The position numbers were made by a program, and so were the translations under genes. From Fibrobacteria bacterium (GTDB lineage: Bacteria > Fibrobacterota > Fibrobacteria > UBA11236): DNA of 64,000 bases. The stretch is from NCBI GenBank assembly GCA_021155885.1, contig JAJNBB010000004.1, positions 5,725 through 69,724 of the forward strand, in the 5' to 3' direction. Below are positions 1-64,000 of the stretch, one piece after another; the first letter of the stretch is position 1; each line of letters opens with the position of its first letter. The notes beneath the pieces are model-generated. The model made no database searches. It was not told the origin of the DNA and worked only from the letters and a program-made list of their open reading frames with translations.

Positions 1-2
1 TC

Positions 3-686
3 GACGCGGACCCGCGCACCGCCTTCTGGCTCAAGGTCGCCGGCGTCCGCCGCGTCGTTTCCTACCGCCGCGCCTTCGGGGTCCTCTTCGACGAAACGTT
101 TCCGTTACCCGAGCCGTCGATTCATCAGGCGGACAGGGACATGCGGGTGGTGGAGGAATGGTTGAAGAGAGACGGGGGTCGGGGGACGGGAGTCGGGGGT
201 GAACACAAAACACAAATGTCTCCCTCTGCATCCTCTCTCACAACCCCCGACCCCCGACCCCCGACCCTTTCCGCTCCCTGGGTCCTCTCCGTGTGGACCC
301 GCAAGGCCTCGAAGAACTGGCCCCTGGAGCGCTGGGAGGCCCTGATGGAAAAGCTGACGGGCGCCGGCATTCCCTTCGTGGTGCTGGATCCTCCCGATGG
401 CGACGCGGCCTTCCGGGAATTCCGGCGGCGCGGACGCGCGGACTTCCTGCGGGGAACGCTGCCTGAAATCGCCGACGCGGTCCGTGCCGGCGCCGGGGTG
501 ATCGCCACCGACAACTTCCTGGGGCACATGGCGGCCTATTACGGCAAGCCCGTCTTGTGGATCAACCTGAGTTCGCCCGCCGCGCAAGTCGAGCCCCGCG
601 GCCCGCGCACCTTGGCCGCGCACCGCCCCTCCGTCGAAGAAGCCTGGCGCACCTTCGAAAACCTGCGCGGACCGGCACCCGCCTAG
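3..686 (+). CDS. ADP-heptose:LPS heptosyltransferase (glycosyltransferase family 9), 5'-partial
   Basis: Frame 3 is open from the window edge (TAFWLKVAGVRRVVSYRRAFGVLFDETFP...HQADRD) and continues into the 141..686 ORF. It has GT9 C-terminal-domain motifs (VWTRKASKNWPLERWEALMEKL, GIPFVVL, GTLPEIADAVRAGAGVIATDNFLGHMAAYYGKPVLWI). The N-terminus lies outside the window. Confidence 0.75.
   Translation, partial: DADPRTAFWLKVAGVRRVVSYRRAFGVLFDETFPLPEPSIHQADRDMRVVEEWLKRDGGRGTGVGGEHKTQMSPSASSLTTPDPRPPTLSAPWVLSVWTRKASKNWPLERWEALMEKLTGAGIPFVVLDPPDGDAAFREFRRRGRADFLRGTLPEIADAVRAGAGVIATDNFLGHMAAYYGKPVLWINLSSPAAQVEPRGPRTLAAHRPSVEEAWRTFENLRGPAPA
171..267. repeat. G5/C5-run inverted-repeat element, copy 1 (inside the GT9 CDS)
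   Basis: Left arm 171-200 is gacgggggtcgggggacgggagtcgggggt and right arm 243-267 is acccccgacccccgacccccgaccc. By hand alignment 23 of 25 positions are complementary. The loop is about 42 nt. The arm style matches the element at 55769-55850. Confidence 0.8.
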
Positions 687-2164
687 GGCGGGTCCTGGCG
701 CTTCGGCGCCGTCCGCGTCGTGTCGGTCGGGGACTTTGGCTGGGTTTCCACCGGGTTACCCTGCAGGTCAAAAACCAGGTGGTAAGACTCCTCCTTGCCG
801 CTCTTCACGCCGCGGTAATCCATCTCCATGCCCACGGGGGTGACGTTGCCCACCGTGCGCACGCTGTCCCCGTTGGCATAGACGCCCTCGAAGGTCATGA
901 CTCCCAGGAAGCGCCCCTGCGCCCCGGTGTCCTGCTCGGCAGGCATGAAGGAAGAGCTGGAGTAGATCAGGGGCCCGCGCTTCCAATCTTTTCGGATGCG
1001 GAAGCCGACCAGGGCGTGCCCGTTCATCGCCTCGGGGGCCGACCCCAGCAGCAAGTCGTAGACGGCGTGGAAGGACTTCATCGAGTCGGCCGCGGCGTAC
1101 AGGGTGTCCGAGGTCACGGCCGCGGTGTCGTTCGCGCGCAGCACCGAGTCGGCGTCCGTGCCGAGGAACGAGAACGCCGTCTGGCGGCCGTTCTTCAGCG
1201 CGCGCGCGTCCCGATAGAAGAGGCGCTGGAGGCTGTCCCCGCCGGGGGAATGGAACATCCGCGCCTTCATGAACAGCGTCAGGCGCGAGGTGCCCGGCTC
1301 GTTTTCGGGGTTGCGCACCATGCGCTCGAAGGTGACGAGGCCCGTGTTCTGCCCGTCGTAGAAGGCGCGATCGCCGTCGGCATCCCGCATGCGCTTCCAT
1401 TCCAGCGTGTCCCCGGCTGCGCCGAGGCGGGTGTATTCGAACTCCTCGGGGGCCGCGGCCGCATTCAGGTAAGCGCCGTCGCGCCCGTAGATCTTGATGC
1501 GCTGGACGGTCGCCGACTGGCGGCCCGGCGCGTATAGCAGGGTCAGGAAATCGCCGTGGTCGAGCCCGCCCGCCGTGTCCAGGTTGACGGCGCGGAAGTA
1601 CTGAACCTTGTCGGCCAGCAGCCAGGTGATCGACCCGCGCGAGCTTACCAAGGTCACGAAGCTGTCCGGCTTCGCCTCGAACTCCTCGCGCGTCGCGGGG
1701 AGCTTCGTGCTGTCGGCGTGGAAGCTGCCGCCGTAGTAGTAGAACAAGGTGTCGCGGCGGATCGCCACCGAGTCTTCGTCGCAAGTAATCTTGCGGATGC
1801 GACGGAAGCGCACGAACTCCTGGATATCCCACGTCCAATAGGGAGGGAGACAGTCGGCCGAGGCCGCGCGCTTCCCGAACGCGGCGCGACGGAACAGCGG
1901 CGGCTCCACACGCAACGAGTCGAGGTTGCCTACGTCGGGGATTTCCGGCAGCTCCAGGTTTTGCAGCTCCTCCCATCCGCCGGCGGCGCCGACGTCGGCC
2001 GCGGCGATCTTGCCCAAGCGGTTCACGGTATTGGGAAAATCCTCGCCCCCGCCGCCGCCGACGCGCGCTTCCCTATCGAAGAACGTGTCCCCGCCGGCCA
2101 GGCAACCGGCCAGGAAGAGCGCGGCCGCCCCGGCGAAAAGGCGCCCCATCCCAATCCGGGACAT
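683..2164 (-). CDS. hypothetical lipoprotein
   Basis: 493-aa ORF with a signal peptide and lipobox (MSRIGMGRLFAGAAALFLAGC). It starts 3 nt after the stop of the upstream TIGR02147-like gene. I recognise no domain. Confidence 0.6.
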   Translation of the reverse strand: MSRIGMGRLFAGAAALFLAGCLAGGDTFFDREARVGGGGGEDFPNTVNRLGKIAAADVGAAGGWEELQNLELPEIPDVGNLDSLRVEPPLFRRAAFGKRAASADCLPPYWTWDIQEFVRFRRIRKITCDEDSVAIRRDTLFYYYGGSFHADSTKLPATREEFEAKPDSFVTLVSSRGSITWLLADKVQYFRAVNLDTAGGLDHGDFLTLLYAPGRQSATVQRIKIYGRDGAYLNAAAAPEEFEYTRLGAAGDTLEWKRMRDADGDRAFYDGQNTGLVTFERMVRNPENEPGTSRLTLFMKARMFHSPGGDSLQRLFYRDARALKNGRQTAFSFLGTDADSVLRANDTAAVTSDTLYAAADSMKSFHAVYDLLLGSAPEAMNGHALVGFRIRKDWKRGPLIYSSSSFMPAEQDTGAQGRFLGVMTFEGVYANGDSVRTVGNVTPVGMEMDYRGVKSGKEESYHLVFDLQGNPVETQPKSPTDTTRTAPKRQDPP

Positions 2165-2166
2165 GG

Positions 2167-3033
2167 TCAGGCTTTCCCTTTTCGCGCCCGCAAGCGTCGG
2201 GACTTGGGGAAAAGCTGCACGGAGAGTTGGAGGATCATTTCGGGGTCCGTGTCCTTTTCGACCAGATCAAGCATTTCCTTGCGGAAGTTCTCGGCCCGCT
2301 CCATCAGTTTTTTCCGGGTTTCTTCGCTCACCATGATGAGCATCGTGGAAATATGCCGGTCCGCAGGCCCAAACTTAAAAGGAACTTCCGAAGCCTGCAA
2401 AATCCATTCGCGATTCAACCGCCGGACCAGGGCCGATAGGGTGGGGGGCGGCTCCACGAATTTCTGGGTGACGTGATAACGGCCGCCGCTGGCCCGGATG
2501 ATCAGGCCCCATTCCTCGAGATCCTGCACGTACTTGCGGACCAGGGCCGGGGCCAAGGGGGGTTCCAGAAACTTTCCCAGCGCCTCGCAATCGCCGCGGA
2601 AATCGAAGGCATTCACCGCGCAACGCACCAGGGAATAGTGATAGTCCTGATAGTATTTGACCAAAGAAGGGCTAAACCGCGCGAAGCGGCTGCGGTTGCG
2701 GCGGAGCAGAAGGTCCTGATAGAGGGTCTGGCGGTCGGCGTCGCGCTTGGCCTGGCCGAATTCGGTCAAACGCAGCAAAAACTCGGTTTCAGCCTCATTT
2801 AGCCCGAAAACCGGCGCCATTTTCTGGGCCTGGTTGCGGCTCAGCGTCCGCTTGCCGATGATGACGTCGAGCAAATACCCGGGGTTGCTGATGGATGCGT
2901 CGCGGGCGAATTTTCGATAGGAGTAGGCGGGGTCCGAAGCCTTGAGAAATTCGAAAGCCGCTTTCAGAAACGCCCGAAAGTCATCGTACTGATAGACGTT
3001 GGGGCGTGACGGGATTTTGGGGGCAGCTTCCAT
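2167..3033 (-). CDS. TIGR02147-family protein (Fibrobacter-type paralogous family, DUF4423-like)
   Basis: The sequence MEAAPKIPSRPNVYQYDDFRAFLKAAFEFLKASDPAYSYRKFARDASISNPGYLLDVIIGKRTLS matches my memory of the TIGR02147 N-terminus. I trimmed the listed ORF (2167..3123) to the internal ATG at 3033. Confidence 0.6.
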   Translation of the reverse strand: MEAAPKIPSRPNVYQYDDFRAFLKAAFEFLKASDPAYSYRKFARDASISNPGYLLDVIIGKRTLSRNQAQKMAPVFGLNEAETEFLLRLTEFGQAKRDADRQTLYQDLLLRRNRSRFARFSPSLVKYYQDYHYSLVRCAVNAFDFRGDCEALGKFLEPPLAPALVRKYVQDLEEWGLIIRASGGRYHVTQKFVEPPPTLSALVRRLNREWILQASEVPFKFGPADRHISTMLIMVSEETRKKLMERAENFRKEMLDLVEKDTDPEMILQLSVQLFPKSRRLRARKGKA

Positions 3034-3319
3034 GATTGTTTCCGCCGCAATGGCAAGGCCCGCCGTCCTGCAGGACGGCGGGCCGGTAACCGGAATGCGG
3101 GTTTCCGGTCTTGCCGAGAGCACGTCCGGGTCCCCACCCAGCCGACGCTCCCCCTCTCTCCCCGTAATTCGATCCCTTCAGGGTTCGCTTCATGGGTGTC
3201 ACTGAGGGAGAATATATCGAGGGTTTTCGGGCCCGGCAACCTGTTTTTAAATCCAAGATAACACCTTGATAACACTTTATGGGCATTTTTTAGTCAAAAA
3301 AACCGATTTTTACCTCCAT

Positions 3320-3340
3320 ATTTGAAATCAGTATTCAAAT
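3320..3340. promoter_or_regulatory. 7-7-7 palindrome ATTTGAA-N7-TTCAAAT in an AT-rich divergent control region
   Basis: Perfect inverted heptamers at 3320-3326 and 3334-3340. They are flanked by GATAAC motifs at 3257, 3268, 3345 and 3367. The site lies about 150 nt upstream of dps. Confidence 0.35.
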
Positions 3341-3488
3341 TTTAGATAACGGATTTCGTCGGAGAGGATAACGTGTACTTCCCGGTTTTTCGCGATTTTT
3401 AAAAGAATTTGGCCGAATTTTCGATTTCAGGTGGGCGACGCTAGCTCAGGGACATAGTTTGCATGAAAGAACCCTATTGGAGGCCGTT

Positions 3489-3959
3489 ATGGAACTGGAT
3501 ATCGGAATCAACAAAAAAGACCGTGAAAAAATCGCCGAAGGGCTCACGAAGACCTTGGCGGACACCTATACCCTTTACCTGAAAACCCACAATTTTCATT
3601 TCAACGTGACGGGCCCGCAGTTCCAGACCTTGCATCTCATGTTCGAGACGCAGTATAACGAGCTCTGGCTCGCCTTGGACCTCATCGCCGAGCGCATTCG
3701 CGCCCTGGGCGTTTTCGTGCCGGGCTTCCACGAACTGGACAAGATCGCTTCGATCAAGTCGGACGAAGGCGTGCCGAAGGCCACGGAAATGATCCAGTCC
3801 CTCGTGAAGGGCCACGAGGCGGTCACCAAGACGGCGCGCGGGGTTTTCGAAATCGCGGACAAGTCGAAGGACCAGCCCACGGCCGACCTGCTGACCGAGC
3901 GCATGAACGTCCACGAAAAAACCGCGTGGATGCTGCGCAGCCTGCTGGAAAAACCGTAA
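3489..3959 (+). CDS. dps: Dps-family DNA-binding ferritin-like protein
   Basis: Dps motifs are present ([38 protein letters not shown]...[11 protein letters not shown]...DQPTADLL). The ATG at 3489 follows GGAGG (3479-3483). The listed ORF starts at a TTG at 3459. Confidence 0.9.
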
Positions 3960-3997
3960 GGATTGTTTGGGGGCCGCCGTGGGGCGTTCGCCCCGAA

Positions 3998-4031
3998 CAA
4001 AAAGGGACGCGCGAATGCGCGTCCCTTTTTC
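3998..4031. terminator. bidirectional rho-independent terminator
   Basis: The stem gggacgcgc/gcgcgtccc (4004-4025) has a GAAT loop, an A-tract upstream and a T-tract downstream. It sits between the convergent dps and hldE genes. Confidence 0.7.
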
Positions 4032-4206
4032 GTCTCAACCACCGGCGCTCTCATGGTGGTTCAGCCGCAAGCGGCTTCACATCGGCGGCAAGCGCCGATC
4101 CGACAGGCTCAGCCTGAGCGGACAGGAAACCGCTCACCCTGAGCTTGTCGCGTCGGCATGGAATGCCGACATGAGGCCCTTGGGCCGAATCACGGTGAAA
4201 ACGATA

Positions 4207-5652
4207 TTATGAAGACGCCTTGATCTTCGCGACGATCTGGCTGGTGGAAAGCCCCGGGATTTTCTCGACGATGTGGACGCGGCCCCCGTGCTTGCGCACG
4301 GTGGGCGCCTCGACGCAGTCGGCCCCGTATTCCGATCCGTTCACGTGCACGTCGGGCCTGATCTCCTCGAGGAAAGGCATGGGGACGTCTTCGTCGAAGA
4401 TGTGCGCGTAGTCGACGCAGCGCAGCGCCAGCAGCATCCGCGCGCGCTCTTCCTCGGGAATCAGGGGCCGGTCGGCCGACTTGTAGCGCTTCACCGACGC
4501 GTCGCTGTTCAGGCCCACGATCAGCACGTCTCCCTGCCGCTTGGCCTCCTCGAGGATGTGCAGGTGCCCCGCGTGCAGGAGGTCGAACGACCCGTTGAGG
4601 GTCACGATGCGCTTGCCCTGCGCGCGCAGCAGCGCCGCCAGCGGCGCCAGCCCCCGGCGGTCGACGCGGCGCGTACCGTGCAGGGAGTCGTGCAGGATCT
4701 CTTCCTGCGTGACCGTCGCCGTGCCGAGCTTGGCCACCACGACGCCCGCCGCGAGGTTCGCCAGCTCCGCGGCTTCGGCATGATCGAGGCCGGCGCCCAC
4801 CGCGAGCGCGAAGGCCGCCACCACCGTGTCGCCCGCCCCCGAGACGTCGTAGACCTCGCGCGCCGCCGTGGGCCGGTGGAACGAGGCGCCCGTGTCCCGG
4901 TCGAAGAAGGCCATGCCCGCGGGCCCCAAGGTCAGCAGCACGTGGGACCCCAGTTGGCGGCGAAGAGCCTCGCCCACCTCCCGCACGTGCTCCGGGGTGG
5001 ACTCGCGATCGCTCCAGCCCAGGAGCCCGAGCGATTCCTTCCAGTTCGGCGTCACGTATCCGGCGCCGCCGTAGCGCGCCGCGTGCTGCGGCCGCGGATC
5101 GAGGAGGAGCGGCTTGCCCGCCGCCTTCGCCTCGGCGATCAGCGCCTGCGTCAGCGTGGCCGTGAAAAAACCCTTGGCGTAATCCGATAGCACCACGGCC
5201 CCGGCACTCTTCAAATGCCGGCGGAAGGCGGCCAGCACGGCCGCTTCGGTGGCCGCCGAAACGTCGCGCGTATCCTCGTGATCCAGGCGCAGCAACTGCT
5301 GGCGCTGTCCCACGAGCCGCGTCTTGACCAAGGTCGGACGCCCGTCCTCGAAGGGCTCCACCGCGATGCGCGAACCGTCGCACAGGGCCTGGAAGGATTT
5401 TCCCGCGTTGTCGCGCGGGTCGATGAGGGCGAAGAGAACGGGACGGCCGCCCAGTGAAGCGATGTTGGCGGCCGTGTTGGCGGCGCCACCGAGCACGCGA
5501 CGGGTCTTTTCAGGATCCACCCGCAGAATCGGTACGGGCGCCTCCGGCGACAAACGCGAACAATCCCCCGTGAGGTATTCGTCCACCATGCTGTCGCCCA
5601 GCACCAAAATGTTCACGTCGGTAAATCGCCGGAGCGCGCCTGGAATGTCCAT
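4207..5652 (-). CDS. hldE: bifunctional D-beta-D-heptose 7-phosphate kinase / heptose 1-phosphate adenylyltransferase
   Basis: The N-terminus is a ribokinase-like domain (VNILVLGDSMVDEYLTGDCSRLSPEAPVPIL). The C-terminus is a cytidylyltransferase domain (VTLNGSFDLLHAGHLHILEEAKRQGDVLIVGLNSDASV). I trimmed the start to MDIPGALRRF (cat at 5650-5652). Confidence 0.9.
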   Translation of the reverse strand: MDIPGALRRFTDVNILVLGDSMVDEYLTGDCSRLSPEAPVPILRVDPEKTRRVLGGAANTAANIASLGGRPVLFALIDPRDNAGKSFQALCDGSRIAVEPFEDGRPTLVKTRLVGQRQQLLRLDHEDTRDVSAATEAAVLAAFRRHLKSAGAVVLSDYAKGFFTATLTQALIAEAKAAGKPLLLDPRPQHAARYGGAGYVTPNWKESLGLLGWSDRESTPEHVREVGEALRRQLGSHVLLTLGPAGMAFFDRDTGASFHRPTAAREVYDVSGAGDTVVAAFALAVGAGLDHAEAAELANLAAGVVVAKLGTATVTQEEILHDSLHGTRRVDRRGLAPLAALLRAQGKRIVTLNGSFDLLHAGHLHILEEAKRQGDVLIVGLNSDASVKRYKSADRPLIPEEERARMLLALRCVDYAHIFDEDVPMPFLEEIRPDVHVNGSEYGADCVEAPTVRKHGGRVHIVEKIPGLSTSQIVAKIKASS

Positions 5653-5793
5653 GACCGTGAATTTTACCAAAAAACCCGGGGCCCCGGTCTTCCGGGGCGG
5701 GAAAGTGCGCAAACGGGACCTGAAGGAGATATTCGCGACTAAATTGGCCCTATGATCCGGATCGGAAGACAAGCGAGGAATCGTCGGGGTGTG

Positions 5794-6234
5794 ATGGCTT
5801 TTTGCGCCGCGTACCTGCTTTTCCTCCTTTCTCCGCACTTTGAGACCTTGACCCATAGCCACGCCCACGACGGCCGCGCGCACCATCATGACTTTCTGAG
5901 CGCGCACGACGTCGCCCTCGAACGCGCGCTGTTGACGGCATCAATTCCCGGAATCGCGGGTGTCGGGCCCCGGGGTGAGAGCGCGGCCGCCCTGCGCCCG
6001 AAGGTTGCTTCAGGGGAAGCCGTGCCGCAAGGAACCGCGGCCCTGCGGACCGCCGCCGCGAACCGGCACACGCACGGTCAGGAAGATCCCAACCTGCTCG
6101 CACTCGGTTCTCAGGCGCTCCCCGTCCATCTCGTCTTCGCGCCGCTTCCGAGGCTCGAGACACCCGCCGTCCTCGCGGCGGAAACCCCGGTCCCGCGGGC
6201 CGGCGCCCGCGCGCCTCCTGTGCGCTTTATCTGA
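5794..6234 (+). CDS. hypothetical His-rich protein with N-terminal hydrophobic segment
   Basis: ORF MAFCAAYLLFLLSPHFETLTHSHAHDGRAHHHDF... with GC-rich third codon positions. It lies 130 nt upstream of the TonB-dependent receptor on the same strand. I recognise no homolog, so coding status is uncertain. Confidence 0.3.
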   Translation: MAFCAAYLLFLLSPHFETLTHSHAHDGRAHHHDFLSAHDVALERALLTASIPGIAGVGPRGESAAALRPKVASGEAVPQGTAALRTAAANRHTHGQEDPNLLALGSQALPVHLVFAPLPRLETPAVLAAETPVPRAGARAPPVRFI

Positions 6235-6367
6235 GTCGCCCCGGGCGACCTGGTCCCCACAAAAAAATCGCACGGTCGCGGGTCAAGCCGAAGGCATGAA
6301 GCCGGAAGGCTGAATCAACCCGCGCGTTCAAACACATCCCCTCCCGGGGACGGGCAAAGGATTTTTC

Positions 6368-8497
6368 ATGAAACCGTTTTGGAAAAAGCATTTGAAATTC
6401 GGCGCGCTCTGTGCCGGAATCCTTTTCGGATCCGCCGCGGCCGACGGGGAGCATTCCGGCCTCCCCTCCCTGTCTTACGGCAGCGAAACCCCGGGGAAAG
6501 ACAGCGCGGACATCCATGACGAGGATCACGACGTGCTGGAAATCGCGCCCGGCACCGCGCACGGGCACAGGCCCGTCACGGCCTCCAACAGCCAGACGAT
6601 TCGCGACCGCGATCTATCGCTGCGTCCCCTGACCGACCCGGCCGACATCCTGAAAGTCACGCCCGGGCTCTTCGTGGGCCAGCACGCGGGCGGCGGCAAG
6701 GCCAACCAGTACTTCATCCGCGGCTTCGACATCGACCACGGCACCGACCTGGCGCTGTGGCTCGACGGGATGCCCATCAACAACGTGAGCCACGGCCACG
6801 GCCAGGGCTATGCCGACTTCCACTTCATCATTCCCGAACTGGTGAACCAGGTGGAGGTGAACAAGGGGCCCACCGACATCGCCTACGGCGACTTCGCGAC
6901 GGCGGGTTCGGTGAGCATGAGCACGCGCGGCCGCTTGAACGAAAACCAGGTGTACTTGTCGGGCGGCATGTGGGGCACGCAACGCGCGCTGGCGATGCTG
7001 ACGCTGAAGGTCCCCGCCCGCCCGCTGTTGGCGATGGAAGTGTACCACTCCGACGGCCCGTACAAGAATCCCGAGGACATGGACCGCTTCAACCTGTTCC
7101 TCAAGGTTCCGGTAATCCAGGCGCGATCCTCGGCGCTTCATCTGACCTTGATGGGGTACGGCGCGGGCTGGAACGGATCGGGACAAATCCCCAGGCGCGC
7201 TATCGACAATGGGTGGATCGACCGCTACGGCTCCGGGGACCCGTCCGAAGGCGGCAGCTCGCAGCGGCACAGCGTTTCGCTGAACTACGCCGCGACCCCG
7301 AACGACAGGGATGAAATCACGGCGACCGCCTACGTCATCAACTATCGCCTTTCGCTTTTCTCGAACTTCACGTTCTTCGCGGCCGATTCGGTGCGCGGTG
7401 ACCAGATCAGCCAGCGCGACGACCGCGTCGTGACCGGTTTCCAGGCGACCTACAGCCACGCGCACGAACTCGCGGCGATTCCGGCCGCGGCGCGTTTCGG
7501 CATGAGCGCGCGCAACGACCTGATCCATGCCAACCTCGACTACGCGGAGCAGCGCGCGGTCACCGGGCGCATCGTGGACGCCGACGTGCGCGAAGGGAGC
7601 CTGGGCGCCTGGTTCATGGAATCCGTCACGCCCTTTCCCTGGCTGTATGCCGAGGCCGGCGTGCGTGCCGACCACTTCGGCTTTAGCACGGTGGACAACC
7701 TCCAGGATACGGGCGCGGCTTCGGTGACGGGCGTACGCGACGCCACGATCTTCAGCCCCAAGGTCAACGTGGTGATCACGCCCTTCAAAAAGACGGACAT
7801 CTACCTCAACTACGGCGAGGGATTTCATTCCAACGACGCCCGCGGCGTGACCGCGCGCACCGACCCGGCACGTCCGCTCACCAAGGCCCGGGGCTACGAG
7901 GTGGGAACGCGCACGAACTTGTGGGACCGCTGGGACCTGGCGGCCTCGCTCTGGCAGCTTGACATGGATGGGGAATTCGTGTGGGTGGGCGACGGCGGCT
8001 TCACCGAGGAAAACGGGGCCACGCGTCGTCGAGGCCTCGATTTCGAGACGCGCCTGCAAATCCTGCCGTGGCTATGGGCCGACTTCGACATGACCCTGTG
8101 CACGGCCGAGTTCACCCGCAACGCCGGCAACGGCACGGCGGTGGCCCTCGCGCCGCGGCGGACGATGGCCGGAGGACTCTCCGCCCGGCATCGGGCCGGA
8201 TGGTACGGAAGCCTGCGCGCCCACGGCCTCGACACGCGGCCCGCCGACGAGGCGAACGCTTTCCAGGCCGAGGGGTTCACGGTCGTGGACCTGGCCGCCG
8301 GATACCGGCGCCAGCAATGGGAGGTCGTCGTGAACGTGGGGAATTTGCTGGACACGGAATGGTATACCGCGCAATTCGAGAACGAATCGCGCGTGCGGCG
8401 GCCGGACGGCGCCCTGGAACCGGTCCCGGTCACCGACATGCACGTGGTGCCCGGCCCGCCGGTGAACGTGAAGGGCGGGGTGCGGTTTTATTTCTGA
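6368..8497 (+). CDS. TonB-dependent outer-membrane receptor
   Basis: It has a signal peptide and a plug domain (ILKVTPGLFVGQHAGGGKANQYFIRGFDIDHGTDLALWLDGMPINN). A long beta-barrel region ends in the aromatic terminus GVRFYF. Confidence 0.85.
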   Translation: MKPFWKKHLKFGALCAGILFGSAAADGEHSGLPSLSYGSETPGKDSADIHDEDHDVLEIAPGTAHGHRPVTASNSQTIRDRDLSLRPLTDPADILKVTPGLFVGQHAGGGKANQYFIRGFDIDHGTDLALWLDGMPINNVSHGHGQGYADFHFIIPELVNQVEVNKGPTDIAYGDFATAGSVSMSTRGRLNENQVYLSGGMWGTQRALAMLTLKVPARPLLAMEVYHSDGPYKNPEDMDRFNLFLKVPVIQARSSALHLTLMGYGAGWNGSGQIPRRAIDNGWIDRYGSGDPSEGGSSQRHSVSLNYAATPNDRDEITATAYVINYRLSLFSNFTFFAADSVRGDQISQRDDRVVTGFQATYSHAHELAAIPAAARFGMSARNDLIHANLDYAEQRAVTGRIVDADVREGSLGAWFMESVTPFPWLYAEAGVRADHFGFSTVDNLQDTGAASVTGVRDATIFSPKVNVVITPFKKTDIYLNYGEGFHSNDARGVTARTDPARPLTKARGYEVGTRTNLWDRWDLAASLWQLDMDGEFVWVGDGGFTEENGATRRRGLDFETRLQILPWLWADFDMTLCTAEFTRNAGNGTAVALAPRRTMAGGLSARHRAGWYGSLRAHGLDTRPADEANAFQAEGFTVVDLAAGYRRQQWEVVVNVGNLLDTEWYTAQFENESRVRRPDGALEPVPVTDMHVVPGPPVNVKGGVRFYF

Positions 8498-8543
8498 CGA
8501 ACCTCGTTCCCGGATACAGGCCTTGCGCGCCGCAGGGCCTCCC

Positions 8544-10895
8544 TCAGCCTTCCTCCCTAAGGGTCTTCGCGGCGCGGACCATGTTCTCGAGGGACGGAAG
8601 CACCTCTTCCCAGCGGCGGGTTTTCAGGCCGCAATCCGGGTTGACCCAAAGGCGCGCGGGGTCGATCACCGCGCGCGCGCGGCGCAGAAGCGCGGTCATC
8701 TCCTCGGCGTCCGGAACCCGGGGCGAATGGATGTCCCATAGCCCGGGACCGACCGCGTTCGGGTAGGCGTACTCCCGGAAGGACTCCAGCAGCTCCATGC
8801 CGGACCGCGAGGCCTCCAGCGAGATCACGTCCGCATCCATCGCCGCGATGGACGCCATGACCTCCCCGAAGTCGCAGTAGCACATGTGGGTGTGGATCTG
8901 GGTTTCATCGCGAACCCCGGCAGCGGCCAGCTTGAAGGCCTTCACCTCCCAGTCCAAGGTCTCCTTCCACTCGCTTTCATGGAGCGGCAAGGCCTCGCGC
9001 AGCGCGGGTTCGTCGATCTGGATGGCCGCGATCCCGGCGTCCTCCAGATCCTTCACCTCGTCGCGCAGGGCCAGGGCGATCTGGTTGGCGGTATCGGAGA
9101 GCGGCTGGTCGTCCCGCACGAAGCTCCACTTGAGGATCGTGACCGGGCCCGTGAGCATTCCCTTCACCGGCGACTTGCTGGCCCGGCTGGAAAACACCGT
9201 CCAATCGAGGGTCATCGGCGCGGCGCGGAAAACGTCGCCGAAAATGACCGGAGGCTTCACGCAACGGCTGCCATAGCTCTGCACCCAGCCGTGCGCGGTG
9301 AAGGCGAAGCCTTCGAGCTTTTCCCCGAAGAACTCCACCATGTCGTTTCGCTCGAACTCCCCGTGCACCAGGAGGTCGATTCCCAGGTCCTCCTGCAGGC
9401 GGAGCCCCTTGAGGGTTTCTTCCTCCAGGAATTTCCGGTATTCGGCATCGCTGATTTGGCCTTTCTTATGCAGCGCCCGGGCGCGGCGGACCTCTTCGGT
9501 CTGGGGGAAGGAGCCGATGGTCGTGACCGGGTAAGCGGGCAGGCCCAGGCGCCCCTGCTGCGCGACCGCGCGTCTCGCGAAGGGCGATGTCCTCTCCAGG
9601 TCCTCGGCGCGAATGGCCGCCATGCGTTTCCGGACGGCGGGGACCTTCACTCCCTCGTGGTTTCGGCGCTCGGCGATGGCGTTCCGGTTCGCGACGTAGG
9701 CCGGATCCTCCTCGGGCTTTTCCAATCCCGAAAGCCGGGCCAGCGTCTGGATCTCCCCCAGCTTTTCTTCCGCGAACGACAGCCAGTTCTTGAGGCCCAC
9801 GGCGGCGGCCGCGCCGCCTTCCTGGGACAGGGCGCCCCCGGCGCCTTCTCCGGACGACAGGGCGTCCTCCCTCTCCAGCGACACGGGCACGTGCATCAGG
9901 GAAGAGGCGGAGGACAGGATCAGCCTGGCCTCGCCCACCGACGCTTTGGCCTTTTCGATCCGGGCGAGGGAGCGGGCGAAATCGTTCTTCCAGATATTGC
10001 GGCCTTCCACGACGCCCAGGGAAAGCGTTTTCTGCTTCGGCAGTCCGGCCAACACCGCGTCCAGCTCATCGCCCGCGCGGAAGAGGTCCAGATGAAATCC
10101 CTGCGCCGGCAGTTCGAGCGCCGTCTTCAGGTTGTCGCCGTAGCGGCCGAAGTAGGAGGCCACCAGAATGGACAAGCCCGGCGCGGCCTTCGACAAGGTT
10201 TCGTAGGTCTCGGCGATCGCCCGGCGCTTTTCGGCGCTGATTTCGGTGGCCAGGATCGGTTCGTCCATCTGGACCCATTCCGCGCCGAGACGCCGCAGCT
10301 CCTGCAGAAGGGTGACGTAGACCGGCACCAGCCGTTCGAGCAAGGCGAGGGTGTCGAAAGGCCGGCCCGCGGGCTTCGCGAGGGACAGGAAGGTAACGGG
10401 CCCGATGAGCACGGGCTTGGTCAGGATCCCCAGGCTCTTCGCTTCCTGGAATTCATCGAAGGGCTTGGTCGAGGCGAGCTGGAAATCCTGATCCTCCTTC
10501 AGTTGCGGAACGAGATAGTGATAATTGGTATCCCACCACTTGGTCATTTCCAGCGCCTGGACGGGAGTTCCGTTCGGGAGTTTTCCCCCGCGCGCCATGG
10601 CGAAATATTCGTCCAGGTTCGGCCTCCGGCTTTTGTCCAGATAGCGCTCGGGAGCGCAGCCCAAAAGGACCGTGTGATCAAGCACCTGGTCGTAGAGGCT
10701 GAAATCGTTGGAGGGAATCAGTTCGATGCCCGCCGCTTTTTGCAGCGCCCAGTTCTCCGCGCGCAGCTTGTGGGCGGTCAGGAGCAGGTCGGTGCGGGTG
10801 GTGTTTCCGCTCCAATAACCTTCGATCGCTTTTTTCAGTTCGCGGTTCGGGCCGATGCGCGGAAAGCCCAGGGTTTGGGTTTTAACAGGGGACAA
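8544..10895 (-). CDS. metE: cobalamin-independent methionine synthase
   Basis: 783 aa with the typical N-terminus MSPVKTQTLGFPRIGPNRELKKAIEGYW. The two-domain MetE layout is present and the C-terminal half contains the HTHMCYCDF zinc-site motif. Confidence 0.97.
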   Translation of the reverse strand: MSPVKTQTLGFPRIGPNRELKKAIEGYWSGNTTRTDLLLTAHKLRAENWALQKAAGIELIPSNDFSLYDQVLDHTVLLGCAPERYLDKSRRPNLDEYFAMARGGKLPNGTPVQALEMTKWWDTNYHYLVPQLKEDQDFQLASTKPFDEFQEAKSLGILTKPVLIGPVTFLSLAKPAGRPFDTLALLERLVPVYVTLLQELRRLGAEWVQMDEPILATEISAEKRRAIAETYETLSKAAPGLSILVASYFGRYGDNLKTALELPAQGFHLDLFRAGDELDAVLAGLPKQKTLSLGVVEGRNIWKNDFARSLARIEKAKASVGEARLILSSASSLMHVPVSLEREDALSSGEGAGGALSQEGGAAAAVGLKNWLSFAEEKLGEIQTLARLSGLEKPEEDPAYVANRNAIAERRNHEGVKVPAVRKRMAAIRAEDLERTSPFARRAVAQQGRLGLPAYPVTTIGSFPQTEEVRRARALHKKGQISDAEYRKFLEEETLKGLRLQEDLGIDLLVHGEFERNDMVEFFGEKLEGFAFTAHGWVQSYGSRCVKPPVIFGDVFRAAPMTLDWTVFSSRASKSPVKGMLTGPVTILKWSFVRDDQPLSDTANQIALALRDEVKDLEDAGIAAIQIDEPALREALPLHESEWKETLDWEVKAFKLAAAGVRDETQIHTHMCYCDFGEVMASIAAMDADVISLEASRSGMELLESFREYAYPNAVGPGLWDIHSPRVPDAEEMTALLRRARAVIDPARLWVNPDCGLKTRRWEEVLPSLENMVRAAKTLREEG

Positions 10896-10986
10896 GGGGA
10901 CTCCTTGGAAATAGGGGAACGGTTTCCATGAGCCGATAATAGCAGTGCCGTTTCATGAATAAAAATGGTTTTTTCTCATTAAACAA

Positions 10987-10999
10987 TGAATTAGATTCA
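10987..10999. promoter_or_regulatory. candidate MetR operator (TGAA-N5-TTCA)
   Basis: TGAATTAGATTCA fits the enterobacterial MetR consensus TGAANNNNNTTCA. It is centred in the 113-nt metE/metR divergent intergenic region. Confidence 0.55.
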
Positions 11000-11008
11000 T
11001 GGATAACC

Positions 11009-11908
11009 ATGACCTCCCTGGAACGTATCCACCTGGAAATCATGCGTGCCGTCGACAAGGAGGGCACGATGACGGCCGCCGCCCGCGCGCTCCACCTGAC
11101 CCAATCGGCCCTGAGCCACAGCATGCGGAAGCTCGAGGATCAGCTCGGGGTGAAGCTCTGGCTGCGCGAAGGGCGCGCCCTGCGGCCCACCCAGGCGGGA
11201 GAACATTTGTTGGCCGCCGCCCGGCGCCTGCTCCCGCAGTTGATCCGCACCGAGGAATTCCTGGGCCAGTTCGCGCAGGGCAAGCGCGGCACGCTCCGGG
11301 TGGGAATGGAATGCCACCCTTGCTACCAGTGGCTCCAGAAAATCTCGGCGCCCTACCTTCGCGCGTGGCCGCTGGTCGACCTGGACATCAAGCAGGAGTT
11401 CCAGTTCGGGGGCATCGGGGCATTGCTCGCCTACGAGATCGATCTGCTCGTGACGCCGGATCCCTTGAGCAAACCGGGACTCTACTTCGAGCCCGTGTTC
11501 GATTACGAACAAGTGCTGGTCGTCGGGCCCGAGCATCCGCTGCGCGGCGAGACCCACGTCCTCCCGCGCCAGCTGGGGGACGAAGTCCTGTTCACCTATC
11601 CCGTGCCGCAGGATCGTCTCGACGTCTATACCCGCTTCCTCGCCCCGGCCGGCATGACCGTCCGGCGGCAGAAACAAATCGAAACGACGGACATGATGCT
11701 CCAGATGGTGGCCTGCGGGCGCGGCGTGGCGGCCCTGCCGCGCTGGCTCGTCGAGGAGTATTCCTCCAAATACCCGGTCCATCCCATCCGGCTCGGGGCG
11801 AAGGGGGTGGACAAGCAAATCTTCCTGGGAATCCGGAAGGCAGATCTCGAGGTAGACTACGTCCGCGCCTTCATCGAACGGGCGCGGCAATATCGCGAGA
11901 AAGGTTAA
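11009..11908 (+). CDS. metR: LysR-family transcriptional activator MetR
   Basis: The HTH is MTAAARALHLTQSALSHSMRKLE. There are long colinear matches to E. coli MetR as I remember it (MECHPCYQWL, PVFDYEQVLVV, LFTYPVPQDRLDVYTRFLAPAG, MLQMVACGRGVAALPRWLV). The gene is divergent from metE. I trimmed the start to MTSLERIH. Confidence 0.85.
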   Translation: MTSLERIHLEIMRAVDKEGTMTAAARALHLTQSALSHSMRKLEDQLGVKLWLREGRALRPTQAGEHLLAAARRLLPQLIRTEEFLGQFAQGKRGTLRVGMECHPCYQWLQKISAPYLRAWPLVDLDIKQEFQFGGIGALLAYEIDLLVTPDPLSKPGLYFEPVFDYEQVLVVGPEHPLRGETHVLPRQLGDEVLFTYPVPQDRLDVYTRFLAPAGMTVRRQKQIETTDMMLQMVACGRGVAALPRWLVEEYSSKYPVHPIRLGAKGVDKQIFLGIRKADLEVDYVRAFIERARQYREKG

Positions 11909-11944
11909 GCGCGGAGTGAAGCTGTATTTCTAAAAGGAGATGAT

Positions 11945-12028
11945 GTTGTTGGTTGTTGGTTGTTGGCCGGGAATCCAGATGCCGCATCCACGTGCGCTCT
12001 AACAACCAACAACCAACAACAAACAACC
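11945..12028. repeat. family A hairpin element copy 1: (GTTGTTGG)n / (CCAACAAC)n arms
   Basis: Left arm 11945-11966 is gttgttggttgttggttgttgg. It pairs with 11999-12020 over 22 bp (20 perfect, then one G-T and one G-C). The loop is about 32 nt and the right arm continues as aaacaacc. It sits between the convergent metR and pfkA genes. Confidence 0.85.
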
Positions 12029-12032
12029 TTCC

Positions 12033-13007
12033 CTACAGCGCCAACCTTCTGGCCAGCGCCAACAGATCGCGGTCGAGATCCTTCTTCTTCCCCACCGCGT
12101 CGGCGAAGGGCACGAGCACGAGGCGCCCGCCCGCCTCGCCGGCCATCTGGCCGGTCTCCCCGGCGATCGCGGAGCGCACGGCGAAGGCGCCCAGGCGCGT
12201 GGACAACAGGCGGTCGCGGGCGGTAGGCGATCCCCCGCGCTGCATGTGCCCCAGCACCGACACCCGGTAGTCGTTGCCCGTCAGCTTGTGCAGCTCCTCC
12301 GCCACCGCCGCCGCGCCGCCCGGATACGCGCCCTCGGCGACCACCAGGATGCTGCTGGTCTTGCCCGCCCGCTTGCCCTTCTGCAGGCGCTCCGAGATCG
12401 CGGCGATGTCCACCGGGTCCTCGGGGACGAGCACCTCCTCGGCGCCGCCGCACAGCGCCGCCTGCAGCGCGATGAACCCCGCGTGGCGTCCCATCACCTC
12501 CACCAGGAAATGGCGCTCATGCGCCTCGGCGGTGTCGCGGATCTTGTCGATCGCGTCCAGCGCCGTGGTCACCGCGGTATCGTAGCCGATGGTTTCGTCG
12601 GTGCCGTACAAATCATTGTCGATCGTTCCCGGAAGGCCCAGGACCTGGCCCTTCCACTCCTCGGCCAGGCGCATGCATCCGGTCAGCGTGCCGTTCCCGC
12701 CGATGGCGATCAGCGCGTCCACCGCGTTGGCCCTCAGGGTTTCCGCGGCCTTCTTCACGCCCTCGGGCGTGGCGAACTCGGGGCAGCGCGAGGTGCGCAA
12801 AAAGGTGCCGCCCCGCTGCAGGATGTTCGAAACGTCCCGCGGACCGAGATGGAGGAGATGCTCCTCCAGCAGCCCGTAATAACCGCGCTGAACCCCCAGC
12901 ACCACATGGCCCAACGAACTGGCCTCGCGCACCACGCCGCGCAGCGCGGCGTTCATGCCCGGAGCGTCTCCCCCGCTCGTCAAAACCGCGAATCGCATGT
13001 GTCCCAT
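12033..13007 (-). CDS. pfkA: 6-phosphofructokinase
   Basis: PFK motifs are present (RFAVLTSGGDAPGMNAA, PGTIDNDLYGTDETIGYDTA, EVMGRHAGFIAL). The start is ambiguous between ATG 13007 (MGHM) and ATG 12998 (MRFA). Confidence 0.9.
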   Translation of the reverse strand: MGHMRFAVLTSGGDAPGMNAALRGVVREASSLGHVVLGVQRGYYGLLEEHLLHLGPRDVSNILQRGGTFLRTSRCPEFATPEGVKKAAETLRANAVDALIAIGGNGTLTGCMRLAEEWKGQVLGLPGTIDNDLYGTDETIGYDTAVTTALDAIDKIRDTAEAHERHFLVEVMGRHAGFIALQAALCGGAEEVLVPEDPVDIAAISERLQKGKRAGKTSSILVVAEGAYPGGAAAVAEELHKLTGNDYRVSVLGHMQRGGSPTARDRLLSTRLGAFAVRSAIAGETGQMAGEAGGRLVLVPFADAVGKKKDLDRDLLALARRLAL

Positions 13008-13126
13008 GGCTCCCCCTCTCTCTGGAAATACATCTAGCATTAAAAGAGCCTTCAAAAAATCCAAATTTCCGCCGAATTCCCACCTCCCGCGCGCGGAACG
13101 TTCCCGAAATACCCCTTGACAACGGA

Positions 13127-13141
13127 TTAGAATCATTCTAA
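13127..13141. promoter_or_regulatory. perfect 7-1-7 palindrome TTAGAAT-C-ATTCTAA (Fur/PerR-type box) overlapping a sigma70-like promoter
   Basis: The palindrome lies 10 nt upstream of the Fur-family gene. TTGACA is at 13116-13121 and TAAACT at 13139-13144 (17-nt spacer). The architecture resembles the PerR box TTATAATNATTATAA. Confidence 0.6.
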
Positions 13142-13150
13142 ACTAATCTC

Positions 13151-13534
13151 ATGGCCGCACTTCTCACCAAGCATCGCGAGACCGTCCTCACCGTGGTCCA
13201 GACCAGCAAGGATCATCCCACGGCCCGGCAGGTTTTCGAGCGTTCCCTGAAACGGGATCCGCGCCTGAGCATGGCCACGGTTTACAATTCGCTTAACTTC
13301 CTCACCGAGGGCGGCTACGTGCGCCGCCTCGATTCGGGTGAGGACGGCACCCGCTACGACGGCATCCTGGCCCAGCACGACCACCTGATCTGCCGCCAGT
13401 GCGGCCACATCGAGGACGTGGATCTGCTGCCCGCGGAGCGCGCGCGCTTCTCCACGCTGTCGCACTTTCATGTCGAGGAAGTTTCCCTGCGCCTCACCGG
13501 GCTGTGCGCGAAATGCCGCCGGAGCGCCGGCTGA
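13151..13534 (+). CDS. Fur-family metalloregulator (PerR-like by context)
   Basis: It has a winged-helix N-terminus (HPTARQVFERSLKRDPRLSMATVYNSLNFLTEGGYV). It also has the HDHLICRQCGHIEDV and LTGLCAKCRR Cys pairs. It is followed by dps and a peroxiredoxin gene. Confidence 0.85.
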   Translation: MAALLTKHRETVLTVVQTSKDHPTARQVFERSLKRDPRLSMATVYNSLNFLTEGGYVRRLDSGEDGTRYDGILAQHDHLICRQCGHIEDVDLLPAERARFSTLSHFHVEEVSLRLTGLCAKCRRSAG

Positions 13535-13558
13535 CGCGCGCTTTTTTTTGCCCTTAAA

Positions 13559-13573
13559 CTAGAACTATTCTAA
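13559..13573. promoter_or_regulatory. second, imperfect Fur/PerR-type box CTAGAAC-T-ATTCTAA
   Basis: It differs from the perfect box at 13127-13141 at two positions. It lies 17 nt upstream of the dps start and just before the GGAGA RBS. Confidence 0.45.
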
Positions 13574-13589
13574 TTCAAAAGGAGATCTC

Positions 13590-14072
13590 ATGAAAACCTC
13601 ACCTCTCATCCTCGACATCGGCATCTCCGCGCGGGATCGCGCCGTCCTCGCCGAAAATCTCTCGCGCGTGCTGGCCGACACCTACTCTCTCTATCTGAAG
13701 ACGCATTCCTTCCACTGGAACGTCACCGGGCCCATGTTCCAGACGCTGCACCTCATGTTCGAGGCGCAGTATAACGAACTCGCGCTCGCCGTCGACCTGG
13801 TGGCCGAGCGCATCCGCGCCCTGGGGCATCACGCTCCGGGCACCTATTCGGAATACGCGAAGCTTTCGTCCATTCCCGAGACCGCGGGCGCGCCCAAAGC
13901 CAACGAGATGATCGAACTCCTGCTGAAAGGCAACGAGGCCGTCGCGCGCACCGCGCGCAAGGCCTTTTCGGTCGCCGACAAGGCGAACGACCAGCCCACG
14001 GCCGACCTGCTCACGCAGCGCATGGACGTGCACGAGAAGGCGGCGTGGATGCTGCGCTCTCTGCTCGATTAA
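13590..14072 (+). CDS. dps: Dps-family protein (second paralog)
   Basis: It is colinear with the 3489..3959 Dps ([37 protein letters not shown]...[17 protein letters not shown]). Confidence 0.9.
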   Translation: MKTSPLILDIGISARDRAVLAENLSRVLADTYSLYLKTHSFHWNVTGPMFQTLHLMFEAQYNELALAVDLVAERIRALGHHAPGTYSEYAKLSSIPETAGAPKANEMIELLLKGNEAVARTARKAFSVADKANDQPTADLLTQRMDVHEKAAWMLRSLLD

Positions 14073-14110
14073 AAAAACGATAAAACAACCCCAACGAAAG
14101 GACAATTGAA

Positions 14111-14701
14111 ATGAGCTTCATCGTCACCAAACCCGCCCCGGTCTTCAAGGCCAAGGCCGTGCTTCCGAACGGAACCTTCGGCGAGATCGACCTCGCGTCG
14201 TTCCGCGGCAAGCACGTGTTCCTTTACTTCTACCCGCTCGCGTTCACCTTCGTGTGCCCGACCGAGATCCTCGCCTTCGACAAGCGGATCGCGGACTTCA
14301 AGGCGAAGGGCGTCGAGGTCATCGGCGTCTCGGTGGATTCGGTTCACACCCTCGCCGCGTGGCGCAACACGCCCGTGAAGGAAGGCGGCATCGGCGCGAT
14401 CAACCACCCGGTGGTGGCCGACCTCAACAAGCAGATCGCGCGCGATTACGGCATCCTGTTCGAGGAGGAGGTCGCCCTTCGCGGCCAGTTCCTGATCGAC
14501 AAGGAGGGCGTCGTGCGCCATGCACTGGTGAACGACCTCCCGCTCGGCCGCAGCGTGGACGAGGCGCTGCGCACGATCGACGCGCTGCAGTTCTTCGAGG
14601 AGAACGGCGAGGTCTGCCCGGCCAACTGGCACAAGGGCGACGAGGCCATCCGGGAAACCCGCGAGTCGGTGGGCGCTTACCTCGCAAAAACCGCCTCGTA
14701 G
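14111..14701 (+). CDS. ahpC: typical 2-Cys peroxiredoxin (AhpC/Tsa family)
   Basis: The peroxidatic-Cys motif is FYPLAFTFVCPTEI. The resolving Cys is in GEVCPANW near the C-terminus. Confidence 0.9.
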   Translation: MSFIVTKPAPVFKAKAVLPNGTFGEIDLASFRGKHVFLYFYPLAFTFVCPTEILAFDKRIADFKAKGVEVIGVSVDSVHTLAAWRNTPVKEGGIGAINHPVVADLNKQIARDYGILFEEEVALRGQFLIDKEGVVRHALVNDLPLGRSVDEALRTIDALQFFEENGEVCPANWHKGDEAIRETRESVGAYLAKTAS

Positions 14702-14718
14702 ACGGACGTCCCGTTCGC

Positions 14719-14751
14719 AAAAAAAGCCCCGGAGCGATCCGGGGCTTTTTC
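14719..14751. terminator. bidirectional rho-independent terminator
   Basis: The stem gccccgg/ccggggc (14726-14745) is flanked by an A-tract and a T-tract. It sits between the convergent ahpC and 14789..16987 genes. Confidence 0.75.
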
Positions 14752-14788
14752 TAGGGGCATCCCCGAGGGGACCTCTCTCCCGCCAAAA

Positions 14789-16987
14789 TCAGGGAAGCGT
14801 GATCAGCTTTTCGCCTTCAACGCGTTTTCCCTTGAGCCGCAACAAGTAGGTTCCCGCGCGCAGCGCCCCCGCGTTCCAGCGGAGCAGGCCGGCCTCCGCC
14901 GTCAGCATCCAGGACCCCACGCGCTTTCCCTTCAGATCGACGAGGCTGAGTTCCACGCGCTCTCCGGCCGCCAGGCCGGGAACGCGCAGGCGCAGCATGC
15001 CGTCGGCGGCGCGCTCGATGCGCCACGAGGCCGCGTTCCGGGCGCCTCCCAGGATCGAATTGGGATTCCCGGTGGATGGCGGCGACGAGGGGCCCAGATA
15101 ATCGGGGATGCTTCCGGCATACGGCACGCCGGTATCGGCGTAGGCCCCCTTGATGGAATCGCGTTCCAGGGCCAGGAGGCTGGCGTTGGCGTCCACGAAG
15201 CCATAATGGGGACCCAGATAATATTCCTTCACTTCGGAGAACGGTGCGGTCGAGCCCGCCCAGACCAGGGCCATGCCCGTGTCCTGGGCCGCGGTGAACA
15301 CCGCGGAAGAACGCTTGACCCTTCCGAGCAATTGCCCGTTGCCTTGATAGCCGGCCCATTCGACCGTGTCGCGCCACGGATTGGCGGACTTTCCATGAAA
15401 CTCGAGCGACCCGCAGGTGATGCTGAGCCCGCCCGTGCAGGCGACCGAAAGGTCGTATGCCTTCTGGCTGTTGCGCACGGTGGCGAGAACGCTCAGGCTG
15501 GGAAAGCCGGGAAGGTCGGCGTGCGAAGTGCTCGTCACGGTCCCCAGCACCGGGTGCCCTTGCCGGGCGGCGAACATGTCGAATCCGACCTGGGTGAAGT
15601 TCCGGTTCTTGAGGGTCGAGATGGAAACGGGCTTGTCCAGGAAAGCCTCGTCGAAGGCCGCGTTCAGGCTCGCGTCGGAGTTGACATAGTCGGGGCCGGC
15701 CGACACCAGCACGAGATGGCGAACGACGCCCTGGTCGGGTGAATACAAGGTTTTGACCACCTGCATGTTCGCCAGGAACTTGTTCTTGCTGGCGGTCGTG
15801 TTCGCGACCCCCCCGCCCCCCGAGAATTGGATGTTGTTCACAAAGTCCTGTACGTACGAGCCCTGCACCGACTTGAGGTAATCCAGCGCCAGCTTGTAGG
15901 AAGTCTCCGACTGCGCGCCCACGCTGAAACTGCGCAGGGAGTTCCGCGAATCGTCGTGCAAAAGCCCGACCCGGTTGCCGGGAAGCCCGAGCAGGCCGTA
16001 GAGCGTCAGCAGGGAGGAAGCCTGGCTTTGCGCCTCGCTCACGTAGGAGGAGTTGAACTTCCATTCCCCGGGATTGTGCCACTTCCAATAGAACACGACC
16101 TCGATGCGCAGGCCGAAGTCGCGCAGCAGGGAATCGTCCACGGCGCCGTAAAAGTTCAGGTAGTTGCCCGCGAAGGAGCCCGTGGGGAAGGAGGTCTTCA
16201 CCTGCACCTGGCGCAGGGGATTGACGGGCAGGATGCGCAGGGCGGAGGCCCCCGCGGCCGTGGCGGCGGTGAGGCTGGAGCGGGCCAGGAAAAGGGTGCG
16301 GGGCAGCGTCATCTCGCGCTTCAGCCCGTTCTCGACGAAGCCCACCGTGGAAACGCCTCCACCCGGTTCGATGGTCGTCGTAACGGTGGTAACGCTCGTG
16401 AACAAGGGAATGAGGGCCGCCTGCAGCCGCATTTCGAATCCGTCCGTGCCGATTTTCGGCGGAAGCTGGTAGCGCAGGCGGAAGTGCCGCGACTGATTGA
16501 GCGCCACGGGATAGACGCGGACGCGGTAGGTGTTCGTTCCCGTGCGCTCCAGGATCAGGGGATCGATGGGCCGGGGCGGCGGCACCGAATCCCGGTCGAC
16601 GAGGTCCTCGTAGGTGCTGTCCGCCTTGTACCTGTCCAGGAGCTTCGCCTGCAAAATGCGATTCCCGTCCCACAACAGGGCGCCGGTGATGACGGCGCCG
16701 GCGGGCAAGGTGAACGTCCCTAGGATCTCGATGGTCGCGGGGTCGTTTTGCGCCCGGACGGTGCCGGAGACGCTGATGTCCACGTCCTCCTCGACGTCGA
16801 GGTACCCCGGAAACGCCTTGACGCGCAGGGTTCCATTCAAGAGGGAAGCGTTGCCGACGTCCTTGGTCGCGTTCGTGGTCTTCGTGGTTTGCCAGGTGAC
16901 TTGGGCGAGGGCCGGAGAGGCGCACAAGGCGAGGATCCCGGCCAGGGCGGCCCGGAGCATCATGGAAGGAAGGACGAGGTGTTTCAT
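14789..16987 (-). CDS. secreted VIT-domain-like protein with T9SS-type C-terminal sorting domain
   Basis: The signal peptide is MKHLVLPSMMLRAALAGILALCASPALAQ. A VIT-like pattern is present (TFTLPAGAVITGALLWDGNRILQAKLLDRYKADSTYEDLV...YRVRVYPVALNQSRHFRLRYQLP). The last ~75 aa (LRLRVPGLAAGERVELSLVDLKGKRVGSW...GTYLLRLKGKRVEGEKLITLP) look like a Por/T9SS CTD. I trimmed the start from 17104. Confidence 0.6.
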   Translation of the reverse strand: MKHLVLPSMMLRAALAGILALCASPALAQVTWQTTKTTNATKDVGNASLLNGTLRVKAFPGYLDVEEDVDISVSGTVRAQNDPATIEILGTFTLPAGAVITGALLWDGNRILQAKLLDRYKADSTYEDLVDRDSVPPPRPIDPLILERTGTNTYRVRVYPVALNQSRHFRLRYQLPPKIGTDGFEMRLQAALIPLFTSVTTVTTTIEPGGGVSTVGFVENGLKREMTLPRTLFLARSSLTAATAAGASALRILPVNPLRQVQVKTSFPTGSFAGNYLNFYGAVDDSLLRDFGLRIEVVFYWKWHNPGEWKFNSSYVSEAQSQASSLLTLYGLLGLPGNRVGLLHDDSRNSLRSFSVGAQSETSYKLALDYLKSVQGSYVQDFVNNIQFSGGGGVANTTASKNKFLANMQVVKTLYSPDQGVVRHLVLVSAGPDYVNSDASLNAAFDEAFLDKPVSISTLKNRNFTQVGFDMFAARQGHPVLGTVTSTSHADLPGFPSLSVLATVRNSQKAYDLSVACTGGLSITCGSLEFHGKSANPWRDTVEWAGYQGNGQLLGRVKRSSAVFTAAQDTGMALVWAGSTAPFSEVKEYYLGPHYGFVDANASLLALERDSIKGAYADTGVPYAGSIPDYLGPSSPPSTGNPNSILGGARNAASWRIERAADGMLRLRVPGLAAGERVELSLVDLKGKRVGSWMLTAEAGLLRWNAGALRAGTYLLRLKGKRVEGEKLITLP

Positions 16988-17138
16988 GGAGTTTCTCCTG
17001 GTCTCAATGTAGGCAGGCGCAGGGTTTCCGGAGAAGGATCTTTCGGGGAAATGTGATGAAAATGAATTTTCCGCTCCCTGAAAGAGAGCATCCCCGGTTT
17101 CCACGGAGAGCGGCCCGGAGGCGGGATAACGCGGGGCG

Positions 17139-17621
17139 TCAGCGCCGCAGCGTCTTCCAGAACTCCTCGAAAAGGGCGTACTTCGCCTCCTCGGCGGAGG
17201 GGTACATGCCCTTGAAGAACTTGTTCTCGATGCGGCAGCTCCACAGGCCGTTCTGGAACTTGACGGGGAACACGCCCATGTTGACGCCGCCCACCTGGGT
17301 CACCCAGTTCTCCCGCGCGGAAAGGTACCAGTGGCCGGCCAGCCAGTTGTCCCGCGCATTGCTCTTGCGGCGCACTTCTTTCTCGATGCGGGCCGGGCTG
17401 ACCGTGTCTCCGGTCATTTTGCCCGCGCAGTCCATGCAGACGCCCAGGGTCTCGTCGAAATTGTCATGCTCCATCACGTGGATGAAGCGGATCCTGGCGG
17501 ACCCGCACATTTCGCAGAGGATTTCCGGAGGGGCGCCCTGCTTGTCACGGAGGTCGGCGACCTCCATGCACCGCCAGTCTTCGCGGGGCACTTCGGAATT
17601 GTTCCACAGGCCGCTCGTCAT
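17139..17621 (-). CDS. hypothetical CxxC...CxxC zinc-ribbon protein
   Basis: 160-aa ORF with LCEMCGSARIRFIHVMEH...GVCMDCAGKM. Codon usage is GC3-rich and consistent with coding. I recognise no family. Confidence 0.5.
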   Translation of the reverse strand: MTSGLWNNSEVPREDWRCMEVADLRDKQGAPPEILCEMCGSARIRFIHVMEHDNFDETLGVCMDCAGKMTGDTVSPARIEKEVRRKSNARDNWLAGHWYLSARENWVTQVGGVNMGVFPVKFQNGLWSCRIENKFFKGMYPSAEEAKYALFEEFWKTLRR

Positions 17622-17643
17622 CGGGCGGCCGGATCCGGGAACT

Positions 17644-18342
17644 TCACTTGACCTTGAAATCCGCCTCGACCGTGGCGCTGAAGGTCAGCATGCCGGCGTG
17701 AACGGGCATCGAGTTTCCGCCGTCCTTGGCCATGCGGAACATCTGGGCCTCGACCGCGACCGGGGCCGGGCCGGAGGTGCCGGCCATGCGCACGGCGGCG
17801 ACCTCGTCGCACGCCAGCCCCAGGGCCTCGCAGATTTTCGCGGCGTTGTCGCGCGCGTTGCGCGTCGCGTGCAGAAGCGCTTCCCGGCGCAGGAGGTCGG
17901 CCTTGGAGTGGAAGAACTCCAAGTTGCCGAGGGTGGTGACCTTCGCCTTGATCAGGTCGCCCAGCAGGGAGTCGACCTTCGAGACGTCACGGATCGTGAT
18001 CTCCAGGCTCTGGGTCGCGTTATAGCCGCGGAACTTGCGCTTGCCCTCGACCCACTCGTACTCCGGGTTCACGGCCAGACGGGTGGTCTTGAGGTCCGCC
18101 TGGTCGCGGATCAGCCGGCGCGCGGCGGCCACGATGGTGGCCATGGCGCGGCGCGTCTCCATCGCCGCGTCGACCGGGGAGCCGTCGTTGTTGACCGCTT
18201 CGACGGTCACCTTCGCCATGTCGGGCGCGACCTGCATCTCGCCCGTTCCCAGGGCGGTCACGCGCCGCTCGGGGGCGGGGGGCTGCGCGAAGGCCGCGGA
18301 AACAAGGAAAAACGCGGAAAGGGCCAAGGTTGCAAACTTCAT
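17644..18342 (-). CDS. SIMPL-domain (DUF541) periplasmic protein
   Basis: A signal peptide is followed by the characteristic start RRVTALGTGEMQVAPDMAKVTVEAV and the C-terminal LTFSATVEADFKV. Confidence 0.8.
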   Translation of the reverse strand: MKFATLALSAFFLVSAAFAQPPAPERRVTALGTGEMQVAPDMAKVTVEAVNNDGSPVDAAMETRRAMATIVAAARRLIRDQADLKTTRLAVNPEYEWVEGKRKFRGYNATQSLEITIRDVSKVDSLLGDLIKAKVTTLGNLEFFHSKADLLRREALLHATRNARDNAAKICEALGLACDEVAAVRMAGTSGPAPVAVEAQMFRMAKDGGNSMPVHAGMLTFSATVEADFKVK

Positions 18343-18379
18343 GAGAGCCTCCGTTCAGGTGCGTTGAAAAAACGAAACT

Positions 18380-20419
<2,040 letters not shown>

Positions 20420-20525
20420 TCAATCGCGCCCTTGCGTACCCTGATGTCTATCCGCCGTGTCCGCGAGGGCGGACAGCCCCCCGCCTTCGCGGGGGCAGGC
20501 TGTCCGCCCCTACGGGTGCGTTGCG

Positions 20526-20819
20526 TTACCGCAATCGCACCTCGCGGACGATCTCCGCGCCCAGGATCCCGTTCGCCTTCTGCCGTATGGCCTCGCGCTG
20601 GTAGTGCAGCTCGTTGCGCCACACCGCCTGGTCGACCTTGATGCCGAGGACGAAATCCTTCAGCGACTCCAGCTTCGCGATCTGGGCCGCCTTGGCGCCC
20701 AGTATCTTTTCCCAGTTCTCCCGCAGCCGGTTCTCGTGCAGCAGGAACCCGAGCCCCTGGGCCCGCAGCGTTTCCTGCAGCGCGCCGCCTATCGGCACGG
20801 GGGCGTTGCTCATGGCCAT
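20526..20819 (-). CDS. DUF721 (DciA-like) protein
   Basis: 97 aa lying between recF and gyrB, the classic DUF721 position. The pattern is LRENWEKILG...LESLKDFVLGIKVDQAVWRNELHYQREAI. Confidence 0.8.
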   Translation of the reverse strand: MAMSNAPVPIGGALQETLRAQGLGFLLHENRLRENWEKILGAKAAQIAKLESLKDFVLGIKVDQAVWRNELHYQREAIRQKANGILGAEIVREVRLR

Positions 20820-20832
20820 GTCCGCCTCCCTT

Positions 20833-21933
20833 TCAGCTCGCCTTGCCGCGTTCCATGTTCACCACGCTCTCCACCGCGAAGGGGATGTCCTCGCGCCTGG
20901 GCGTCGCGATGAACGCCTGCCCGCGCCCCGCGATGAGGGCCCCGAAGCGCTCGCGGCGTCCGGGATCCAGTTCGGCGAACACGTCGTCCAGGATCAGGAT
21001 CGGAGGCAGTCCGGAAGTCTCTTCGAGGAGCCTGGCGGCGGCCAGTTTCAAGGCCAGGGCCACGGATCTTTTTTGCCCTTGCGAAGCGAAATCCCGAACC
21101 GTTTTTCCATCGAGAAAAGTTAGCAAATCATCCCGGTGGGGGCCGACCGAAGTGAGCCCGGTCTCGCGGTCCTGGGAGCGCTTTTCGCGCAGCCGGGTGA
21201 GAAGACTTTCGCGCAATAAAACCAGGTCTCCGGACGCTTCCGGGGCCCCCGTCACGCGCATGTCCAGGACCTCCCCCTTCTGCCCTTCGGGGGAGCCGAT
21301 TTCCCGGTAAAAATCCGAGGCTTTCGGGGCCAGTTTCGAGACCCATTCCAGGCGCCTCCGGATGATGTCCGCCCCCGCCTCGGCCAAGGTGGCCTCATAG
21401 GCGTCCAGGAGGGCCTCCTCCTCCGCCCTGAGATTCCAGCGGAGCACCGCGTTTCGCTGCTTCAGGGCGCCCCGATAGCGCCTCAGAACGTCCAGGGTAG
21501 CCGGGTCGTGCTGGCATAGCAGGACGTCCAGGAACCGGCGCCGCTCCTGCGGCCCGCCCCGCAGCAGGTCGAGATCCTCGGGGGTGAAGGCCACCAGCAG
21601 AAAGTGCCCCAGCAAGTCCCCCAGGCGGCGGCTTTCCAGCCCTTCCACCTTCACCCGCGAGCCGCCCTCCCGGTATTCCACCGATTGCACGTGGGCCCGC
21701 TCGCCCGAATGCCCCTCGCCCCGTATCACGAAGGAATCCTCCCCCCACGCGATCAGATCCTTGTCCTTGCGCGTGCGGGCCGAGTGCGCCAGGGCCAGAA
21801 AATGAAGGCTCTCCAGCAGGTTGGATTTCCCGTGTCCGTTGGGCCCGGCGATCAGGTTCAAACCCGGCGCGGGACGTATCTCGAGGCCGTGCAGGTTGCG
21901 GAAATGATGCAGCGTCAGGCGGTCGATGTGCAC
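20833..21933 (-). CDS. recF: DNA replication and repair protein RecF
   Basis: The N-terminus is (V)HIDRLTLHHFRNL and the Walker A motif is GPNGHGKSNLLESL. The signature region is ASQGQKRSVALALKLA and Walker B is ILILDDVFAELD. The start is GTG (cac at 21931-21933), trimmed from 22110. Confidence 0.93.
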   Translation of the reverse strand: MHIDRLTLHHFRNLHGLEIRPAPGLNLIAGPNGHGKSNLLESLHFLALAHSARTRKDKDLIAWGEDSFVIRGEGHSGERAHVQSVEYREGGSRVKVEGLESRRLGDLLGHFLLVAFTPEDLDLLRGGPQERRRFLDVLLCQHDPATLDVLRRYRGALKQRNAVLRWNLRAEEEALLDAYEATLAEAGADIIRRRLEWVSKLAPKASDFYREIGSPEGQKGEVLDMRVTGAPEASGDLVLLRESLLTRLREKRSQDRETGLTSVGPHRDDLLTFLDGKTVRDFASQGQKRSVALALKLAAARLLEETSGLPPILILDDVFAELDPGRRERFGALIAGRGQAFIATPRREDIPFAVESVVNMERGKAS

Positions 21934-22249
21934 GGGGGGAAAACTACTTCGCGGAGACGGCTTTGTCGTTGCGGGTTGGTCACCCGGACCCAATCCTCTC
22001 CCTGTCGTTGTCGCTGGCGTCACGCGCCGCGAGGGGGGATGCGGAATTTCCTGAACGCAGAAGAAGCAGAGAAAGACAGGGATGAACGAAGTACGACGGA
22101 GCGAGGGCAAGCGAGAGCAGGAGGAACGAGGGAGCCATACAGGCGGTACGGCGACCGAGGCCGACGCACTATCGCGCCGCCCGCAGCCCGTCGCAAACGA
22201 GATTGGATCCCTCCGTTAAATCCCGGCGCCGGCGATTAAGTTTCCTCCC

Positions 22250-23095
22250 ATGGCTGATACAACCCCTCCCAATCCCGCCAATCCCCTCGCCGGTCCCCAT
22301 GTCTGGAACCTCATCTCCGAGAACTACACCAACGGCCTCCTGCCTTTCTTCGAGCACTTTTCGCGTGAAGCCCTCCGCCTGGCCGAACTTCCGCCCTCGC
22401 CCCTGCTGGCCGACGTCGCCTGCGGCCCGGGGACGCTGTCGCTGATGGCGGCCCTGGAAGGCGCCCGGGTGAAGGCGCTGGACGTTTCGCCGGAGATGCT
22501 GGAACAATTCCGGCGCCGCGTCGCGGAATCGCCCCTCATCCCCCCGGACCGGGTCGAGATCCTCGAGGGCGACGGGCAGAACCTGCCCTGGAAGGACGAA
22601 ACCTTCGACGGGGCCTTCTCGATGTTCGGCCTGATCTTTTTCCCCGACCGCGCCGCCGGCTTCAAGGAACTGAAGCGCGTGCTCAAGCCCGGGCGCCGCG
22701 CCGTGGTGTCCAGCTGGGCGCCCCGCACCGGGCCGTTCGCGCTCGTGCTCGAAAGCATCGCGGAGCTGCTCCCCGGGTATCCCTTCGGCAAGGGCAAGGC
22801 GCCCTTGGGCGACCCCGACGAGATGGCCGGGGAAATGCGCGCCGCGGGATTCCGGGACGTCGCCGTGCACCGCGTCGAACACTCCGAGCGCTTCGCCTCC
22901 CTGGACGCGTTCTGGAAGCGCACGCAAAGCACCGCGGCGCCCTTGGCGCTGCTGCGCGAAAAGCTCGGGCGCGAGGAATGGGAACGCGTCTCCCGGGGCG
23001 TGCATGATCGTCTGCGCGACGCCGTCGGCGAGGGGCCGCTGGAATCGCCGGGGCTGGCGAACCTCGGGGTCGGGGTGAAACCTTCCGCCACGTAA
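22250..23095 (+). CDS. class I SAM-dependent methyltransferase
   Basis: Motif I is LADVACGPGTLSL and the post-I region is VKALDVSPEML. It has a Methyltransf_11-like core. Confidence 0.85.
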   Translation: MADTTPPNPANPLAGPHVWNLISENYTNGLLPFFEHFSREALRLAELPPSPLLADVACGPGTLSLMAALEGARVKALDVSPEMLEQFRRRVAESPLIPPDRVEILEGDGQNLPWKDETFDGAFSMFGLIFFPDRAAGFKELKRVLKPGRRAVVSSWAPRTGPFALVLESIAELLPGYPFGKGKAPLGDPDEMAGEMRAAGFRDVAVHRVEHSERFASLDAFWKRTQSTAAPLALLREKLGREEWERVSRGVHDRLRDAVGEGPLESPGLANLGVGVKPSAT

Positions 23096-23142
23096 GACAA
23101 GGAAGGGTTATGAAGCCCGCCTCGAGGCGAGGCTTCATCAAT

Positions 23143-23174
23143 AAAAAACGCCGCCCGAATGGGCGGCGTTTTTT
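23143..23174. terminator. bidirectional rho-independent terminator
   Basis: The stem acgccgccc/gggcggcgt (23148-23169) has a GAAT loop, an A6 run upstream and a T6 run downstream. It sits between convergent genes. Confidence 0.75.
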
Positions 23175-23221
23175 ATTTGTAGGGGGGACGCATGCGTCCC
23201 CCCTACATCGTCAAACCAACG

Positions 23222-23620
23222 TCAGGCCGTTGGCTTGACGATCCACCCCGCGACCGCGCCCGCGATGGCGGTTTCGACGACGAAGGAAACGAACCACGCC
23301 CAGGCCAGGTTCATGGGAATCGGCATCATCGCGTAGGTTCCGAAACCCCAGGCGAAGCCGCCGCCGATGCCGTACAACAGGCCGTACTTCACGCCGGCGC
23401 TCACCGAGGTTCCCCGCACGTGAAAGGCGTAAATGGCCGTGAAGGTCAGCGCGGTGACCGCGGTGATCAGGTACATCAGGCCCATGTTCATCTCGCCCTC
23501 GGGCCGCCACAGAGACGCGGTGGCCTGGTAGGTGCCCATCAGGAGCACGGCGTGGACGATGAAATCCAGAACGGCGTAGGTAATGAAGACGGCCAGCGAA
23601 CCCAGCAGATATTTTTTCAT
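23222..23620 (-). CDS. small integral membrane protein (about 4 TM helices)
   Basis: MKKYLLGSLAVFITYAVLDFIVHAVLL... is hydrophobic throughout. I trimmed the start from 23839 to the ATG at 23620. Its family is uncertain. Confidence 0.55.
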   Translation of the reverse strand: MKKYLLGSLAVFITYAVLDFIVHAVLLMGTYQATASLWRPEGEMNMGLMYLITAVTALTFTAIYAFHVRGTSVSAGVKYGLLYGIGGGFAWGFGTYAMMPIPMNLAWAWFVSFVVETAIAGAVAGWIVKPTA

Positions 23621-23855
23621 GGCGGCTTTCCTTTTGCGATGACCCGCCCGGCAGGGGGCGGGAGGTGGCTCTCCCCCACGGGAGGGAATATAGAGCCGGA
23701 CGTGCGCGCCATGGTGCCGATATGCGAGTATCCGGATTGCAATCGAAATCACGTTTTCAATAAAATTCCGGGTCGGCGACGAAAACACGCCGAAATCGGG
23801 CAATAAAAAACCGGCCCGTTTCCGGAGCCGGTTTTTCAAGGGAAAGGACGCCCCG

Positions 23856-24086
23856 TTAGGCGGGGTTGTCGCGCTTGCCGCTGTTGTCGTATTCGATGGC
23901 GATCGTGCCCACCGGGCAGCCTTCGGCCGACTCGAGAATCTGGTCGTCGAGGGAAAGGTCGGCGCCTGCCTTCACCACCATTTTTTCGGGCACTTCGAAC
24001 ACCTCGGGGCAGGTCGCCTCGCAGGCGCCGCACATCGTGCATTCGTTTTCGGATTCATCCAGCCAGACTCGGGTAACGGTTGCCAT
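23856..24086 (-). CDS. small [4Fe-4S]/[3Fe-4S] ferredoxin
   Basis: 76 aa with CTMCGACEATCP (CxxCxxCxxxCP) plus a distal CPVG. I trimmed the start from 24218. Confidence 0.8.
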   Translation of the reverse strand: MATVTRVWLDESENECTMCGACEATCPEVFEVPEKMVVKAGADLSLDDQILESAEGCPVGTIAIEYDNSGKRDNPA

Positions 24087-24300
24087 CTCAAACTCCTGAT
24101 TCTCCGCTCCGGGGGTGGGTTTCGGACCGGACAGACTTCGTGACTCCCCGTCTCGCTGTTTGAGACCGGTTCGCCGCGTTTTGGGGCAAAAGGTACTTGA
24201 AAAAACGGGGGCGGGCAAGCAGGGAAATGTATGGTTTCGTCCGCGAAACCGGCGTTCAAGGCACGAAAAGTTGCCGCGAAATGCTTGTTAAATTTGAGGC

Positions 24301-25332
24301 ATGAAGCTTTCCGTGGGAATATTGGGGGCCACCGGTCTCACCGGGGTCGAGTTGCTGCGTTTGCTGGTCCGGCACCCGGGCGTTGAAATCGCCTGGGTCA
24401 GCTCGGAGTCCCAGACGGGGGTGCCCTACGCCAAGGTCTATCCTTCCCTGGCCAACCGCCTGCCCGAGGCCGTCTCGACGTTGATTTCGATGCAGGCGGC
24501 CCAGCAGACCGCCCCCGATGCCGTATTTTCCTGCCTGCCGCACGCGGCCTCCGCCGGGGCCATCGAGCCGTTCCTGAAGAACGGCAAGACACGGGTCATC
24601 GACCTCTCCGCCGACTACCGGTTGGCCGACCGCGCGGTATACGAAAAAACCTATGCGCACGCGCACCCGCATCCCGAGCGGCTGGCAGGCGCGGTGTACG
24701 GGCTTTCGGAAATTCATCGGCAGCGCATCACCGGCGCGACGCTGGTGGCCAATCCGGGCTGCTACCCGACCTCCATCCTGCTGCCGCTGATTCCGCTGCT
24801 GCGGGAGGGGATCGTGCTGCCGCAAAACCTGATCGCCGATTCGAAGTCGGGCGTTTCGGGGGCCGGCCGCAAGGCCACGGACGGGACCCACTTCGTGTTC
24901 GTCAACGAGAATTTCTCCGCCTATAAGGTGGCGGGCGAACACCGGCATCTTCCCGAGATCGCGGAACAGCTTTCGGGCGCGAACGGAGGCGCCGTCGCGC
25001 CGTTGTTCACCCCGCACCTGGTGCCGATGGAGCGCGGCATCCTGTCGACGATCTACGCCGATCTCGCGCCCGGCAAGACCGCCGCCGACGTGGAAGCGGC
25101 GTGGAACAAGGCCTACGCCAATATGCCCTTCGCCCGGCCCGTGAAGGACCTTCCGCAAACCGCCGACGTGACGCGCTCCAACGAGTGCCGCTTCGCGGTG
25201 CGCCAGGTTCCGGGATCCTCCAAGGTCATCCTCGTGTCCGTACTGGACAACATGGTGAAGGGGGCCTCGGGACAGGCGCTGCAGAACTTCAACATCATGT
25301 TCGGGCTGGAAGAGACGCTGGGACTGCTTTAA
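24301..25332 (+). CDS. argC: N-acetyl-gamma-glutamyl-phosphate reductase
   Basis: The N-terminus is GILGATGLTGVELLRLL. The active-site region is LVANPGCYPTS, and the C-terminus contains LDNMVKGASGQALQN. Confidence 0.95.
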   Translation: MKLSVGILGATGLTGVELLRLLVRHPGVEIAWVSSESQTGVPYAKVYPSLANRLPEAVSTLISMQAAQQTAPDAVFSCLPHAASAGAIEPFLKNGKTRVIDLSADYRLADRAVYEKTYAHAHPHPERLAGAVYGLSEIHRQRITGATLVANPGCYPTSILLPLIPLLREGIVLPQNLIADSKSGVSGAGRKATDGTHFVFVNENFSAYKVAGEHRHLPEIAEQLSGANGGAVAPLFTPHLVPMERGILSTIYADLAPGKTAADVEAAWNKAYANMPFARPVKDLPQTADVTRSNECRFAVRQVPGSSKVILVSVLDNMVKGASGQALQNFNIMFGLEETLGLL

Positions 25333-25334
25333 AA

Positions 25335-25435
25335 GTTGGTGGTTGTTGGGTGTTAGTTGTTGGAAAACCCCAGACGATCAGGCTTTACTGCGCTTAGTCC
25401 GCGTTTTCTTCCAACAACCAACAACTAACAACGAC
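25335..25435. repeat. family A hairpin element copy 2
   Basis: The left arm is gttggtggttgttgggtgttagttgttgg (25335-25363). The right arm is ccaacaaccaacaactaacaacgac (25411-25435). Pairing is imperfect and slippable, and the loop is unique. It fills the argC-argB intergenic gap. Confidence 0.8.
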
Positions 25436-25466
25436 AAAGCGCCGCCCGCGAAGTAATTTTTTCCCC

Positions 25467-26255
25467 ATGAACCCCACTATCGTCAAAATCGGCGGCTCCC
25501 TGATGGAGAGCCACGAGGCCTTGCGCCGGCTGACCCGGGCGCTCGCGGAACTGTGGAGCGGCGGGTTGCCTCTGGTGCTCGCTCACGGCGGCGGCAAGGA
25601 CATCAACCGCAACCTGCAATGGCTGGGCGAGGAGCCCCGCTTCGTCGACGGCCTGCGCGTGACGTCGGAGGCCGCGATGGAAATCGTGGAGATGACGCTG
25701 AGCGGCGCGGTGAACAAGCGGCTGGTGTCGCTGCTGCAGTCGGCGGGCGCGCGCGCCTGCGGCCTCAGCGGCGTGGACGGTTCCACCTTGGTCTGCAGGC
25801 CCCTCGACCCGGCGCTGGGCCGCGTCGGCACCATCGCGCAGGCCCGGCCCGCGCTGGTCGAATCCTTGCTCACCGCGCGCTTCCTGCCGGTGCTGTCCCC
25901 GGTTTCGGCGGACAGCGCGGGTGCGCATTACAACGTGAACGCCGACGACGCCGCGGCCGCGCTGGCGATGGGGATGAAGGCCGGGAAACTGGTGTTCGTG
26001 TCCGACGTGCCGGGCGTGATGGACGCCCCTCCGGACAAGGGGGGCAAAATCGTGCCGCGCCTGAACCGGGCCTCGGCCGAGGAACTGATCGCGGCGGGCG
26101 TGATCGCCGGGGGCATGATCCCGAAGGTGCGCTCTTGCCTCGCCGCGGTGGAAGCCGGCGTCGGCGAGGTTCACATCTGCGGGTTCACCGAGGCGCAGGC
26201 GCTTGAGGACCAGATCACCGGGGCGAAGAACTCCGGAACGATCGTGGGTGTTTGA
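25467..26255 (+). CDS. argB: acetylglutamate kinase
   Basis: The N-terminal region has IVKIGGSLM and LVLAHGGGKDIN. Further motifs are NVNADDAAAALA and the MIPKV region. Confidence 0.95.
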   Translation: MNPTIVKIGGSLMESHEALRRLTRALAELWSGGLPLVLAHGGGKDINRNLQWLGEEPRFVDGLRVTSEAAMEIVEMTLSGAVNKRLVSLLQSAGARACGLSGVDGSTLVCRPLDPALGRVGTIAQARPALVESLLTARFLPVLSPVSADSAGAHYNVNADDAAAALAMGMKAGKLVFVSDVPGVMDAPPDKGGKIVPRLNRASAEELIAAGVIAGGMIPKVRSCLAAVEAGVGEVHICGFTEAQALEDQITGAKNSGTIVGV

Positions 26256-26301
26256 CCCGGAATCGTATTCCTAGGGGCGGGGTGATTCGACCGACGACCC
26301 G

Positions 26302-27480
26302 CTATAACCGCACCGACTTCAGCGTAAACGTCCCCTTGTCCGTCCGCACCGTGAACACGCGCACCGCGCCTTTTCCTGACGTCGCGTCCAGATCCGACAA
26401 CGCATAGCTCTTCGCGCCGCGGCCCGCCCGCGCGTGCACCACCCGGCCGGACAAATCCTGCACCCGGATCATGTGCGGGCCGTCGTCGCGAATCTTCAGG
26501 AATTCCCCGGACAGTTGGAGGGGGTTCCAGCGAGCGAGCGGAGCCTCCCGCAGTCCCGTGGTCCAGTTGGCCTTGGCCAGGCCCGTGTGCGACATGGTGC
26601 GGTCGGGGGAGCGCACCTGCCCGTCGACGATCACCGAGGTGTCGCGAATCGTCACCAGCGAGTAGTTGTTCCCGTTGGCCGTGCCGGTTCCCGTCGCGGA
26701 GGTGGGGCAGTTCAGCATGGCCTGGAAGGTCATATAGTGGATGCCGTTGACGCGGGTATAGGATCCCTCGTGACGGTGCCCCTGGAACACGTGGGTCACG
26801 TTGCCGGTCGTTTCCAGGATGGTGCGGATGGCCGGGGAGTTCTCCACCGAATAATCGTCGGCGTTGTGCAGGTTCTGGTGGATGGAAACGATGGTGGGTT
26901 TTTGCCCCGCGGCCTGCAGGTCGGCGATCAGCCAGTTGCGCTGGGCTTCGTGGATCCACGTGTCGGTCCACACCCAAGCGTTGCTGCGGCTGTAATCCTC
27001 CCCGTTCGCCTTGTAGTTCCCGTCCAGCACGACGAAGTGGATGGGCCCCACGTCGAAGGAGTAATAGTTCTGCTTGATCTTGCTCACCGACTTCGCGTGG
27101 ACGTTGGCCTTGTTGAGCGAGGTCTGTTCATGGTTGCCGAGAACGAGATATACGTCGCCCTGGAACTTGCCCGTGCGCGCGTTCATGGTGTCGAGATCGG
27201 CCATGGTCTTGATGGAGTCGCTCATGGTCGTGCCGTAGCCGTCGACATAGTCCCCCAGGATCAGCAGGAAGGCCGGCGAGTGGCGGTTGAAGAAGGCCAC
27301 GGCCGAATCCATCTTCGCGGGACTGCCCCGGTAGCAGCGATTGGCGGTGTTGGTTTCGGCGCCGTTGTTGGCCTTGTCGGCGAACTGCGGGTCGGCGATC
27401 ACGGCGAAGCGCAGGCTGTCGGGACCGAGCTGGGCGAAGACGGACAGGGGCAAAAGGGCGGCGAGGAGGAAGGTTCTCAT
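26302..27480 (-). CDS. secreted calcineurin-like metallophosphoesterase with T9SS-type C-terminal domain
   Basis: It has a signal peptide and the phosphoesterase motifs (FAVIADPQF, LILGDYVDG, LGNHE, GHRHE). The C-terminal ~75 aa form a beta-rich tail (HMIRVQDLSGRVVHA...VRVFTVRTDKGTFTLKSVRL). Confidence 0.8.
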   Translation of the reverse strand: MRTFLLAALLPLSVFAQLGPDSLRFAVIADPQFADKANNGAETNTANRCYRGSPAKMDSAVAFFNRHSPAFLLILGDYVDGYGTTMSDSIKTMADLDTMNARTGKFQGDVYLVLGNHEQTSLNKANVHAKSVSKIKQNYYSFDVGPIHFVVLDGNYKANGEDYSRSNAWVWTDTWIHEAQRNWLIADLQAAGQKPTIVSIHQNLHNADDYSVENSPAIRTILETTGNVTHVFQGHRHEGSYTRVNGIHYMTFQAMLNCPTSATGTGTANGNNYSLVTIRDTSVIVDGQVRSPDRTMSHTGLAKANWTTGLREAPLARWNPLQLSGEFLKIRDDGPHMIRVQDLSGRVVHARAGRGAKSYALSDLDATSGKGAVRVFTVRTDKGTFTLKSVRL

Positions 27481-27619
27481 GGTTCAATCATACTCACCCC
27501 CGCGTTTCGGCGCCGGGGATTTCTGGAATGAAGCCGAAGTGAAATAAGGTTCGCTGGAAATTTGGAGGGATTGGGGCGATCCCTTCCGTCCGCCTTGAAC
27601 CGGGCCCGCGCGGGATCGG

Positions 27620-28630
27620 CTAGTAGGCCCAGCCCAGATACAAGGCGATGAAGAGGTAGTCCTTCTCGCGCCTATAGGCTCCGTCCAGGACCCAGGCGGG
27701 CCCGTAGCCGACATCGAAGCCGGTGAAGAAGCCTTTTTTCTCGTCCACGATGCCCACGGTGACGGGAAGGGCGACGCGGCTGTAGGCGAATCCGTCCTGG
27801 ACCTGGCGCTCGTAATAGGGCTCGACACCCAGGAATACCGGCGCATGGCTGCCGAAGAAATAGCGGCGCGGGCCGCCCTGGGCGATCACGCCACGGGACG
27901 AACCGGATGGGGCGAGAATCCATTGGGGCGCCAGGTTGAGAGCGAAATTGTACGGAAGAGGATGTTCGTAGCGCGGGGCGATCCGGGTCTCGTTGAGAAC
28001 ACGGCTGGCGAGGATGGGAGCGATGTCGAGGGAAACGCGTCCCGAGAGGTCGATCTTTTCCTTGGGATACTTCTTGCCATACAGGGCTGTGGAAAGGTCG
28101 CGCGGGGCCTGCCGCATCAGGCGAGCGCGGGACGTATCGCGGCTTTCGAACCAGGGATGCCGGCTCGCGTAAAGGCTCTCGCGCTTCGTCGTGCCTTCGT
28201 AGTCTTGGTACGCGGCCTCGTACTGGATTTGCGCCGACGGGGAGACCTGCAGGAATACGGGCAGGAAAAGCCACCAGGGACTATAAGCGGCGGCCAGGCC
28301 CACGCCTGTCCCCCAGATTCCAATGTTCCAGGTAAGCGCCCCGTACGACACCGCGGGCGACGCCAGCTGGGAGGACTTCGGCTGGACGCGCACCCTGCGC
28401 ATCGACAGGCTGTCGTCCGCACAGGGCGCGAACGCGCGGCCTTCCGCTTCGACCCGCTCGAAGACGGCCGCATGCTGTTCCGGGGTCAGGAATTTCGTGC
28501 TGTCCACGGCGTAGCACTTGGGGACGTCGGGATCCCCCACGGGGCTTTGGACCGTGGGCGCGCAGGCCGTCAGCAATGCAAGAGCGGAAAGGAAGGCAAG
28601 CAGGGGGAGGGCGGCCGGGATGCGTTTCAT
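27620..28630 (-). CDS. hypothetical lipoprotein, paralog 1
   Basis: The lipobox is LLTAC. The protein is colinear with the upstream neighbour (PKCY, EAEGRAFAPC, FLGVEPYYER, aromatic C-terminus LYLGWAY). I trimmed the start to MKRIPAAL (cat at 28628-28630). Confidence 0.55.
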   Translation of the reverse strand: MKRIPAALPLLAFLSALALLTACAPTVQSPVGDPDVPKCYAVDSTKFLTPEQHAAVFERVEAEGRAFAPCADDSLSMRRVRVQPKSSQLASPAVSYGALTWNIGIWGTGVGLAAAYSPWWLFLPVFLQVSPSAQIQYEAAYQDYEGTTKRESLYASRHPWFESRDTSRARLMRQAPRDLSTALYGKKYPKEKIDLSGRVSLDIAPILASRVLNETRIAPRYEHPLPYNFALNLAPQWILAPSGSSRGVIAQGGPRRYFFGSHAPVFLGVEPYYERQVQDGFAYSRVALPVTVGIVDEKKGFFTGFDVGYGPAWVLDGAYRREKDYLFIALYLGWAY

Positions 28631-28667
28631 GGCCGGAATATATCTAGGGCGAGGCCGGGCGAGGAAG

Positions 28668-29666
28668 TCAGAATCGATAGCCGACATACAGGCTGCTCAA
28701 CTTCACATAATCGGGTTCCTTGTAAGCCCCGTTCAAGACCTTGGAAGGCCCGATGCCCAGGTCGACGCTGGTCACCAGCCGCCTCCCTTGAAACACCATT
28801 CCGAGGGTGAGGGGCAGGGCTATCCGGCTATACAGGTATCCGTGGTAATAGGTCCTCTCCACGTAGGGTTCGAGGCCCACGAAAAGTCCGGAATGACATG
28901 GGCCGCCATACCAACGCGGCCCGGCATGAATGGAATACTCGTGATAGGGCGCGGAAAAAGGAAGGAATGCGGAGGGCGCGGCGCCCAGGGCGAAATTCCC
29001 CGGAAGAAACTTCTCGAAACGGGCCTCCAGCTTGATGCCCCCGTAGGTTCTGGCGACCATCAGCGGCTCCAGATCGATCGAGAGGCGCCCAAAATGCTTG
29101 TCCACCGGCTTGGGATATTCCTTTCGGAACAGGGTCGTCGATAGCACGCGGCGCGACTGCTCGAACAGCAAGGGTTTGGATTCCTCCCGGGTCCTGAACC
29201 AGGACTCCATGGCCACGGGAACGAACTCCTGTCGCTTCTTGCCCTTGGCGTCCGTATAATCGGCCCGGTACATGATGGTCGCCGTGGGCCCGGTCTGGAG
29301 CGCGGGCATCATCAGCCAGGAAGTCCTCTCGTAAGCCAGGCCCACGCCGAACCCCGCGGCGAGGATGGCAAGATCGACCCCCAGCATGATGTAAGAAACC
29401 GGCGGGGACGCCACCCAGGAATACTGAGGGCGGATGCGAACGGCCTCCGGCGAGGCGCTGTCGCAGGGAGGAAAGGCGTGCCCTTCCGTCTCCACGCCCT
29501 GGAAAACGCGGGCATGCTCTTCCGACGATATATTCCGCGTAGTCTCCACGACATAGCATTTCGGGGCGGAAGGCTCGCGGAGAAGGCTGTTGCCGGCGCA
29601 CCCCGTGAGCACGGCGAGGGACGCGAGCGGGAGCGACAAAACGCCGGGAGAAAGTACGCGCGTCAT
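28668..29666 (-). CDS. hypothetical lipoprotein, paralog 2
   Basis: The lipobox is VLTGC. Shared blocks with 27620..28630 include PKCYVV, ETEGHAFPPC, FVGLEPYVER and the terminus LYVGYRF. Confidence 0.55.
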   Translation of the reverse strand: MTRVLSPGVLSLPLASLAVLTGCAGNSLLREPSAPKCYVVETTRNISSEEHARVFQGVETEGHAFPPCDSASPEAVRIRPQYSWVASPPVSYIMLGVDLAILAAGFGVGLAYERTSWLMMPALQTGPTATIMYRADYTDAKGKKRQEFVPVAMESWFRTREESKPLLFEQSRRVLSTTLFRKEYPKPVDKHFGRLSIDLEPLMVARTYGGIKLEARFEKFLPGNFALGAAPSAFLPFSAPYHEYSIHAGPRWYGGPCHSGLFVGLEPYVERTYYHGYLYSRIALPLTLGMVFQGRRLVTSVDLGIGPSKVLNGAYKEPDYVKLSSLYVGYRF

Positions 29667-29718
29667 GGACCTGAATATATCCCCGGCATCCCCCGCCTAA
29701 GAGAGGACGCCTCGAATA

Positions 29719-29739
29719 GCGTTCTCAATTTGAGAACGC
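29719..29739 (-). terminator. hairpin downstream of the dapA-family gene (possible terminator)
   Basis: The stem is gcgttctca/tgagaacgc with an ATT loop, and the U-tract is weak. It shares the stem core GCGTTCT/AGAACGC with the accC terminator at 31538-31558. Confidence 0.4.
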
Positions 29740-29745
29740 CGGGGA

Positions 29746-30723
29746 TCAAATCCCGGAGTGATACTTCTTCAGGCTCGGCGCGTGCTCGCGGATGAGCTGC
29801 AGGAGCATCTCCTGCACGGCCTCGCCACCCGCGGTTTCGCGCACGGAGACCAGCGGCTGGAACAGCGGGGAGTCGAACAGCGCCGCCAGCGGCAGCGGGT
29901 TCTTGCGCGCGAACACGGCCTTGACGAAAACCATGGCCTCTTCCTGGAACGCGCGCGCTCCTCCGGAATTTCCGGCCTCGTGGGCCGCGACGATCTTCAG
30001 GAACAGGCGCGAGACCTCGGGAATGTTTCCCGACGCGGTGATCACGCCGGTGCCGCCCATCTCGAGGATTTCGGCGACGCCGTCGTCCTCGCCCGTGACC
30101 ACCGAGAAGTCGAGGCCCCGCGTCGCGGCGAGGACCTTCTTCGTGTCGTCGCGAAACTTGCCCGCGCTGCGAAAGTCCACCGCCTGCTTGAGTCCGATGA
30201 CGTTCTTGTCGGCCGCCAGACGGATCAAGGTCTCGGGCTCGAGATAGCTCGCCGTGCGCGCGGGCACGTTGTAGATCACGATCTTCGCGCCCGTCTCGGC
30301 GGAGAGCGTCTCGAAGTGGCTCACCAACCCCTCTTGGGGCGGATTGTTGTAGTACCCCGTGACGCACAGGACGGCCGTATCCCCCAGCGCTTTCTGGATC
30401 GCCTGGATCATGTCCACCGACTCGCGCGTGGAATTCGACCCGGCCCCGGCGATGACGGGAACGCGCCCCGCCACGTAATCCACCGTGAAGCGGACCATTT
30501 CGAGGTGCTGCTCGGTGCTCACCGTGGGGCTCTGCCCGGTCGTTCCCACGGGCACGATGCCGGTCACGCCCTCGGCGATCATGTCGTCGATGATTTTCTT
30601 CGCCTTGTCGTAGTCGATCGAATTGCGCAGGCGCTTCGGGTCGTCGTTCTTGAGCGGGGTGAAAAGCGCGGGCCAGACGCCGCGAAGCTGGGCGGCCGAG
30701 GAGATGCTGCGGGAAGATGACAT
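29746..30723 (-). CDS. DapA-family aldolase (4-hydroxy-tetrahydrodipicolinate synthase family)
   Basis: GVTGIVPVGTTGQSPTVSTEQHLEMV, IAGAGSNSTRE and the Schiff-base lysine region VIGLKQA are present. GTTGQ replaces the usual GTTGE, so the exact substrate is uncertain. Confidence 0.7.
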   Translation of the reverse strand: MSSSRSISSAAQLRGVWPALFTPLKNDDPKRLRNSIDYDKAKKIIDDMIAEGVTGIVPVGTTGQSPTVSTEQHLEMVRFTVDYVAGRVPVIAGAGSNSTRESVDMIQAIQKALGDTAVLCVTGYYNNPPQEGLVSHFETLSAETGAKIVIYNVPARTASYLEPETLIRLAADKNVIGLKQAVDFRSAGKFRDDTKKVLAATRGLDFSVVTGEDDGVAEILEMGGTGVITASGNIPEVSRLFLKIVAAHEAGNSGGARAFQEEAMVFVKAVFARKNPLPLAALFDSPLFQPLVSVRETAGGEAVQEMLLQLIREHAPSLKKYHSGI

Positions 30724-30776
30724 GGAAGCAAACCTAGAAAAAGGGGGCTACGGCGAAAACCGGCCCCGTCCGCGGG

Positions 30777-31430
30777 CTAAAGCGGGAACCTGAAGCCAAC
30801 CTTGAGCTTGATGTTCCTGGAATGAAGGGCCTCGCTCCCGTCCTCCTCCTCTTCCTCCTCATCCTCTTCAGCGTCGTTGATATCCATGAAACCGACGTAA
30901 TAGCTGGGGCGAATGAAGAACGTCCCCGTCCCGGCGGGAAACTCGATGCCCGCTCCCGCCTCCACACCGAAATCGATAGGGGCGATACTTTCCTTGATGT
31001 CCACGGACATCTCGTCGCCGCCGAGCTCGATCTCGCCCTTCGCCGACAGCAGGATCCCCAGGGAGGGCCCGGCGAAGAAATTGAGCGCCCCCTTGGTGAG
31101 GGGGACCTTGAACATGGCGAAAACGGGAACCTGCAGATACAGCAGCTTTATCCGGCTTTCGACATGGCCGAAAAACGGGTCATCGGCCTCCGCGTCCTGT
31201 CCCCTGGTTTCGAATCCTATCTCAGGCACGATCGAAAAAACCGGGCTCAGCTCCTTCTCGAAACCGAAGCCGAGGTTGAAACCCAGATGATTGGAAAGGT
31301 CCTCGCCCTCCGCCGCCTCCACGTCCATGAACGAGGAGTTCAGGCCCCCTCCCACGGTAAAGCCCCCGGCGGCCCAGGAAAAACAGGGAAGCACGGCGGC
31401 GACGGCGAAAATTCTCAGGGCTGAAAGCAT
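30777..31430 (-). CDS. outer-membrane beta-barrel (porin-family/OmpW-like) protein
   Basis: A signal peptide is followed by alternating beta-strand patterns (GGGLNSSF, FNLGFGFE, GAGIEF). The last loop holds an acidic run, DAEEDEEEEEEDG. Confidence 0.65.
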   Translation of the reverse strand: MLSALRIFAVAAVLPCFSWAAGGFTVGGGLNSSFMDVEAAEGEDLSNHLGFNLGFGFEKELSPVFSIVPEIGFETRGQDAEADDPFFGHVESRIKLLYLQVPVFAMFKVPLTKGALNFFAGPSLGILLSAKGEIELGGDEMSVDIKESIAPIDFGVEAGAGIEFPAGTGTFFIRPSYYVGFMDINDAEEDEEEEEEDGSEALHSRNIKLKVGFRFPL

Positions 31431-31526
31431 GCTGGCTCCTTGGCGAGGCGTTCGGACGCGGAAAAGCCTCCGCGCGTCCTGTATTTACTCGCGCCGCGGC
31501 GAAATTTCGCGCAAAAAGGTTACGCA

Positions 31527-31560
31527 ATTAAAAATAAGCGTTCTGCCGAACAGAACGCCC
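31527..31560 (-). terminator. rho-independent terminator after accC
   Basis: The stem is gcgttctg/cagaacgc (31538-31558). On the minus strand it is followed by ttatttttaatt. Confidence 0.7.
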
Positions 31561-31568
31561 CTGCGCCG

Positions 31569-32939
31569 TTATTCCCCGACCAGGATCTCGGGGTTTTCCT
31601 CGAGGAACTTCGTGGTGTACTCGCCCTTGGCGAACTTCGGGTGGCGCAGGATGCGCTTGTGGGCGGGAATGGTGGTCTTGACGCCCTCGATCACGAACTC
31701 GTCGAGCGCGCGCAGCATGCGGGCGATCGCCTCCGCGCGCGTGGGGGCGTGCACGATCAGCTTGGCGATCATGCTGTCGTAGTGCGGCGGCACGGTGTAG
31801 CCGCTGTAGCAGTGCGTGTCGACGCGCACGCCGGGGCCGCCGGGCAGGTGAAAGGTCTGCAGCGTGCCGGGCGAGGGGCGGAAGTCGTTGAACGGGTCCT
31901 CGGCGTTGATGCGGCACTCGATGGAATGGCCCGTGAAGGTGATGTCGTCCTGCGTGAACGGCAGCTTCTCGCCGGCGGCCACGAGGATTTGCGCGCGGAT
32001 GAGGTCCACGCCCGTGACCGCTTCGGTGACGGGGTGCTCGACCTGGATACGCGTGTTCATTTCCATGAAGTAGAACGAGTTGTCCTTGTCGTAGAGGAAC
32101 TCGATCGTGCCGGCGTTGAAGTACCCGGCTTCCTTCGCGCCCCTGACGGCGATCTCGCCCATCTTCTTGCGGATCTCGGGCGTCACGGCCGGGCTCGGGC
32201 TTTCCTCGATCAGCTTCTGGTGGCGACGCTGCACGGAGCAGTCGCGCTCGCCGAGATGGACCATGTTGCCGTGCATGTCGCCGATCAACTGGATCTCGAC
32301 GTGGCGCGGTTCGGTGAAGAAGCGCTCAAGGTACAGGTCGCCGTTGCTGAAGCAGGCGAGCGCCTCGGCGGTCGCCACGGGGTACAATTGCTTGAGCTCT
32401 TCTTCGTTGCGCGCCATGCGCATGCCGCGCCCGCCGCCGCCGGCGGAGGCCTTGACGATCACCGGATAGCCCACGGCCTTCGCCTCGCGCAGGGCGTCCT
32501 CGAGCGTGGCCACGAGGCCGACGGAGCCCGGGATGACCGGCACCTTCGCCTTGCGCATGGTGGCCTTGGCCTCGGCCTTGTCGCCGAGCTTGCTGATCAC
32601 CTCGGGGTCGGGCCCGATGAACACGATCTTGTTGTCGCGGCACACCTCGGCGAAGCGCGCGTTCTCCGAAAGGAACCCGTAGCCGGGGTGGATCGCGTCG
32701 GCGTTGGTCAGCTCGGCGGCCGCGAGGATTTGCCGCGTGTTGAGATAACTCTGCTTGCTGCTCGGCGGGCCGATGCAGATGTCCTCCTCGGCCTGGTAGA
32801 CGTGCATGGAATGCGCGTCGGCCGTGGAGTGCACCGCCACCGTCGCGATGCCCATTTCCTTGCAGGTGCGGATGACGCGCAGCGCGATCTCGCCGCGGTT
32901 CGCGATCAGGATTTTTTTAAACACCGAATCTCCGTTCAT
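31569..32939 (-). CDS. accC: acetyl-CoA carboxylase biotin carboxylase subunit
   Basis: [25 protein letters not shown] is followed by an ATP-grasp domain. The start is ambiguous between ATG 32939 and GTG 32924 (preceded by GGAGA). The listed ORF starts at 32963. Confidence 0.95.
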
Positions 32940-33002
32940 ATACCCGGGAGGGGGCCAATTCATGTGCCGAAGGCATGGGGCCGCAAGGCCGAATCATTGG
33001 CC

Positions 33003-33530
33003 CTACGCGGGACGCACGCGGTAGAGCACGGTGCCGTACTCGACCGGGGTCTCGTTGGAGACGCACACTTCGACGATCTCGCCCGCCACGTCGGACTCGA
33101 TCTCGTTCATGATCTTCATGGCCTCGATGATGCAGACGACCTGGCCGGGACGCACCGACTGGCCCACTTGCGCGAGCGGAGGGGCGTCGGGCGACGAGGC
33201 GGCGTAGTAGGTGCCCACCATCGGCGAGGTGATGTCCTTGAGGTTGGAGGCGGGGGCGGCCTTGGAGGGCGCCTCCGCGGCCGGAGCGGCGGGAGCCGCC
33301 GCGGGAGCCGCTGCGCCGGCGCCGGCCGGCATCTGCGCGGGAGCGGCGTAGTACGCCGGCGCCGGGGCGGCCGCGACCTGCGCCTGCGGCTTCTTCAGCA
33401 CGAGGTTGGTCGTGCCGTCGCTGAAGCGAAGCTCGGCGAGGCCGCTCTTGTCGAGCAATTTGACCAGGTTGGTGACGTCGGAAAGCTGCATAGTGGATTC
33501 CTTCTCGGAGATCGGGGAGGCCGGATTCAT
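33003..33530 (-). CDS. accB: biotin carboxyl carrier protein
   Basis: It has an Ala/Pro-rich linker and the biotinyl-lysine motif IIEAMKIMNEIE. ATG 33530 overlaps the upstream stop (ATGA). An alternative start is ATG 33491. Confidence 0.92.
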   Translation of the reverse strand: MNPASPISEKESTMQLSDVTNLVKLLDKSGLAELRFSDGTTNLVLKKPQAQVAAAPAPAYYAAPAQMPAGAGAAAPAAAPAAPAAEAPSKAAPASNLKDITSPMVGTYYAASSPDAPPLAQVGQSVRPGQVVCIIEAMKIMNEIESDVAGEIVEVCVSNETPVEYGTVLYRVRPA

Positions 33531-34096
33531 CCGTTCTCAATTTCCTCGAGGCGCCTTTTCACGGAAGCGTCTCCAGGGTGCAGCTCCAGGAGCTGACGAA
33601 AAATTTGGGCGGCCTGCTCTTTGAGGCCTTGTTGCAAATATATCTCGGCCAATGTTGCCGTGGCAACGTGCGGCAGCGAATCCACGTCGATTTCGGCTTC
33701 CGCTTCGTCGTATTCGGTTTCTTCCGCATACGCGGGCGCGACGTCGGCGAAGGCGACGGGAGCGGCGTCCCAGCCGCCCGATCGAAACCCTTCATCCCAC
33801 GGCTCTTGCGCGCGCAGCTGCCCGAAGTGATGCTCGCCTTCGACGCCCCCGACGATTTCGGCGAGCTGCAGGCGCGCCGAGGGGCACTCGGCGTCGTCGC
33901 GCAGCACGCTCTCCAGCCAATCGCGGGCCTGGTGCGTGCGCCCGCTCTCGCGGCACACGCGCGCCAGCACGAGGCGGCCCGTCACGTCGCCGGGGAAGCG
34001 CATCGCGCCGGCGGTCAGCACGCGGAGCGATTCTTCCGTTTCGCCCCGAAGGTGCAGCCGTTCGCCCTCGCGGGCATAGGAAAGCGTGAGCGGCAT
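33527..34096 (-). CDS. TPR-like repeat protein
   Basis: 189 aa with helical repeats (ARVCRESGRTHQARDWLESVLRDD, AEIYLQQGLKEQAAQIFRQLLELHPGD). I trimmed the start from 34318. Confidence 0.5.
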   Translation of the reverse strand: MPLTLSYAREGERLHLRGETEESLRVLTAGAMRFPGDVTGRLVLARVCRESGRTHQARDWLESVLRDDAECPSARLQLAEIVGGVEGEHHFGQLRAQEPWDEGFRSGGWDAAPVAFADVAPAYAEETEYDEAEAEIDVDSLPHVATATLAEIYLQQGLKEQAAQIFRQLLELHPGDASVKRRLEEIENG

Positions 34097-34098
34097 GT

Positions 34099-34347
34099 TC
34101 AACCCAGCGGGATCGCTTCCTCGATCAGCATGACCGGAATGTCCTCGCGGACGGGATACAGGACCTTGCCGTCGGCGCGGAGAAGGCCGCCGTCCAGCTT
34201 TTCGCGCACGGCGCCGCCGCCGCGGTTCACGAGCTTTCCCTCCGCCACTCGTTCGTTCAGCGAGGCGATCAGGGAATCCGGCGCCATCGCCACGTCCTGC
34301 CGCGTTTCGGGGCAGCACAGGATTTCAAGGAGCTGGGGGTCGATCAT
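34099..34347 (-). CDS. Trm112-family (UPF0434/YcaR-like) small protein
   Basis: MIDPQLLEILCCPETRQDV...LYPVREDIPVMLIEEAI matches the YcaR pattern (LLEIIACP...GIPVLL). I trimmed the start from 34554. Confidence 0.75.
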   Translation of the reverse strand: MIDPQLLEILCCPETRQDVAMAPDSLIASLNERVAEGKLVNRGGGAVREKLDGGLLRADGKVLYPVREDIPVMLIEEAIPLG

Positions 34348-34372
34348 TGGGATTTCCCGGGAAGGTTTCGTG

Positions 34373-35329
34373 TCATTTTTCCGAGAACTGCGCCATCGCC
34401 GCGTACTTCGCGGCGCGGTCGGCGATGAGCAAGTCCAGTTTCGTTCCGCGCAGCGCCGCGATTTCCTCGACGAGCGCGGCGCGCAGGGTTTCGTACATCG
34501 CCTCGGGATCCCAGTGAGCGCCGCCGAGGGGCTCCGGGACGATGCGATCGGCAACCTTGAGGGCTTTCAGGTCATCGGCCGTGATCTTCATCGTGCCGCT
34601 AAGCTCCTGCTTCTTGCTGCTGTCGCCCCACAGGATGGCGCTGCACGACTCCGGCGAGATCACGCCGTACCAGGCGTTCTCGAGCATCAGCAGGCGGTCG
34701 GCCACGCCGATCCCCAGCGCGCCGCCGCTGGCGCCTTCGCCGATCACCACCGCCAGGATGGGCGCGCGCAGCACCGACATCTCCATCAGGTTGACGGCGA
34801 TCGCCTCGCCCTGGCCGCGCTCCTCGGCGCCGAGGCCGGGGTAGGCGCCCGGCGTGTCGATGAAAGAAATCACCGGCAGGCCGAATTTCTCCGCCATCTT
34901 CATGACGCGCAAGGCCTTGCGGTATCCCTCGGGATGGGCCATGCCGAAGTTGCGGCGGATGCTTTCCTTGGTGTCGCGGCCCTTTTGCTGGCCCACGATG
35001 ACCACGCTTTGCTCGCCCAGGCGGGCCAGGCCGGTGATCATGGCCGGGTCGTCGGAGAACCGGCGATCGCCGTGCAATTCGACGAAATCGGTGAAAATGT
35101 TCTGGATATAGTCCAAGGTGAACGGCCGGCCGGCCCGGCGGGCGAGCTCGATGCGGTTCCAGGGCGTGAGCCTGGCGGCGATCTTTCTTTGCAGCGCGTC
35201 CTTTTTGGCCTGGAGACCCTTGACGTCGGAGCCGGTTACCTCGCTCGACTTCAGCAGGTCCTCGATCTTCATGGCCAGTTCCACGACCGGCTGTTCGAAT
35301 TCCAGATGAGGGCCCTTCGGTACGGGCAT
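34373..35329 (-). CDS. accA: acetyl-CoA carboxylase carboxyltransferase subunit alpha
   Basis: LEFEQPVVELAMKIEDL, ELHGDRRFSDDPAMITGLARL and IDTPGAYPGLGAEERGQGEAIA are all present. Confidence 0.95.
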   Translation of the reverse strand: MPVPKGPHLEFEQPVVELAMKIEDLLKSSEVTGSDVKGLQAKKDALQRKIAARLTPWNRIELARRAGRPFTLDYIQNIFTDFVELHGDRRFSDDPAMITGLARLGEQSVVIVGQQKGRDTKESIRRNFGMAHPEGYRKALRVMKMAEKFGLPVISFIDTPGAYPGLGAEERGQGEAIAVNLMEMSVLRAPILAVVIGEGASGGALGIGVADRLLMLENAWYGVISPESCSAILWGDSSKKQELSGTMKITADDLKALKVADRIVPEPLGGAHWDPEAMYETLRAALVEEIAALRGTKLDLLIADRAAKYAAMAQFSEK

Positions 35330-35544
35330 GATGACATCCTTTCGCCGCGCCGGCGGACCGGGAGGCAGGTTCGGAATCCCCGGTTAAAGGGACCCGGAGG
35401 GCTCCGGGGGAAACCCCGAAAGCGGACTGAAACCTAACCCAACCGCAGGCCTCGCGCAAGGACTAAAATCGGGTATTTTCACCCAAAAATGGGCCAAAAC
35501 CGGGCGATTTATTCTCAAAACGCCCCCTTTTTGGAAGATTCCCG

Positions 35545-37152
35545 TTATTGTCCGAAGTTGAGATCGACCAGGCTGATCTGGCCGGGCTCGGGGGATCCCA
35601 GCAGCATTTTGACCTCGAAGGCGCGGGATCTTTGCTGGGCGAGAATGCGGAGGGCCGCCGGGTATACGCCCTCGTCGAGGACGATGATGACGCCCTGAAG
35701 CTCCAGCTTGCGCGTGAGGCTGGCCAGGGACTCGATGTCGCCGATGACGTTGGACCGCACCTCGGATGGAACCGGCCCGGCGGGGAACTGGATGAAGCCC
35801 ACGCATTCATACCCCGCGAGGCCGTCATCCTGGATGAGCCGGGCCAAGGCGAGCGCGCGCGGACCCGTGCCCAAGATGGCTACGCGCTTGGCCCCGGCCA
35901 TGATGCGCCGGAACAGCTTTCCCCCGTGATCGGCGATCCAACGCCAGCCGGTCACCCACAAAATGCTGGCCAGCGCGGTGAGGCCGAAGGCGATGCGCGA
36001 ATATCCCTGCTCGCGGACGAAGAAACTGAAGGAGAAAAAGGCGAGGAACCCGATGACGGACGCCACGAAGACGGAGCGCGGGCGCGCGACCCGGGCGCCG
36101 TATTCGCCGAGGTAGGCGAGGGGCAGGAGCACCGCCACCGACGCCAGCACGTGCGAGAGCAGGTAGAGCCCGGCGTTGCTTAGCGCGACGTGCGGGATGT
36201 CGCGCGCCCGGTGGTACCCCAGCACGATCACGCCGAGGATCAGGTTGACCCCGATCAAGTCGGCCATCCAGCGCGGCCACTTCAGGAAGCGCGAAGTGAT
36301 GAAGTTGGCGAGCGCGAGTCCGCCCACGCCCAGGGTAAGCAGCATCGAGGGAAGGGTCCGCAATTCCAGGTGCTTCCTGGAAAAGATGATCATGGCTTCG
36401 TGGAAATAGAGAAGGGACAGGAAGGGGCGGCTTTTGGCGCTTTCGCCCTTGAAGTGTATCACTTGCGTCGCGGGATGATAATAATTGATGCGGCCCGTGA
36501 GCTTGACGCGAAAGCACAGGTCCAGATCCTCGCCGTACATGAAAAAATCCTCGTCGAACCCCCCGATCTCGGCGAAGACCTCGGCGCGGATGCAGAGGAA
36601 GGAGCCGGACACGGCGTCCACCTCGTGCGTCTGGTTTTCGTCGAGGTAGGTCAGGTTGTAGCGGCCGAACACGCGGCTCCGGGGGAAAAGGCTGCCGAGG
36701 CCGATGAACTTGTACGCGGCCACGCGCGGCGAGGGGAAGCTGCGCTTCGAGGCGGCCTGCAGGGAGCCGTCCCGGTTGACGATCTTGCAGCCGGCCACGC
36801 CGGCGTTGGGGGTCGCCGCGAAGAAGTCGCGCATCACGCGCAGGGTATCCTCCCGGACCAAGGTGTCCGGGTTCAGAAAGAGAAGGAGCTCCTGCGTCGC
36901 CACGGCCGCGCCGCGGTTGCATCCGGTGCCGAAGCCCAGGTTCCGGTCGGAGGCGATCCACACGACGCCGGGCCAGCGGGGGCGCAAAAGGGAAACGGTG
37001 GCGTCGCGCGAGGCGTTGTCGAAGACGATGACCTCGACGGTTCCGTCGAACGCGGCGGCGGCATGGTGCAGGCTCTGCAGGCAGGCGTCCAGGATTTCCC
37101 GGACGTTGTACGACACGATGACGACGGAAACGCCGCCGCCGCGGAGACTCAC
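35545..37152 (-). CDS. GT2 glycosyltransferase fused to a multi-TM plus Rossmann-like module
   Basis: The N-terminus is GT2 (VSVVIVSYNVREILDACLQSL, FDNASRD). The middle has about 5 hydrophobic helices. The C-terminus (KRVAILGTGPRALALARLIQDDGLAGYECVGFI) resembles the N-terminal half of polyprenyl-phosphate sugar transferases. The GTG start (37150-37152) overlaps the upstream stop (GTGA). Confidence 0.7.
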   Translation of the reverse strand: MSLRGGGVSVVIVSYNVREILDACLQSLHHAAAAFDGTVEVIVFDNASRDATVSLLRPRWPGVVWIASDRNLGFGTGCNRGAAVATQELLLFLNPDTLVREDTLRVMRDFFAATPNAGVAGCKIVNRDGSLQAASKRSFPSPRVAAYKFIGLGSLFPRSRVFGRYNLTYLDENQTHEVDAVSGSFLCIRAEVFAEIGGFDEDFFMYGEDLDLCFRVKLTGRINYYHPATQVIHFKGESAKSRPFLSLLYFHEAMIIFSRKHLELRTLPSMLLTLGVGGLALANFITSRFLKWPRWMADLIGVNLILGVIVLGYHRARDIPHVALSNAGLYLLSHVLASVAVLLPLAYLGEYGARVARPRSVFVASVIGFLAFFSFSFFVREQGYSRIAFGLTALASILWVTGWRWIADHGGKLFRRIMAGAKRVAILGTGPRALALARLIQDDGLAGYECVGFIQFPAGPVPSEVRSNVIGDIESLASLTRKLELQGVIIVLDEGVYPAALRILAQQRSRAFEVKMLLGSPEPGQISLVDLNFGQ

Positions 37153-37856
37153 CGCCCGCCCCCGAGCCGCAGGCGCACCAGCAGGAAAAGGGCCTCGCGG
37201 ATGATGCCGCCCGACATTTTCGAGGTTCCGGCCGTGCGGTCCTTGAAGATGATCGGGATCTCCTGGAGGCGGCAGCCCTTTTTCCAGAGCTTGTAGTTCA
37301 CCTCGATCTGGAAGGAGTAGCCGCCGGAGCTGATGGCGTCCAGGTCGAGCCGGCGGAGGGCCGACACCCGGAAGCACTTGAATCCGCCCGTGGCGTCGCG
37401 CACGGGCATTCCGGTGATCCAGCGGGCGTACATGTTGGCGAAGTAGCTGAGCAGGAGCCGGCTCATCGGCCAGTTCACGACGTTGACGCCGTTGATGTAG
37501 CGGCTGCCGATCACGAGGTCGGCGTCGCGGATCGCCTCCAGGAAATCGGCGATGTAGGCGGGGTCGTGGGAAAAGTCCGCGTCCATTTCGAACACGTAGT
37601 CGTAATTTTTTTCCAGCGCGTAACGGAAGCCGCGCACATAGGCGGATCCCAGCCCCTGCTTGCCGGACCGCTCGATCAGGTGAAGGTGGGGCTTCGAAGC
37701 CTGCTGCCCCCGCACCCAGGCGCCGGTTCCGTCGGGGGAGCCGTCGTCGACGACCAGGATCTCGAGGCCGAGATTCAAGGACTCCAGCGCGGGAATCATG
37801 CGCGGGAGATTTTCAATCTCGTTGTAGGTCGGGATGATGATGAGCGTTTTGGACAT
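37149..37856 (-). CDS. polyprenol-phosphate mannosyltransferase-like GT2 (Ppm1/DPM1 type)
   Basis: TLIIIPTYNEIENL, ILVVDDGSPDGT, YVFEMDADFSHDP and GSRY are present, which is the typical soluble Ppm1 layout. Confidence 0.85.
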   Translation of the reverse strand: MSKTLIIIPTYNEIENLPRMIPALESLNLGLEILVVDDGSPDGTGAWVRGQQASKPHLHLIERSGKQGLGSAYVRGFRYALEKNYDYVFEMDADFSHDPAYIADFLEAIRDADLVIGSRYINGVNVVNWPMSRLLLSYFANMYARWITGMPVRDATGGFKCFRVSALRRLDLDAISSGGYSFQIEVNYKLWKKGCRLQEIPIIFKDRTAGTSKMSGGIIREALFLLVRLRLGGGR

Positions 37857-37931
37857 GCGGGATCCCGGCCGGGCGTTGGTGTGCTTTCGGACGGCTTAAT
37901 ATAGAAGGATGGGGGGCGGGGCGCCCGGTAT

Positions 37932-38792
37932 TCAGGCCGTCCGGAGCTGCTCGCGCAGGCCGCTGAAGCGGAAGCCCGTGTCGCGCGCCAGCTTTTCGCA
38001 GACAAGGCCCCCGTTCATGGGGCGCGCGGCGGCCAGGGACAGGCCGGACGAGTCGATGGGCCGGACAAGCGAAGCGTCGAGGCCGTAAAATTCCGCGACC
38101 TGCAGGGCCCATTCGTAGCGGCTCATGAGGTCCCGGCCCGCGGCGTGGTAAAGCCCGGTGCGCCCGCGGGCGAGGAGGGTCCACACCGCCGAGGCGAGCT
38201 CGCGCGCCAGCGTGGGGTTCCCGATCTGGTCCGTCACGGCGCGAACGGGCTTGCCCGCTTCGAGGGTTTCACGGACGAATTCCGTGAAGCTTTTTTTCGC
38301 GCCCTTCTCGAGCCCCCACACGAGCGTGGTCCTTACGACCAGCCCTTCTTTCGAGGACAAGGTGATGGCTTCCGCCTCGAGCTTGGACCGGCCGTACCGG
38401 CTGATCGGGTGAACGGGGGCCTCCTCGTCGTAGGGGCCGGCCTCGCCGTCGAAGACGTAGTCGGTAGAGATTTGCACGACGGGAATGCCCGTCTCCACCA
38501 TCCAGCGCACCGCGTCCCGATTGACCCGGTCGCATTGCGCGGGGTCCCGTTCGCATCCGTCCACGTCGGTATAGGCGGCCGCGTTGAGGATGAGGTCGGG
38601 CTTGACGTCGCGGCGCACGAAGTCCCAGGTGGCGGGCTCGGCCGCGTCGAGGGCGTGGTAGGCGGAAAGCAGCCCGGGCAGGGCGGGTGCGGGGTGCCGG
38701 GAGGATCCGATCATTTCGTGGCCGAGGCCGGCCGAGGTTCTCAGCAGGTTTTGTCCCAGCAGGCCGTCGCACCCCGCGAGGAAAATCTTCAT
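37932..38792 (-). CDS. RmlD-like NAD(P)-dependent sugar reductase (dTDP-4-dehydrorhamnose reductase family)
   Basis: The N-terminus is MKIFLAGCDGLLGQNL. Further motifs are AAYTDVDGCE, ISTDYVFDG and the YGRSKLEAE catalytic motif. Confidence 0.8.
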   Translation of the reverse strand: MKIFLAGCDGLLGQNLLRTSAGLGHEMIGSSRHPAPALPGLLSAYHALDAAEPATWDFVRRDVKPDLILNAAAYTDVDGCERDPAQCDRVNRDAVRWMVETGIPVVQISTDYVFDGEAGPYDEEAPVHPISRYGRSKLEAEAITLSSKEGLVVRTTLVWGLEKGAKKSFTEFVRETLEAGKPVRAVTDQIGNPTLARELASAVWTLLARGRTGLYHAAGRDLMSRYEWALQVAEFYGLDASLVRPIDSSGLSLAAARPMNGGLVCEKLARDTGFRFSGLREQLRTA

Positions 38793-38802
38793 GGCGCCGC
38801 GC

Positions 38803-39750
38803 TCATGGCGTCGGAGGAGCGCCGAAGGTCGAGGCCGCGATGGCCGGCGGGGGGCTTTCGCGCGCGAAGCGCTGGTTGATCATCTCCCCCAACAGGCCGA
38901 TGGAGGCGAACTGCACCCCGACGAACATGGACAGGACGCCGGCCAGCATCAGCGGGCGGACGTGCAGCTGGCCGGAGACGGCCCAGTCGACCACGAAACC
39001 CAGCAGCACGCCGAACCCCACCAGCGCGAACAACAGGCCCACGAAGCCGAACAGGTGCATCGGCCGCCGCGTATAACGGTGCAGGAACACCAGCGTGACC
39101 AGGTCGAAAAGGCCGTTGCTCAGGCGCGCCCAGCCGTACTTGGAGCTTCCGAACCGGCGGGCGCGGTGCTCCACGACCTTCTCGGCCACCTTGAAGCCGT
39201 CCCAATGCGCGAGCACGGGGATGTAACGATGCATCTCGCCGTACAGGTCGAGGCTCTTGACCACCTCGGCGCGATAGGCCTTGAGACCGCAGTTGAAGTC
39301 GTTGAGGCGCAGGCCCGACACCGAGCTGGTGACGGAATTGAACAGCTTCGACGGCACCGTCTTGTGCCAGGGATCGTGGCGGATTTTTTTCCAGCCCGAA
39401 ACCATGTCGGCGCCGTCCTCGAGCAGGCGGATGAGTCCCGGGATCTCGGCGGGGTTGTCCTGCAGGTCGGCGTCCAGGGTGATGATATAGCGGCCCCGGG
39501 CGCGGCGGAATCCCTCGGCCAGCGCCGCCGCCTTCCCGCTGTTGCGGCGGAAGCGCACGGCCTGCACGCGGCCGTCGCGGGCGTGCTCCGCGGCCGCCAC
39601 CTCGTAGGTTCCGTCGGTGCTGCCGTCGTCGATCACCAGCGCCTCGTAGTCGACGCCCGCCCCCTCGCACACGGCACGGATCTCCTCGAGCAGCAGCGGG
39701 ATGCTTTCGGCCTCGTTATAAGCGGGAATGACCAGGGATAGCTGCTTCAC
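38803..39750 (-). CDS. membrane-anchored GT2, GtrB/ArnC-type polyprenyl-phosphate glycosyltransferase
   Basis: LSLVIPAYNEAESI, LVIDDGSTDGT and ITLDADLQD are followed by two C-terminal TM helices. The GTG start (cac at 39748-39750) overlaps the upstream stop (GTGA). I trimmed the start from 40689. Confidence 0.8.
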   Translation of the reverse strand: MKQLSLVIPAYNEAESIPLLLEEIRAVCEGAGVDYEALVIDDGSTDGTYEVAAAEHARDGRVQAVRFRRNSGKAAALAEGFRRARGRYIITLDADLQDNPAEIPGLIRLLEDGADMVSGWKKIRHDPWHKTVPSKLFNSVTSSVSGLRLNDFNCGLKAYRAEVVKSLDLYGEMHRYIPVLAHWDGFKVAEKVVEHRARRFGSSKYGWARLSNGLFDLVTLVFLHRYTRRPMHLFGFVGLLFALVGFGVLLGFVVDWAVSGQLHVRPLMLAGVLSMFVGVQFASIGLLGEMINQRFARESPPPAIAASTFGAPPTP

Positions 39751-40766
39751 GGGGAATTCCAGGGTTTGTGGGACGGACGAAAAACAAAGTAAAATCCGCC
39801 GCCGAGCATGGCCACCATGCCGACTACGGTGGGTAAAAAGGCCAGCGCCGCCGCCGCCGCCTCGGGGTCGAATCCCGGGCTCGTCGCGACCAGCACGCCG
39901 GGAAGGGCGTAGAGATAGGTTCCCAGGCCCTGCGGCACTCCCCAGCCGCCCACGTTCAGCGGCAGGACGCCGGTCAGGGCGATGAGGGGGATGAAGGCGA
40001 AAAAGAAGACGGGCGCCAGCGACAGGTGCAGCGCCCACGCGCTGAACGCGCTGACGGAGATGCGCATCAACTGCACCGCGCAGGCGATCAGGAACACGTA
40101 GCCGATGCGGCCCCAGCGGGCCTTGTAGGCCATGAGCGCCTCCTCGATCTTGGCGTGCAGGTTTCCGAGCTTCTCCATGCCGAGCGAGTGGATCACCATG
40201 CGCAGCGCGCCCGAAAGGCGGCGGCTGAGAAGCAGGAGCAGGATCGCGACGAAGGCGGCGGAAACCGCGAGGACCGCCTGCATCAGGTGAAGCAGCAGAC
40301 CGGCGGGCAGGGCCCGCTGCCGGAACTCGAAGGCGAGCGCCAGCAGCGAAAAAAACGACAGGGCGCTGAAACCCATCAGGCGGTCGAGGAGGGTCGAGGC
40401 CGCGGCCCTGCCGAAGGATCCCTCGCGCTTGTGCACGTCGTAAACGCGGAGGGCGTCGCCGCCCACCGTGCCCGGCAAAAAGTTGTTGAGGAACATGCCC
40501 GAGTAGTAGGAGCGGAAGCAGGCCTTGAATCCGTAATCGATTCCCTGGATGCGCAGGAGAAGATGCCATTGGTAGGCGCCCGCGACGATGGACAACAGGA
40601 AAATGCCCAGGGCCGCCAGCAGCCATCCGGGATCGGCCGCCAGCAGGGCGTGGGCGATGCGCGCGCGCCCGTTGTTCTCGACCACCCACCAGAGGATGGC
40701 CGCGACCGCGGCGACCCGCAGCCAGAACCAGGCGCGCCGGCGCGCGGGGGAGGAAGCCTTCGTCAT
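39747..40766 (-). CDS. flippase-like membrane protein (LPG-synthase TM / UPF0104 family)
   Basis: A multi-TM protein with the family block YYSGMFLNNFLPGTVGGDALRVYDV. The start MTKASSPARRRAWFW at 40766 overlaps the upstream stop (ATGA). Confidence 0.7.
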   Translation of the reverse strand: MTKASSPARRRAWFWLRVAAVAAILWWVVENNGRARIAHALLAADPGWLLAALGIFLLSIVAGAYQWHLLLRIQGIDYGFKACFRSYYSGMFLNNFLPGTVGGDALRVYDVHKREGSFGRAAASTLLDRLMGFSALSFFSLLALAFEFRQRALPAGLLLHLMQAVLAVSAAFVAILLLLLSRRLSGALRMVIHSLGMEKLGNLHAKIEEALMAYKARWGRIGYVFLIACAVQLMRISVSAFSAWALHLSLAPVFFFAFIPLIALTGVLPLNVGGWGVPQGLGTYLYALPGVLVATSPGFDPEAAAAALAFLPTVVGMVAMLGGGFYFVFRPSHKPWNSP

Positions 40767-41905
40767 GCCGCCTCCCGGCCCTTCCAGGCGCGCAGCAGCA
40801 CCTCGCGCGTCACGGCAAAGGTGCGCTCCCAGCCGTGCGCCGCCGCCCACTCCAGGGCGCCCGCGCGCAGCCGCGCGGCGAGGCCGGGATTTTCCAGGAT
40901 CGAGGCGATGGCCGAGGCGAAGGCTTCCGCGTCGAGCGGGGGCACGCGCAGGCCCGTTTCGCCGTGGCGCACGCTGTCGCGCAGGCCCGGGGAATCGGCG
41001 GCGACCACGGGCGCGCCGCAGGCGTTCGCCTCGATCGAGGTGAGGCCCCACCCTTCCTTCAGCGAGGGGTTCACGAACACGGCGGCCTCGTTATACAGGC
41101 GGATTTTCTCGTCTCCCGCGACGAAGCCGCGAAACTCCACGGCGTCGGCGATCGCGAGGTCGCGGGCCTGTTTTTCCAGCGAGGCGCGGTGGTTGCCGTC
41201 CCCGCCGATGACGAGGCGCGCTTCGGGCAAGGTGCGCCGCAGGATCGCGAAGGCGCGGAGCAGGGTGTCGACGTTCTTGTAGCGCATCAGGCGGCCCACG
41301 TGGACGATCAGGAAGGGGTCGCGGACGGCGCCGGGAAGCACGCGGTAGCGCTCCGGGTCGACGCCGTTGACGGCCACGGCGATGTCGCGCAGACCCTTGG
41401 CTTCCAGCTCCGCGCGCGTACTCGGCGAGACGGTCAGGACGGGCACGCCGCGGTAGGCGAACCGTATCAGGCCCTCGAACAAAAAAACGTACAGCGCCGA
41501 CAGGGGGTTGGTTTCGCGGAAGATCGCGGCGCCGAACAGATGGTGGAAGCGCGCCACCACGGGCACCGGGCTGATCCACGGGAGCAGGAACGGGATCTTG
41601 TTGGAGTCGTCGATCACGACGTCGATACGGTGGCGCCGGATCCAGCGCCGCAACCCGAAGAGCGCGGTGTAATTGAAAAGAAAGGGGCCGCCCGCGCGGT
41701 GTATCTCCACGCCGTCCACGGTCTCCACCGGCCGGCAGCCGGGAAAGGCGTGGGCGTACTGGACGCAGGGGAAGCCGTCGCGCACAAGCCGGCGCGCGAC
41801 CTCCTGCAGGTGAAGTTCCGCGCCGCCCGCGGCGGGATTCCGGATATCCCGCCAATTGACGATCAGAATCCTGGGCCGCGGCCCTGGCGCGCCCGGCGTC
41901 GGCAT
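40763..41905 (-). CDS. glycosyltransferase family 4 (GT-B, Glycos_transf_1)
   Basis: The N-terminus has ILIVNWRDIRNPAAGGAELH. The C-terminus has EGWGLTSIEANACGAPVVAADSPGLRDSVRHGETGL. Confidence 0.85.
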   Translation of the reverse strand: MPTPGAPGPRPRILIVNWRDIRNPAAGGAELHLQEVARRLVRDGFPCVQYAHAFPGCRPVETVDGVEIHRAGGPFLFNYTALFGLRRWIRRHRIDVVIDDSNKIPFLLPWISPVPVVARFHHLFGAAIFRETNPLSALYVFLFEGLIRFAYRGVPVLTVSPSTRAELEAKGLRDIAVAVNGVDPERYRVLPGAVRDPFLIVHVGRLMRYKNVDTLLRAFAILRRTLPEARLVIGGDGNHRASLEKQARDLAIADAVEFRGFVAGDEKIRLYNEAAVFVNPSLKEGWGLTSIEANACGAPVVAADSPGLRDSVRHGETGLRVPPLDAEAFASAIASILENPGLAARLRAGALEWAAAHGWERTFAVTREVLLRAWKGREAA

Positions 41906-41906
41906 C

Positions 41907-44690
41907 CTACTTCAGCGGAAGTCCGGACTTCGGCGCCTCGACCGGAGCGGGAGCCGGCGGCGCGGCCTGCATCGCCGCCTCCACCTGCTGCAGCTGCTGG
42001 GTGACGGCCTGCGCGTATTCGTGGGCGGGATTGAGCTTGAGCCAGGCCGCCAGGACGTCGCGGGCCTTGGCAAGGTCGCCCCGCTGGCGGTGGATCTCGG
42101 AAAGGCCGAAGGCGATCTCCAAGTCTTCCGGGAAGCGCTGGCGCATGCCCTCGAGCGCCTTCGCCGCCTCTTCCAGCCGTCCCTGCTGCGCGTACAACTG
42201 CGCGAGGTTCATGGCGAAGATCTTGGCGTTGGGGCCGGGGGTCTTCATGCCTTCCTGGAAGGCCGAATCGGCGCGCGCCGTGTCCCCCGCCTGCAGATAA
42301 AGCTGGCCCGCATAATAGTGGACGCGCCATTCGTTCGGCAAGATGGTGGCGTTCAGCTTCAGGTACTTGCCGGCGAAGGCGAGCATGGCCTCCTTCTGCC
42401 GCTCCAGCGCGGCGCGCTCCGCGGAACCCGCGGGCGCGGCGTTCAGGCGCGGGGTGATCTTCGCGAGGCTGTCCTGCGCCCAGGAGGCGAGGCGGAAGTT
42501 GGTGGCCGAGTAGTTGGTCAGCAGGCCCTCGGTGTTCCGGTCGATGTGGACCTTCGGGTCGCCCAGGCCGCGGAAGCGGTAGACCGAATCCACGAGGCGG
42601 GCGGTGGCGGCCACGTCGATCTGGCGATTGCGCGGCTCCTCGACGAGGGTGTAGACCATGCCCTCCATGATGGTGAACTGGTCGAGGCCCATGGCGTTGT
42701 CGCCGCCGATGGTGACGGCGAAGTGCACCGGGCGCTCGGGGAAGTTGTTCTGCACGATGTGCAGCACCATGATGTCCTGCACGCGCAGATAGGGCAGCGG
42801 CTGCAGTGGATACCGGATCGCCGTGTTCGGGATGCCGACCTCGACCGGGCCCTTGAAGCGCCAGGCCTGCGGCTGCAGGGCGTCGATCTCGGCCGCGGTG
42901 AAGCCGATCTTGAGCGCCGGCGGGTGCTCGGTCAGCTGGTGCATGTACCAGTTGGTGTTGACCAGCGACAGGTTCACGACGCGCACGTCCTTGCGGATGC
43001 CCTCCACCTCCTGCAGGAACCACAGAGGGAAGGTGTCGTTGTCCCCGTTGGTGAACAGGATCGAGTTCGGGCGACAGGAGTTCAGCAGGTTGTAGGCGTA
43101 GTCCCACGGCACGTAATCGCCCGTGCGGTTGTGCTCGCGATAGTTCGACCACAGCGGCACCGCCGCCGCGAGGACGACCAGGACCACGCCCAGCGGACGC
43201 AGCAGGAACCGGCGGCGCGTCGCCAGGGCGTTCAGGAGGAACGTCGCGGCGATGCCGAACAGCACGCCCATGTAGATGAAGCCGGGCGTATAGAAGTAGT
43301 CGCGTTCGCGCACTTCCATGTAGACAGGCGCGGGCTTCTGGTTGGGGTCGAAGCCGGTGGACTTCCAATACTCATAGTCGCGCAATTCCATTTGAGTGCC
43401 GTCGGCCATGTTGAGATAGAAGATGATCATGTAAGTCGTAATGAAGTACAGCCCGAAGAGGAACAGGCCGATATTTCGATTGCGCTTATACGCCAGCCAC
43501 ACGCCGTACAGGAAGGGCAGCTGCAGGAGCAGGAACAGGAAGAGCTGCGTGCGGGGGCTGCCCGCCAGGCTGTCGGTCAGGGCCCGGAAGGTGAAGGTCT
43601 TGCCGAACACGGTGCGCTCCACGACCTCGGGGGCCTCCGCGTCGCGCTCGCCGACCTTCCAGGGGAAATACTGGGCCAGCAGGTAGCCGCCGAAGCCCAT
43701 GTGCGGGTGCACCAGGATCTGGTTCTGCAGCTGGCCGCGGCGATGGAAGGCGCGCTTCAGCATCGACTCGGAGCCGTACTGCTTGCGCTCCAGGTATTCC
43801 TTGAACAGCGGCCAGGTGCGCGGTTCGCCCTCGTCGATGGTGACGTTGACGGAGGAACGGATGGGCACGTAGAGGTAGCTGGAGAACCCGAGCAGGGCGA
43901 CGAAGCACAGCCAGGCCGAGAGCGACCAGCGGCGGCGCCATTCGGGAGTCTTCGTCGCGAGCAGGGCGACGACGCAGAACAACAGCGTGCCCCCGGCGTA
44001 GAAGATGAAGTCGCCGATGTCGTAGATGATGGAAAGCAGCATCACGCCCGTCAGCATCAGGGGCACGTTGGTGCGCGTGCCCTTGTCGACCAGCAGGAAC
44101 AGGCCCACGACGGGGATGGTGATGAAAGAGAACGGATGGATGCCCTGGCCGAGGAAACCGAGGTAGCCGATCATCAGCAAGGTGCGGTCGGCGACGGGCG
44201 TGCCGCGGTGCTGGTACCAGTGCAGCGTCAGCCAGGAGATCGTCATCACCAGCAGCATCGAGGCGCCGTAGGCTTCGGCCTCGACGGCGCTGAACCACAC
44301 CGTGTCGCCGAAGCCGACGAGGAAGGCGCCGATCAGGCCGCCCGCGTAGAGCGCGAAGCGGTTGAGGCCGCCCGCGCGGAACAGCAGGCGCAGGCTCTTC
44401 AGGATGAAGAGGAAGGAAACCATCACCATCAGCGCGGTGGTCACGGTGGAAACGAAGTTGGCGCGGGCGGCCTTCTCGGCGAAGGGCACCACGATGATGA
44501 AGGCCCGCATGAGGAGCGTCAACAGGGGATTTCCGGGCGGGTGGGGGTTGCCCAGAATATTCGAGGCCGCGATCAACTCGCCGCAATCCCAGAAGGACAC
44601 CGTCGGCGCCATCGTGGAGAAATAGACGACGAAGGCGGCGAGGAACACCCCCAGCGCCAGCAATAGGTCCAGCTTCTTTTCTTTGAGCAT
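41907..44690 (-). CDS. DUF2723-family GT-C-like membrane glycosyltransferase with C-terminal TPR repeats
   Basis: The N-terminus FVVYFSTMAPTVSFWDCGELIAASNILGNPHPPGNPL is the DUF2723 signature as I recall it. It has at least 10 TM helices and a TPR-like tail (YYAGQLYLQAGDTARADSAFQEGM...). Confidence 0.8.
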   Translation of the reverse strand: MLKEKKLDLLLALGVFLAAFVVYFSTMAPTVSFWDCGELIAASNILGNPHPPGNPLLTLLMRAFIIVVPFAEKAARANFVSTVTTALMVMVSFLFILKSLRLLFRAGGLNRFALYAGGLIGAFLVGFGDTVWFSAVEAEAYGASMLLVMTISWLTLHWYQHRGTPVADRTLLMIGYLGFLGQGIHPFSFITIPVVGLFLLVDKGTRTNVPLMLTGVMLLSIIYDIGDFIFYAGGTLLFCVVALLATKTPEWRRRWSLSAWLCFVALLGFSSYLYVPIRSSVNVTIDEGEPRTWPLFKEYLERKQYGSESMLKRAFHRRGQLQNQILVHPHMGFGGYLLAQYFPWKVGERDAEAPEVVERTVFGKTFTFRALTDSLAGSPRTQLFLFLLLQLPFLYGVWLAYKRNRNIGLFLFGLYFITTYMIIFYLNMADGTQMELRDYEYWKSTGFDPNQKPAPVYMEVRERDYFYTPGFIYMGVLFGIAATFLLNALATRRRFLLRPLGVVLVVLAAAVPLWSNYREHNRTGDYVPWDYAYNLLNSCRPNSILFTNGDNDTFPLWFLQEVEGIRKDVRVVNLSLVNTNWYMHQLTEHPPALKIGFTAAEIDALQPQAWRFKGPVEVGIPNTAIRYPLQPLPYLRVQDIMVLHIVQNNFPERPVHFAVTIGGDNAMGLDQFTIMEGMVYTLVEEPRNRQIDVAATARLVDSVYRFRGLGDPKVHIDRNTEGLLTNYSATNFRLASWAQDSLAKITPRLNAAPAGSAERAALERQKEAMLAFAGKYLKLNATILPNEWRVHYYAGQLYLQAGDTARADSAFQEGMKTPGPNAKIFAMNLAQLYAQQGRLEEAAKALEGMRQRFPEDLEIAFGLSEIHRQRGDLAKARDVLAAWLKLNPAHEYAQAVTQQLQQVEAAMQAAPPAPAPVEAPKSGLPLK

Positions 44691-44708
44691 GCTGTTGTTC
44701 CTTGTTCC

Positions 44709-45143
44709 TTATTTTTCCGTTGCGGAGTTCGTTGAAGGCGTCTGCAGCTTCCGCGACACGGCGTCGAGGACCCCGTTCACGAAGCGGCTGCTGTTCTCGG
44801 TCGAAAATTTTCGGGCGATCTCCACCGCCTCGTTGATGCACACCTTGGCGGGCACGTCTGCCTCGGTCATCAGCTCGGCGATGGCCAGGCGCAGGATGAT
44901 GCGGTCCACGACCGCGATCCGCTCCACGTCCCAGCGCTCCGAGGTGTCCCCGATCAGCCCGTCGATCTCCTCCGCCCGCTTGCGCGCGGCGCGCGCCAGC
45001 TTCATGCCGTACTCGCGCATGTCGGGGGAAACGGGCTCGTCATGCAGCAGCGTATCGGCGGCCTTGTCGAGCGTGCTGTCCCCCACCTCGGAGGCGTACA
45101 GCGCCTGCAGGGCGAACTCCCGGCCCTTGCGGCGCGAGATCAT
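44709..45143 (-). CDS. nusB: transcription antitermination factor NusB
   Basis: RRKGREFALQALYASEV, WDVERIAVVDRIILRLAIAEL and INEAVEIARKFSTENSSRFVNGVLD are present. The start overlaps the ribH stop (ATGA). Confidence 0.9.
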   Translation of the reverse strand: MISRRKGREFALQALYASEVGDSTLDKAADTLLHDEPVSPDMREYGMKLARAARKRAEEIDGLIGDTSERWDVERIAVVDRIILRLAIAELMTEADVPAKVCINEAVEIARKFSTENSSRFVNGVLDAVSRKLQTPSTNSATEK

Positions 45144-45616
45144 GACAGCTTGTCCCCGGGCAGCTTTTCCCAAAGGGCGGCCAGCTCGATGACAGCTAAG
45201 GCCGCTTCCCAGCCCTTGTTCCCCATCTTGGAGCCCGCGCGCTCGAGCGCCTGCTCGAGGGTTTCGGTGGTCAGCACGCCGAAGGTCACGGGAACCGTGC
45301 CGTCGGCGGCCTCGGCGAAGCCGCTCGTGGCCACGCTGACGACCTGCTCGAAGTGCGGCGTGCCGCCGCGGATCACGCAGCCCAGGGCGATCACGCCGTG
45401 GAATTTCCCCGAGGCGGCGAAGCGCTTCAGCACCTGGGGAATCTCCCCGGCACCCGGCACCCACGCGATGGTGATGTCCTTGTCGTTCACCCCGTGGCGC
45501 ACGAGGCAGTCCACCGCCCCCTTGAGGAGCTCCTGGGTCACGAGCGTGTTGAAGCGGGAAACGACGATGCCGAAGGACTTGCCTTGAGCGTTCAGATTTC
45601 CCTCGATGATGTTCAT
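45140..45616 (-). CDS. ribH: 6,7-dimethyl-8-ribityllumazine synthase
   Basis: FGIVVSRFNTLVTQELLKGA, AWVPGAGEIP, ALGCVIRGGTPHFE and GVLTTETLEQALERAG are present. Confidence 0.95.
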   Translation of the reverse strand: MNIIEGNLNAQGKSFGIVVSRFNTLVTQELLKGAVDCLVRHGVNDKDITIAWVPGAGEIPQVLKRFAASGKFHGVIALGCVIRGGTPHFEQVVSVATSGFAEAADGTVPVTFGVLTTETLEQALERAGSKMGNKGWEAALAVIELAALWEKLPGDKLS

Positions 45617-46800
45617 ACTTTCTCTTTCCCCGTGGCTTTCCCCCGGGCCTTCTTGGGACGGACGGCGCCGGCGCCGGGAAACGGCATCTGGCGCACGATG
45701 CGCAACCCGTAGCCTTCGAGGCCCTGGATCCGCTTGGGATGGTTGGTCAACAGGTTCAGGCGCCGGATCCCGAGTTCGAACAGGATCTGCGCGCCGATGC
45801 CGTAGGTTCGCGCGTCCATGGAAGCGCTTTCGGCCTGGCGCGGCTTCGACCGGACCCGCCGCGCGTCCTCGGCGGCGTACTTTTCCAGCGTCCGGCCCAA
45901 AACCTCCTCGGAGTGAATCTGGCGCATATATAGGAACACGCCGCCTTCCCGGGCAATGATGCGCAGGCCCTGCTGGAGCAGATCCCCCGCATTCCCCCGT
46001 TTCGCGCCGAAAACGTCGCCCAGCAGGAACTCCGAGTGCACGCGCACGGGGACGATCCGCGAGGACGAGACGTCCCCGCGCACGAGCGCCAGGTGGAGCT
46101 TTCCGTGGATCAGGTCCTCGAAGGCGTGCACGGTGAAATCGCCGTGGATCGTGGGCAGGTTGAAGACGCCCGCCGCCCGCACCTGCTTTTCGCGCGTGTG
46201 ACGGTGGTGGATGAGGTCGGCCACCGAAATGATCTTGAGGCCGTGGCGCTTCGCGAACGCGCGGCAGTCGGGCAGCCGGGCCATCGACCCGTCCTCGTTC
46301 ATGATCTCGCAGATCACCCCGGCGCAGCCGAGGCCCGCCATCTGCACCAGGTCCACCGCGGCCTCGGTGTGGCCCGCCCGCACCAGCACGCCGCCTTGGC
46401 GCGCGCGGATCGGGAAGGTGTGCCCCGGGCTGATGAACGCGCCCGGCCCGGCGCTTTCGTCCGCCAGCAGCTTCGCGGTCAGGCTGCGGTCGGCGGCGGA
46501 GATGCCGGTGGTGGTTCCCTCGCGCGCCTCGACCGAAATCGTGAACGCCGTCTCGTGGCGCGAGCCGTTCTGCTCGGTCATCGGCCGCAGGCGCAGCTTT
46601 TCCGTGCGCTCGGCCGACAGCGCCACGCAGATCAGGCCGCGCGCGTGCTTCGCCAGGAAGTTGATCTTCGCGGGCGTCGATTTCGACGCGGCGAACACCA
46701 CGTCTCCCTCGTTCTCGCGGTTCTTGTCGTCGACCACGACGATCGGGCGGCCCTTCTTCAGTTCCGCGATCGCTTCGGGGATGGTGTTGAAATCCGTCAT
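45613..46800 (-). CDS. ribBA: bifunctional 3,4-dihydroxy-2-butanone-4-phosphate synthase / GTP cyclohydrolase II
   Basis: The N-terminal half has IVVVDDKNRENEGDVVFAA. The cyclohydrolase half contains VRVHSEFLLGDVFG and NLLTNHPKRIQGLEGYGL. I trimmed the start to MTDFNTI at 46800 (ATGA overlap with ribE). Confidence 0.95.
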   Translation of the reverse strand: MTDFNTIPEAIAELKKGRPIVVVDDKNRENEGDVVFAASKSTPAKINFLAKHARGLICVALSAERTEKLRLRPMTEQNGSRHETAFTISVEAREGTTTGISAADRSLTAKLLADESAGPGAFISPGHTFPIRARQGGVLVRAGHTEAAVDLVQMAGLGCAGVICEIMNEDGSMARLPDCRAFAKRHGLKIISVADLIHHRHTREKQVRAAGVFNLPTIHGDFTVHAFEDLIHGKLHLALVRGDVSSSRIVPVRVHSEFLLGDVFGAKRGNAGDLLQQGLRIIAREGGVFLYMRQIHSEEVLGRTLEKYAAEDARRVRSKPRQAESASMDARTYGIGAQILFELGIRRLNLLTNHPKRIQGLEGYGLRIVRQMPFPGAGAVRPKKARGKATGKEKV

Positions 46801-47414
46801 GCCGGGGCCTTTTGCGCGGCCGCCCTTAGCGACAACTGGCGTTCGATATGCTTCGCCAGGATGTCCACCTCGAAATTCAGGCGCCCGCCCGGAACCGCCA
46901 GGCCGAGCGTGGTGGCCTGCAGGGTATGCGGGATCAGCGCGACGCGCACCGCGTCGCCTTCGACCGCGGCGATCGTGAGGCTCACGCCCGCGAGCGTGAT
47001 CGAGCCCTTGTAGACGCAGTAGGGAAGGAACTCCTCCGGCAGGCGCACCGTCAGCTCGCGGCCGCCGTCGCCGAGATCGTTCACGGCGGTTACCTCGCCC
47101 ACGCCGTCGACATGGCCCAGCACGAAGTGCCCACCCAGGGGAGCGGCGGCCGTCAGCGCCGTTTCGAGATTGACCCGGCCGCCCACGGTCCACGAAGAAA
47201 GCGTGGTCTTCGCCAAGGTTTCGGGGATGGCGCAGGCGGTAAAGCCGCCCTCGATCAAGGTCTCGACCGTGAGGCAGGCGCCGTCGCAGGCGACGCTGTC
47301 GCCGACGGAGAGCCGGGACGCAACGGAAGGCGCGGCGATGGAAAAGCGCACGGCCTCGCCGGCGTTCGAACGCGCGACGATTTTCCCCATTTCCTGCACG
47401 ATTCCCGTAAACAT
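46797..47414 (-). CDS. ribE: riboflavin synthase
   Basis: It starts MFTGIVQEMGKI and has duplicated lumazine-binding repeats (GDSVACDGACLTV and GSITLAGVSLTI). Confidence 0.93.
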   Translation of the reverse strand: MFTGIVQEMGKIVARSNAGEAVRFSIAAPSVASRLSVGDSVACDGACLTVETLIEGGFTACAIPETLAKTTLSSWTVGGRVNLETALTAAAPLGGHFVLGHVDGVGEVTAVNDLGDGGRELTVRLPEEFLPYCVYKGSITLAGVSLTIAAVEGDAVRVALIPHTLQATTLGLAVPGGRLNFEVDILAKHIERQLSLRAAAQKAPA

Positions 47415-47480
47415 CCGGTCCTTTGAAAGGGTCCTCGGCGATCCTCCAGCGCGCGGGCTAGTCGTTGACTAGCGCGCTGG

Positions 47481-48593
47481 CTAAAGGTGACGCCGAAACT
47501 CGGCCAGAATGTCTGAACCGAGCGGCGTAAATCTATGAAATTCAAGGGGTTTAACCCATCCGGGGCGCAGCCCCGCATCCCACCTTTCGCCGCCCGGATG
47601 CAGCGCCGGCGCCGTGATCAAATCGAGTTCGTCACATAAGCCCGCGTTCAAAAAGGGCGACCACGCCGCGCGCCCCCCCTCCACCAGAACTTCGTGGTAG
47701 CCGCGACTGGTAAAAATGTCGATGAGTTCTCGGGCCAAAGGCCACTTTTCGGGTAGTTGAATTATGCTCAGTTTTTCAGGTTTTTCGGGCAATTTGGCGG
47801 AAATTTTGGCTGTTTTTGTGAACTTTTTGCCTGAAATTACCCAAGTCCCCGATTTTCGTCCCGCCGTGAAAATATGGTATTTATTTGATGGTTTCATCTT
47901 GCGCGACAAAACCAGGATCTCGGGGTGAGGCGCGCCCGGGATCTCCCGGGGGGTCAGGTCCGGGTCGTCGACGCGCACGGTTTCTCCTCCCACCAGGATC
48001 GCGTCGGCGCGGGCGCGCAGGGAATGCGCGAAGCGCCTTGCCTCAGGGCCGGTCAGCGCGGTTTCGACGCCGCGCCGGGCATTGATGCGGCCGTCGAGGC
48101 TTTGCGCGATCTTGACGACGATGCGCGGCCGGCCGTGCCGCACCCAGAAAAAAAATCCCGCGTAAAGGGCCTCGGCGCGGTCGCCCAGCAGGCCGGTCTC
48201 GACGGAAATCCCGGCGCGGCGGAGCTGCGCGAGCCCAGCCCCGGCAACGAGGGGATTAGGGTCGGAACACGCGGCTATGACGCGCGCCACCCCCGCCTCG
48301 ATCAAGGCCCGCGAGCACGGCGGGGTGCGCCCGAAATGGCCGCACGGTTCGAGCGTGACGTACAACGTCGCGCCCGCGGCGGCGGCGCCCGCCTGTTCGA
48401 GGGCGACGATTTCGGCGTGCGCCTCCCCCGCCGGACGAGTCCCGCCGCGGCCCACCACCTTTCCGCTCTTCACCAGAACCGCGCCCACGGGGGGATTCGG
48501 AAGGGTTTTACCCTTCACGGCCATGGCCTCGGCGAAGGCCATCTCCATGAAGGCGAGGTCGCGGGGCGTGAATTTGTAGTTTTCGGCTTTCAT
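47481..48593 (-). CDS. ribD: bifunctional diaminohydroxyphosphoribosylaminopyrimidine deaminase / 5-amino-6-(5-phosphoribosylamino)uracil reductase
   Basis: The deaminase motifs HAEIVAL and LEPCGHFGRTPPC are followed by the reductase domain (KIAQSLDGRI, VLVEGG). It contains a low-GC patch (see findings). Confidence 0.93.
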   Translation of the reverse strand: MKAENYKFTPRDLAFMEMAFAEAMAVKGKTLPNPPVGAVLVKSGKVVGRGGTRPAGEAHAEIVALEQAGAAAAGATLYVTLEPCGHFGRTPPCSRALIEAGVARVIAACSDPNPLVAGAGLAQLRRAGISVETGLLGDRAEALYAGFFFWVRHGRPRIVVKIAQSLDGRINARRGVETALTGPEARRFAHSLRARADAILVGGETVRVDDPDLTPREIPGAPHPEILVLSRKMKPSNKYHIFTAGRKSGTWVISGKKFTKTAKISAKLPEKPEKLSIIQLPEKWPLARELIDIFTSRGYHEVLVEGGRAAWSPFLNAGLCDELDLITAPALHPGGERWDAGLRPGWVKPLEFHRFTPLGSDILAEFRRHL

Positions 48594-48613
48594 AGTGGGC
48601 GTCAGGTGAAATC

Positions 48614-49441
48614 ATGTCAAACGTAAACAATCATGAACTCCGCCGTTCCTTCCTGGCCAAGGCCCGCAAGGAAGAGCTCATCGACCTGATCCTGGAGCAT
48701 GTTCCCGGGAACATCTACGTGTTCATCAAGGACGCCGAGAGCCGGCTCGTCATGATCAACCGGAATTTCTGGAAAAAATTGGGCATGAAGGACGAGCAGT
48801 CGGTAATCGGGCTGACCGACTTCAGCCTCTTTCCCAGCAGCCAGGCGGAGGCCTACCGCCAGGACGACAACCGCGTGATCGCCTCGGGAGAGGCCATGGT
48901 TGAAAAGCTCGAGGTCATGTCGACCTCGGGCGGACTGGTCGACTGGTACCGCACCACGAAAATCCCCCTCCGCGACGACGCGGGCTCCGTGATCGGCCTG
49001 ATCGGCATCACGCACGATCTGCGCAGCGCGAACTCCGACCTGCAGCCCTACCGCGCGCTCGAGCCGGTGGTGCGGCACATCATGAGCAACTACGGCAAGG
49101 AAATCGAGCCCTCGGAGCTCGCCGCCCTCGCGGGAATGCCGCTGCAGCGGTTCACGCGCCGCTTCAAGCAGGAATTCCAGGTCACGCCGGCGCGCTATCT
49201 GGCCGCCGTGCGGCTGAACGCCGCGTGCCGCCTCCTCACCGGGTCGGACAAGTCCATCCTGACCGTGTCGCAAGAGGCTGGGTTCCACGACCACAGCTTT
49301 TTCACCAAGCAGTTCGTGAAGCAAAAGGGCATGACACCCAAGGAATACCGGCGCGCCTTCCGCGACGTACCGGACACCGGTCTTGGTAATCTGGTGGCAC
49401 GCAAATCCGGGCGCGATCTCCCTGATCCGAAGCCCCGCTGA
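48614..49441 (+). CDS. PAS-domain / AraC-family (HTH_18) transcriptional regulator, paralog 1
   Basis: The N-terminus is PAS-like (NIYVFIKDAESRLVMINRNFWKKLG...DWYRTTKIPLRDDAGSVIGLIGITHDL). The C-terminus is AraC HTH (LAALAGMPLQRFTRRFKQEFQVTPARYL...GFHDHSFFTKQFVKQKGMTPKEYR). Confidence 0.8.
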   Translation: MSNVNNHELRRSFLAKARKEELIDLILEHVPGNIYVFIKDAESRLVMINRNFWKKLGMKDEQSVIGLTDFSLFPSSQAEAYRQDDNRVIASGEAMVEKLEVMSTSGGLVDWYRTTKIPLRDDAGSVIGLIGITHDLRSANSDLQPYRALEPVVRHIMSNYGKEIEPSELAALAGMPLQRFTRRFKQEFQVTPARYLAAVRLNAACRLLTGSDKSILTVSQEAGFHDHSFFTKQFVKQKGMTPKEYRRAFRDVPDTGLGNLVARKSGRDLPDPKPR

Positions 49442-49472
49442 ACCTTACTGGTAAACGGCGATCAAACGCCCC

Positions 49473-49542
49473 CTGAAAAGTCTGGTATTTTTAAGGCGTT
49501 TTTTGTTAGCTCAGAACCAGCGGGTCTGAAAAATCTGGTATT
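49473..49542. promoter_or_regulatory. two 17-nt direct repeats CTGAAAAGTCTGGTATT / CTGAAAAATCTGGTATT, 53 nt apart
   Basis: The repeats are at 49473-49489 and 49526-49542 with one mismatch. They lie in the AT-rich 235-nt gap upstream of the second PAS-AraC gene. Direct repeats are the usual AraC-family operator geometry. Confidence 0.4.
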
Positions 49543-49676
49543 CTGTACTTCTGCTTTATCATATTATCCGAAAAAAACCAATAATTACGCCATAATATGG
49601 TGGTAGTGCGCTAAATTCATCCTGTCAGCCATTGCTGCTTTTTGTGCTATTTCAACATTTTGTTGAGGCAACGCCT

Positions 49677-50507
49677 ATGTCAAACTTACCCAACCTTGAA
49701 ATGCGCCGCGAATTCCTCAATGGATTGCGCGAGAACGAACTGGTAGAGAAACTTCTCGAGTACCTGCCCGACAACATTTACTTCTTCGTCAAGAACCCGC
49801 AGTACCACTTCATGATGGCCAACCGCAACTTCGCGGAGTCGATCGGGCTGACCGAAGAAACGCAAATCATCGGCAAGACGGACTACGACTTCTTCTGGGC
49901 GCTGCAGGCGGAAAGTTACCGCAACGACGACGCCGCGGTGATGCGTTCGGGCCTCCCGCAGATCAACAAGCTCGAGATCATCCCCACCGCCGACGGGCTG
50001 ATGGACTGGTACCGCACGACGAAAATCCCCATCCACGGAAAGGACGGGAAAATCGCGGGCCTGATGGGCATCACGCACGACCTGCGCAGCGCCCATTCGG
50101 CGCTGCAGCCCTACCGCACCATGGAGCCGGTGATCCGGCACATCATGACCCATTACGCCAGCCCGCTCAACTCCGCGGATCTTGCGGCGGTCGCGGGCAT
50201 GAGCATGCCGCGCTTCACCCGCCGGTTCAAGCGCGAGTTCCAGACCACCCCGAGCCGCTACCTGGCCATGGTGCGCCTCAACGCCACCTGCCGTTTGCTG
50301 GCCACCACGCGCAAGTCCATTTCGGACATCGCCGTCGAGGCCGGCTTCTACGACCACAGCTTCTTCACCAAGCAGTTCGTGAAGTACAAGGGAATGACGC
50401 CCCGCGAGTTCCGCACGCGCTTCCGCGAAACCCCCGACCCGAAGCGGTTCTTCCCGCTGGGGGTGATGGAAAACCCGAACCCCCCCGAACTCGAACCGGG
50501 ACGATAA
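49677..50507 (+). CDS. PAS-domain / AraC-family transcriptional regulator, paralog 2
   Basis: It is colinear with 48614..49441 over its whole length, and both begin MSN. I trimmed the start from 49632. Confidence 0.8.
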   Translation: MSNLPNLEMRREFLNGLRENELVEKLLEYLPDNIYFFVKNPQYHFMMANRNFAESIGLTEETQIIGKTDYDFFWALQAESYRNDDAAVMRSGLPQINKLEIIPTADGLMDWYRTTKIPIHGKDGKIAGLMGITHDLRSAHSALQPYRTMEPVIRHIMTHYASPLNSADLAAVAGMSMPRFTRRFKREFQTTPSRYLAMVRLNATCRLLATTRKSISDIAVEAGFYDHSFFTKQFVKYKGMTPREFRTRFRETPDPKRFFPLGVMENPNPPELEPGR

Positions 50508-50553
50508 CGCGAACGCGGAACGCGATTAGCCACAAAGAACGCAAAGAGCAAAC

Positions 50554-50587
50554 AAAAAGGGACTCGGTTATCACCGAGTCCCTTTTT
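50554..50587. terminator. bidirectional rho-independent terminator
   Basis: The stem is gggactcgg/ccgagtccc (50559-50582). It has an A5 run upstream and a T5 run downstream. It sits between the convergent AraC paralog 2 and secDF. Confidence 0.8.
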
Positions 50588-50714
50588 GTTTGGAAAGCTA
50601 AAGCCTCACGTTAGTTCGCCGGAGCGAGACCAAGCGGGAGCAGGCGCTTCGACGCAGGCGTACCGGGAGGACGCCGAGGAGAAGCAACGAACTCCCGCGC
50701 CGGTCGCAGCCCGG

Positions 50715-53360
50715 CTACACTTTCGGCGCTCTAATCCTGCGGTTGTTCCACCAGACCACAAAGGGGCAAGCAAGGGCGATGGTCGAGTAGGTGCCCGCGA
50801 TCGACCCGATCAGAAGCGCGATGTTCATGTCGCGGATCGACGAGCCGCCGAAGGCCACCAGCACCACGATCGCCAGGGTCACCAGGAAGGCGATCACGAT
50901 CGTGCGGCTGAAGCTCTCGTTGTTGGCCTGGTCCACGCGGGCGGCGAAGCTCGCCTTGCTCGCGTTGTCCCCGGTGATTTCGCGCACGCGGTCGAAGATA
51001 ACGATAGTGTCGTTGACCGAATACCCGATGATCGTCAGGATCGCGGCCACGAAGGCGAGATTCAGCTCCCATCCCATGATGGTGAACACGCCCAAGGTGA
51101 TGAAGGCGTCGTGCGCCAGGGCGATCACGGCGGCGAGGCCGAAGCCCAGGCCGTTCACGCCGAAGCGGAACCAGATGTAAAGCACCACCAGGACGAGGGC
51201 AAGAATGACGGAGATGACGGCGGACTTCTTGAGGTCCTTGCCGATCGTGGGGCCCACGGTCTCTTCGCCCACGATCTCGGCGCCGGCGCCCAAGGCCCCC
51301 CCGACCGTGGCGCGGAGGAGCGAGTCGTTCTCCGAGGTGGCGGTGTAGATCAGGACTTCCTTGCCGGCCGAGCCGCCGATGCTCTGGACCTTGGGGTCGA
51401 GGCCCTTGGTCTCCAGCTCGGCGCGCACCTTGTTGACGTCGAGCACCGAGGCGGACTTCACCTGAAAGACGTGGCCGCCGGCGAAGTCGACGCCGAGGGT
51501 CGGGCCCTTGAAGATGAGGGCGCCGGCGCTGATCAGGATCGCGGCGATGGAAATGCCGGCGTAGATCCTCGCCTTCGGGATGACCTGCATGTTGACGTTC
51601 TTGAGGAAGCCCCAGGTCTCGCCGATGGCGATCGTCTTGCGCTCGGGGTTCTTCAGCATGAAGTCGAACAGGAGCCGGGTGACGAACACGGCGGTGAACA
51701 TCGAGGCGCCCACGCCGATGAGCAGCGTGAGGCCGAAGCCCTTGATGGAGCCCACGCCCACGTAATACAGGATGGCGGCGGTGCCGAGCACGGTGATGTT
51801 CGAGTCGAGGATGGCGCGGAAGGCCTTCTGGTAGCCCGCGTCGATGGAGGCGCGCAGGGAGCGGCCCGCCGCGAGCTCCTCGCGGATGCGCTCCATGATC
51901 AGGATGTTGGCGTCGACGGCCATGCCCAGCGTGAGCGCGAGGCCGGCGATGCCGGGCAGCGTGAGCGTCGCGTGGAAGGCGCCGAGAATGCCGATGGTCA
52001 TGATCATGTTGACCGTGAGGGCGATGCACGAGATGACGCCCGCGGTGCGGTAGTAGAAGGCGATGAACGCGAGGATGAGGATGAGGCTGATCACCGCGGC
52101 GATGACGCCCTTGCGGATGTTCTCCTCGCCGAGGGTGGGCCCGACGGAGCGGAGCTCCACGATGTTCATGGGCACGGGCAGGGCGCCCGCGCGCAGCACG
52201 ACCGCGAGTTGCTTGGCCTCGGTGACGTCGCCGACGCCGGTGATGGAGGCGCGGCCGTTGGGAATGCGGCCCTGGATCACGGGAGCGGAATAGACCACCG
52301 AGTCCAGCACGATCGCGAGCTGCTTGCCCACGTTGGCGCCGGTGATGCGGGCGAATTCCTTGGGTCCCAGGTCCTTGAAGGTCAGGCCCACCTCGAGCTC
52401 GCCCGAGTTGAGGCCGCCCTGGGCGTGCTGGAAGTTCGCGTCGGCGATGGTCGCGCCGGTCATTTCGGCGCGGCGCTTCAGCATGTACAGGCGGCGCACC
52501 TTCTGGCCGCCCTGGAGAGCTTCCTCCTCGCGGGCCCAGAGGAACTGGTAGCGCGCGGGCACGATTTGCTGGACTTCCTTGTCGCCCAGGAGGCGGCGCA
52601 TCTTCTCGACGTTCTCGGAGGCGACGCCGATGTCGCGGCCCACCTGCAGGAGCAGGGAGGTGAAGGGACGGTTGTCGGGATCGAAGCCGGCGACGGCGGA
52701 ATCCGAGGGAGAGGCGGAGTCGGCGGAGGCCGTGGCCGTGGTGTCGGTGACGGAGATCGCGGCGGCCTTGTCGTCACCCACGACGCGGCCGAAAACGTTC
52801 TCGGTTTCGGAGCGGGGCCGCGACGAGGCGCCGGCGGCCTGCCCGGGCGTCTGTCCCTTGGAGCGCGCGGCCAGGAAGGCGTCGAGGCGGTCGAGCACGG
52901 GCTTGAATTCCTGCGCGTCGGGGACGAGCTTGAACTCGAGCAGCGCGGTCGCGCCGATCAGGCGGCGGGCGTCCTCGGCGCCCATGCCGGCCAGGTCGGC
53001 GATGATGCGGCTGTCGCCCGACTTGGTGATGATGGGTTCGCTGAGGCCGTATTGGTCGACGCGGTTGCGGATGATTTCCAGCGAGCGGTCGAGCACGTCG
53101 TGCCCGGAGGATTCGTCCAGCTTCGAGCGGTCGATTTCGACGATGATGTGCGTGCCGCCCGCGAGGTCGAGGCCCAGGTTGAGCGCCTTGGCGGCGATCT
53201 TGGGATGATCCTTCTTATAGATCTCCCGCTCGCGCTGGTCGAGGGGGATGTTATGGTCGTTGTTTTTCGAGAAAACAAGGAACGTGGGCCACAAACTGAT
53301 GGCGCACAACACAAGAATCGCGATCAAGACGATCGACCGCAGGCGGGTTTCCCTTTTCAT
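50715..53360 (-). CDS. secDF: protein translocase subunit SecDF (fused)
   Basis: 881 aa. The SecD part has LGLDLAGGTHIIVEID and the TM bundle. The SecF part has DFAGGHVFQV and the second TM bundle. Confidence 0.95.
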   Translation of the reverse strand: MKRETRLRSIVLIAILVLCAISLWPTFLVFSKNNDHNIPLDQREREIYKKDHPKIAAKALNLGLDLAGGTHIIVEIDRSKLDESSGHDVLDRSLEIIRNRVDQYGLSEPIITKSGDSRIIADLAGMGAEDARRLIGATALLEFKLVPDAQEFKPVLDRLDAFLAARSKGQTPGQAAGASSRPRSETENVFGRVVGDDKAAAISVTDTTATASADSASPSDSAVAGFDPDNRPFTSLLLQVGRDIGVASENVEKMRRLLGDKEVQQIVPARYQFLWAREEEALQGGQKVRRLYMLKRRAEMTGATIADANFQHAQGGLNSGELEVGLTFKDLGPKEFARITGANVGKQLAIVLDSVVYSAPVIQGRIPNGRASITGVGDVTEAKQLAVVLRAGALPVPMNIVELRSVGPTLGEENIRKGVIAAVISLILILAFIAFYYRTAGVISCIALTVNMIMTIGILGAFHATLTLPGIAGLALTLGMAVDANILIMERIREELAAGRSLRASIDAGYQKAFRAILDSNITVLGTAAILYYVGVGSIKGFGLTLLIGVGASMFTAVFVTRLLFDFMLKNPERKTIAIGETWGFLKNVNMQVIPKARIYAGISIAAILISAGALIFKGPTLGVDFAGGHVFQVKSASVLDVNKVRAELETKGLDPKVQSIGGSAGKEVLIYTATSENDSLLRATVGGALGAGAEIVGEETVGPTIGKDLKKSAVISVILALVLVVLYIWFRFGVNGLGFGLAAVIALAHDAFITLGVFTIMGWELNLAFVAAILTIIGYSVNDTIVIFDRVREITGDNASKASFAARVDQANNESFSRTIVIAFLVTLAIVVLVAFGGSSIRDMNIALLIGSIAGTYSTIALACPFVVWWNNRRIRAPKV

Positions 53361-53514
53361 GAGCTCTTCAGATCCTTCGAGAAAAAATCGTTTGGCCCGC
53401 GTTCCCCGCGCCTAAAAGAAAGCATTGCAAGGAGTTAGGCCTAATTGAAAAAGCCGAGTCAATATAGTTATAGGCCAGGGGTTTGCCAGCGCGGAAGAGG
53501 GGGTGAAACCCCGT

Positions 53515-54204
53515 TTAGTCTTTGCGCGTAGCGTAAAAATCGATCAATTCGCGGAATTCGGGGCGGCCCCGCAGCTTTTCGAGGTCGGGGTCGCGGCCGG
53601 CCCAGTCGAAATCGCAGAAGCCCTTCGCCAGCGCCGCTTCCAGGGAGGCCAGGGCTTTGTCGCTATCCCCGGCGAGGGTGTAGTAGCAGGCAAGGTCGTA
53701 ATGCGCGGGGGCGCATTCGGGATCGAGCAAAACCGCCATGCGGGCCGCGTCGGCGCTGTCCTCGATCCGGCCCGTCAGACGACAGAGGGAAGCCAGCAGG
53801 ATGAACGAGGGGGAAAAGGCCGGGTTGTGCGAAAGGGAAAGGCGGCAATGGGCCTCGGCCTTGTCGAGGCGCTCGAGGCTTTTGTACAAGCCGGCGAGGC
53901 AGTAATGGGTTTCGAAATTATCCGAGCCGGCGGCGACGGCGCGGTTGAGGCAGGCGCAGGACTCCTCGTACAGGCAGGCGTCGGCGTACTCCATGCCGCG
54001 CCGGAACCACCACGCGCCGTCATGCTCCGAAGAAACGCCGCGGGGGAGGGAATCGATGCGGAGCGATGATTCCATCAGGTTCATCGCGGCCGTGATCTTG
54101 CCGGCCTTGAACAGCAGGTCGGACAATTCGTCATAGTAGGAGGCGGGGGGCTGGTCGCGCCACTTTTCGCGCAAAGCCCGGATCTCGGTTCGCAGCGTTT
54201 CCAT
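53515..54204 (-). CDS. TPR repeat protein
   Basis: 229 aa with repeated TPR-like helices (YADACLYEESCACLNRAVAAGSDNFETHYCLAGLYKSLERLDKAEAHCRLSLSHNP...). I trimmed the start from 54396 to METLRTEI. Confidence 0.6.
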   Translation of the reverse strand: METLRTEIRALREKWRDQPPASYYDELSDLLFKAGKITAAMNLMESSLRIDSLPRGVSSEHDGAWWFRRGMEYADACLYEESCACLNRAVAAGSDNFETHYCLAGLYKSLERLDKAEAHCRLSLSHNPAFSPSFILLASLCRLTGRIEDSADAARMAVLLDPECAPAHYDLACYYTLAGDSDKALASLEAALAKGFCDFDWAGRDPDLEKLRGRPEFRELIDFYATRKD

Positions 54205-54299
54205 GAATCCCAAAACCTCCGATCTGTAACATACTGTGAATGGAGCGGTTGCGCCACCGAAGAGTTGGGGGTTGGCACGCTTTTTCGGGTCGAAGCCCT

Positions 54300-54404
54300 G
54301 TCGTTGTTGGTTGTTGGTTGTTGGGCGAGCGCAAAGCAGGTCAAATTTCCCGCGGCGCCCCCCAGGCCGCTGATTTGTACAACCGACAACAAACAACCAA
54401 CAAC
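54300..54404. repeat. family A hairpin element copy 3
   Basis: The left arm is gtcgttgttggttgttggttgttggg (54300-54325). The right arm is caaccgacaacaaacaaccaacaac (54380-54404). The loop is unique at about 54 nt. The element lies in the divergent TPR/cydA control region and ends 13 nt before the cydA ATG. Confidence 0.8.
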
Positions 54405-54417
54405 TACTTTTGCTCCC

Positions 54418-55761
54418 ATGAGCGATTTACTCGCCGCTCGGGCGCAAATGGCCCTCTCCCTGGGATTCCACATCATTTTCGCCGCCATCGGCATGGCCAT
54501 GCCGTTCCTCATGGCCATCTCCCATTATCGCTGGATTCGCACCGGACGCCGGGTTTATCTCGATCTGACCAAGGCCTGGTCGCGCGGGGTCGCGATTTTC
54601 TTCGCCACCGGCGCGGTTTCGGGCACGGCCTTGTCCTTCGAACTGGGGCTGCTCTGGCCCGGTTTCATGGAGCATGCGGGCGCGGTGATCGGCATGCCGT
54701 TTTCCTGGGAGGGCACGGCTTTCTTCATCGAGGCTATCGCCTTGGGCCTGTTTCTCTATGGATGGAACCGCCTGAAGCCATGGACTCATTGGGCCGTGGG
54801 CCTGGTGGTGGGAATCTCCGGGGTCCTGTCCGGAGTGTTCGTGGTCTGCGCCAACGCCTGGATGAATAGCCCCGCGGGGTTCGACTGGGTCGCCGCGACG
54901 GCCTCCACTCCCGGGCACGCGATCAACATCGACCCCTTCCGTGCCATGTTCAACGATGCCTGGAAGGCCCAGACCCTGCACATGACGATCTCGGCCTTCG
55001 AGGCCACCGGCTTCGCGGTCGCGGGCATCCATGCCCTGCTCTTCCTGCGCAGGCCCTCACCCTTCCACCGCGAGGCGTTCACCATCGCGCTGGCCGTGGG
55101 CGCGATCGCCGCGATCGCGCAGCCGCTGAGCGGCGACCTTCTGGCGAAGGGCACGGCCGAGCGGCAGCCCATCAAGCTCGCGGCGATGGAATCGCACTTC
55201 GAGACCTCCGCCCGCGCGCCGCTCCTGATCGGCGGCATTCCCGACGAAAAAACCGGCACGGTTCGCTACGGGCTCGAAATCCCGGGCGCGCTGAGCTACC
55301 TCGCCCATGGCGACTTCAACGCCGAGGTCAAGGGCCTCAACGACTTCCCGCGCGAAAACTGGCCGCCCGTCGCGCCGGTGCATTACGCCTTTCAGATCAT
55401 GGTGGGGTGCGGCATGATCCTCGCGGGGATCGGGGCGCTCGGGCTTTTTCTGCTGGCGTTCAAGCGCTGGAGGCCGCTGCTGTATCACCGGCGTTACCTC
55501 GTCCCGTGCGTCCTCGCGACCCCCCTCGGGTTCATCGCGCTCGAGGCCGGGTGGACCGTCACCGAGGTCGGCCGGCAACCCTGGATCATCTATGGGGTCA
55601 TGCGCACGGCCGAGGCCGTCACGCCCATGCCGGGACTCGTAGTTCCCTTCCTGCTGTTCTCCGCCGTGTACGTGTTCCTTACGGGCGTCGTGACCTGGCT
55701 GCTATGGCGCCACATCGCCACGGTCGAGGAAAAGTACCCGTCGGCGCGGGAGGGAGCGTGA
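54418..55761 (+). CDS. cydA: cytochrome bd-type quinol oxidase subunit I
   Basis: LLAARAQMALSLGFHIIFAAIGMAMPFLM, GMPFSWEGTAFFIEAIALGLFLYGW and EVGRQPWIIYGVMRT are present. I trimmed the start from 54265. Confidence 0.93.
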   Translation: MSDLLAARAQMALSLGFHIIFAAIGMAMPFLMAISHYRWIRTGRRVYLDLTKAWSRGVAIFFATGAVSGTALSFELGLLWPGFMEHAGAVIGMPFSWEGTAFFIEAIALGLFLYGWNRLKPWTHWAVGLVVGISGVLSGVFVVCANAWMNSPAGFDWVAATASTPGHAINIDPFRAMFNDAWKAQTLHMTISAFEATGFAVAGIHALLFLRRPSPFHREAFTIALAVGAIAAIAQPLSGDLLAKGTAERQPIKLAAMESHFETSARAPLLIGGIPDEKTGTVRYGLEIPGALSYLAHGDFNAEVKGLNDFPRENWPPVAPVHYAFQIMVGCGMILAGIGALGLFLLAFKRWRPLLYHRRYLVPCVLATPLGFIALEAGWTVTEVGRQPWIIYGVMRTAEAVTPMPGLVVPFLLFSAVYVFLTGVVTWLLWRHIATVEEKYPSAREGA

Positions 55762-55768
55762 AGAAGAG

Positions 55769-55850
55769 GACGGGGGACGGGGGTCGGGGGTCGGGGGGGA
55801 GAAACATCACTCTCCTGTTTTCTCCCATCCCCCGACCCCCGTCCCCCGTC
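55769..55850. repeat. G5/C5-run inverted-repeat element, copy 2 (between cydA and cydB)
   Basis: gacgggggacgggggtcggggg (55769-55790) is the perfect reverse complement of cccccgacccccgtcccccgtc (55829-55850). That gives a 22-bp stem with a 38-nt loop. The element begins 8 nt after the cydA stop. Confidence 0.85.
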
Positions 55851-55909
55851 CAGCCCGCGAGGGCCTTCCGGTGAATTCTTTCCTCTCCCTACCCCCCGGC
55901 GAACCCTTG

Positions 55910-56935
55910 ATGCTCTTCGTCGTGATCGCCTTTCTGGGCGTGTCGCTTTTTCTGTACTGCCTCCTCGGCGGCGCGGATTTCGGCGCGGGCGTGCTCGAGC
56001 TGTTCCTGGGAAAATCGCGCCAGGAGGCGCAGAGGAAGATCATCGACAAGGCCATGGGCCCGGTGTGGGAGGCCAACCACATGTGGCTCATCCTCATGGT
56101 CGTGATCCTGTTCATGGGGTTTCCCGCCGTGTACACGCGCGTATCGGTGAACCTGCACATCCCGCTCACGGCCATGCTCGTCGGCATCATCGCGCGCGGG
56201 TGCTCGTTCACGTTCCGGCACTACGACGCGGTCAAGGGCCGCTCGCAGCGCGCCTACACGGCCTTCTTCGTGTTCTCGAGCGTCTGGACGCCGTTCTGCC
56301 TGGGCGTGGTGATGGGAGCCCTGGTTCCCGGCGGCATCGACCCCGCGGCGCGGGATTATGCGTCCGCCTACGTGTCGCCCTGGCTGCGGCCGTTCCCCCT
56401 CGCCCTCGGCCTGTTCACCGTGTGCCTGTTCACCTTCATCGCCGCGGTGTACCTGGTCGGCGAATGCCCCGGCGACGACGGGCTCCGCCGTTCGTTCGCC
56501 CGCAAGGCGCGCTGGGCCAGCGTGGCTTCCATCGTCTCCGGCTGGATCGTGTTCGCGGGCGCCCACGCCGACGGCGTCCCGCTGCTCGCGGAGTTCCTCG
56601 GGTTCGGCTGGGCCTTCGCCTTCATGACGGCCGCCACCGCGTGCTTCGGCGTGCTGTGGGTCGCGCTCTACCGCGACTGGATCTGGACCGCGCGCGTGAT
56701 GGTCGGCGCGCAGGTCGCCCTCATCCTCGCGGGCTGGTTCCAGGTGCAGCACCCCGTGCTGGTGCGCATGCCCGCCGGGGACCTCACGTTCTTCAACGCC
56801 CACGCGCCCGCCGCCACGCTCAATCAATTGGGCGGCGCGCTGCTCGTCGGGTCCGTCTTCATCCTCCCCGCCCTGCTGTGGCTCTTCCTCGTGTTCAAGA
56901 GCGAGGAGGGCGAGGAGAAGCCGGTGGTTGGGTAG
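55910..56935 (+). CDS. cydB: cytochrome bd-type quinol oxidase subunit II
   Basis: It begins MLFVVIAFLGVSLFLYCLLGGADFGAGVLELF and is multi-TM. An alternative GTG start is at 55871. Confidence 0.9.
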   Translation: MLFVVIAFLGVSLFLYCLLGGADFGAGVLELFLGKSRQEAQRKIIDKAMGPVWEANHMWLILMVVILFMGFPAVYTRVSVNLHIPLTAMLVGIIARGCSFTFRHYDAVKGRSQRAYTAFFVFSSVWTPFCLGVVMGALVPGGIDPAARDYASAYVSPWLRPFPLALGLFTVCLFTFIAAVYLVGECPGDDGLRRSFARKARWASVASIVSGWIVFAGAHADGVPLLAEFLGFGWAFAFMTAATACFGVLWVALYRDWIWTARVMVGAQVALILAGWFQVQHPVLVRMPAGDLTFFNAHAPAATLNQLGGALLVGSVFILPALLWLFLVFKSEEGEEKPVVG

Positions 56936-56941
56936 GATGAA

Positions 56942-57046
56942 AGCTTACAGCGGACAGCATAGAGCAACACAAACGCAAAAGGCCCCGGTCGCCCGGAGCC
57001 TTCGTGTTGTTCAAGCTGTCAGCTGTCCACTGTCTGCTGTAAGCTC
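56942..57046. repeat. composite nested hairpin (CAGC/GCTG-type arms) enclosing a terminator-like core
   Basis: The outer arm agcttacagcggacagc (56942-56958) pairs with gctgtcc...gctgtaagct (57022-57046) with a 7-nt bulge. The core is aaggccccgg/ccggagcctt (56979-57002), followed by ttcgtgttgtt. It sits between the convergent cydB and 57049..57867 genes. Confidence 0.7.
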
Positions 57047-57048
57047 TC

Positions 57049-57867
57049 TCAATCCCTGAAGAACTGCACCGCCTCGACGTAGGAGTCCATGGGATCCTTC
57101 TTGGTCGGGATGAACTCCATGCCCACGTGGCCGCGGTAGCCGCTGTCGGCGAGCGCCTTCAGCACCGCGGGAAAGTTGATCTCCTGGGTCTTGTCGAGCT
57201 CGAAGCGGCCCGGCACGCCGGCGGCCTGCACGTAGCCGATGAGGTCGATGTTGTCGCGCACGCGCCGGATCAGGTCGCCGTTCATGATCTGCACGTGGTA
57301 CATGTCGAAACAGAGCTTGAGGGCGGGGGAGCCCACGGCCTTGATGACCTCCAGGCAGTCGTCCATGTTCGAGCCCTGGTACTCGGGGTGGCCCTTCCAG
57401 TCGGCGTCGTCGCGGCTGTTGAGGGGCTCCAGGCAGAGCACGCAGCCCTTTTCCTCGGCGTAGCCCACGATGCTTTTGTAGCCCTCGATGAGGTTCTTCT
57501 TCGCCTCGTCGAGCGACACCTTGCCGCCGCCCTCGGCGGTGCTGTCGCCGTAGCCCCAGAACGCCACCACGTTGGTGAAGCCGTGCGCGGCGTTGGCGTC
57601 GATGGCCTTCTTGTAGGCCGCCGTGATCTCGGGCCAGAAGTTGCGGTGGACGTAGCCCTTGGTGAACCAGTGCGAGACCGTCAAAGTGGAAATGAGGCCG
57701 TACTTCTTGAGGGTGGGAAGGTCCTCGGGCTGCACGACCTCGATGGCGTCGACGCCCAGTTGCCGGGCGACCTGGCACAGCTTGTCGAGGGACCACTGCT
57801 CCGCGTGGTAGGCGCCCATCGGCCAGGTCGGGAATGCCGGCTTGATTTTTCCTTCGAGATTGGCCAT
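57049..57867 (-). CDS. xylose-isomerase-like TIM-barrel protein (hydroxypyruvate isomerase family)
   Basis: The protein is 272 aa. Blocks typical of the Hyi/AP_endonuc_2 fold are present (GVDAIEVV, CLEPLN, FDMYHVQIMNGD, GYVQAAGVPGR, GMEFIP). Confidence 0.75.
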   Translation of the reverse strand: MANLEGKIKPAFPTWPMGAYHAEQWSLDKLCQVARQLGVDAIEVVQPEDLPTLKKYGLISTLTVSHWFTKGYVHRNFWPEITAAYKKAIDANAAHGFTNVVAFWGYGDSTAEGGGKVSLDEAKKNLIEGYKSIVGYAEEKGCVLCLEPLNSRDDADWKGHPEYQGSNMDDCLEVIKAVGSPALKLCFDMYHVQIMNGDLIRRVRDNIDLIGYVQAAGVPGRFELDKTQEINFPAVLKALADSGYRGHVGMEFIPTKKDPMDSYVEAVQFFRD

Positions 57868-58056
57868 TTCGAAATCCTTTGGGGGCTATTGTAGTAGAGC
57901 GATATTTAAAAAACAAAACCGACGAATGCCTGAAAATGGTTTTTTCGCCCAAATCTTAGCCCTCCTGGCATTCCGGATACGCCCGATTTTTCTAAATTTT
58001 CAGCCACGCCCGCCCTTTCTTGAATCCGGAACCGCGAAAAATGGGCTAAAGGGATT

Positions 58057-58440
58057 TTGAACGTGCCTCAAAGCCATCTTATCGATTTTCTCCCGTTTAT
58101 GGCCTATGCGGGCCTGGCTTTGTTCGTCGGGATCGCCGGCTTGGCGCTTTCCTCGATGCTGGGCCCCAAGCGCACCTGGAGCCGCGCCAAGTACGAGCCC
58201 TACGAGTGCGGGGTGGACCAGATCGAAAATCCCCACCGCCCTTTCGCCATCAAGTTTTACGTCTTCGCGCTGCTTTTCATCCTCTTCGACATCGAAACCA
58301 TCTTCCTCCTGCCCTTCGCCCTCGGCTACCAAAGCCTCGTCGGCACCGGCGCCCTGGTCTCGGTGCTGGTGTTTCTCGCCGTGCTGGGCCTCGGCCTCGT
58401 CTACATCATCCGCACGGGGGCCCTCGAATGGGAGTCGTAA
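58057..58440 (+). CDS. nuoA: NADH-quinone oxidoreductase subunit A
   Basis: YECGVDQIENPHRPFAIKFYVFALLFILFDIETIFLLPFA is present. The start is TTG at 58057, with a nearby GTG at 58063. Confidence 0.9.
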   Translation: MNVPQSHLIDFLPFMAYAGLALFVGIAGLALSSMLGPKRTWSRAKYEPYECGVDQIENPHRPFAIKFYVFALLFILFDIETIFLLPFALGYQSLVGTGALVSVLVFLAVLGLGLVYIIRTGALEWES

Positions 58441-59096
58441 ATTCCCTGAACGACGTCATCACCACCAAGCTGGCGTTCGCCATCAACTGGGGGCGCGCCA
58501 ACTCGATGTGGCCCATGCCCTTCGGGACCGCCTGCTGCGGCATCGAGATGATGGCCACCTTCATGTCGAAGTACGACGCCTCGCGGTTCGGTTCGGAGGT
58601 GCTCAAGTTCTCGCCCCGCCAGTCCGACCTGCTGATCGTATCGGGCCGCATTTCGCTGAAGATGATGCCGGTGCTGCAGCGCATCTGGGAGCAGATGCCC
58701 GAGCCCAAGTGGTGCATCTCGATGGGCGCCTGCGCCAGCAGCGGCGGCGTGTTCGACAACTACACCATCGTCCAGGGCGTCGACCAGTTCATCCCGGTGG
58801 ACGCCTATATGCCCGGCTGCCCGCCTCGCCCCGAGGCCTTCATCGAGGCCCTGATGACCGTGCAGGAGAAGGCCCGCCGGGGCCAAGCCAAGTCGAGCGA
58901 ATACGTGTCGAACGACGACGCGCGGGACCCTTCCCTTTCGCCCCTTTACCGCTCCCCCGACGCCTTCCATTTCTCGCCCACTCCCCCGAACAAGGCGCAG
59001 GCGGCCTCGAACGTTCCCTCCAATACCGAAAAGGGCCCGCGATTCGAGGGCGGCCCCATGTCGAACCTTTCGCCCGAAGCGATGGAAAAGGTCTAG
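58428..59096 (+). CDS. nuoB: NADH-quinone oxidoreductase subunit B (with ~65-aa low-complexity C-terminal extension)
   Basis: [29 protein letters not shown] and PGCPPRPEA are present. The tail [39 protein letters not shown]... lies beyond the conserved core. I trimmed the start from 58206. Confidence 0.93.
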
Positions 59097-59097
59097 G

Positions 59098-59661
59098 ATG
59101 CTCGTCTACCGCAAGGAAAACCTCTCGACCTTGGCCGCGAAGGTCGAGGGCGCGTTCGGCGACCGGCTGCTCGGCAAGGAAGAAAAGACCCTGTACGTCC
59201 AGTTCTCGGTGAAGGCCGCCGACGCCAAGTCGTTGATTCGCTTTCTCAAGGACTCTCCGGAGCTCGGCTTCACCTACTTCATCGACTGCTGCGGCGTCGA
59301 CTACCTGAAGTACCCCCGGCCCATGCCCGAGCGCTTCGCGGTCGTGACCACCTTGCTGTCGCCCGCGCTCGGCGTCAAGGTCCAAGTGCGCGCCTTCGTG
59401 CCCGCCTCCGGTAACGGAAGCGCCCCGGCCCGCATCGACTCCAACGCCGACCTGTTCGCGGGCGCGAACTGGACGGAGCGCGAGATCTTCGACCTCTACG
59501 GCATCGAGTTCACCGGCCACCCCGACATGCGCCGCATCCTCATGCCCGACGATTACGAGGGGCACCCCCTGCGCAAGGACTACCCCCTGCGCGGGCGCGG
59601 CGAGCGCGGCGCTTTCCCGGTTTATCACGCGATCCCCGCCGACCAGGCGCCGAAGGACTAG
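59098..59661 (+). CDS. nuoC: NADH-quinone oxidoreductase subunit C
   Basis: [42 protein letters not shown] is present. Confidence 0.93.
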
Positions 59662-60873
59662 ATGTATTCCTACGAACAGGAAGTCACCGAGCAAACCGAC
59701 AACGTGGTCCACATGAACGTCGGCCCGTCGCATCCCGCGATGCACGGGACGTTGCGCGTGAAGATGGAAGTGCAGGGCGAGCGCATCCTGCGCGCCGACC
59801 AGGAGATCGGCTTTCTGCACACCGGCTTCGAAAAGCTGGGCGAGCACCGCACCTACAACCAGTTCATCACGCTGAGCGACCGCCTTAATTACTTCTCGCC
59901 GCTGAACAACAACATCGGCTTCGCCCTCGCGGTCGAGGAGCTGATCGGCCTCGAGACCCCGCGCCGCTGCCACGTGATCCGCACGATCCTGTCGGAGATG
60001 TCGCGCCTCGCCGACCATTCGCTGTGCGTGGGCGCCATGGCGATGGACCTGGGGGCCTTCACCTCGATCCTGTGGACCTTCGTCGAGCGGGAGAAGCTCT
60101 ACGACGTGTTCGAGGCGGTGACGGGCACGCGCCTGACCACGAGCTACGCGCGCGTGGGCGGCCTGGCCTTCGACCTGCCGGCCGACTTCGAGAAGCGCGT
60201 GACCGCCATCCTCGACAGCATGGAGAAGACGGTCGACAAGCTGCGCGGGAGCTTCTACAAGAACCGCATCTTCCTCGACCGCGTCGAGGGCGTCGGCGTG
60301 ATCTCGAAGGAGGACGCGCTGTCCTACGGCATCACCGGGCCGATGGCCCGCGCCTCGGGCGTGGAGTACGACCTCCGCAAGTTCAAGCCCTACCTGATCT
60401 ACGACGAGCTCGACTTCGACGTGCCGACCTATTCCGAAGGCGACTGCCTGGCGCGCTACAAGGTGCGCCTCGACGAGATGGACCAGAGCATCCGTCTCGT
60501 GCGCCAGGCGATGAAGCGGCTGGAGCCGGGCCCGATCTCGGCGCAGGACCAGAAGCACGCGCTGCCCGACAAGCTGTCGACCTACACCGACATGGAGTCG
60601 CTGATCCATCACTTCAAGATGGTGATGCCCGGCCCGGACCACGGCATCAACCCGCCGGTCACCGACCTGTATTCCGCGACGGAGTCCCCCAACGGGGAGC
60701 TCGGCTGGCACTTGGTGTCGGACGGCGGCTCCAACCCGTGGCGCGTGCGCGTCCGCCCGCCCTCGTTCATCAACTACCCGATCTTCGGCAAGCTGATGGA
60801 GGGCGCGATGCTGGCCGACGTGGTCGCGATGCTCGCCTCGTTCAACGTCATCGCGGGCGAATTGGACAGATAG
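59662..60873 (+). CDS. nuoD: NADH-quinone oxidoreductase subunit D
   Basis: MNVGPSHPAMHGTLRV, IGFLHTGFEKLGEHRTY and the C-terminal DVVAMLASFNVIAGELDR are present. Confidence 0.97.
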   Translation: MYSYEQEVTEQTDNVVHMNVGPSHPAMHGTLRVKMEVQGERILRADQEIGFLHTGFEKLGEHRTYNQFITLSDRLNYFSPLNNNIGFALAVEELIGLETPRRCHVIRTILSEMSRLADHSLCVGAMAMDLGAFTSILWTFVEREKLYDVFEAVTGTRLTTSYARVGGLAFDLPADFEKRVTAILDSMEKTVDKLRGSFYKNRIFLDRVEGVGVISKEDALSYGITGPMARASGVEYDLRKFKPYLIYDELDFDVPTYSEGDCLARYKVRLDEMDQSIRLVRQAMKRLEPGPISAQDQKHALPDKLSTYTDMESLIHHFKMVMPGPDHGINPPVTDLYSATESPNGELGWHLVSDGGSNPWRVRVRPPSFINYPIFGKLMEGAMLADVVAMLASFNVIAGELDR

Positions 60874-60910
60874 CGCGGGACCGGTAAACGCGGGAAATCG
60901 ACTGCGGAGG

Positions 60911-60937
60911 GCCGGCGGAGAAATTCGTCGGCTTTTT
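60911..60937 (+). terminator. probable rho-independent terminator after nuoD
   Basis: The stem is gccggcg/cgtcggc (one G-T pair) with an 8-nt loop. It is followed by ttttt (60933-60937). Confidence 0.6.
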
Positions 60938-61000
60938 AAATGTCCTAAACTCGTTTCAACGCCGGAATGTTAATTTCATGTAAAAACACGTCATTTCTTA

Positions 61001-61993
61001 ATGTATATGGCCAAAATGAATCTTGGAACGGATCACGAGGTGAAAGAGCGCATCCGCGGCTACTTCGCGGATACCACCCGCGACTACCTCGCCTGGTATG
61101 GCACCCGCCGCCACCACCACATGCACTACGGTTTCGACCGCGACCTTCCCCGGGGCGGAAGCCCGACCGGGAACATGACGCGTTATCTGGCGCGCCTCGC
61201 CGGCCTGCTTCCCGCGGATCCCGGCCGGCCGGCGCCGCGCGTGCTCGACGCCGGATGCGGCATGGGGGGCTCGTCCATCCTGCTCGCGCGCGAGGCCGGG
61301 GCCTTGTGCGTCGGGATCAATCTCGTGGAATCCCACGCGCGCATCGCCCGGGACTTCGCCCTGCGCGACGCGGCCAAGTGGGGCACGCCCTTGGAAACGG
61401 CCCCGGGGGCGACCGCCGTTCCCGCCGGGCTGGACCGGTCCGCCGCGCGCTTTCTCGCCAACGATTACATGGCGCCGGCCTTCAAGCCGGAGTCCTTCGA
61501 CGTGATCTGGGCGCTGGAGAGCTTTTGCTACGCGCCGGACAAGGAGGCCTGGATCCGGGCCATGGCGCCGCTGCTCAAGCCCGGCGGCCGCCTGCTGATC
61601 GCGGACGGATTCTCCGGCCGGCCCGCGGCGAACCCGGCGGAGCAACGCTCCTTCAGGCACTTCATGAAAGGATGGGCGGTGCCCCACTTCTGCAGCTTCG
61701 AGCAAACCGTGGAGTGGGCGAGGCACGCGGGCCTCGAAACGACGCACGCCGAAAACATCACCCCCGACGTTCTTCCGCACGCCTGGAAGATCTTCCGCCT
61801 GGGGCCTTTCCTCGTGCCCTGGCGCCGGCTGCTCCATGCGCTGGGATTCATCGGGGAAGAGAACCTGCAAAACGCCTATGCCATCTACCATCAGTACCCC
61901 ACGATGAAGCGGGGTCTCTGGCGCTACGGCGCGTTCACGATGAAGCGGGGTCTCTGGCGCTACGGCGCGTTCTGCTTCCGCAAGCCGGGTTAG
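61001..61993 (+). CDS. class I SAM-dependent methyltransferase
   Basis: Motif I is VLDAGCGMGGSSILLA and the post-I region is CVGINLVESH. Motif II/III includes FDVIWALESFCYAPD and LKPGGRLLIAD. The C-terminus contains an exact 12-aa duplication. Confidence 0.8.
   Translation: MYMAKMNLGTDHEVKERIRGYFADTTRDYLAWYGTRRHHHMHYGFDRDLPRGGSPTGNMTRYLARLAGLLPADPGRPAPRVLDAGCGMGGSSILLAREAGALCVGINLVESHARIARDFALRDAAKWGTPLETAPGATAVPAGLDRSAARFLANDYMAPAFKPESFDVIWALESFCYAPDKEAWIRAMAPLLKPGGRLLIADGFSGRPAANPAEQRSFRHFMKGWAVPHFCSFEQTVEWARHAGLETTHAENITPDVLPHAWKIFRLGPFLVPWRRLLHALGFIGEENLQNAYAIYHQYPTMKRGLWRYGAFTMKRGLWRYGAFCFRKPG
61901..61972 (+). repeat. perfect 2 x 36-bp tandem duplication (in frame)
   Basis: acgatgaagcggggtctctggcgctacggcgcgttc occurs at 61901-61936 and is repeated identically at 61937-61972. 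It encodes TMKRGLWRYGAF twice. Confidence 0.95.
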
Positions 61994-61994
61994 G

Positions 61995-62495
61995 CTATCC
62001 CGCGTCGTACGCCTTCCTCAAGGCCGCGATGTCGATCTTTTTCATCTCCATCATGGCCGCGAAGGCGGCCTGGGATTTCGGGTCGTCCGGATCGCTGAAT
62101 AACTCACGGGATAATTTGAAGGGGTATACCTGCCAGGACACGCCGTACTTGTCCTTGAGCCAGCCGCACTGCTGCGCGGCCTTGTCCCCGTCCGCGCCGA
62201 GCTTTTCCCAGTAGTAATCGATCCGCTCCTGCGTCGGCGCGTCGACCTGCAGCGAGAGGGCCTCATTGAACTTGAACACCGGCCCGCCGTTCAGGGCCGT
62301 GAAGAGCTGGCCGTCCAGCTCGAACTCGACGGTCAGCACCGAGCCGGGTTGTCGGCCATGGACTTCCTTGCCGGCCTCGCCGTAATGAAGGGTGTTGACA
62401 ATGCGCGAGTTGGGGAAAATGCCGACGTAGTATTGGGCGGCCTGTTGGGCCTGGTGATCGAACCACAGGCAGGGCGCGATGGTGGCTTGGGGCAT
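61995..62495 (-). CDS. VOC-superfamily protein (PhnB / 3-demethylubiquinone-9 3-methyltransferase-domain type)
   Basis: The N-terminus is IAPCLWFDHQAQQAAQYYVGIFPNS. Further blocks are VEFELDGQLFTALNGGP and DKYGVSWQV. Confidence 0.8.
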   Translation of the reverse strand: MPQATIAPCLWFDHQAQQAAQYYVGIFPNSRIVNTLHYGEAGKEVHGRQPGSVLTVEFELDGQLFTALNGGPVFKFNEALSLQVDAPTQERIDYYWEKLGADGDKAAQQCGWLKDKYGVSWQVYPFKLSRELFSDPDDPKSQAAFAAMMEMKKIDIAALRKAYDAG

Positions 62496-62585
62496 GGGGT
62501 CCTCCCGGAGGGGGTGAGGTAGGAATATCTATGTATATCCCGCTGAAATCCAGCCTCGCTAGCCAGTACTCTTGGTGTTGATCTG

Positions 62586-63194
62586 TTACCGTGTTCTTAC
62601 AATGTCGAATTCCGAGAGTCGTTGACTTTTTTCATACGCATTTTCGATATACTTATCGGGGTCTGCCAAAAAGTCATCCTGTTCGATCAACGAAACATAA
62701 GATCCCTCCAAAATATTCACCGATTTGCAAGTCGGGCATGAATACTTCGGGGGATTTCCATTATACCGATTCCCAGTTATAATAGGATAAAGGAACGAAT
62801 TGCTTATGGATCGCGACTTGCAGCCATCCATATAGGTGTTTTGCCCAACAATCCAATCGTAACCACCATTATATTTCGCGATTACGCCAACGATTCCATT
62901 CGTGGAAGAGGCTCGCTCACCGCGGGAATACTGCCGCAACGAATACTCTATTTCCCAATCAATCCATTTGCTTTGGATCATGTTGGGAGAAACAACAACA
63001 ATGGTTACAGTGGTACCAAAAATCATATCGCCCAACTTGTTTCTAATGTGCTGGGTTGACAAATCAGTTAAGCTCGGGGACGAACTCGTTTCTCCCGTAT
63101 AATATACCGCATCCTCACCCAACGATTTTAGGATGGCGTCTCTAATACTCTGCGCTTCATTGTACTTGTAGGAAATGAAAGTCTTGCGTGCCAC
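62586..63194 (-). CDS. TIR-like (DUF1863 / ThsB-like) protein
   Basis: The gene lies in low-GC DNA. It begins (M)ARKTFISYKYNEAQ and contains TVTIVVVSPNMIQSKWIDWEIEYSL (Glu codon at 62952-62954) and IVGVIAKYNGGYDW. This parallels Bacillus ThsB as I recall it (MAKRVFFSFHY..., VLIG..T..R.WV.YEI). The GTG start at 63194 follows AGGAG (63200-63204) with a 5-nt spacer. An alternative ATG at 63230 would overlap the patatin gene by 16 nt. Confidence 0.7.
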   Translation of the reverse strand: MARKTFISYKYNEAQSIRDAILKSLGEDAVYYTGETSSSPSLTDLSTQHIRNKLGDMIFGTTVTIVVVSPNMIQSKWIDWEIEYSLRQYSRGERASSTNGIVGVIAKYNGGYDWIVGQNTYMDGCKSRSISNSFLYPIITGNRYNGNPPKYSCPTCKSVNILEGSYVSLIEQDDFLADPDKYIENAYEKSQRLSEFDIVRTR

Positions 63195-63214
63195 ATTTAC
63201 TCCTAGGCTGAGGG

Positions 63215-64000
63215 TTAAAATATTTCCCATTGCATTGCAGTAATTCCGTTAAGAAAACGAGACCTAACTTGGCTAAGCGTCTCTGCCTCAAGCGCCTCCC
63301 TACTGCCAAGCTCTATCAGTTCATCGATCTCATTTGGACTGTCCAGCTTATACAAGCCGTTGCTGGTCATTGTATTTACCCGAAGAAACCGAGGTTCCCC
63401 GACAAGACGCTTAGTCAACTTTAAAGAGGATTCTAATTGAGCATTCATAAGAAGCGAAAGAATTCTTTGTTTTCGTAGCCAACTAAATGCTCCTGCCCGA
63501 ATCTGCTTACGAACCGTAAAAGGCTCTTCTGTGGTGCCTAGACTAAGCACCTCAATTCGTTCAAGTGGTACGCGCAAAAATGTGGTCGCTTCAATTACGG
63601 CGGCCATGGCAGGAGAGTTAGCCCATACCCCTCCATCAAAATAATGGCTATCGGAAACCATAGTTGCGATTTTAGCTGCGGCGAAGAATGTAGGGGCTGC
63701 TGCAGTTGCAAGAGCTGCATGTGCGGCTTCAATGTCAGCATCTGATGTCAAATCTGGATGGTGAGGAGTACGGAACACGTGGGAAGACCCAGCAATGGCA
63801 TGGTATGCAGGTATTATAAGCCTGCATTTGGAGTCCTTCAAATATTTTTTAACGCCGTCAGAGTAATAGGCCGCTTCCAATTCCTTTAAAAGGGTTGCTT
63901 GCGCAAACTTCGGCGTAAAAATGTGTCTCGCGTTGTGCTTTAAGCGGCCCCCTAGCCGCGTCAATGGGAAAATGACTGGGCCCCTTTGGCGGTAAAAGTC
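63215..64000 (-). CDS. patatin-like phospholipase, 5'-partial (continues beyond the window)
   Basis: The frame is open to position 64000 (DFYRQRGPVIFPLTRLGG...). The patatin catalytic-Asp block SHYFDGGVWANSPAM is present (DGG codons at 63629-63637). The Gly-rich loop and GxSxG serine must lie upstream, outside the window. Confidence 0.8.
   Translation of the reverse strand, partial: DFYRQRGPVIFPLTRLGGRLKHNARHIFTPKFAQATLLKELEAAYYSDGVKKYLKDSKCRLIIPAYHAIAGSSHVFRTPHHPDLTSDADIEAAHAALATAAAPTFFAAAKIATMVSDSHYFDGGVWANSPAMAAVIEATTFLRVPLERIEVLSLGTTEEPFTVRKQIRAGAFSWLRKQRILSLLMNAQLESSLKLTKRLVGEPRFLRVNTMTSNGLYKLDSPNEIDELIELGSREALEAETLSQVRSRFLNGITAMQWEIF

Follow-up and report, generated by a model that had tools for sequence, protein, structure and literature searches.

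A G-rich heptamer hairpin in the interdomain linker of a Fibrobacteria GT9 glycosyltransferase is probably a tolerated in-frame passenger

Introduction

Can a protein-coding gene carry a stable repeat hairpin in its middle and still specify an intact enzyme, or does such a repeat mark a gene that has been broken? The question is raised by a glycosyltransferase gene of an uncultured freshwater Fibrobacteria bacterium, in which a tandem array of G-rich heptamers and its complement lie within an open reading frame. The gene is at the start of the stretch of DNA analysed here, which is 64,000 nt long and is called the window (C24:5725-69724 of genome G000). The genome, a metagenome-assembled genome (MAG), comprises 2.59 Mb in 101 contigs, has a G+C content of 64.6% and is 87.5% complete. 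The original prediction for the locus left two alternatives, namely that a REP/MITE-like element had inserted into a permissive linker, where it is tolerated as extra peptide, or that the gene has been inactivated or split.

Results

The repeat hairpin

The element occupies window positions 171-270. It begins with GAC, followed by four tandem G-rich heptamers (the last one incomplete), a 42-nt loop, and a C-arm of three ACCCCCG units and a final ACCC (Table 1). A repeat search of the window detects an inverted repeat with 25-nt arms (176-200 / 243-267) that are 92% complementary, and also reports a longer inverted pair (168-202 / 234-268). The predicted RNA fold of window positions 160-280 has an energy of -60.0 kcal/mol, compared to -43.1 +/- 3.6 kcal/mol for dinucleotide shuffles (n=200), none of which is as stable (0/200). 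The same fold is recovered in linker-only context (Table 2). With up to one mismatch, the 12-mer GGGGGTCGGGGG has 10 matches in the window, compared with 1.8 expected, a count that is reached in 0/100 shuffles. In the 64-kb window, its matches are confined to the GT9 copy, a second copy between cydA and cydB, and one stray site. The claims that the arms are complementary at 23/25 positions, and that they are built from the same units as the cydAB element, are thus confirmed by the 176-200 / 243-267 pair and by the clustering of the 12-mer at both copies.

By sequence, the G-arm has G-quadruplex potential, as it contains four tracts of three to five G separated by 2-4-nt spacers. The loop of the GT9 copy is without an ORF of its own. 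It contains an in-frame ATG (216-218), which is not conserved in four related sequences (P0002, G009, G010 and G001), and an internal translation start at this position was therefore rejected. An Rfam search at the element returned no family; the only matches, which resemble eukaryotic miRNA hairpins, were far below threshold. Terminator and promoter signals were looked for at the element, and neither was found.

Table 1. Features of the GT9 locus and of the second copy of the repeat, in window coordinates
Feature	Position	Strand	Remarks
GT9 (WaaC/WaaF-like) gene, 3' two-thirds	1..686	+	open frame, PF01075, AF2, Foldseek
Last N-domain helix codons (HQADRDMRVVEEWLKR)	123..170	+	AF2 helix 131-146; HQAD invariant in orthologues
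Whole predicted hairpin (extended stem and loop)	166..279	+	MFE -60 kcal/mol, z -4.72
Element peptide DGGRGTGVGGEHKTQMSPSASSLTTPDPRPPTLS, 34 residues, predicted to be the entire interdomain linker	171..272	+	AF2; hypervariable alignment stretch
5' G-arm, four tandem heptamers (GGGGGTC GGGGGAC GGGAGTC GGGGGT)	173..200	+	translation GGRGTGVGG
Loop, A/C-rich start (GAACACAAAACACAAATG...)	201..242	+	translation EHKTQMSPSASSLT
3' C-arm (ACCCCCG x3, then ACCC TTT)	243..270	+	translation TPDPRPPTL
C-domain first strand and motif (APWVLSVWTRK)	273..302	+	strand 182-185; W, S, T, R and K invariant
Second window copy of the G5 family	55772..55847		between cydA stop (55761) and cydB start (55871)

The host gene

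The reading frame that starts at base 3 of the window is open to a stop codon at 684-686 and reads ...HQADRDMRVVEEWLKR-DGGRGTGVGGEHKTQMSPSASSLTTPDPRPPTLS-APWVLSVWTRK..., so that the element does lie within the GT9 frame without introducing a stop codon, as originally noted. Upstream of the window, the frame runs on for 242 further codons, which include the N-terminal domain; the missing part of the gene is thereby recovered, and a split gene is not what is found. With the start codon placed by comparison with orthologues, the gene begins at C24:5310 (MQNYRYF...), 414 nt before the window, and its product has 366 residues.

The product matches PF01075 over residues 133-331 (25.2 bits, cut-off 22), and a profile of the orthologues matches E. 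coli WaaC (2GT1) with an E-value of 1.7e-8 and coverage of both domains. The orthologues carry the JGI name ADP-heptose:LPS heptosyltransferase. The AF2 model (pLDDT 87.5, pTM 0.84) has the two Rossmann-like domains of the GT-B fold, and the best Foldseek matches are WaaC, WaaF and 3TOV (2GT1, 6DFE, 2H1H, 1PSW, 3TOV), with TM scores of about 0.7 (0.72). 3TOV is a GT9 protein from Veillonella. The identity with WaaC is only ~15%. D16 of the GD motif and the lysine of the KNWP motif align with the GD and KHWP motifs of WaaC, the aspartate and lysine of which we take to be its catalytic residues. All residues that are invariant across 17 orthologues are present in the G000 protein, and the frame has a GC3 of 0.83 before and 0.85 after the element. 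In close relatives, the GT9 gene adjoins genes for a GT4 enzyme and a Polysacc_synt flippase, and lies in a polysaccharide cluster. The GT9 gene is one uninterrupted ORF that contains both GT-B domains.

The element peptide as interdomain linker

In the AF2 model, with residues counted from MQGAP, residues 147-181 are without secondary structure and pLDDT drops below 50 at residues 149-170. The element encodes residues 146-179. As the last helix of the N-terminal domain ends at residue 146, the first strand of the C-terminal domain begins at residue 182, and the residues between them are disordered, the element peptide makes up the whole linker. According to the model, it is a disordered interdomain connection, at a place where the fold tolerates insertion. 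The peptide had been placed at the variable linker, which is right, but it starts at D (171-173), one residue before the string that was originally given.

The linker is hypervariable in all orthologues. Its length ranges from 16 to 79 residues, with a median of 32 over 61 orthologues, and is 34 residues in G000. Outside the clade, the linker is unrelated in sequence, and in outgroups it measures 21-27 residues and has no heptamer arms. The comparison of 34 residues with the 21-27 residues of the most distant orthologues indicates that the element replaced the old linker. The expectation of a 33-residue insertion therefore holds in that the sequence is unrelated to linkers outside the clade, but not in that 33 residues were added. 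The element peptide is presumably made as protein, and the peptides DGGRGTGVGGEHK or TQMSPSASSLTTPDPRPPTLSAPWVLSVWTR, if detected as protein, would mark read-through translation of the element.

A dispersed family of heptamer hairpins

The search of the whole genome for further copies, intragenic and intergenic, identified ~48 hairpins, nearly all of them intergenic, whose 5' arm is an array of G-rich heptamers and whose 3' arm is the complement of that array. They belong to two sub-types, GGGGG(A/T)C (G5WC) and GGGGGTT (G5TT). The arms consist of 3-5 tandem heptamers, and arrays genome-wide contain 2-12 units. The loops vary from 17 to ~170 nt, and are unconserved. They are often A/C-rich at the start, a trait that the GT9 copy has in common with many other members. 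The G-arm always comes first, and the opposite orientation was not seen among the ~48 hairpins. By a crude GC3-based gene call, 28 hairpins are flanked by ORFs of one direction, 7 by divergent ORFs and 5 by convergent ones. About 10 closely precede a gene start, and most are a few to tens of bases away from their neighbours.

Only two of the ~48 hairpins, the GT9 copy and a degenerate one in NadE, are deep inside ORFs, although ~84% of the genome is coding. The family is therefore strongly depleted from coding DNA. Elements of the family are open in 3.4 of 6 frames versus 3.8 for random genomic windows, so that freedom from stop codons was rejected as a special family property. With this rate of open frames, and with one third of the elements divisible by three in length, an in-frame survivor is not improbable, if the protein tolerates the peptide. 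The NadE candidate (C77:1572-1651) keeps the reading frame as well, and falls in the linker that connects the CN_hydrolase and NAD_synthase domains. Since this linker varies among all relatives and the fold of the candidate lacks significance (z -1.0), it is only probably a family member, in degenerate form.

The intergenic junction that holds the second window copy differs between species. Between cydA and cydB there is a G5WC element in G000, GAATTAC in G001 and G011, GGAATGA in G004 and a REP-like palindrome in G008, while the junction is empty in G009 and G005, which have an overlapping ATGA. No obvious target-site duplication emerges when cydA-cydB junctions with and without an element are compared. 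The grpE-dnaK junction has a similar variety, with unrelated element types in different species. At the GT9 site, neither a target-site duplication nor an empty allele was found among the orthologues compared.

PF05635 genes between heptamer arrays

A gene-bearing relative of the GT9 element is located at C4:1418-1925, where G5AC arrays of 4 and 12 units bracket a gene (C4:1454-1816). The product of this gene, of 121 residues, belongs to PF05635 (E 1.6e-38), a family of four-helix bundles, and also matches TIGR02436. All four PF05635 genes of G000 are bracketed by inverted heptamer arrays (4/4), the units flanking the other three being GTTGGTT, ACAGGGA and GGACTTA. In sister genomes, 9 of the 14 PF05635 genes that were checked are bracketed in this way. 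The flanking units match the dispersed arrays of the same genome in G005 (GGTAGAC) and G009 (GGACGTC), and the genus members without PF05635 genes (G002, G006 and G007) have no arrays. PF05635 proteins are not known to have transposase activity. The short copies may derive from, or be serviced by, a PF05635 cassette, to judge from the arm sequence that the two share.

No PF01797 (RAYT) gene was found in G000 or in G001, G005, G009, G020, G021 and G023. A RAYT/REP origin was therefore rejected, as PF01797 is absent both from G000 and from other heptamer-rich genomes, although in a MAG of 87.5% completeness the absence is soft. The family consists of heptamer-array hairpins that are linked to PF05635 genes, and is not a RAYT-type REP.

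The GT9 copy in related genomes

GT9 orthologues were compared from 11 genomes of the same genus and 3 genomes outside it. Base-for-base alignment is possible for the G-arms of G000, G010, G001 and G009, which share their boundary and codon phase and have four units each (Table 2). In a tree of the GT9 proteins built without the linker columns, the arm-bearing species fall inside one clade of seven (support 93/97), and G002, G003, G006 and G007, which are without such arms, fall outside it. Among 86 metagenomic orthologues, ~12-15 retain a G-arm-type peptide followed by a Pro-rich C-arm peptide. The G-arm-type peptides include VGGREPGVGS, VGSRESGVGR, DGGRRTVDGG and others, in the pattern xGGRxxGVGx ... 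P-rich. The loop can be aligned between G000 and its 79%-identical relative P0002. By these sequence comparisons, the insertion appears to be ancient and common to a clade of freshwater Fibrobacteria.

The stability of the linker fold varies within the clade. In a 4-species consensus, the stem has 16 arm pairs, three of which have changed on both sides and are still paired. These double-sided changes are suggestive of covariation, but four sequences are too few for a proof of selection. The linker of G007 contains an unrelated, perfect 21-bp REP-like hairpin, and the G010 copy has a REP-like palindrome nested in its loop.

Table 2. G-arm and fold of the GT9 linker in related sequences
Sequence	G-arm	Linker fold z
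G009	CGGAGGACGGAGGACGGTAGACGGTGG	-6.9
G000	CGGGGGTCGGGGGACGGGAGTCGGGGGT	-3.7
P0002 (79% identical)		-2.6
G010	CGGGAGACGGGCGACGGCAGACGGGAGA	-2.0
G001	CGGGAGTCGGGAGTCGGGAGTCGGGAGG	-0.9
P0001 (80% identical)		not significant (+0.2)
G004, G005, G008		not significant

In three of the species, the GT9 arms consist of the dispersed unit of the host itself, namely G5WC in G000, GGGAGTC/GGGTGAC in G001 and GGTGGAC/GGTAGAC in G009. The G5WC unit has 75 array matches in G000, and none or very few in other members of the genus. Decay of the arms is seen in G010, a genome poor in G-rich arrays in which 0/3 PF05635 genes checked have a G-rich unit, and also in G004 and G008, which likewise have few G-rich arrays. 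The simple idea of one unit per species was rejected, since each genome has several unit families, and PF05635 paralogues each have a unit of their own.

Discussion

Origin of the hairpin in the GT9 gene

The element is likely to be a tolerated in-frame passenger, comparable to the Rickettsia palindromic elements (RPEs), that belongs to the dispersed hairpin family and was acquired in an ancestor, with the enzyme intact. Window positions 166-279 would then be a gene-less copy of the heptamer-array family, which the ancestor of the freshwater Fibrobacteria clade would have acquired in the interdomain linker of GT9. The copy would have had a length that is a multiple of three and no stop codon in the host frame. 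Its G-arm would be read as Gly, Arg and Val, and its C-arm as Pro, Thr and Asp, to yield a flexible, disordered tether that took the place of the original 21-27-residue linker and left the enzyme intact. It is the in-frame position, the replaced linker and the intact enzyme that make the element a tolerated passenger and not a disruption. The first of the two original alternatives is thus supported, by the single ORF, the disordered linker, the otherwise intergenic family and linkers outside the clade that are unrelated to the one in G000, when repeat-free orthologues with a linker of similar sequence could have been expected if the element were not an insertion.

The second alternative, a pseudogene or a gene split by the element into two domain genes, is very unlikely. 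It would account for the oddity of finding a -60 kcal/mol hairpin with four G-tracts in an ORF, when the family is otherwise excluded from coding DNA. However, there is neither a stop codon nor a frameshift, the coding GC3 signature persists on either side of the element, both domains are intact and keep all invariant residues, the in-frame arrangement is conserved in many species, and there is no conserved start signal for a separate C-terminal product. Nor does the hairpin need to be a repeat element in principle: GGN and CCN codons are naturally complementary, many orthologue linkers are Pro-rich, and a Gly-rich stretch followed by a Pro-rich one in a genome of 65% G+C might form a stem as a by-product. 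This is hardly credible for the GT9 linker, because the arms repeat exactly every 7 nt, a period that is not divisible by 3, and match the dispersed intergenic family unit for unit. Moreover, the observed stability is never reached by dinucleotide shuffles, and outgroup linkers have no such arms.

More serious is the possibility that the hairpin is a selected mRNA or DNA element and not a passenger, for example as a site of ribosome pausing between the domains, as an RNase III site that affects mRNA half-life, as a G-quadruplex switch or as a contingency locus, where gain or loss of a single 7-nt unit would put a surface-glycan gene out of frame. The GT9 gene is next to GT4 and flippase genes, and such polysaccharide clusters are classic ground for phase variation. 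The fold is strong in G000 and G009, if weaker in G010 and P0002, pairing has been kept through the three double-sided changes, and the linker of G007 has a hairpin of unrelated sequence. RNase III cuts IVS stems that contain heptamers (PMC4990558), and G-rich heptamers form G-quadruplexes in vitro (PMC4692102). Selection for the structure is nevertheless unlikely, because it is gone in several clade members, including the 80%-identical P0001, and arms that repeat a single unit remain complementary even if pairing is not selected. The G-arm has four units in all arm-bearing orthologues, with no variation in unit number, and there is no Rfam family, terminator or promoter signal at the site. 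Independent insertions into a hotspot, or the replacement of an older hairpin by the active family of each species, would explain why the arms match the dispersed unit of their own genome in G000, G001 and G009. They would also be in line with the different elements in the cydA-cydB and grpE-dnaK junctions, the former being empty in two species, and with the palindrome nested in the G010 loop. We consider this scenario rather improbable, since four species agree in boundary, heptamer-to-codon phase and four-unit count, the units differ by 1-2 bases only, the loop of G000 can be aligned with that of a 79%-identical relative, and the graded decay over ~15 orthologues resembles vertical descent.

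Species-specific units at a shared site

The species-specific units at the shared GT9 site call for an explanation of their own, and both a single old insertion with homogenisation and repeated refilling fit. That phase and unit count are identical speaks for one old insertion rather than refilling, and the variety at cydA-cydB and grpE-dnaK indicates that refilling does occur at intergenic junctions. Tentatively, and with some doubt, one may think of a single orthologous site, the arms of which were rewritten in each species to GGGGGWC, GGGAGTC or GGTGGAC, while frame, phase and unit count remained constant. An ongoing homogenising process would then keep the arms species-specific. If this were true, a trans-acting, sequence-specific process would keep all arrays of a family uniform, also those within coding DNA, and the cognate PF05635 protein, which is encoded between identical arrays, might take part in array homogenisation.

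Comparison with known repeats

RPEs, of ~100-150 bp, reside in frame in unrelated metabolic genes, where they are translated as an added peptide (PMC10969869). By analogy, the GT9 element resembles them as a dispersed palindromic repeat, in frame and without a stop codon, that is located where the fold tolerates a peptide. The organisation differs: the GT9 element has conserved heptamer arms and a variable loop, whereas RPEs have a conserved internal sequence and peptide. Nearly half of the RPE copies are intragenic, compared with ~2/48 in G000, and the GT9 element comes from a free-living freshwater Fibrobacteria MAG. Rickettsia provides the best-known in-frame palindromic repeats, and the same outcome is seen here for the widespread G-rich heptamer arrays in a free-living lineage. 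In this case, the repeat supplies the entire interdomain linker and persists through speciation. As a translated orthologous site fixes both position and phase, the locus is a rare marker for how arrays switch their unit genome-wide, and for a possible involvement of PF05635 proteins.

In the type of repeat unit, the closest known systems are the G-rich tandem heptamers (STRR-type) GGGAATC of Xanthomonas and GGGGA(C/T)T of Nostoc (Rehm et al. 2015, PMC4692102). They share with the G000 family the 7-nt G-tract units in tandem, often four, the dispersed location, mostly between same-direction ORFs near gene ends, the frequent convergent inverted pairs able to form stem-loops, and the under-representation in coding DNA, with a small number of intragenic copies. 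No associated protein family is named for them (PMC4692102). In contrast, the G000 unit is GGGGG[A/T]C, in another phylum, and one in-frame linker copy is common to orthologues. Intervening sequences (IVSs) of 23S rRNA in Coxiella and Leptospira bear ORFs for S23p/PF05635 proteins (Warrier et al. 2016, PMC4990558). These IVSs likewise have a long stem from terminal inverted repeats with tandem heptamers, and the C4:1418-1925 element similarly carries a PF05635 ORF in its loop. The GT9 copy is different, as it has no ORF of its own and is located in a protein-coding frame and not in rRNA.

The G000 hairpins have terminal inverted repeats like MITEs, but their sole gene-bearing relative encodes a PF05635 protein and not a transposase. 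REPs and REPINs are also short, abundant, species-specific and mostly extragenic hairpin repeats; the G000 arms, however, are G-only heptamer arrays and not palindromes with a GTAG head, and they lack a PF01797 gene among the genomes searched. A separate REP-like family, of the GTA(A/G)GGGCGAC type, is present in the sister genomes.

Known and probable in-frame copies in interdomain linkers

Besides the G5WC hairpin (inverted GGGGG(A/T)C arrays around a variable loop) that encodes the interdomain linker of the GT9 glycosyltransferase, the genome (G000) probably contains a second in-frame copy of the family, in the NadE gene. The element is found in the linker that joins the CN_hydrolase domain to the NAD_synthase domain, and encodes the peptide PGLGLGGWRSGAGSQAARTSAEFALTPNSQPKAPN. 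Its predicted fold is not significant (z -1.0). In the GT9 orthologues P0013, P0015 and P0046, the linkers are 62-79 residues long and still start with the peptide encoded by the G-rich 5' array (G-arm), which suggests that further insertions occurred within the loop of the resident element.

Sister genomes carry a separate family of REP-like palindromes, of the forms GTA[A/G]GGGCGAC...GTCGCCC[C/T]TAC and GTAGGGGCAAAT..., which occupy both of these linkers, can be nested in a heptamer hairpin, and are also found upstream of dnaK. The only matches to the RAYT transposase family PF01797 were weak ones, in G010 and G008.

Coordinates of heptamer elements and REP-like palindromes
Feature	Genome	Position	Detail
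G5WC hairpin, cydA-cydB junction	G000	window 55772-55847	
Probable second in-frame hairpin copy, NadE gene	G000	C77:1572-1651 (L029)	GGGGGTT sub-type (G5TT); G-arm degenerate
PF05635/TIGR02436 gene with arrays	G000	C4:1418-1925	unit GGGGGAC
PF05635/TIGR02436 gene with arrays	G000	C25:42700-43330	unit GTTGGTT
PF05635/TIGR02436 gene with arrays	G000	C63:14170-14660	unit ACAGGGA
PF05635/TIGR02436 gene with arrays	G000	C15:41030-41500	unit GGACTTA
REP-like palindrome, GT9 linker	G007	L005:1933-1978	in frame
REP-like palindrome	G010	L002:1973-2033	nested within heptamer-hairpin loop
REP-like palindrome, NadE linker	G001	L037:1618-1645	
REP-like palindrome, upstream of dnaK	sister genomes	L093-L098	1-4 copies

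The cydA-cydB junction

At the orthologous junctions (L052-L059), G001 and G011 carry a heptamer hairpin of the GAATTAC/GAGTTAC type, G004 carries arrays of GGAATGA together with a long insert, and G008 carries a REP-like palindrome. The junction is empty in both G009 and G005, where the cydA stop and cydB start codons overlap as ATGA. The insert in G000 therefore places 108 nt between two genes that otherwise overlap tightly as ATGA.

Array organization and distribution

In every paired element of G000, whichever strand it is on, the G-rich array comes first (5') and the C-rich array follows (3'). The converse order, which could form hairpins equally well, was not found genome-wide. Many loops start with an A/C-rich, AACACAAA-like sequence and have a T-rich end. 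Each of the four PF05635/TIGR02436 four-helix-bundle genes in G000 is also bracketed by inverted tandem heptamer arrays with a distinct unit; around the gene on C4 the arrays are unequal, with 12 units on one side and 4 on the other.

Large heptamer families with other units are present in another genus of the same family, with GGGCGTC in G021 (74 matches) and G023 (24 matches), and GGGAGTC/GGGGGTC in G020 (36 matches). The congeners of these three genomes lack such families. Across the taxonomic family, heptamer arrays have therefore expanded patchily and in a species-specific way.

Follow-up and report, generated by a model that had tools for sequence, protein, structure and literature searches.

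A probable copy of a genome-wide heptamer-array hairpin class at the cydA-cydB junction of a Fibrobacteria genome

The spacer between cydA and cydB, which encode the two subunits of cytochrome bd oxidase in a Fibrobacteria metagenome-assembled genome (MAG), is probably a gene-less copy of a class of heptamer-array hairpins found throughout that genome. According to the reading favored here, which is held with moderate confidence, this copy is a selfish or neutral insertion tolerated by the operon. Its transcript would fold first as a G-quadruplex (G4) and then as a hairpin, stop/start coupling between the cistrons would be lost, and the stem would probably be processed by RNase III. The stretch of DNA analyzed, referred to as the window, is 64,000 nucleotides long and belongs to a MAG of 2.59 Mb in 101 contigs, with 64.6% GC and 87.5% completeness.

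CydAB is a 1:1 complex, and the junction offers an example of an obligate two-subunit operon that appears to tolerate the loss of stop/start coupling. The genus as a whole forms a comparative series, including species that have the repeats and others that lack them, heptamers that differ from species to species, and one and the same junction that is either empty or differently filled. It also provides a candidate partner gene for heptamer arrays, PF05635, each gene of which lies inside its own heptamer type. Heptanucleotide repeats are known from cyanobacteria and have since been found in Xanthomonas as well, with neither function nor origin assigned.

Anatomy and origin of the cydA-cydB spacer

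The cydA gene, encoding subunit I (PF01654, E 6.8e-141), occupies positions 54418-55761 of the forward strand and specifies the C-terminus YPSAREGA, followed by a TGA stop codon at 55759-55761. The 447-aa gene call of two independent contigs (L197 and L198) maps onto the same interval. The cydB gene, encoding subunit II (354 aa; PF02322, E 3e-64), extends from GTG 55871 to 56935 on the same strand. The 109-nt spacer between the cydA stop and the cydB start is filled by an inverted repeat of GGGGGWC heptamers.

All parts of the junction are described here as read on the forward strand. The left copy of a 5-nt direct repeat, GTGAA (55758-55762), contains a GTGA with the form of a start/stop overlap, comparable to the ATGA found at the empty sites of congeners. 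The purine-rich lead-in AGAAGA (55762-55767) resembles the left flanks of other family members, most of which carry a GAAGAG-like sequence. The G-arm (55768-55799; GGAC G5 AC G5 TC G5 TC G7), recognized by sequence, motif and repeat search, corresponds to about four GGGGGWC heptamers. It starts 6 nt past the cydA stop, and the perfect 22-nt repeat starts 7 nt past it, the genome-wide median being 4 nt. The loop (55800-55823) contributes its first part, together with 55795-55799, to an inner hairpin (55795-55816; stem GGGAGAAAC / GTTTTCTCCC), after which GTTTTCT follows. This inner hairpin was scored as terminator-like, with 7 pairs, including 2 G-U pairs, and then a run of only 4 T. The C-arm (55824-55851; CCCAT C5 GA C5 GT C5 GTCC) pairs with 55768-55795, and the repeat search gives a perfect stem of 23 bp (55768-55790 with 55829-55851) or a stem of 28 bp at 93% (55768-55795 with 55824-55851). 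The opposite strand of the element presents the G-runs G5, G5, G5 and G3. Downstream, a small predicted hairpin, GCCC-GCGA-GGGC (55853-55864), overlaps a Shine-Dalgarno-like GAGGG (55859-55863) located 7 nt upstream of GTG 55871. The right copy of GTGAA (55871-55875) provides, with its GTG, the start codon of cydB.

Much of this architecture had been recognized in a first-pass annotation, which placed the end of cydA at 55761 and the arms at 55769-55790 and 55829-55850, and these positions all hold. The perfect inverted repeat, reported there as 22 bp, is in fact 23 bp long, and the left arm does contain the four runs of at least five G, separated by 2-nt spacers. The 38-nt loop, described as pyrimidine-rich, deserves this description only in part, as it opens with the fourth G-run and holds the inner stem.

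Two start codons had been considered for cydB, GTG 55871 and ATG 55910, and homology of the N-terminal peptide supports the former. Because the peptide MNSFLSLPPGEPLMLFVV, encoded from GTG 55871, is homologous to congener CydB N-termini (MTPFFPPGEP, MMTRFFPPGEP), the start of cydB is assigned by homology to this GTG and not to ATG 55910. The N-termini in the congeners G009 and G005 read MTTFFPAGEP or MMTRFFPPGEP. A GGAG 7-8 nt upstream of the new cydB start is also present in the filled junctions of the congeners G001 and G011. Public start calls conflict with each other, with a Logan call at GTG 55871 (354 aa) and three JGI calls at ATG 55910 (341 aa).

The element is real and not an assembly artifact, since the junction is identical in independent assemblies. 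An exact-protein look-up revealed an identical CydB encoded by contigs from four other samples. In L197 and L198, which are independent assemblies from other samples, the junction is letter-identical, and in L199 it carries one SNP in the loop (55803 A>C). The element is fixed in the sampled population, without copy-number variation. An exact 24-mer search of metagenome contigs for junction alleles gave 0 matches. The samples behind L198, L199 and L200 are lake time-series metagenomes that contain this species. The fourth contig, L200 (JGI 3300045996), ends within the G-arm, in a run of 10 G, which indicates that heptamer elements break short-read assemblies; such breaks may bias MAG completeness nearby.

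The history of the spacer can be read from related genomes. The closest relatives of CydA, at 70-81% identity, come from MAGs labeled Fibrobacteria, several of which are congeners of the window's genome. Some record labels look wrong: the contig L001 (CAZKRC010000039.1), from a congener, is titled 'uncultured Bifidobacterium sp.', and a further CydA relative, L066, bears the title 'Enterobacteriaceae'. The junction is empty in G005, G006, G007 and G009, and in G005 and G009 the ATG of cydB overlaps the TGA of cydA (ATGA). Deleting the 113 nt between the GTGAA copies brings back a GTGA overlap in the cydB frame. Because congeners with an empty site have overlapping cydA and cydB genes, comparison of the sequences identifies the spacer as an insertion of about 113 nt into a former 4-nt stop/start overlap, which agrees with the original description of an element inserted between the two genes.

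Other congeners carry different elements at this junction, namely (GARTTAC)x4 hairpins in G001 and G011, (GGAATGA)x3-4 in G004, and a short GGGGTAA hairpin (GTCGGGGTAAGGGG / CCCCTTACCCCGAC) in G008. GARTTAC has 88-149 matches in G001, G010 and G011; the window's genome has none. The G008 hairpin (contigs L084/L001) is translated in frame as a 22-codon C-terminal extension of CydA, with the ATGA overlap retained. Since filled and empty states are interleaved on the CydB tree, the junction would either have been hit repeatedly or have gained an element once, followed by precise loss and swapping of the heptamer family. GTGAA flanks the cydAB copy, and across the genome the mean flank match is 3.97, compared with 3.82 in shuffled pairings; flank matches are no longer than in these pairings, which lends no support to target-site duplication as a general feature of the genome.

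A genome-wide hairpin class and the probable fate of the cydAB transcript

The cydAB element has many relatives in its own genome. When up to 2 mismatches are allowed, the window contains 11 occurrences of the three-heptamer motif GGGGGWCGGGGGWCGGGGG, where 0.02 would be expected. A genome search for the G5 arm motif recovered further copies, with 32 matches in the window's genome; the 11 congeners gave none, and among 29 further relatives a single genome gave 1 match. In a period scan of the genome, 218 arrays have a period of 7, while periods of 5, 6, 8 and 9 yield 52, 79, 0 and 8 arrays, respectively. Several heptamer families coexist, including GGTTGTT (71 arrays), GGGGGAC (20), GGGGGTT (12), AATGATG (12) and others. 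An inverted partner within 400 nt was found for 184 of the 218 arrays, which yields 149 paired elements, their median length being 103 nt. The order of the arms is strongly biased: for G/T-rich arms the partner lies to the right in 75 cases and to the left in 6, and for C/A-rich arms it lies to the left in 68 and to the right in 5.

Gene context, derived from a crude gene caller built for this analysis (2019 genes), places 132 of the 149 pairs in intergenic DNA: 78 between co-oriented, 32 between divergent and 22 between convergent genes. These intergenic pairs fill a median of 79% of the spacer and start a median of 4 nt past the stop codon. The placement of the cydAB copy close after a stop codon therefore follows a genome-wide rule and is not specific to cydAB. 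The loops of 25 G5 copies show no similarity beyond the arms, and the cydAB loop matches no other copy. Many loops of the GGTTGTT family (C63:28707-28816, C36:2566-2650) have in common a small GC-rich hairpin module, GCGGCCACCRGGCCGC.

The families differ in their potential to form G-quadruplexes. GGTTGTT, the commonest family of the genome, is represented in the window by a GGTTGTT/AACAACC hairpin at 11942-12029 (no strand assigned). Because its units contain no run of three or more G, the class as a whole is not characterized by strong G4 formation. Most arms of the G5 family contain only 2-3 runs of at least five G, and the cydAB G-arm, with four such runs, is the strongest in the family.

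The junction RNA is predicted to fold at -89.9 kcal/mol (z -6.3) and the junction DNA at -48 kcal/mol (z -7.0); none of 200 shuffles was as stable. Using the G4 model of ViennaRNA, the minimum for the full-length RNA is the hairpin, at -89.9 kcal/mol. The nascent RNA before the C-arm is predicted to adopt a five-layer G4 (-71.5 versus -23.7 kcal/mol), and so is the G-arm alone (-55 kcal/mol). The proposal that the element can form either a hairpin or a G-quadruplex is consequently plausible at the level of predicted folds, the hairpin at full length and the G4 in the nascent RNA. A search of Rfam with both strands found no family above the gathering score; the only sub-threshold matches, to miRNA-precursor models, reflect a generic long hairpin.

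According to the favored interpretation, the element would have arrived as a selfish or neutral repeat and been tolerated, without acting as a dedicated regulator. During transcription of cydAB, the G-arm is predicted to fold first into a G-quadruplex. Synthesis of the C-arm would then allow the more stable hairpin to form, at about -90 kcal/mol and with a perfect stem of 23 bp. This hairpin would part the two cistrons and abolish stop/start coupling, so that cydB would have to initiate on its own, presumably at GTG 55871 behind GAGGG. Since a long perfect duplex is an RNase III-type substrate in intervening sequences, the operon mRNA is probably processed at this position. By the same analogy, the 23-bp stem is a likely RNase III site, and cleavage would leave cydA and cydB mRNA halves capped by stem remnants. 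The genome contains an rnc gene. Nothing indicates a function specific to cydAB, and conservation across samples could also mean that the element is useful.

The element might also influence the transcript in a different manner, as a partial terminator or as a REP-like 3'-end stabilizer of the malE-malF type. In this case, cydA mRNA would exceed cydB mRNA, either through the inner hairpin and its U-run or through a stem blocking exonucleases. REPs located between cistrons alter relative mRNA stability, as in the malEFG operon. Such a role would suit the position of the elements, a median of 4 nt past stop codons, as well as the terminator-like inner hairpin (55795-55816) with GTTTTCT, which is transcribed before the C-arm, and the small hairpins in many loops of other copies, some of which have T-runs. 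It is nevertheless unlikely. The inner stem, with 7 pairs of which 2 are G-U, is weak and followed by only 4 U, and the long stem has no U-tract after it. In addition, the G4 predicted for the nascent G-arm would sequester the 5' half of the inner stem, and 32 elements are located between divergent genes, a setting that calls for no terminator. Some termination could be produced by the weak inner hairpin and GTTTTCT.

Other sites of the family and the link to PF05635

A second hairpin of the G5 family lies at 169-267 on the forward strand, inside a GT9 glycosyltransferase (PF01075) ORF in which it is read in frame. Its kinship with the cydAB element, claimed earlier for an element at 171-267, is borne out by membership of the same family. 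The hairpin encodes a 33-aa stretch of the GT9 interdomain linker (ORF 3-686; whole ORF C24:5460-6410). The locus is present in all 11 congeners, where a single ORF is retained and the linker is variable. Related GWCGGNN heptamer hairpins are found at this position in the orthologs of G009, G001 and G010. In the GT9 linker of G007, the same spot is occupied by a plain perfect 20-bp palindrome (TTGGCCCGGTAGGGGCAAAT / ATTTGCCCCTACCGGGCCAA). Together, the GT9-linker and cydAB comparisons lead to the conclusion that elements are retained at orthologous sites, with the two arms changing in concert.

The arrays are also associated with a protein family. Four genes of PF05635 (23S rRNA intervening-sequence protein; E 1.8e-38), with a low GC content of 0.48-0.53, are present in the window's genome at C4:1421-1918, C25:42788-43195, C15:41080-41490 and C63:14207-14596. 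All four lie within inverted heptamer arrays, and the heptamer family differs from gene to gene. The copy at C4:1421-1918, whose PF05635 protein is encoded at C4:1454-1831, has G5 arms together with (CCCCCGT)x12, the longest array in the genome. PF05635 denotes a four-helix-bundle protein not known to act as a transposase. The proteins found here show weak similarity, below the Pfam cut-off, to bAvd, a nucleic-acid-binding DGR accessory protein.

This association extends across the genus. PF05635 genes occur in 9 of its 12 genomes (the window's own and 8 of the 11 congeners), and most of those in congeners also lie within heptamer arrays, including GARTTAC-flanked genes in G001 and G011. Related PF05635 proteins are accompanied by related heptamers. 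Period-7 arrays reach 8.4 per 100 kb in the window's genome and 4.7 in G005, compared with 0.25, 0 and 0 in the PF05635-less G002, G006 and G007, where density was estimated from samples of 400, 260 and 140 kb, the congeners being partly sampled. The co-occurrence of PF05635 and heptamers may reflect a single clade split, and hence perhaps one evolutionary event, given the basal position of G006 and G007 in the CydB tree. No remnants of PF05635 were detected by blastx in the gene-less loops (E >=0.004), and the literature search yielded no link between PF05635 and heptamer arrays beyond the remark on heptamers in the paper on the Coxiella intervening sequence.

These observations suggest, tentatively, that gene-less heptamer hairpins may be non-autonomous partners of PF05635 (S23p/Avd-like) cassettes. 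Each paralog would recognize, preserve or propagate arrays built from its own 7-nt unit. If this is true, gene-less copies would colonize gene junctions, even splitting overlapping genes, as at cydAB, or entering protein linkers in frame.

The same arrays could, in principle, have grown in place without any insertion, by 7-nt polymerase slippage and hairpin-templated copying of local sequence. Several observations are consistent with such growth: there is no genome-wide sign of target duplication, the loops are unique, the junction heptamer of G004 (GAATGAG) includes the local ATGA of the stop/start overlap, the (CCCCCGT)x12 array shows that slippage happens, and the homologous heptamers in the GT9 linker drift between species in both arms. 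This origin is distinctly unlikely, however, because the same heptamer recurs at no fewer than 25 sites as well as in the arms around a PF05635 gene, and because heptamer families are species-specific yet common to all copies within a genome. Moreover, the entire 113 nt, including the loop, are missing at empty sites, and PF05635-less congeners, of which parts were sampled, are almost without arrays.

It is also rather improbable that the elements are DNA-level protein-binding arrays, perhaps for a PF05635 pentamer involved in chromosome organization or in replication and repair, with the RNA fold being irrelevant. This idea would account for an arm order that is strict and does not differ between strands, for a 7-nt unit that is kept while its sequence changes, for the individual heptamer of each PF05635 paralog and for the weak similarity to bAvd below the Pfam cut-off. 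The arms nevertheless stay complementary, which favors pairing and not array recognition alone, and several heptamer families have no resident PF05635 gene in this 87.5% complete assembly.

The role originally suggested, a dedicated post-transcriptional regulator of cydAB in which a cation- or redox-dependent switch between G4 and hairpin tunes the cydB:cydA ratio, is very improbable: the junction is empty in G005, G009, G006 and G007 and filled by heptamers without G-runs in G001, G011 and G004, the same architecture and placement recur as a genome-wide rule at about 150 unrelated junctions, unequal expression of a 1:1 complex has no obvious benefit, and the full-length hairpin lies about 18 kcal/mol below the best G4-containing nascent fold. 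It draws on the four runs of at least five G with 2-nt spacers, the strongest in the G5 family, on the G4 predicted in nascent RNA, on fixation of the element in independent samples, and on related G-rich heptamer oligonucleotides that form very stable K+-dependent G4s in vitro (PMC4692102).

Several known identities were considered and rejected. For REPIN/RAYT, there are 0 Y1 transposases (PF01797) in the genome, the 11 congeners gave only 3 weak matches, spread over 3 genomes, and loops are not shared. A MITE would call for an autonomous transposase relative, which was not found, and the gene-bearing relatives carry only PF05635. The cydAB copy, with a 24-38-nt loop and no ORF, is not an ORF-bearing intervening sequence, unlike C4:1421-1918. 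It is not an intrinsic terminator, as the long stem is followed by CAGCCCGCG, which contains no U-tract, and GTTTTCT occurs only after the weak inner hairpin. Integron attC sites, CRISPR and retrons were dropped on anatomy, the arm order not being attC-like and cassette ORFs or regular spacers being absent.

Relation to known repeat systems

The heptamer hairpins share with REP, BIME and REPIN elements and their RAYT transposases (PMC3116915, PMC2817692) their abundance in intergenic DNA, species-specific sequence and occasional location between cistrons. They differ in the absence of Y1/RAYT, in arms built of heptamer arrays instead of a fixed 20-35-nt imperfect palindrome, and in unconserved loops. 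Direct TAACTGA heptamer repeats have been described in Beggiatoaceae, Cyanobacteria and Bacteroidetes (MacGregor 2015, PMC4679880). These are likewise intergenic tandem heptamers near the boundaries of coding regions, but nearly all are direct, with one inverted set, and a single heptamer is found across phyla. Rickettsia palindromic elements are palindromes able to sit in frame in protein genes, with a conserved sequence of 100-150 bp and no heptamer periodicity. The 169-267 copy resembles them in lying in frame within the GT9 linker.

A closer parallel is provided by ORF-bearing intervening sequences (S23p/PF05635), with which the present class shares a long stem of terminal inverted repeats and heptamers, and the G5 family includes a copy enclosing PF05635. 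The intervening sequence in the 23S rRNA of Coxiella burnetii has a 28-bp stem that is cut by RNase III in vitro (Warrier et al. 2016, PMC4990558), and near its 5' end it carries GACAGAT heptameric repeats whose copy number varies between strains (PMC4990558). Unlike this sequence, the cydAB copy has no ORF and lies outside rRNA.

The best match is found in the arrays described by Rehm et al. 2015 (PMC4692102), which comprise convergent GGGAATC arrays in Xanthomonas campestris and X. axonopodis, with 70-75 inverted pairs per genome, and GGGGA(C/T)T arrays (STRR1) in Nostoc PCC 7120. The Xanthomonas arrays are overrepresented in non-coding DNA, between co-oriented ORFs and within 50 bp of stop codons; about four units are preferred, G4s form in vitro, and competition between G4 and stem-loop was remarked upon (PMC4692102). 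Both systems consist of tandem G-tract 7-nt units, repeated about four times and arranged as a convergent pair near a stop codon, and in both, related species carry arrays of differing length and sequence at the same intergenic sites. The present arrays differ in that they belong to another lineage, comprise several heptamer families per genome, mostly not G-rich, vary in heptamer between congeners, and have an almost invariable arm order and a linkage to PF05635. Their copies also split an overlapping gene pair or sit in frame inside a gene.

The cydAB element is thus a variant of Rehm-type inverted heptamer arrays in a new lineage. What is new here is the multiplicity of species-specific heptamer families, the strict arm order, the link to PF05635, and insertion into an overlapping gene pair and a protein linker. 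If the partnership with PF05635 cassettes is true, one mechanism would connect the cyanobacterial STRRs and Xanthomonas GGGAATC arrays, the ORF-bearing intervening sequences of 23S rRNA and the junction hairpins, with RNase III cleavage of the stems as their shared consequence at the RNA level.

What the first reader, a model, noticed from the sequence alone, without database searches (positions are those of the whole stretch)
62586..64000. Patatin-like phospholipase + ThsB-like TIR gene pair: candidate Thoeris-like defence system with a lipase effector
Seen: two co-directional minus-strand genes lie in low-GC DNA. The patatin-like ORF is open to the window edge and stops at 63215. Its catalytic-Asp DGG block is at 63629-63637. 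Twenty nt downstream, a 202-aa ORF starts at GTG 63194 behind a strong AGGAG. That ORF begins (M)ARKTFISYKYNE and carries SKWIDWEIEYSL (Glu codon 62952-62954) and IVGVIAKYNGGYDW. This is the block order of TIR-like/DUF1863 proteins such as ThsB. Known: in Thoeris, a ThsB TIR protein makes an NAD-derived second messenger on infection, and the messenger activates ThsA (SIR2 or TM effector with a SLOG/Macro sensor). In CBASS, patatin lipases (CapV) are nucleotide-activated membrane-degrading effectors. Inference: this is a TIR sensor/signal generator coupled to a patatin effector. The ~130 aa after the patatin DGG block (TTEEPFTVRKQIRAGAFSWLRKQRIL...NGLYKLDSPNEIDELIELG...) would be the putative signal-binding part. 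I do not recognise this pairing as a described Thoeris type. Caveats: only the C-terminal ~260 aa of the patatin gene is visible, upstream partners are unknown, and the homology calls are from memory.
Basis: partly seen in the sequence, partly recalled or inferred. Interest (0 to 1): 0.85.

Follow-up and report, generated by a model that had tools for sequence, protein, structure and literature searches.

The report
TIR plus SLOG-patatin Thoeris-like defence pair
The window ends in a real, horizontally acquired two-gene anti-phage module, a ThsB-type TIR enzyme next to a lipase whose relatives carry a ThsA-like SLOG sensor, but this pairing was already predicted (and not yet verified) as a Thoeris type in a 2025 preprint.

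Summary
The 202-aa ORF is a ThsB-type TIR protein by PADLOC (9.5e-81), Pfam, and a model matching BdThsB1 (9vyl, TM 0.82). The truncated ORF is a CapV-like patatin lipase.

The window's fragment lacks about 300 N-terminal residues. Its closest relatives (65-70% identity) are 549-580-aa proteins with an N-terminal SLOG domain whose model best matches the ThsA SLOG bound to 3'cADPR. So the likely sensor is that off-window SLOG. The C-terminal 130 aa are simply part of the CapV fold.

In a scan of one genome per species, 24 of 26 SLOG-bearing genes had a same-strand ThsB adjacent. SLOG-less relatives instead sit beside a CD-NTase (CBASS). The two nearest relatives carry the same 202-aa ThsB type downstream, one with the same 20-nt spacer.

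The pairing is not undescribed. Yirmiya et al. (bioRxiv, Dec 2025) list "SLOG Patatin" among putative Thoeris effectors. Two representatives, with a different TIR family, gave no defence in E. coli.

Verdict: a new member of a predicted but unverified Thoeris type, here paired with a different TIR family. Interest is moderate.

The parts
63215..64000 (-). 3' part (261 codons plus stop) of a SLOG-patatin effector gene. Only the CapV-like lipase portion downstream of the GTSTGG serine motif is visible.
   Evidence: Translation. Pfam Patatin and PADLOC CBASS phospholipase models. 70.5% and 69.1% identity to the full-length SLOG-patatin genes of L007 and L026, and nested in that clade.
63629..63637 (-). 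DGG block with the catalytic Asp (fragment residue D122) of the patatin Ser-Asp dyad.
   Evidence: Aligned to D192 of AbCapV. Invariant in all relatives.
63740..63784 (-). SHVFRTPHHPDLTSD motif, which aligns with the CapV loop that binds 3'3'-cGAMP (AbCapV F147, K149, D159).
   Evidence: alignment, PMC12480259 section 9, and conservation in both the SLOG clade and the CBASS clade.
63195..63214 (-). 20-nt intergenic spacer with AGGAG (63200-63204), 5 nt upstream of the GTG start. No terminator-like site, consistent with co-transcription.
   Evidence: The spacer is also 20 nt in L026.
62586..63194 (-). thsB: a 202-aa ThsB-type TIR protein. An alternative ATG at 63230 would give 214 aa.
   Evidence: PADLOC ThsB 9.5e-81 and Pfam ThsB_TIR. 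PDB 9vyl 4.5e-18 by sequence. AF2 model with pLDDT 83, Foldseek 9vyl TM 0.82.
62952..62966 (-). W77-I-D-W-E81 (WxxxE) catalytic motif of the TIR domain. The Glu81 codon is 62952-62954.
   Evidence: W77, D79, W80 and E81 are invariant in 28 relatives.
62496..62585 (.). Edge of the low-GC acquired segment. Downstream is a high-GC host gene (PF06983 family).
   Evidence: Composition profile and gene table of L001.

Best explanation
The window ends in the 3' portion of a horizontally acquired Thoeris-family operon. The upstream gene encodes an effector whose full form, inferred from close relatives, has three parts: an N-terminal ThsA-like SLOG sensor, a short conserved linker (RLPLVRG), and a CapV-like patatin phospholipase. 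The downstream gene encodes a ThsB-type TIR enzyme.

Proposed mechanism, with the basis for each step:
1. Phage infection activates ThsB. This is inferred from the family.
2. ThsB converts NAD+ into an ADP-ribose-derived messenger. 3'cADPR is the leading candidate. That is inferred because this TIR cluster is otherwise paired with type V and type IX Thoeris effectors, and because the SLOG resembles the 3'cADPR-binding ThsA SLOG.
3. The messenger binds the SLOG domain. This rests on fold and motif conservation.
4. Binding drives oligomerisation or filament formation, which opens the lipase active site. This is an analogy with ThsA and CapV.
5. Membrane phospholipids are hydrolysed and the infected cell dies before phage release. 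This is inferred.
For: Domain identity:
- ThsB.
- Patatin/CapV.
- SLOG in relatives: Pfam LD_cluster2 (6e-11), LD_cluster3 and STALD.
- AF2 model of the SLOG domain: pLDDT 83. Its 12 best PDB matches are all ThsA SLOG domains; the top one is 7uxs, BcThsA SLOG with 3'cADPR, E 1e-7.
- The LSG(A/S) loop, the Arg of LRxW and the G-V-P-x-E motif are conserved. They correspond to G289/S290, R371 and G399/E403 of the BcThsA pocket.

The window fragment belongs to the SLOG clade:
- 65-70% identity to SLOG-patatin genes against 30-39% to CBASS CapV.
- Its nearest neighbours are L007 and L026.

Synteny:
- 24 of 26 SLOG-bearing loci, from many phyla, have a same-strand ThsB within 801 nt or less.
- L007, L026 and the P0020 loci have the window-type 202-aa ThsB directly downstream.
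- No SLOG-less match has a ThsB within 4 kb (0 of 8). Three of them have a DncV-like CD-NTase directly downstream.

Context:
- Low GC next to host genes.
- Relatives sit beside integrases, transposons, restriction-modification and Abi genes.

Literature:
- The same configuration is listed as a putative Thoeris type.
- Tested type V and type IX TIRs make 3'cADPR.
- The window ThsB is 59% identical to a TIR of cluster 2742576382, which is labelled types V and IX.
Against: - The SLOG domain and the catalytic serine are not visible in this window or in the second assembly. The effector's integrity here is unknown.
- Five relatives carry nonsense, frameshift or truncating lesions.
- Two SLOG-patatin systems gave no defence in E. 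coli, so no member of this type is verified. Those two used a different TIR family, 26% identical to the window's.
- No tested TIR belongs to the window's cluster, so the messenger is inferred by association only.
- 3'cADPR did not activate type IX effectors, which also carry a SLOG.
- The K388 equivalent of the ThsA pocket is not conserved.
- The CapV nucleotide-pocket residues are retained, so a second or alternative ligand site cannot be excluded.
Confidence: 0.65

Rival explanations
1. The lipase is an ordinary CBASS CapV whose CD-NTase lies just beyond the window. The ThsB would be an unrelated orphan, or part of a neighbouring Thoeris system.
For: The fragment matches CBASS phospholipase models strongly (PADLOC 1.7e-56; NCBIfam CBASS_lipase 154.8 bits). 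NCBI names some relatives 'CBASS cGAMP-activated phospholipase'. Upstream DNA is missing.
Against: - The fragment is 65-70% identical to SLOG-bearing genes and only 30-39% identical to CapV genes that sit beside a CD-NTase.
- 24 of the 26 SLOG-clade loci have an adjacent ThsB, and none showed a CD-NTase.
- The same ThsB type, gene order and 20-nt spacer recur in L026.
- The NCBIfam score is below its cut-off of 200.
Confidence: 0.03
2. The module is real but the roles differ. In this reading the TIR protein is an NAD+-depleting effector, or a second effector, and not a signal generator. The SLOG-patatin would sense some other nucleotide.
For: Yirmiya et al. state this caveat explicitly for their unverified types. 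Many bacterial TIRs are NADase effectors.
Against: - The TIR is a small stand-alone ThsB with no sensor fusion. It clusters with ThsBs of types V and IX, and its fold matches ThsB structures best.
- The partner carries both a sensor (SLOG) and a killing domain (patatin), which leaves the signal-maker role vacant.
- Several loci hold multiple ThsBs beside one effector, as in classical Thoeris.
Confidence: 0.1
3. The module signals as proposed, but the messenger is not 3'cADPR, or it is read partly or wholly by the retained CapV-type inter-protomer pocket and not only by the SLOG domain.
For: - The positions that contact cGAMP in AbCapV (F147/K149/D159/E207) are conserved as V-F-R...D and E in the SLOG clade.
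- C-terminal motifs (TTEEPFT, RFLRVNT, SRFLNG) are specific to the SLOG clade.
- 3'cADPR failed to trigger the SLOG-bearing type IX effector.
- The K388 equivalent of the ThsA pocket is variable.
Against: - The same pocket motif is conserved in CBASS CapVs too, so it may reflect fold or filament contacts and not a ligand.
- The SLOG domain is strongly conserved (62% mean column identity). It keeps the G...E and Arg pocket residues and matches the 3'cADPR-bound ThsA SLOG best.
Confidence: 0.15
4. In this particular genome the effector gene is a decayed remnant, and only ThsB is intact.
For: - Disrupted effector genes beside intact ThsB genes are common among relatives: L004/L030, L039/L040, L041 and L023.
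- L028 is an N-terminally truncated remnant with no adjacent ThsB.
- Two assemblies of this organism both break inside the gene.
Against: The visible 261 codons are uninterrupted and keep every family-invariant residue. The frame continues to the last base of the longer contig.
Confidence: 0.12

Closest known systems
'SLOG Patatin' putative Thoeris configuration (Yirmiya et al., bioRxiv 10.64898/2025.12.03.692087, Tables S1/S2, Fig. 1C)
   Same: A TIR gene adjacent to an effector with a SLOG sensor and a patatin lipase. It was predicted from defence-island enrichment.
   Different: - Their examples use TIR cluster 2612507145, which is BcThsB-like. The window's ThsB is only 26% identical to one of these and 59% identical to a cluster 2742576382 TIR.
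- In the window and its two closest genome relatives, L007 and L026 (the P0020 metagenome contigs show L007's arrangement), ThsB lies downstream of the effector. It lies upstream in 18 of the 24 paired loci.
- Their two tested systems did not defend in E. coli, and the type has no number.
Type I Thoeris (ThsB + ThsA SIR2-SLOG; messenger 3'cADPR)
   Same: A ThsB-type TIR and a SLOG sensor of the ThsA kind; the best structural matches are 7uxs, 8bto and 6lhx. The logic is sensor-effector fusion, with one or several ThsBs per effector.
   Different: - The killing domain is a CapV-like phospholipase, not a SIR2 NADase.
- The SLOG is N-terminal, whereas in ThsA it is C-terminal.
- PADLOC ThsA models do not hit the protein.
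CBASS type I with CapV (CD-NTase + cGAMP-activated patatin phospholipase)
   Same: The lipase domain is homologous along the whole CapV profile. It keeps the Ser-Asp dyad and the FxTPHxP...D / E pocket motif. Filament-dependent activation is a plausible shared mechanism.
   Different: There is no CD-NTase partner; a ThsB sits beside the gene instead. The protein has an extra 240-aa SLOG domain and clade-specific C-terminal motifs.
Type IX Thoeris (ThsB + ThsJ TIR-SLOG) and type V (ThsB + ThsF DUF2270)
   Same: They share the window's TIR cluster in Table S1. The tested TIRs of these types make 3'cADPR. Type IX also reads its signal through a SLOG.
   Different: The effector domains differ (TIR or a membrane protein). 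The tested TIRs belong to other clusters.

Membership tests
Thoeris (broad sense: TIR signal generator plus signal-activated effector) | ThsB-type TIR protein with the catalytic Glu | tested here: met
   PADLOC ThsB 9.5e-81 and Pfam ThsB_TIR above cut-off. PDB 9vyl BdThsB1, E 4.5e-18 by sequence and TM 0.82 by fold. W77 and E81 are invariant.
Thoeris (broad sense) | Adjacent co-directional effector gene, with the pair conserved across genomes | tested here: met
   20-nt spacer in the window. 24 of 26 SLOG-patatin loci have a same-strand ThsB. The same ThsB type lies downstream in L007, L026 and the P0020 loci.
Thoeris (broad sense) | Effector carries a ligand-sensing domain for the TIR product | tested here: inconclusive
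   The N-terminus lies outside the window and outside the second assembly. A ThsA-like SLOG is present in all full-length relatives at up to 70.5% identity.
Thoeris (broad sense) | Infection-dependent production of an ADPR-derived messenger, and phage protection | not testable with these tools
   Needs experiments. Two SLOG-patatin systems with another TIR family were negative in E. coli.
Type I Thoeris | ThsA with a SIR2 NADase domain | tested here: not met
   There was no SIR2 hit. The effector domain is patatin, and no PADLOC ThsA model matched.
CBASS (CapV effector) | CD-NTase encoded in the operon | tested here: inconclusive
   The window's own upstream DNA is missing. No CD-NTase was seen in the SLOG-clade loci examined. 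The SLOG-less CapV loci L035-L037 have a DncV-like NTase directly downstream.
CBASS (CapV effector) | NCBIfam CBASS_lipase equivalog score at or above the cut-off | tested here: not met
   154.8 bits against a cut-off of 200. The query is a fragment, so this counts only weakly against membership.
'SLOG Patatin' putative Thoeris type (Yirmiya et al. 2025) | TIR gene next to a protein with SLOG plus patatin domains | tested here: met
   The patatin part and the adjacent TIR are seen directly. The SLOG part is inferred from clade membership. The configuration is listed in Tables S1/S2.

The most novel reading that the evidence does not exclude
The SLOG-patatin effector could be a two-site receptor. 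It has kept the CapV inter-protomer nucleotide pocket (the FRTPHH...D / E motif) and has also gained a ThsA-like SLOG. Activation might then need a TIR product at both sites, or integrate two different signals. Alternatively, this TIR cluster may make a messenger other than 3'cADPR. Either would explain why 3'cADPR alone fails to trigger the SLOG-bearing type IX effector, and why the tested SLOG-patatin systems looked inactive.
Probability: 0.12. Interest if true: 0.65.

Novelty: new member of a known kind. Interest (0 to 1): 0.4.

Why it matters
The finding shows effector swapping between the two main nucleotide-signalling defence families. A CBASS-type lipase has been put under the control of a Thoeris-type SLOG sensor and a TIR signal generator. 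No member of this type has been verified.

The survey here offers better test candidates:
- Intact operons in L026 and the P0020 loci.
- Cultured strains: Bradyrhizobium sp. Ec3.3, Bradyrhizobium sp. Tv2a-2 and Roseicella frigidaeris.
- A second TIR family paired with the same effector.

There is also a practical annotation point. PADLOC v2 models label these genes as an orphan ThsB and a CBASS phospholipase effector, and NCBI names some relatives 'CBASS cGAMP-activated phospholipase'. Such systems are therefore easily misfiled.

Tried and rejected
1. **Extending the contig.** The only other assembly found (JGI Ga0456369_0000951) ends 24 nt past the window. The 202-aa GTG form of ThsB is not on record; only the 214-aa call is.

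2. **Recurrent ~264-aa database entries starting at 'MLDFY', and ~300-aa N-terminal pieces.** I considered a programmed split or recoding site near the catalytic serine and rejected it. The lesions are heterogeneous: a TAA nonsense codon in L039/L040, a frameshift at the Ser codon in L004/L030, and a frameshift in the linker in L041. Gene callers simply restart at a conserved Met.

3. **Sequence-only search of the SLOG profile against the PDB.** It gave only a non-significant hit to SeThsA (E 0.1). The fold comparison was needed.

4. **The third homology search, using the SLOG domain.** It returned only fragments and no full-length protein. The SLOG domain was therefore modelled alone, not the whole effector.

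5. **Literature searches.** Searches for Thoeris + patatin, SLOG + patatin and the PDB code 9VYL found no other description.

6. **Terminator and promoter scan.** Nothing above background.

7. **Mapping the C-terminal cGAMP contacts of AbCapV** (L272, F275, R279, E328, T331, K332). The HMMER alignments stop near residue 244-254, so these could not be placed.
Full report
**1. The observation**

On the minus strand, an ORF open to the window edge ends with a stop codon at 63217-63215 and contains FDGG, with DGG at 63637-63629. A 20-nt spacer follows, carrying AGGAG 5 nt before a GTG at 63194. The next ORF is 202 aa and ends at 62586. It contains the quoted peptides, including W77-I-D-W-E81 with the Glu codon at 62954-62952. 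GC drops from 0.60-0.73 in the neighbouring housekeeping genes (nuo, cytochrome bd) to 0.43-0.50 across the two genes. Every coordinate in the finding is correct.

**2. What the two proteins are**

- **The 202-aa protein.** It matches Pfam ThsB_TIR above the curated cut-off. It matches PADLOC ThsB model PDLC00428 over its full length at 9.5e-81. By sequence it matches PDB 9vyl (BdThsB1 with NAD) at 4.5e-18 over residues 1-198. An AlphaFold2 model (pLDDT 83, pTM 0.83) has 9vyl as its best structural match (TM 0.82, E 3e-13). EcThsB, a ThsB-Tad3 complex and BcThsB follow. W77 and E81 are invariant in 28 relatives.
- **The truncated protein.** It matches Pfam Patatin, the PADLOC CBASS phospholipase effector models (1.7e-56, profile positions 71-312 of 331) and NCBIfam CBASS_lipase (154.8 bits, below the cut-off of 200). 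Solved CapV structures are the best PDB relatives. The region after DGG is covered by these CapV profiles, so it is not an extra domain.

**3. The missing N-terminus**

A second assembly of the same organism (NCBI names it a Fibrobacteria MAG) ends only 24 nt beyond the window. It reads ...GLSGKE-MLDFY..., so the ORF continues upstream.

The closest database relatives (55-69% identity) carry Pfam LD_cluster2, a SLOG family, in front of Patatin. Reading the DNA of their loci shows that the true ORFs are 549-580 aa. They consist of a ~240-aa SLOG domain, a conserved RLPLVRG linker, and the lipase with DGGG, GTSTGG and DGG. Pfam finds LD_cluster2, LD_cluster3 and STALD in the full-length L026 protein.

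A model of the SLOG domain (pLDDT 83) has ThsA SLOG domains as its 12 best PDB matches. The top match is BcThsA SLOG bound to 3'cADPR (7uxs, E 1e-7). TRPM and LOG proteins rank behind.

The family conserves an LSG(A/S) loop, the Arg of LRxW and a G-V-P-x-E motif. In the alignment to SeThsA, these correspond to G289/S290, R371 and G399/E403 of the BcThsA 3'cADPR pocket. The K388 equivalent is not conserved.

**4. Is the pair a module?**

I scanned one genome per species with a profile of the family and obtained 34 loci.

- **SLOG-bearing genes (26 loci).** They come from Acidobacteria, Planctomycetota, Verrucomicrobiota, Desulfobacterota, Nitrospirota, Alpha- and Betaproteobacteria, an Erysipelotrichaceae MAG and others. 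In 24 of them a same-strand ThsB lies within 801 nt: upstream in 18 and downstream in 6. The two exceptions are a short contig (L012) and a truncated gene (L023).
- **SLOG-less matches (8 loci).** None has a ThsB within 4 kb. L035, L036 and L037 have a DncV-like CD-NTase immediately downstream, which is CBASS. L028 is a truncated remnant of the SLOG clade.

In a tree of the shared 261 residues, the window's fragment nests in the SLOG clade. It is closest to L007 (70.5%) and L026 (69.1%), against 30-39% for CBASS CapV. L007 and L026 are also the two loci with the window-type 202-aa ThsB directly downstream of the effector. L026 has the same 20-nt spacer.

The same arrangement (SLOG-patatin 562 aa, ThsB 202, TIR_2 170, ThsB 124) recurs in many metagenome contigs carrying P0020. 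Other close relatives of the window's ThsB sit beside different small unannotated genes, in DISARM-like or transposon contexts. That fits the modular exchange of Thoeris effectors.

**5. Comparison with the literature**

Yirmiya et al. (bioRxiv 10.64898/2025.12.03.692087, Dec 2025) surveyed TIR genes in defence islands and annotated 29 putative Thoeris types.

- Their Tables S1 and S2 list 'Patatin' / 'SLOG Patatin' effectors beside TIRs of cluster 2612507145.
- Two representatives, from Pseudomonas veronii R4 and a Proteobacteria scaffold, were tested in E. coli MG1655 and gave no defence. The type therefore remains unnumbered and unverified.
- The window's ThsB is 26% identical to the P. veronii TIR. 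It is 59% identical to a TIR of cluster 2742576382, whose members are labelled type V and type IX.
- The tested type V and IX TIRs, which belong to other clusters, make 3'cADPR. However, 3'cADPR did not trigger the type IX effector.

No other paper in the searchable library pairs Thoeris with patatin. From memory, and not checked here, Burroughs et al. (2015) described SLOG fusions to diverse effector domains.

**6. Mechanism**

The best-supported reading is as follows. ThsB senses infection and makes an ADPR-derived messenger, with 3'cADPR as the leading candidate. The N-terminal SLOG binds it. Oligomerisation then activates the CapV-like lipase, and membrane damage aborts the infection.

What is shown:
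- the domain identities;
- conservation of the catalytic and pocket motifs;
- conserved synteny;
- mutual exclusivity with a CD-NTase.

What is inferred:
- the presence of the SLOG in this particular gene;
- the identity of the messenger;
- the activation step, by analogy with ThsA helical assemblies (PDB 8bto) and cGAMP-induced CapV filaments;
- the defence phenotype.

A caveat: the AbCapV residues that hydrogen-bond cGAMP (F147, K149, D159, E207) align with V-F-R...D and E in the SLOG clade, and they are equally conserved in CBASS CapVs. The C-terminal motifs TTEEPFT, RFLRVNT and SRFLNG are specific to the SLOG clade. A role for the lipase body in ligand reading, or in filament contacts, is therefore not excluded.

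**7. Verdict**

The feature is real and the pair is a conserved module. It belongs to a Thoeris configuration that has been predicted but not verified. The novelty here is limited to three things:
- pairing with a second TIR family;
- a reversed gene order;
- the evidence that the SLOG is ThsA-like.

Interest is moderate (0.4).

Noticed in passing
L039 1770-1778 and L040 483-491; L004 7950-8040 (= L030); L041 4090-4120; L023 5974-7425; L028 5842-7026: SLOG-patatin genes are often inactivated, in most cases beside an intact ThsB. The lesions are an in-frame TAA replacing Glu before MLEFY (seen in two SRA runs), a frameshift at the catalytic Ser codon (a long-read MAG, so this could be an error), a frameshift in the SLOG-lipase linker, a truncation with no detected ThsB (L023), and an N-terminally truncated remnant without a ThsB (L028). 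This explains the many ~264-aa database entries that start at a conserved Met. It also suggests the effector is costly to the cell.
   Followed up: partly
window 63977-64000 and L001 1-24: The JGI contig that carries these genes ends inside the lipase gene, 24 nt past the end of the window and about 10 codons downstream of where GTSTGG should be. Where the NCBI contig that the window comes from ends is not known. The cause (strain variation, a repeat or low coverage) is unknown.
   Followed up: no
L042 5390-8346 (also L043, L044): A ThsB is followed by a 301-aa protein with SLOG (LD_cluster2) but no patatin domain, then a 92-aa ORF and a DUF4272 protein. The same locus is seen in several assemblies. 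It may be another SLOG-based Thoeris effector arrangement.
   Followed up: no
L024 5224-5931 and L021 5236-5931: In Bradyrhizobium and an Alphaproteobacteria MAG, a conserved 231-235-aa gene with no Pfam hit and a C-terminal CxCGS...C.H motif sits between ThsB and SLOG-patatin. It may be an accessory component.
   Followed up: partly
L007 8599-9588; L008 5383-5913; L026 5122-5697 (minus strand); L002 6624-7624: Many SLOG-patatin loci carry two or three different TIR/ThsB genes, as in multi-ThsB Thoeris systems. The window shows only one downstream, and further TIR genes could lie upstream of the missing 5' end.
   Followed up: partly
L003 9268-10857: A 529-aa ORF overlaps the end of the SLOG-patatin gene in a Tn3/IS110 context. 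No Pfam family is on record for it, and its function was not examined.
   Followed up: no
L045 900-2373 and L049 4562-6288: Close relatives (62-65% identity) of the window's ThsB are flanked by small unannotated ORFs (139-152 aa and 199 aa) in place of SLOG-patatin, next to DISARM-like genes or inside a Tn3-type element. These may be other effector partners of this TIR cluster.
   Followed up: no
window about 61900-61993 (plus strand): The methyltransferase-like ORF 61001-61993 ends with a tandem duplication at protein level (MKRGLWRYGAFT MKRGLWRYGAF). This implies a direct DNA repeat of about 36 nt at the 3' end of the gene.
   Followed up: no
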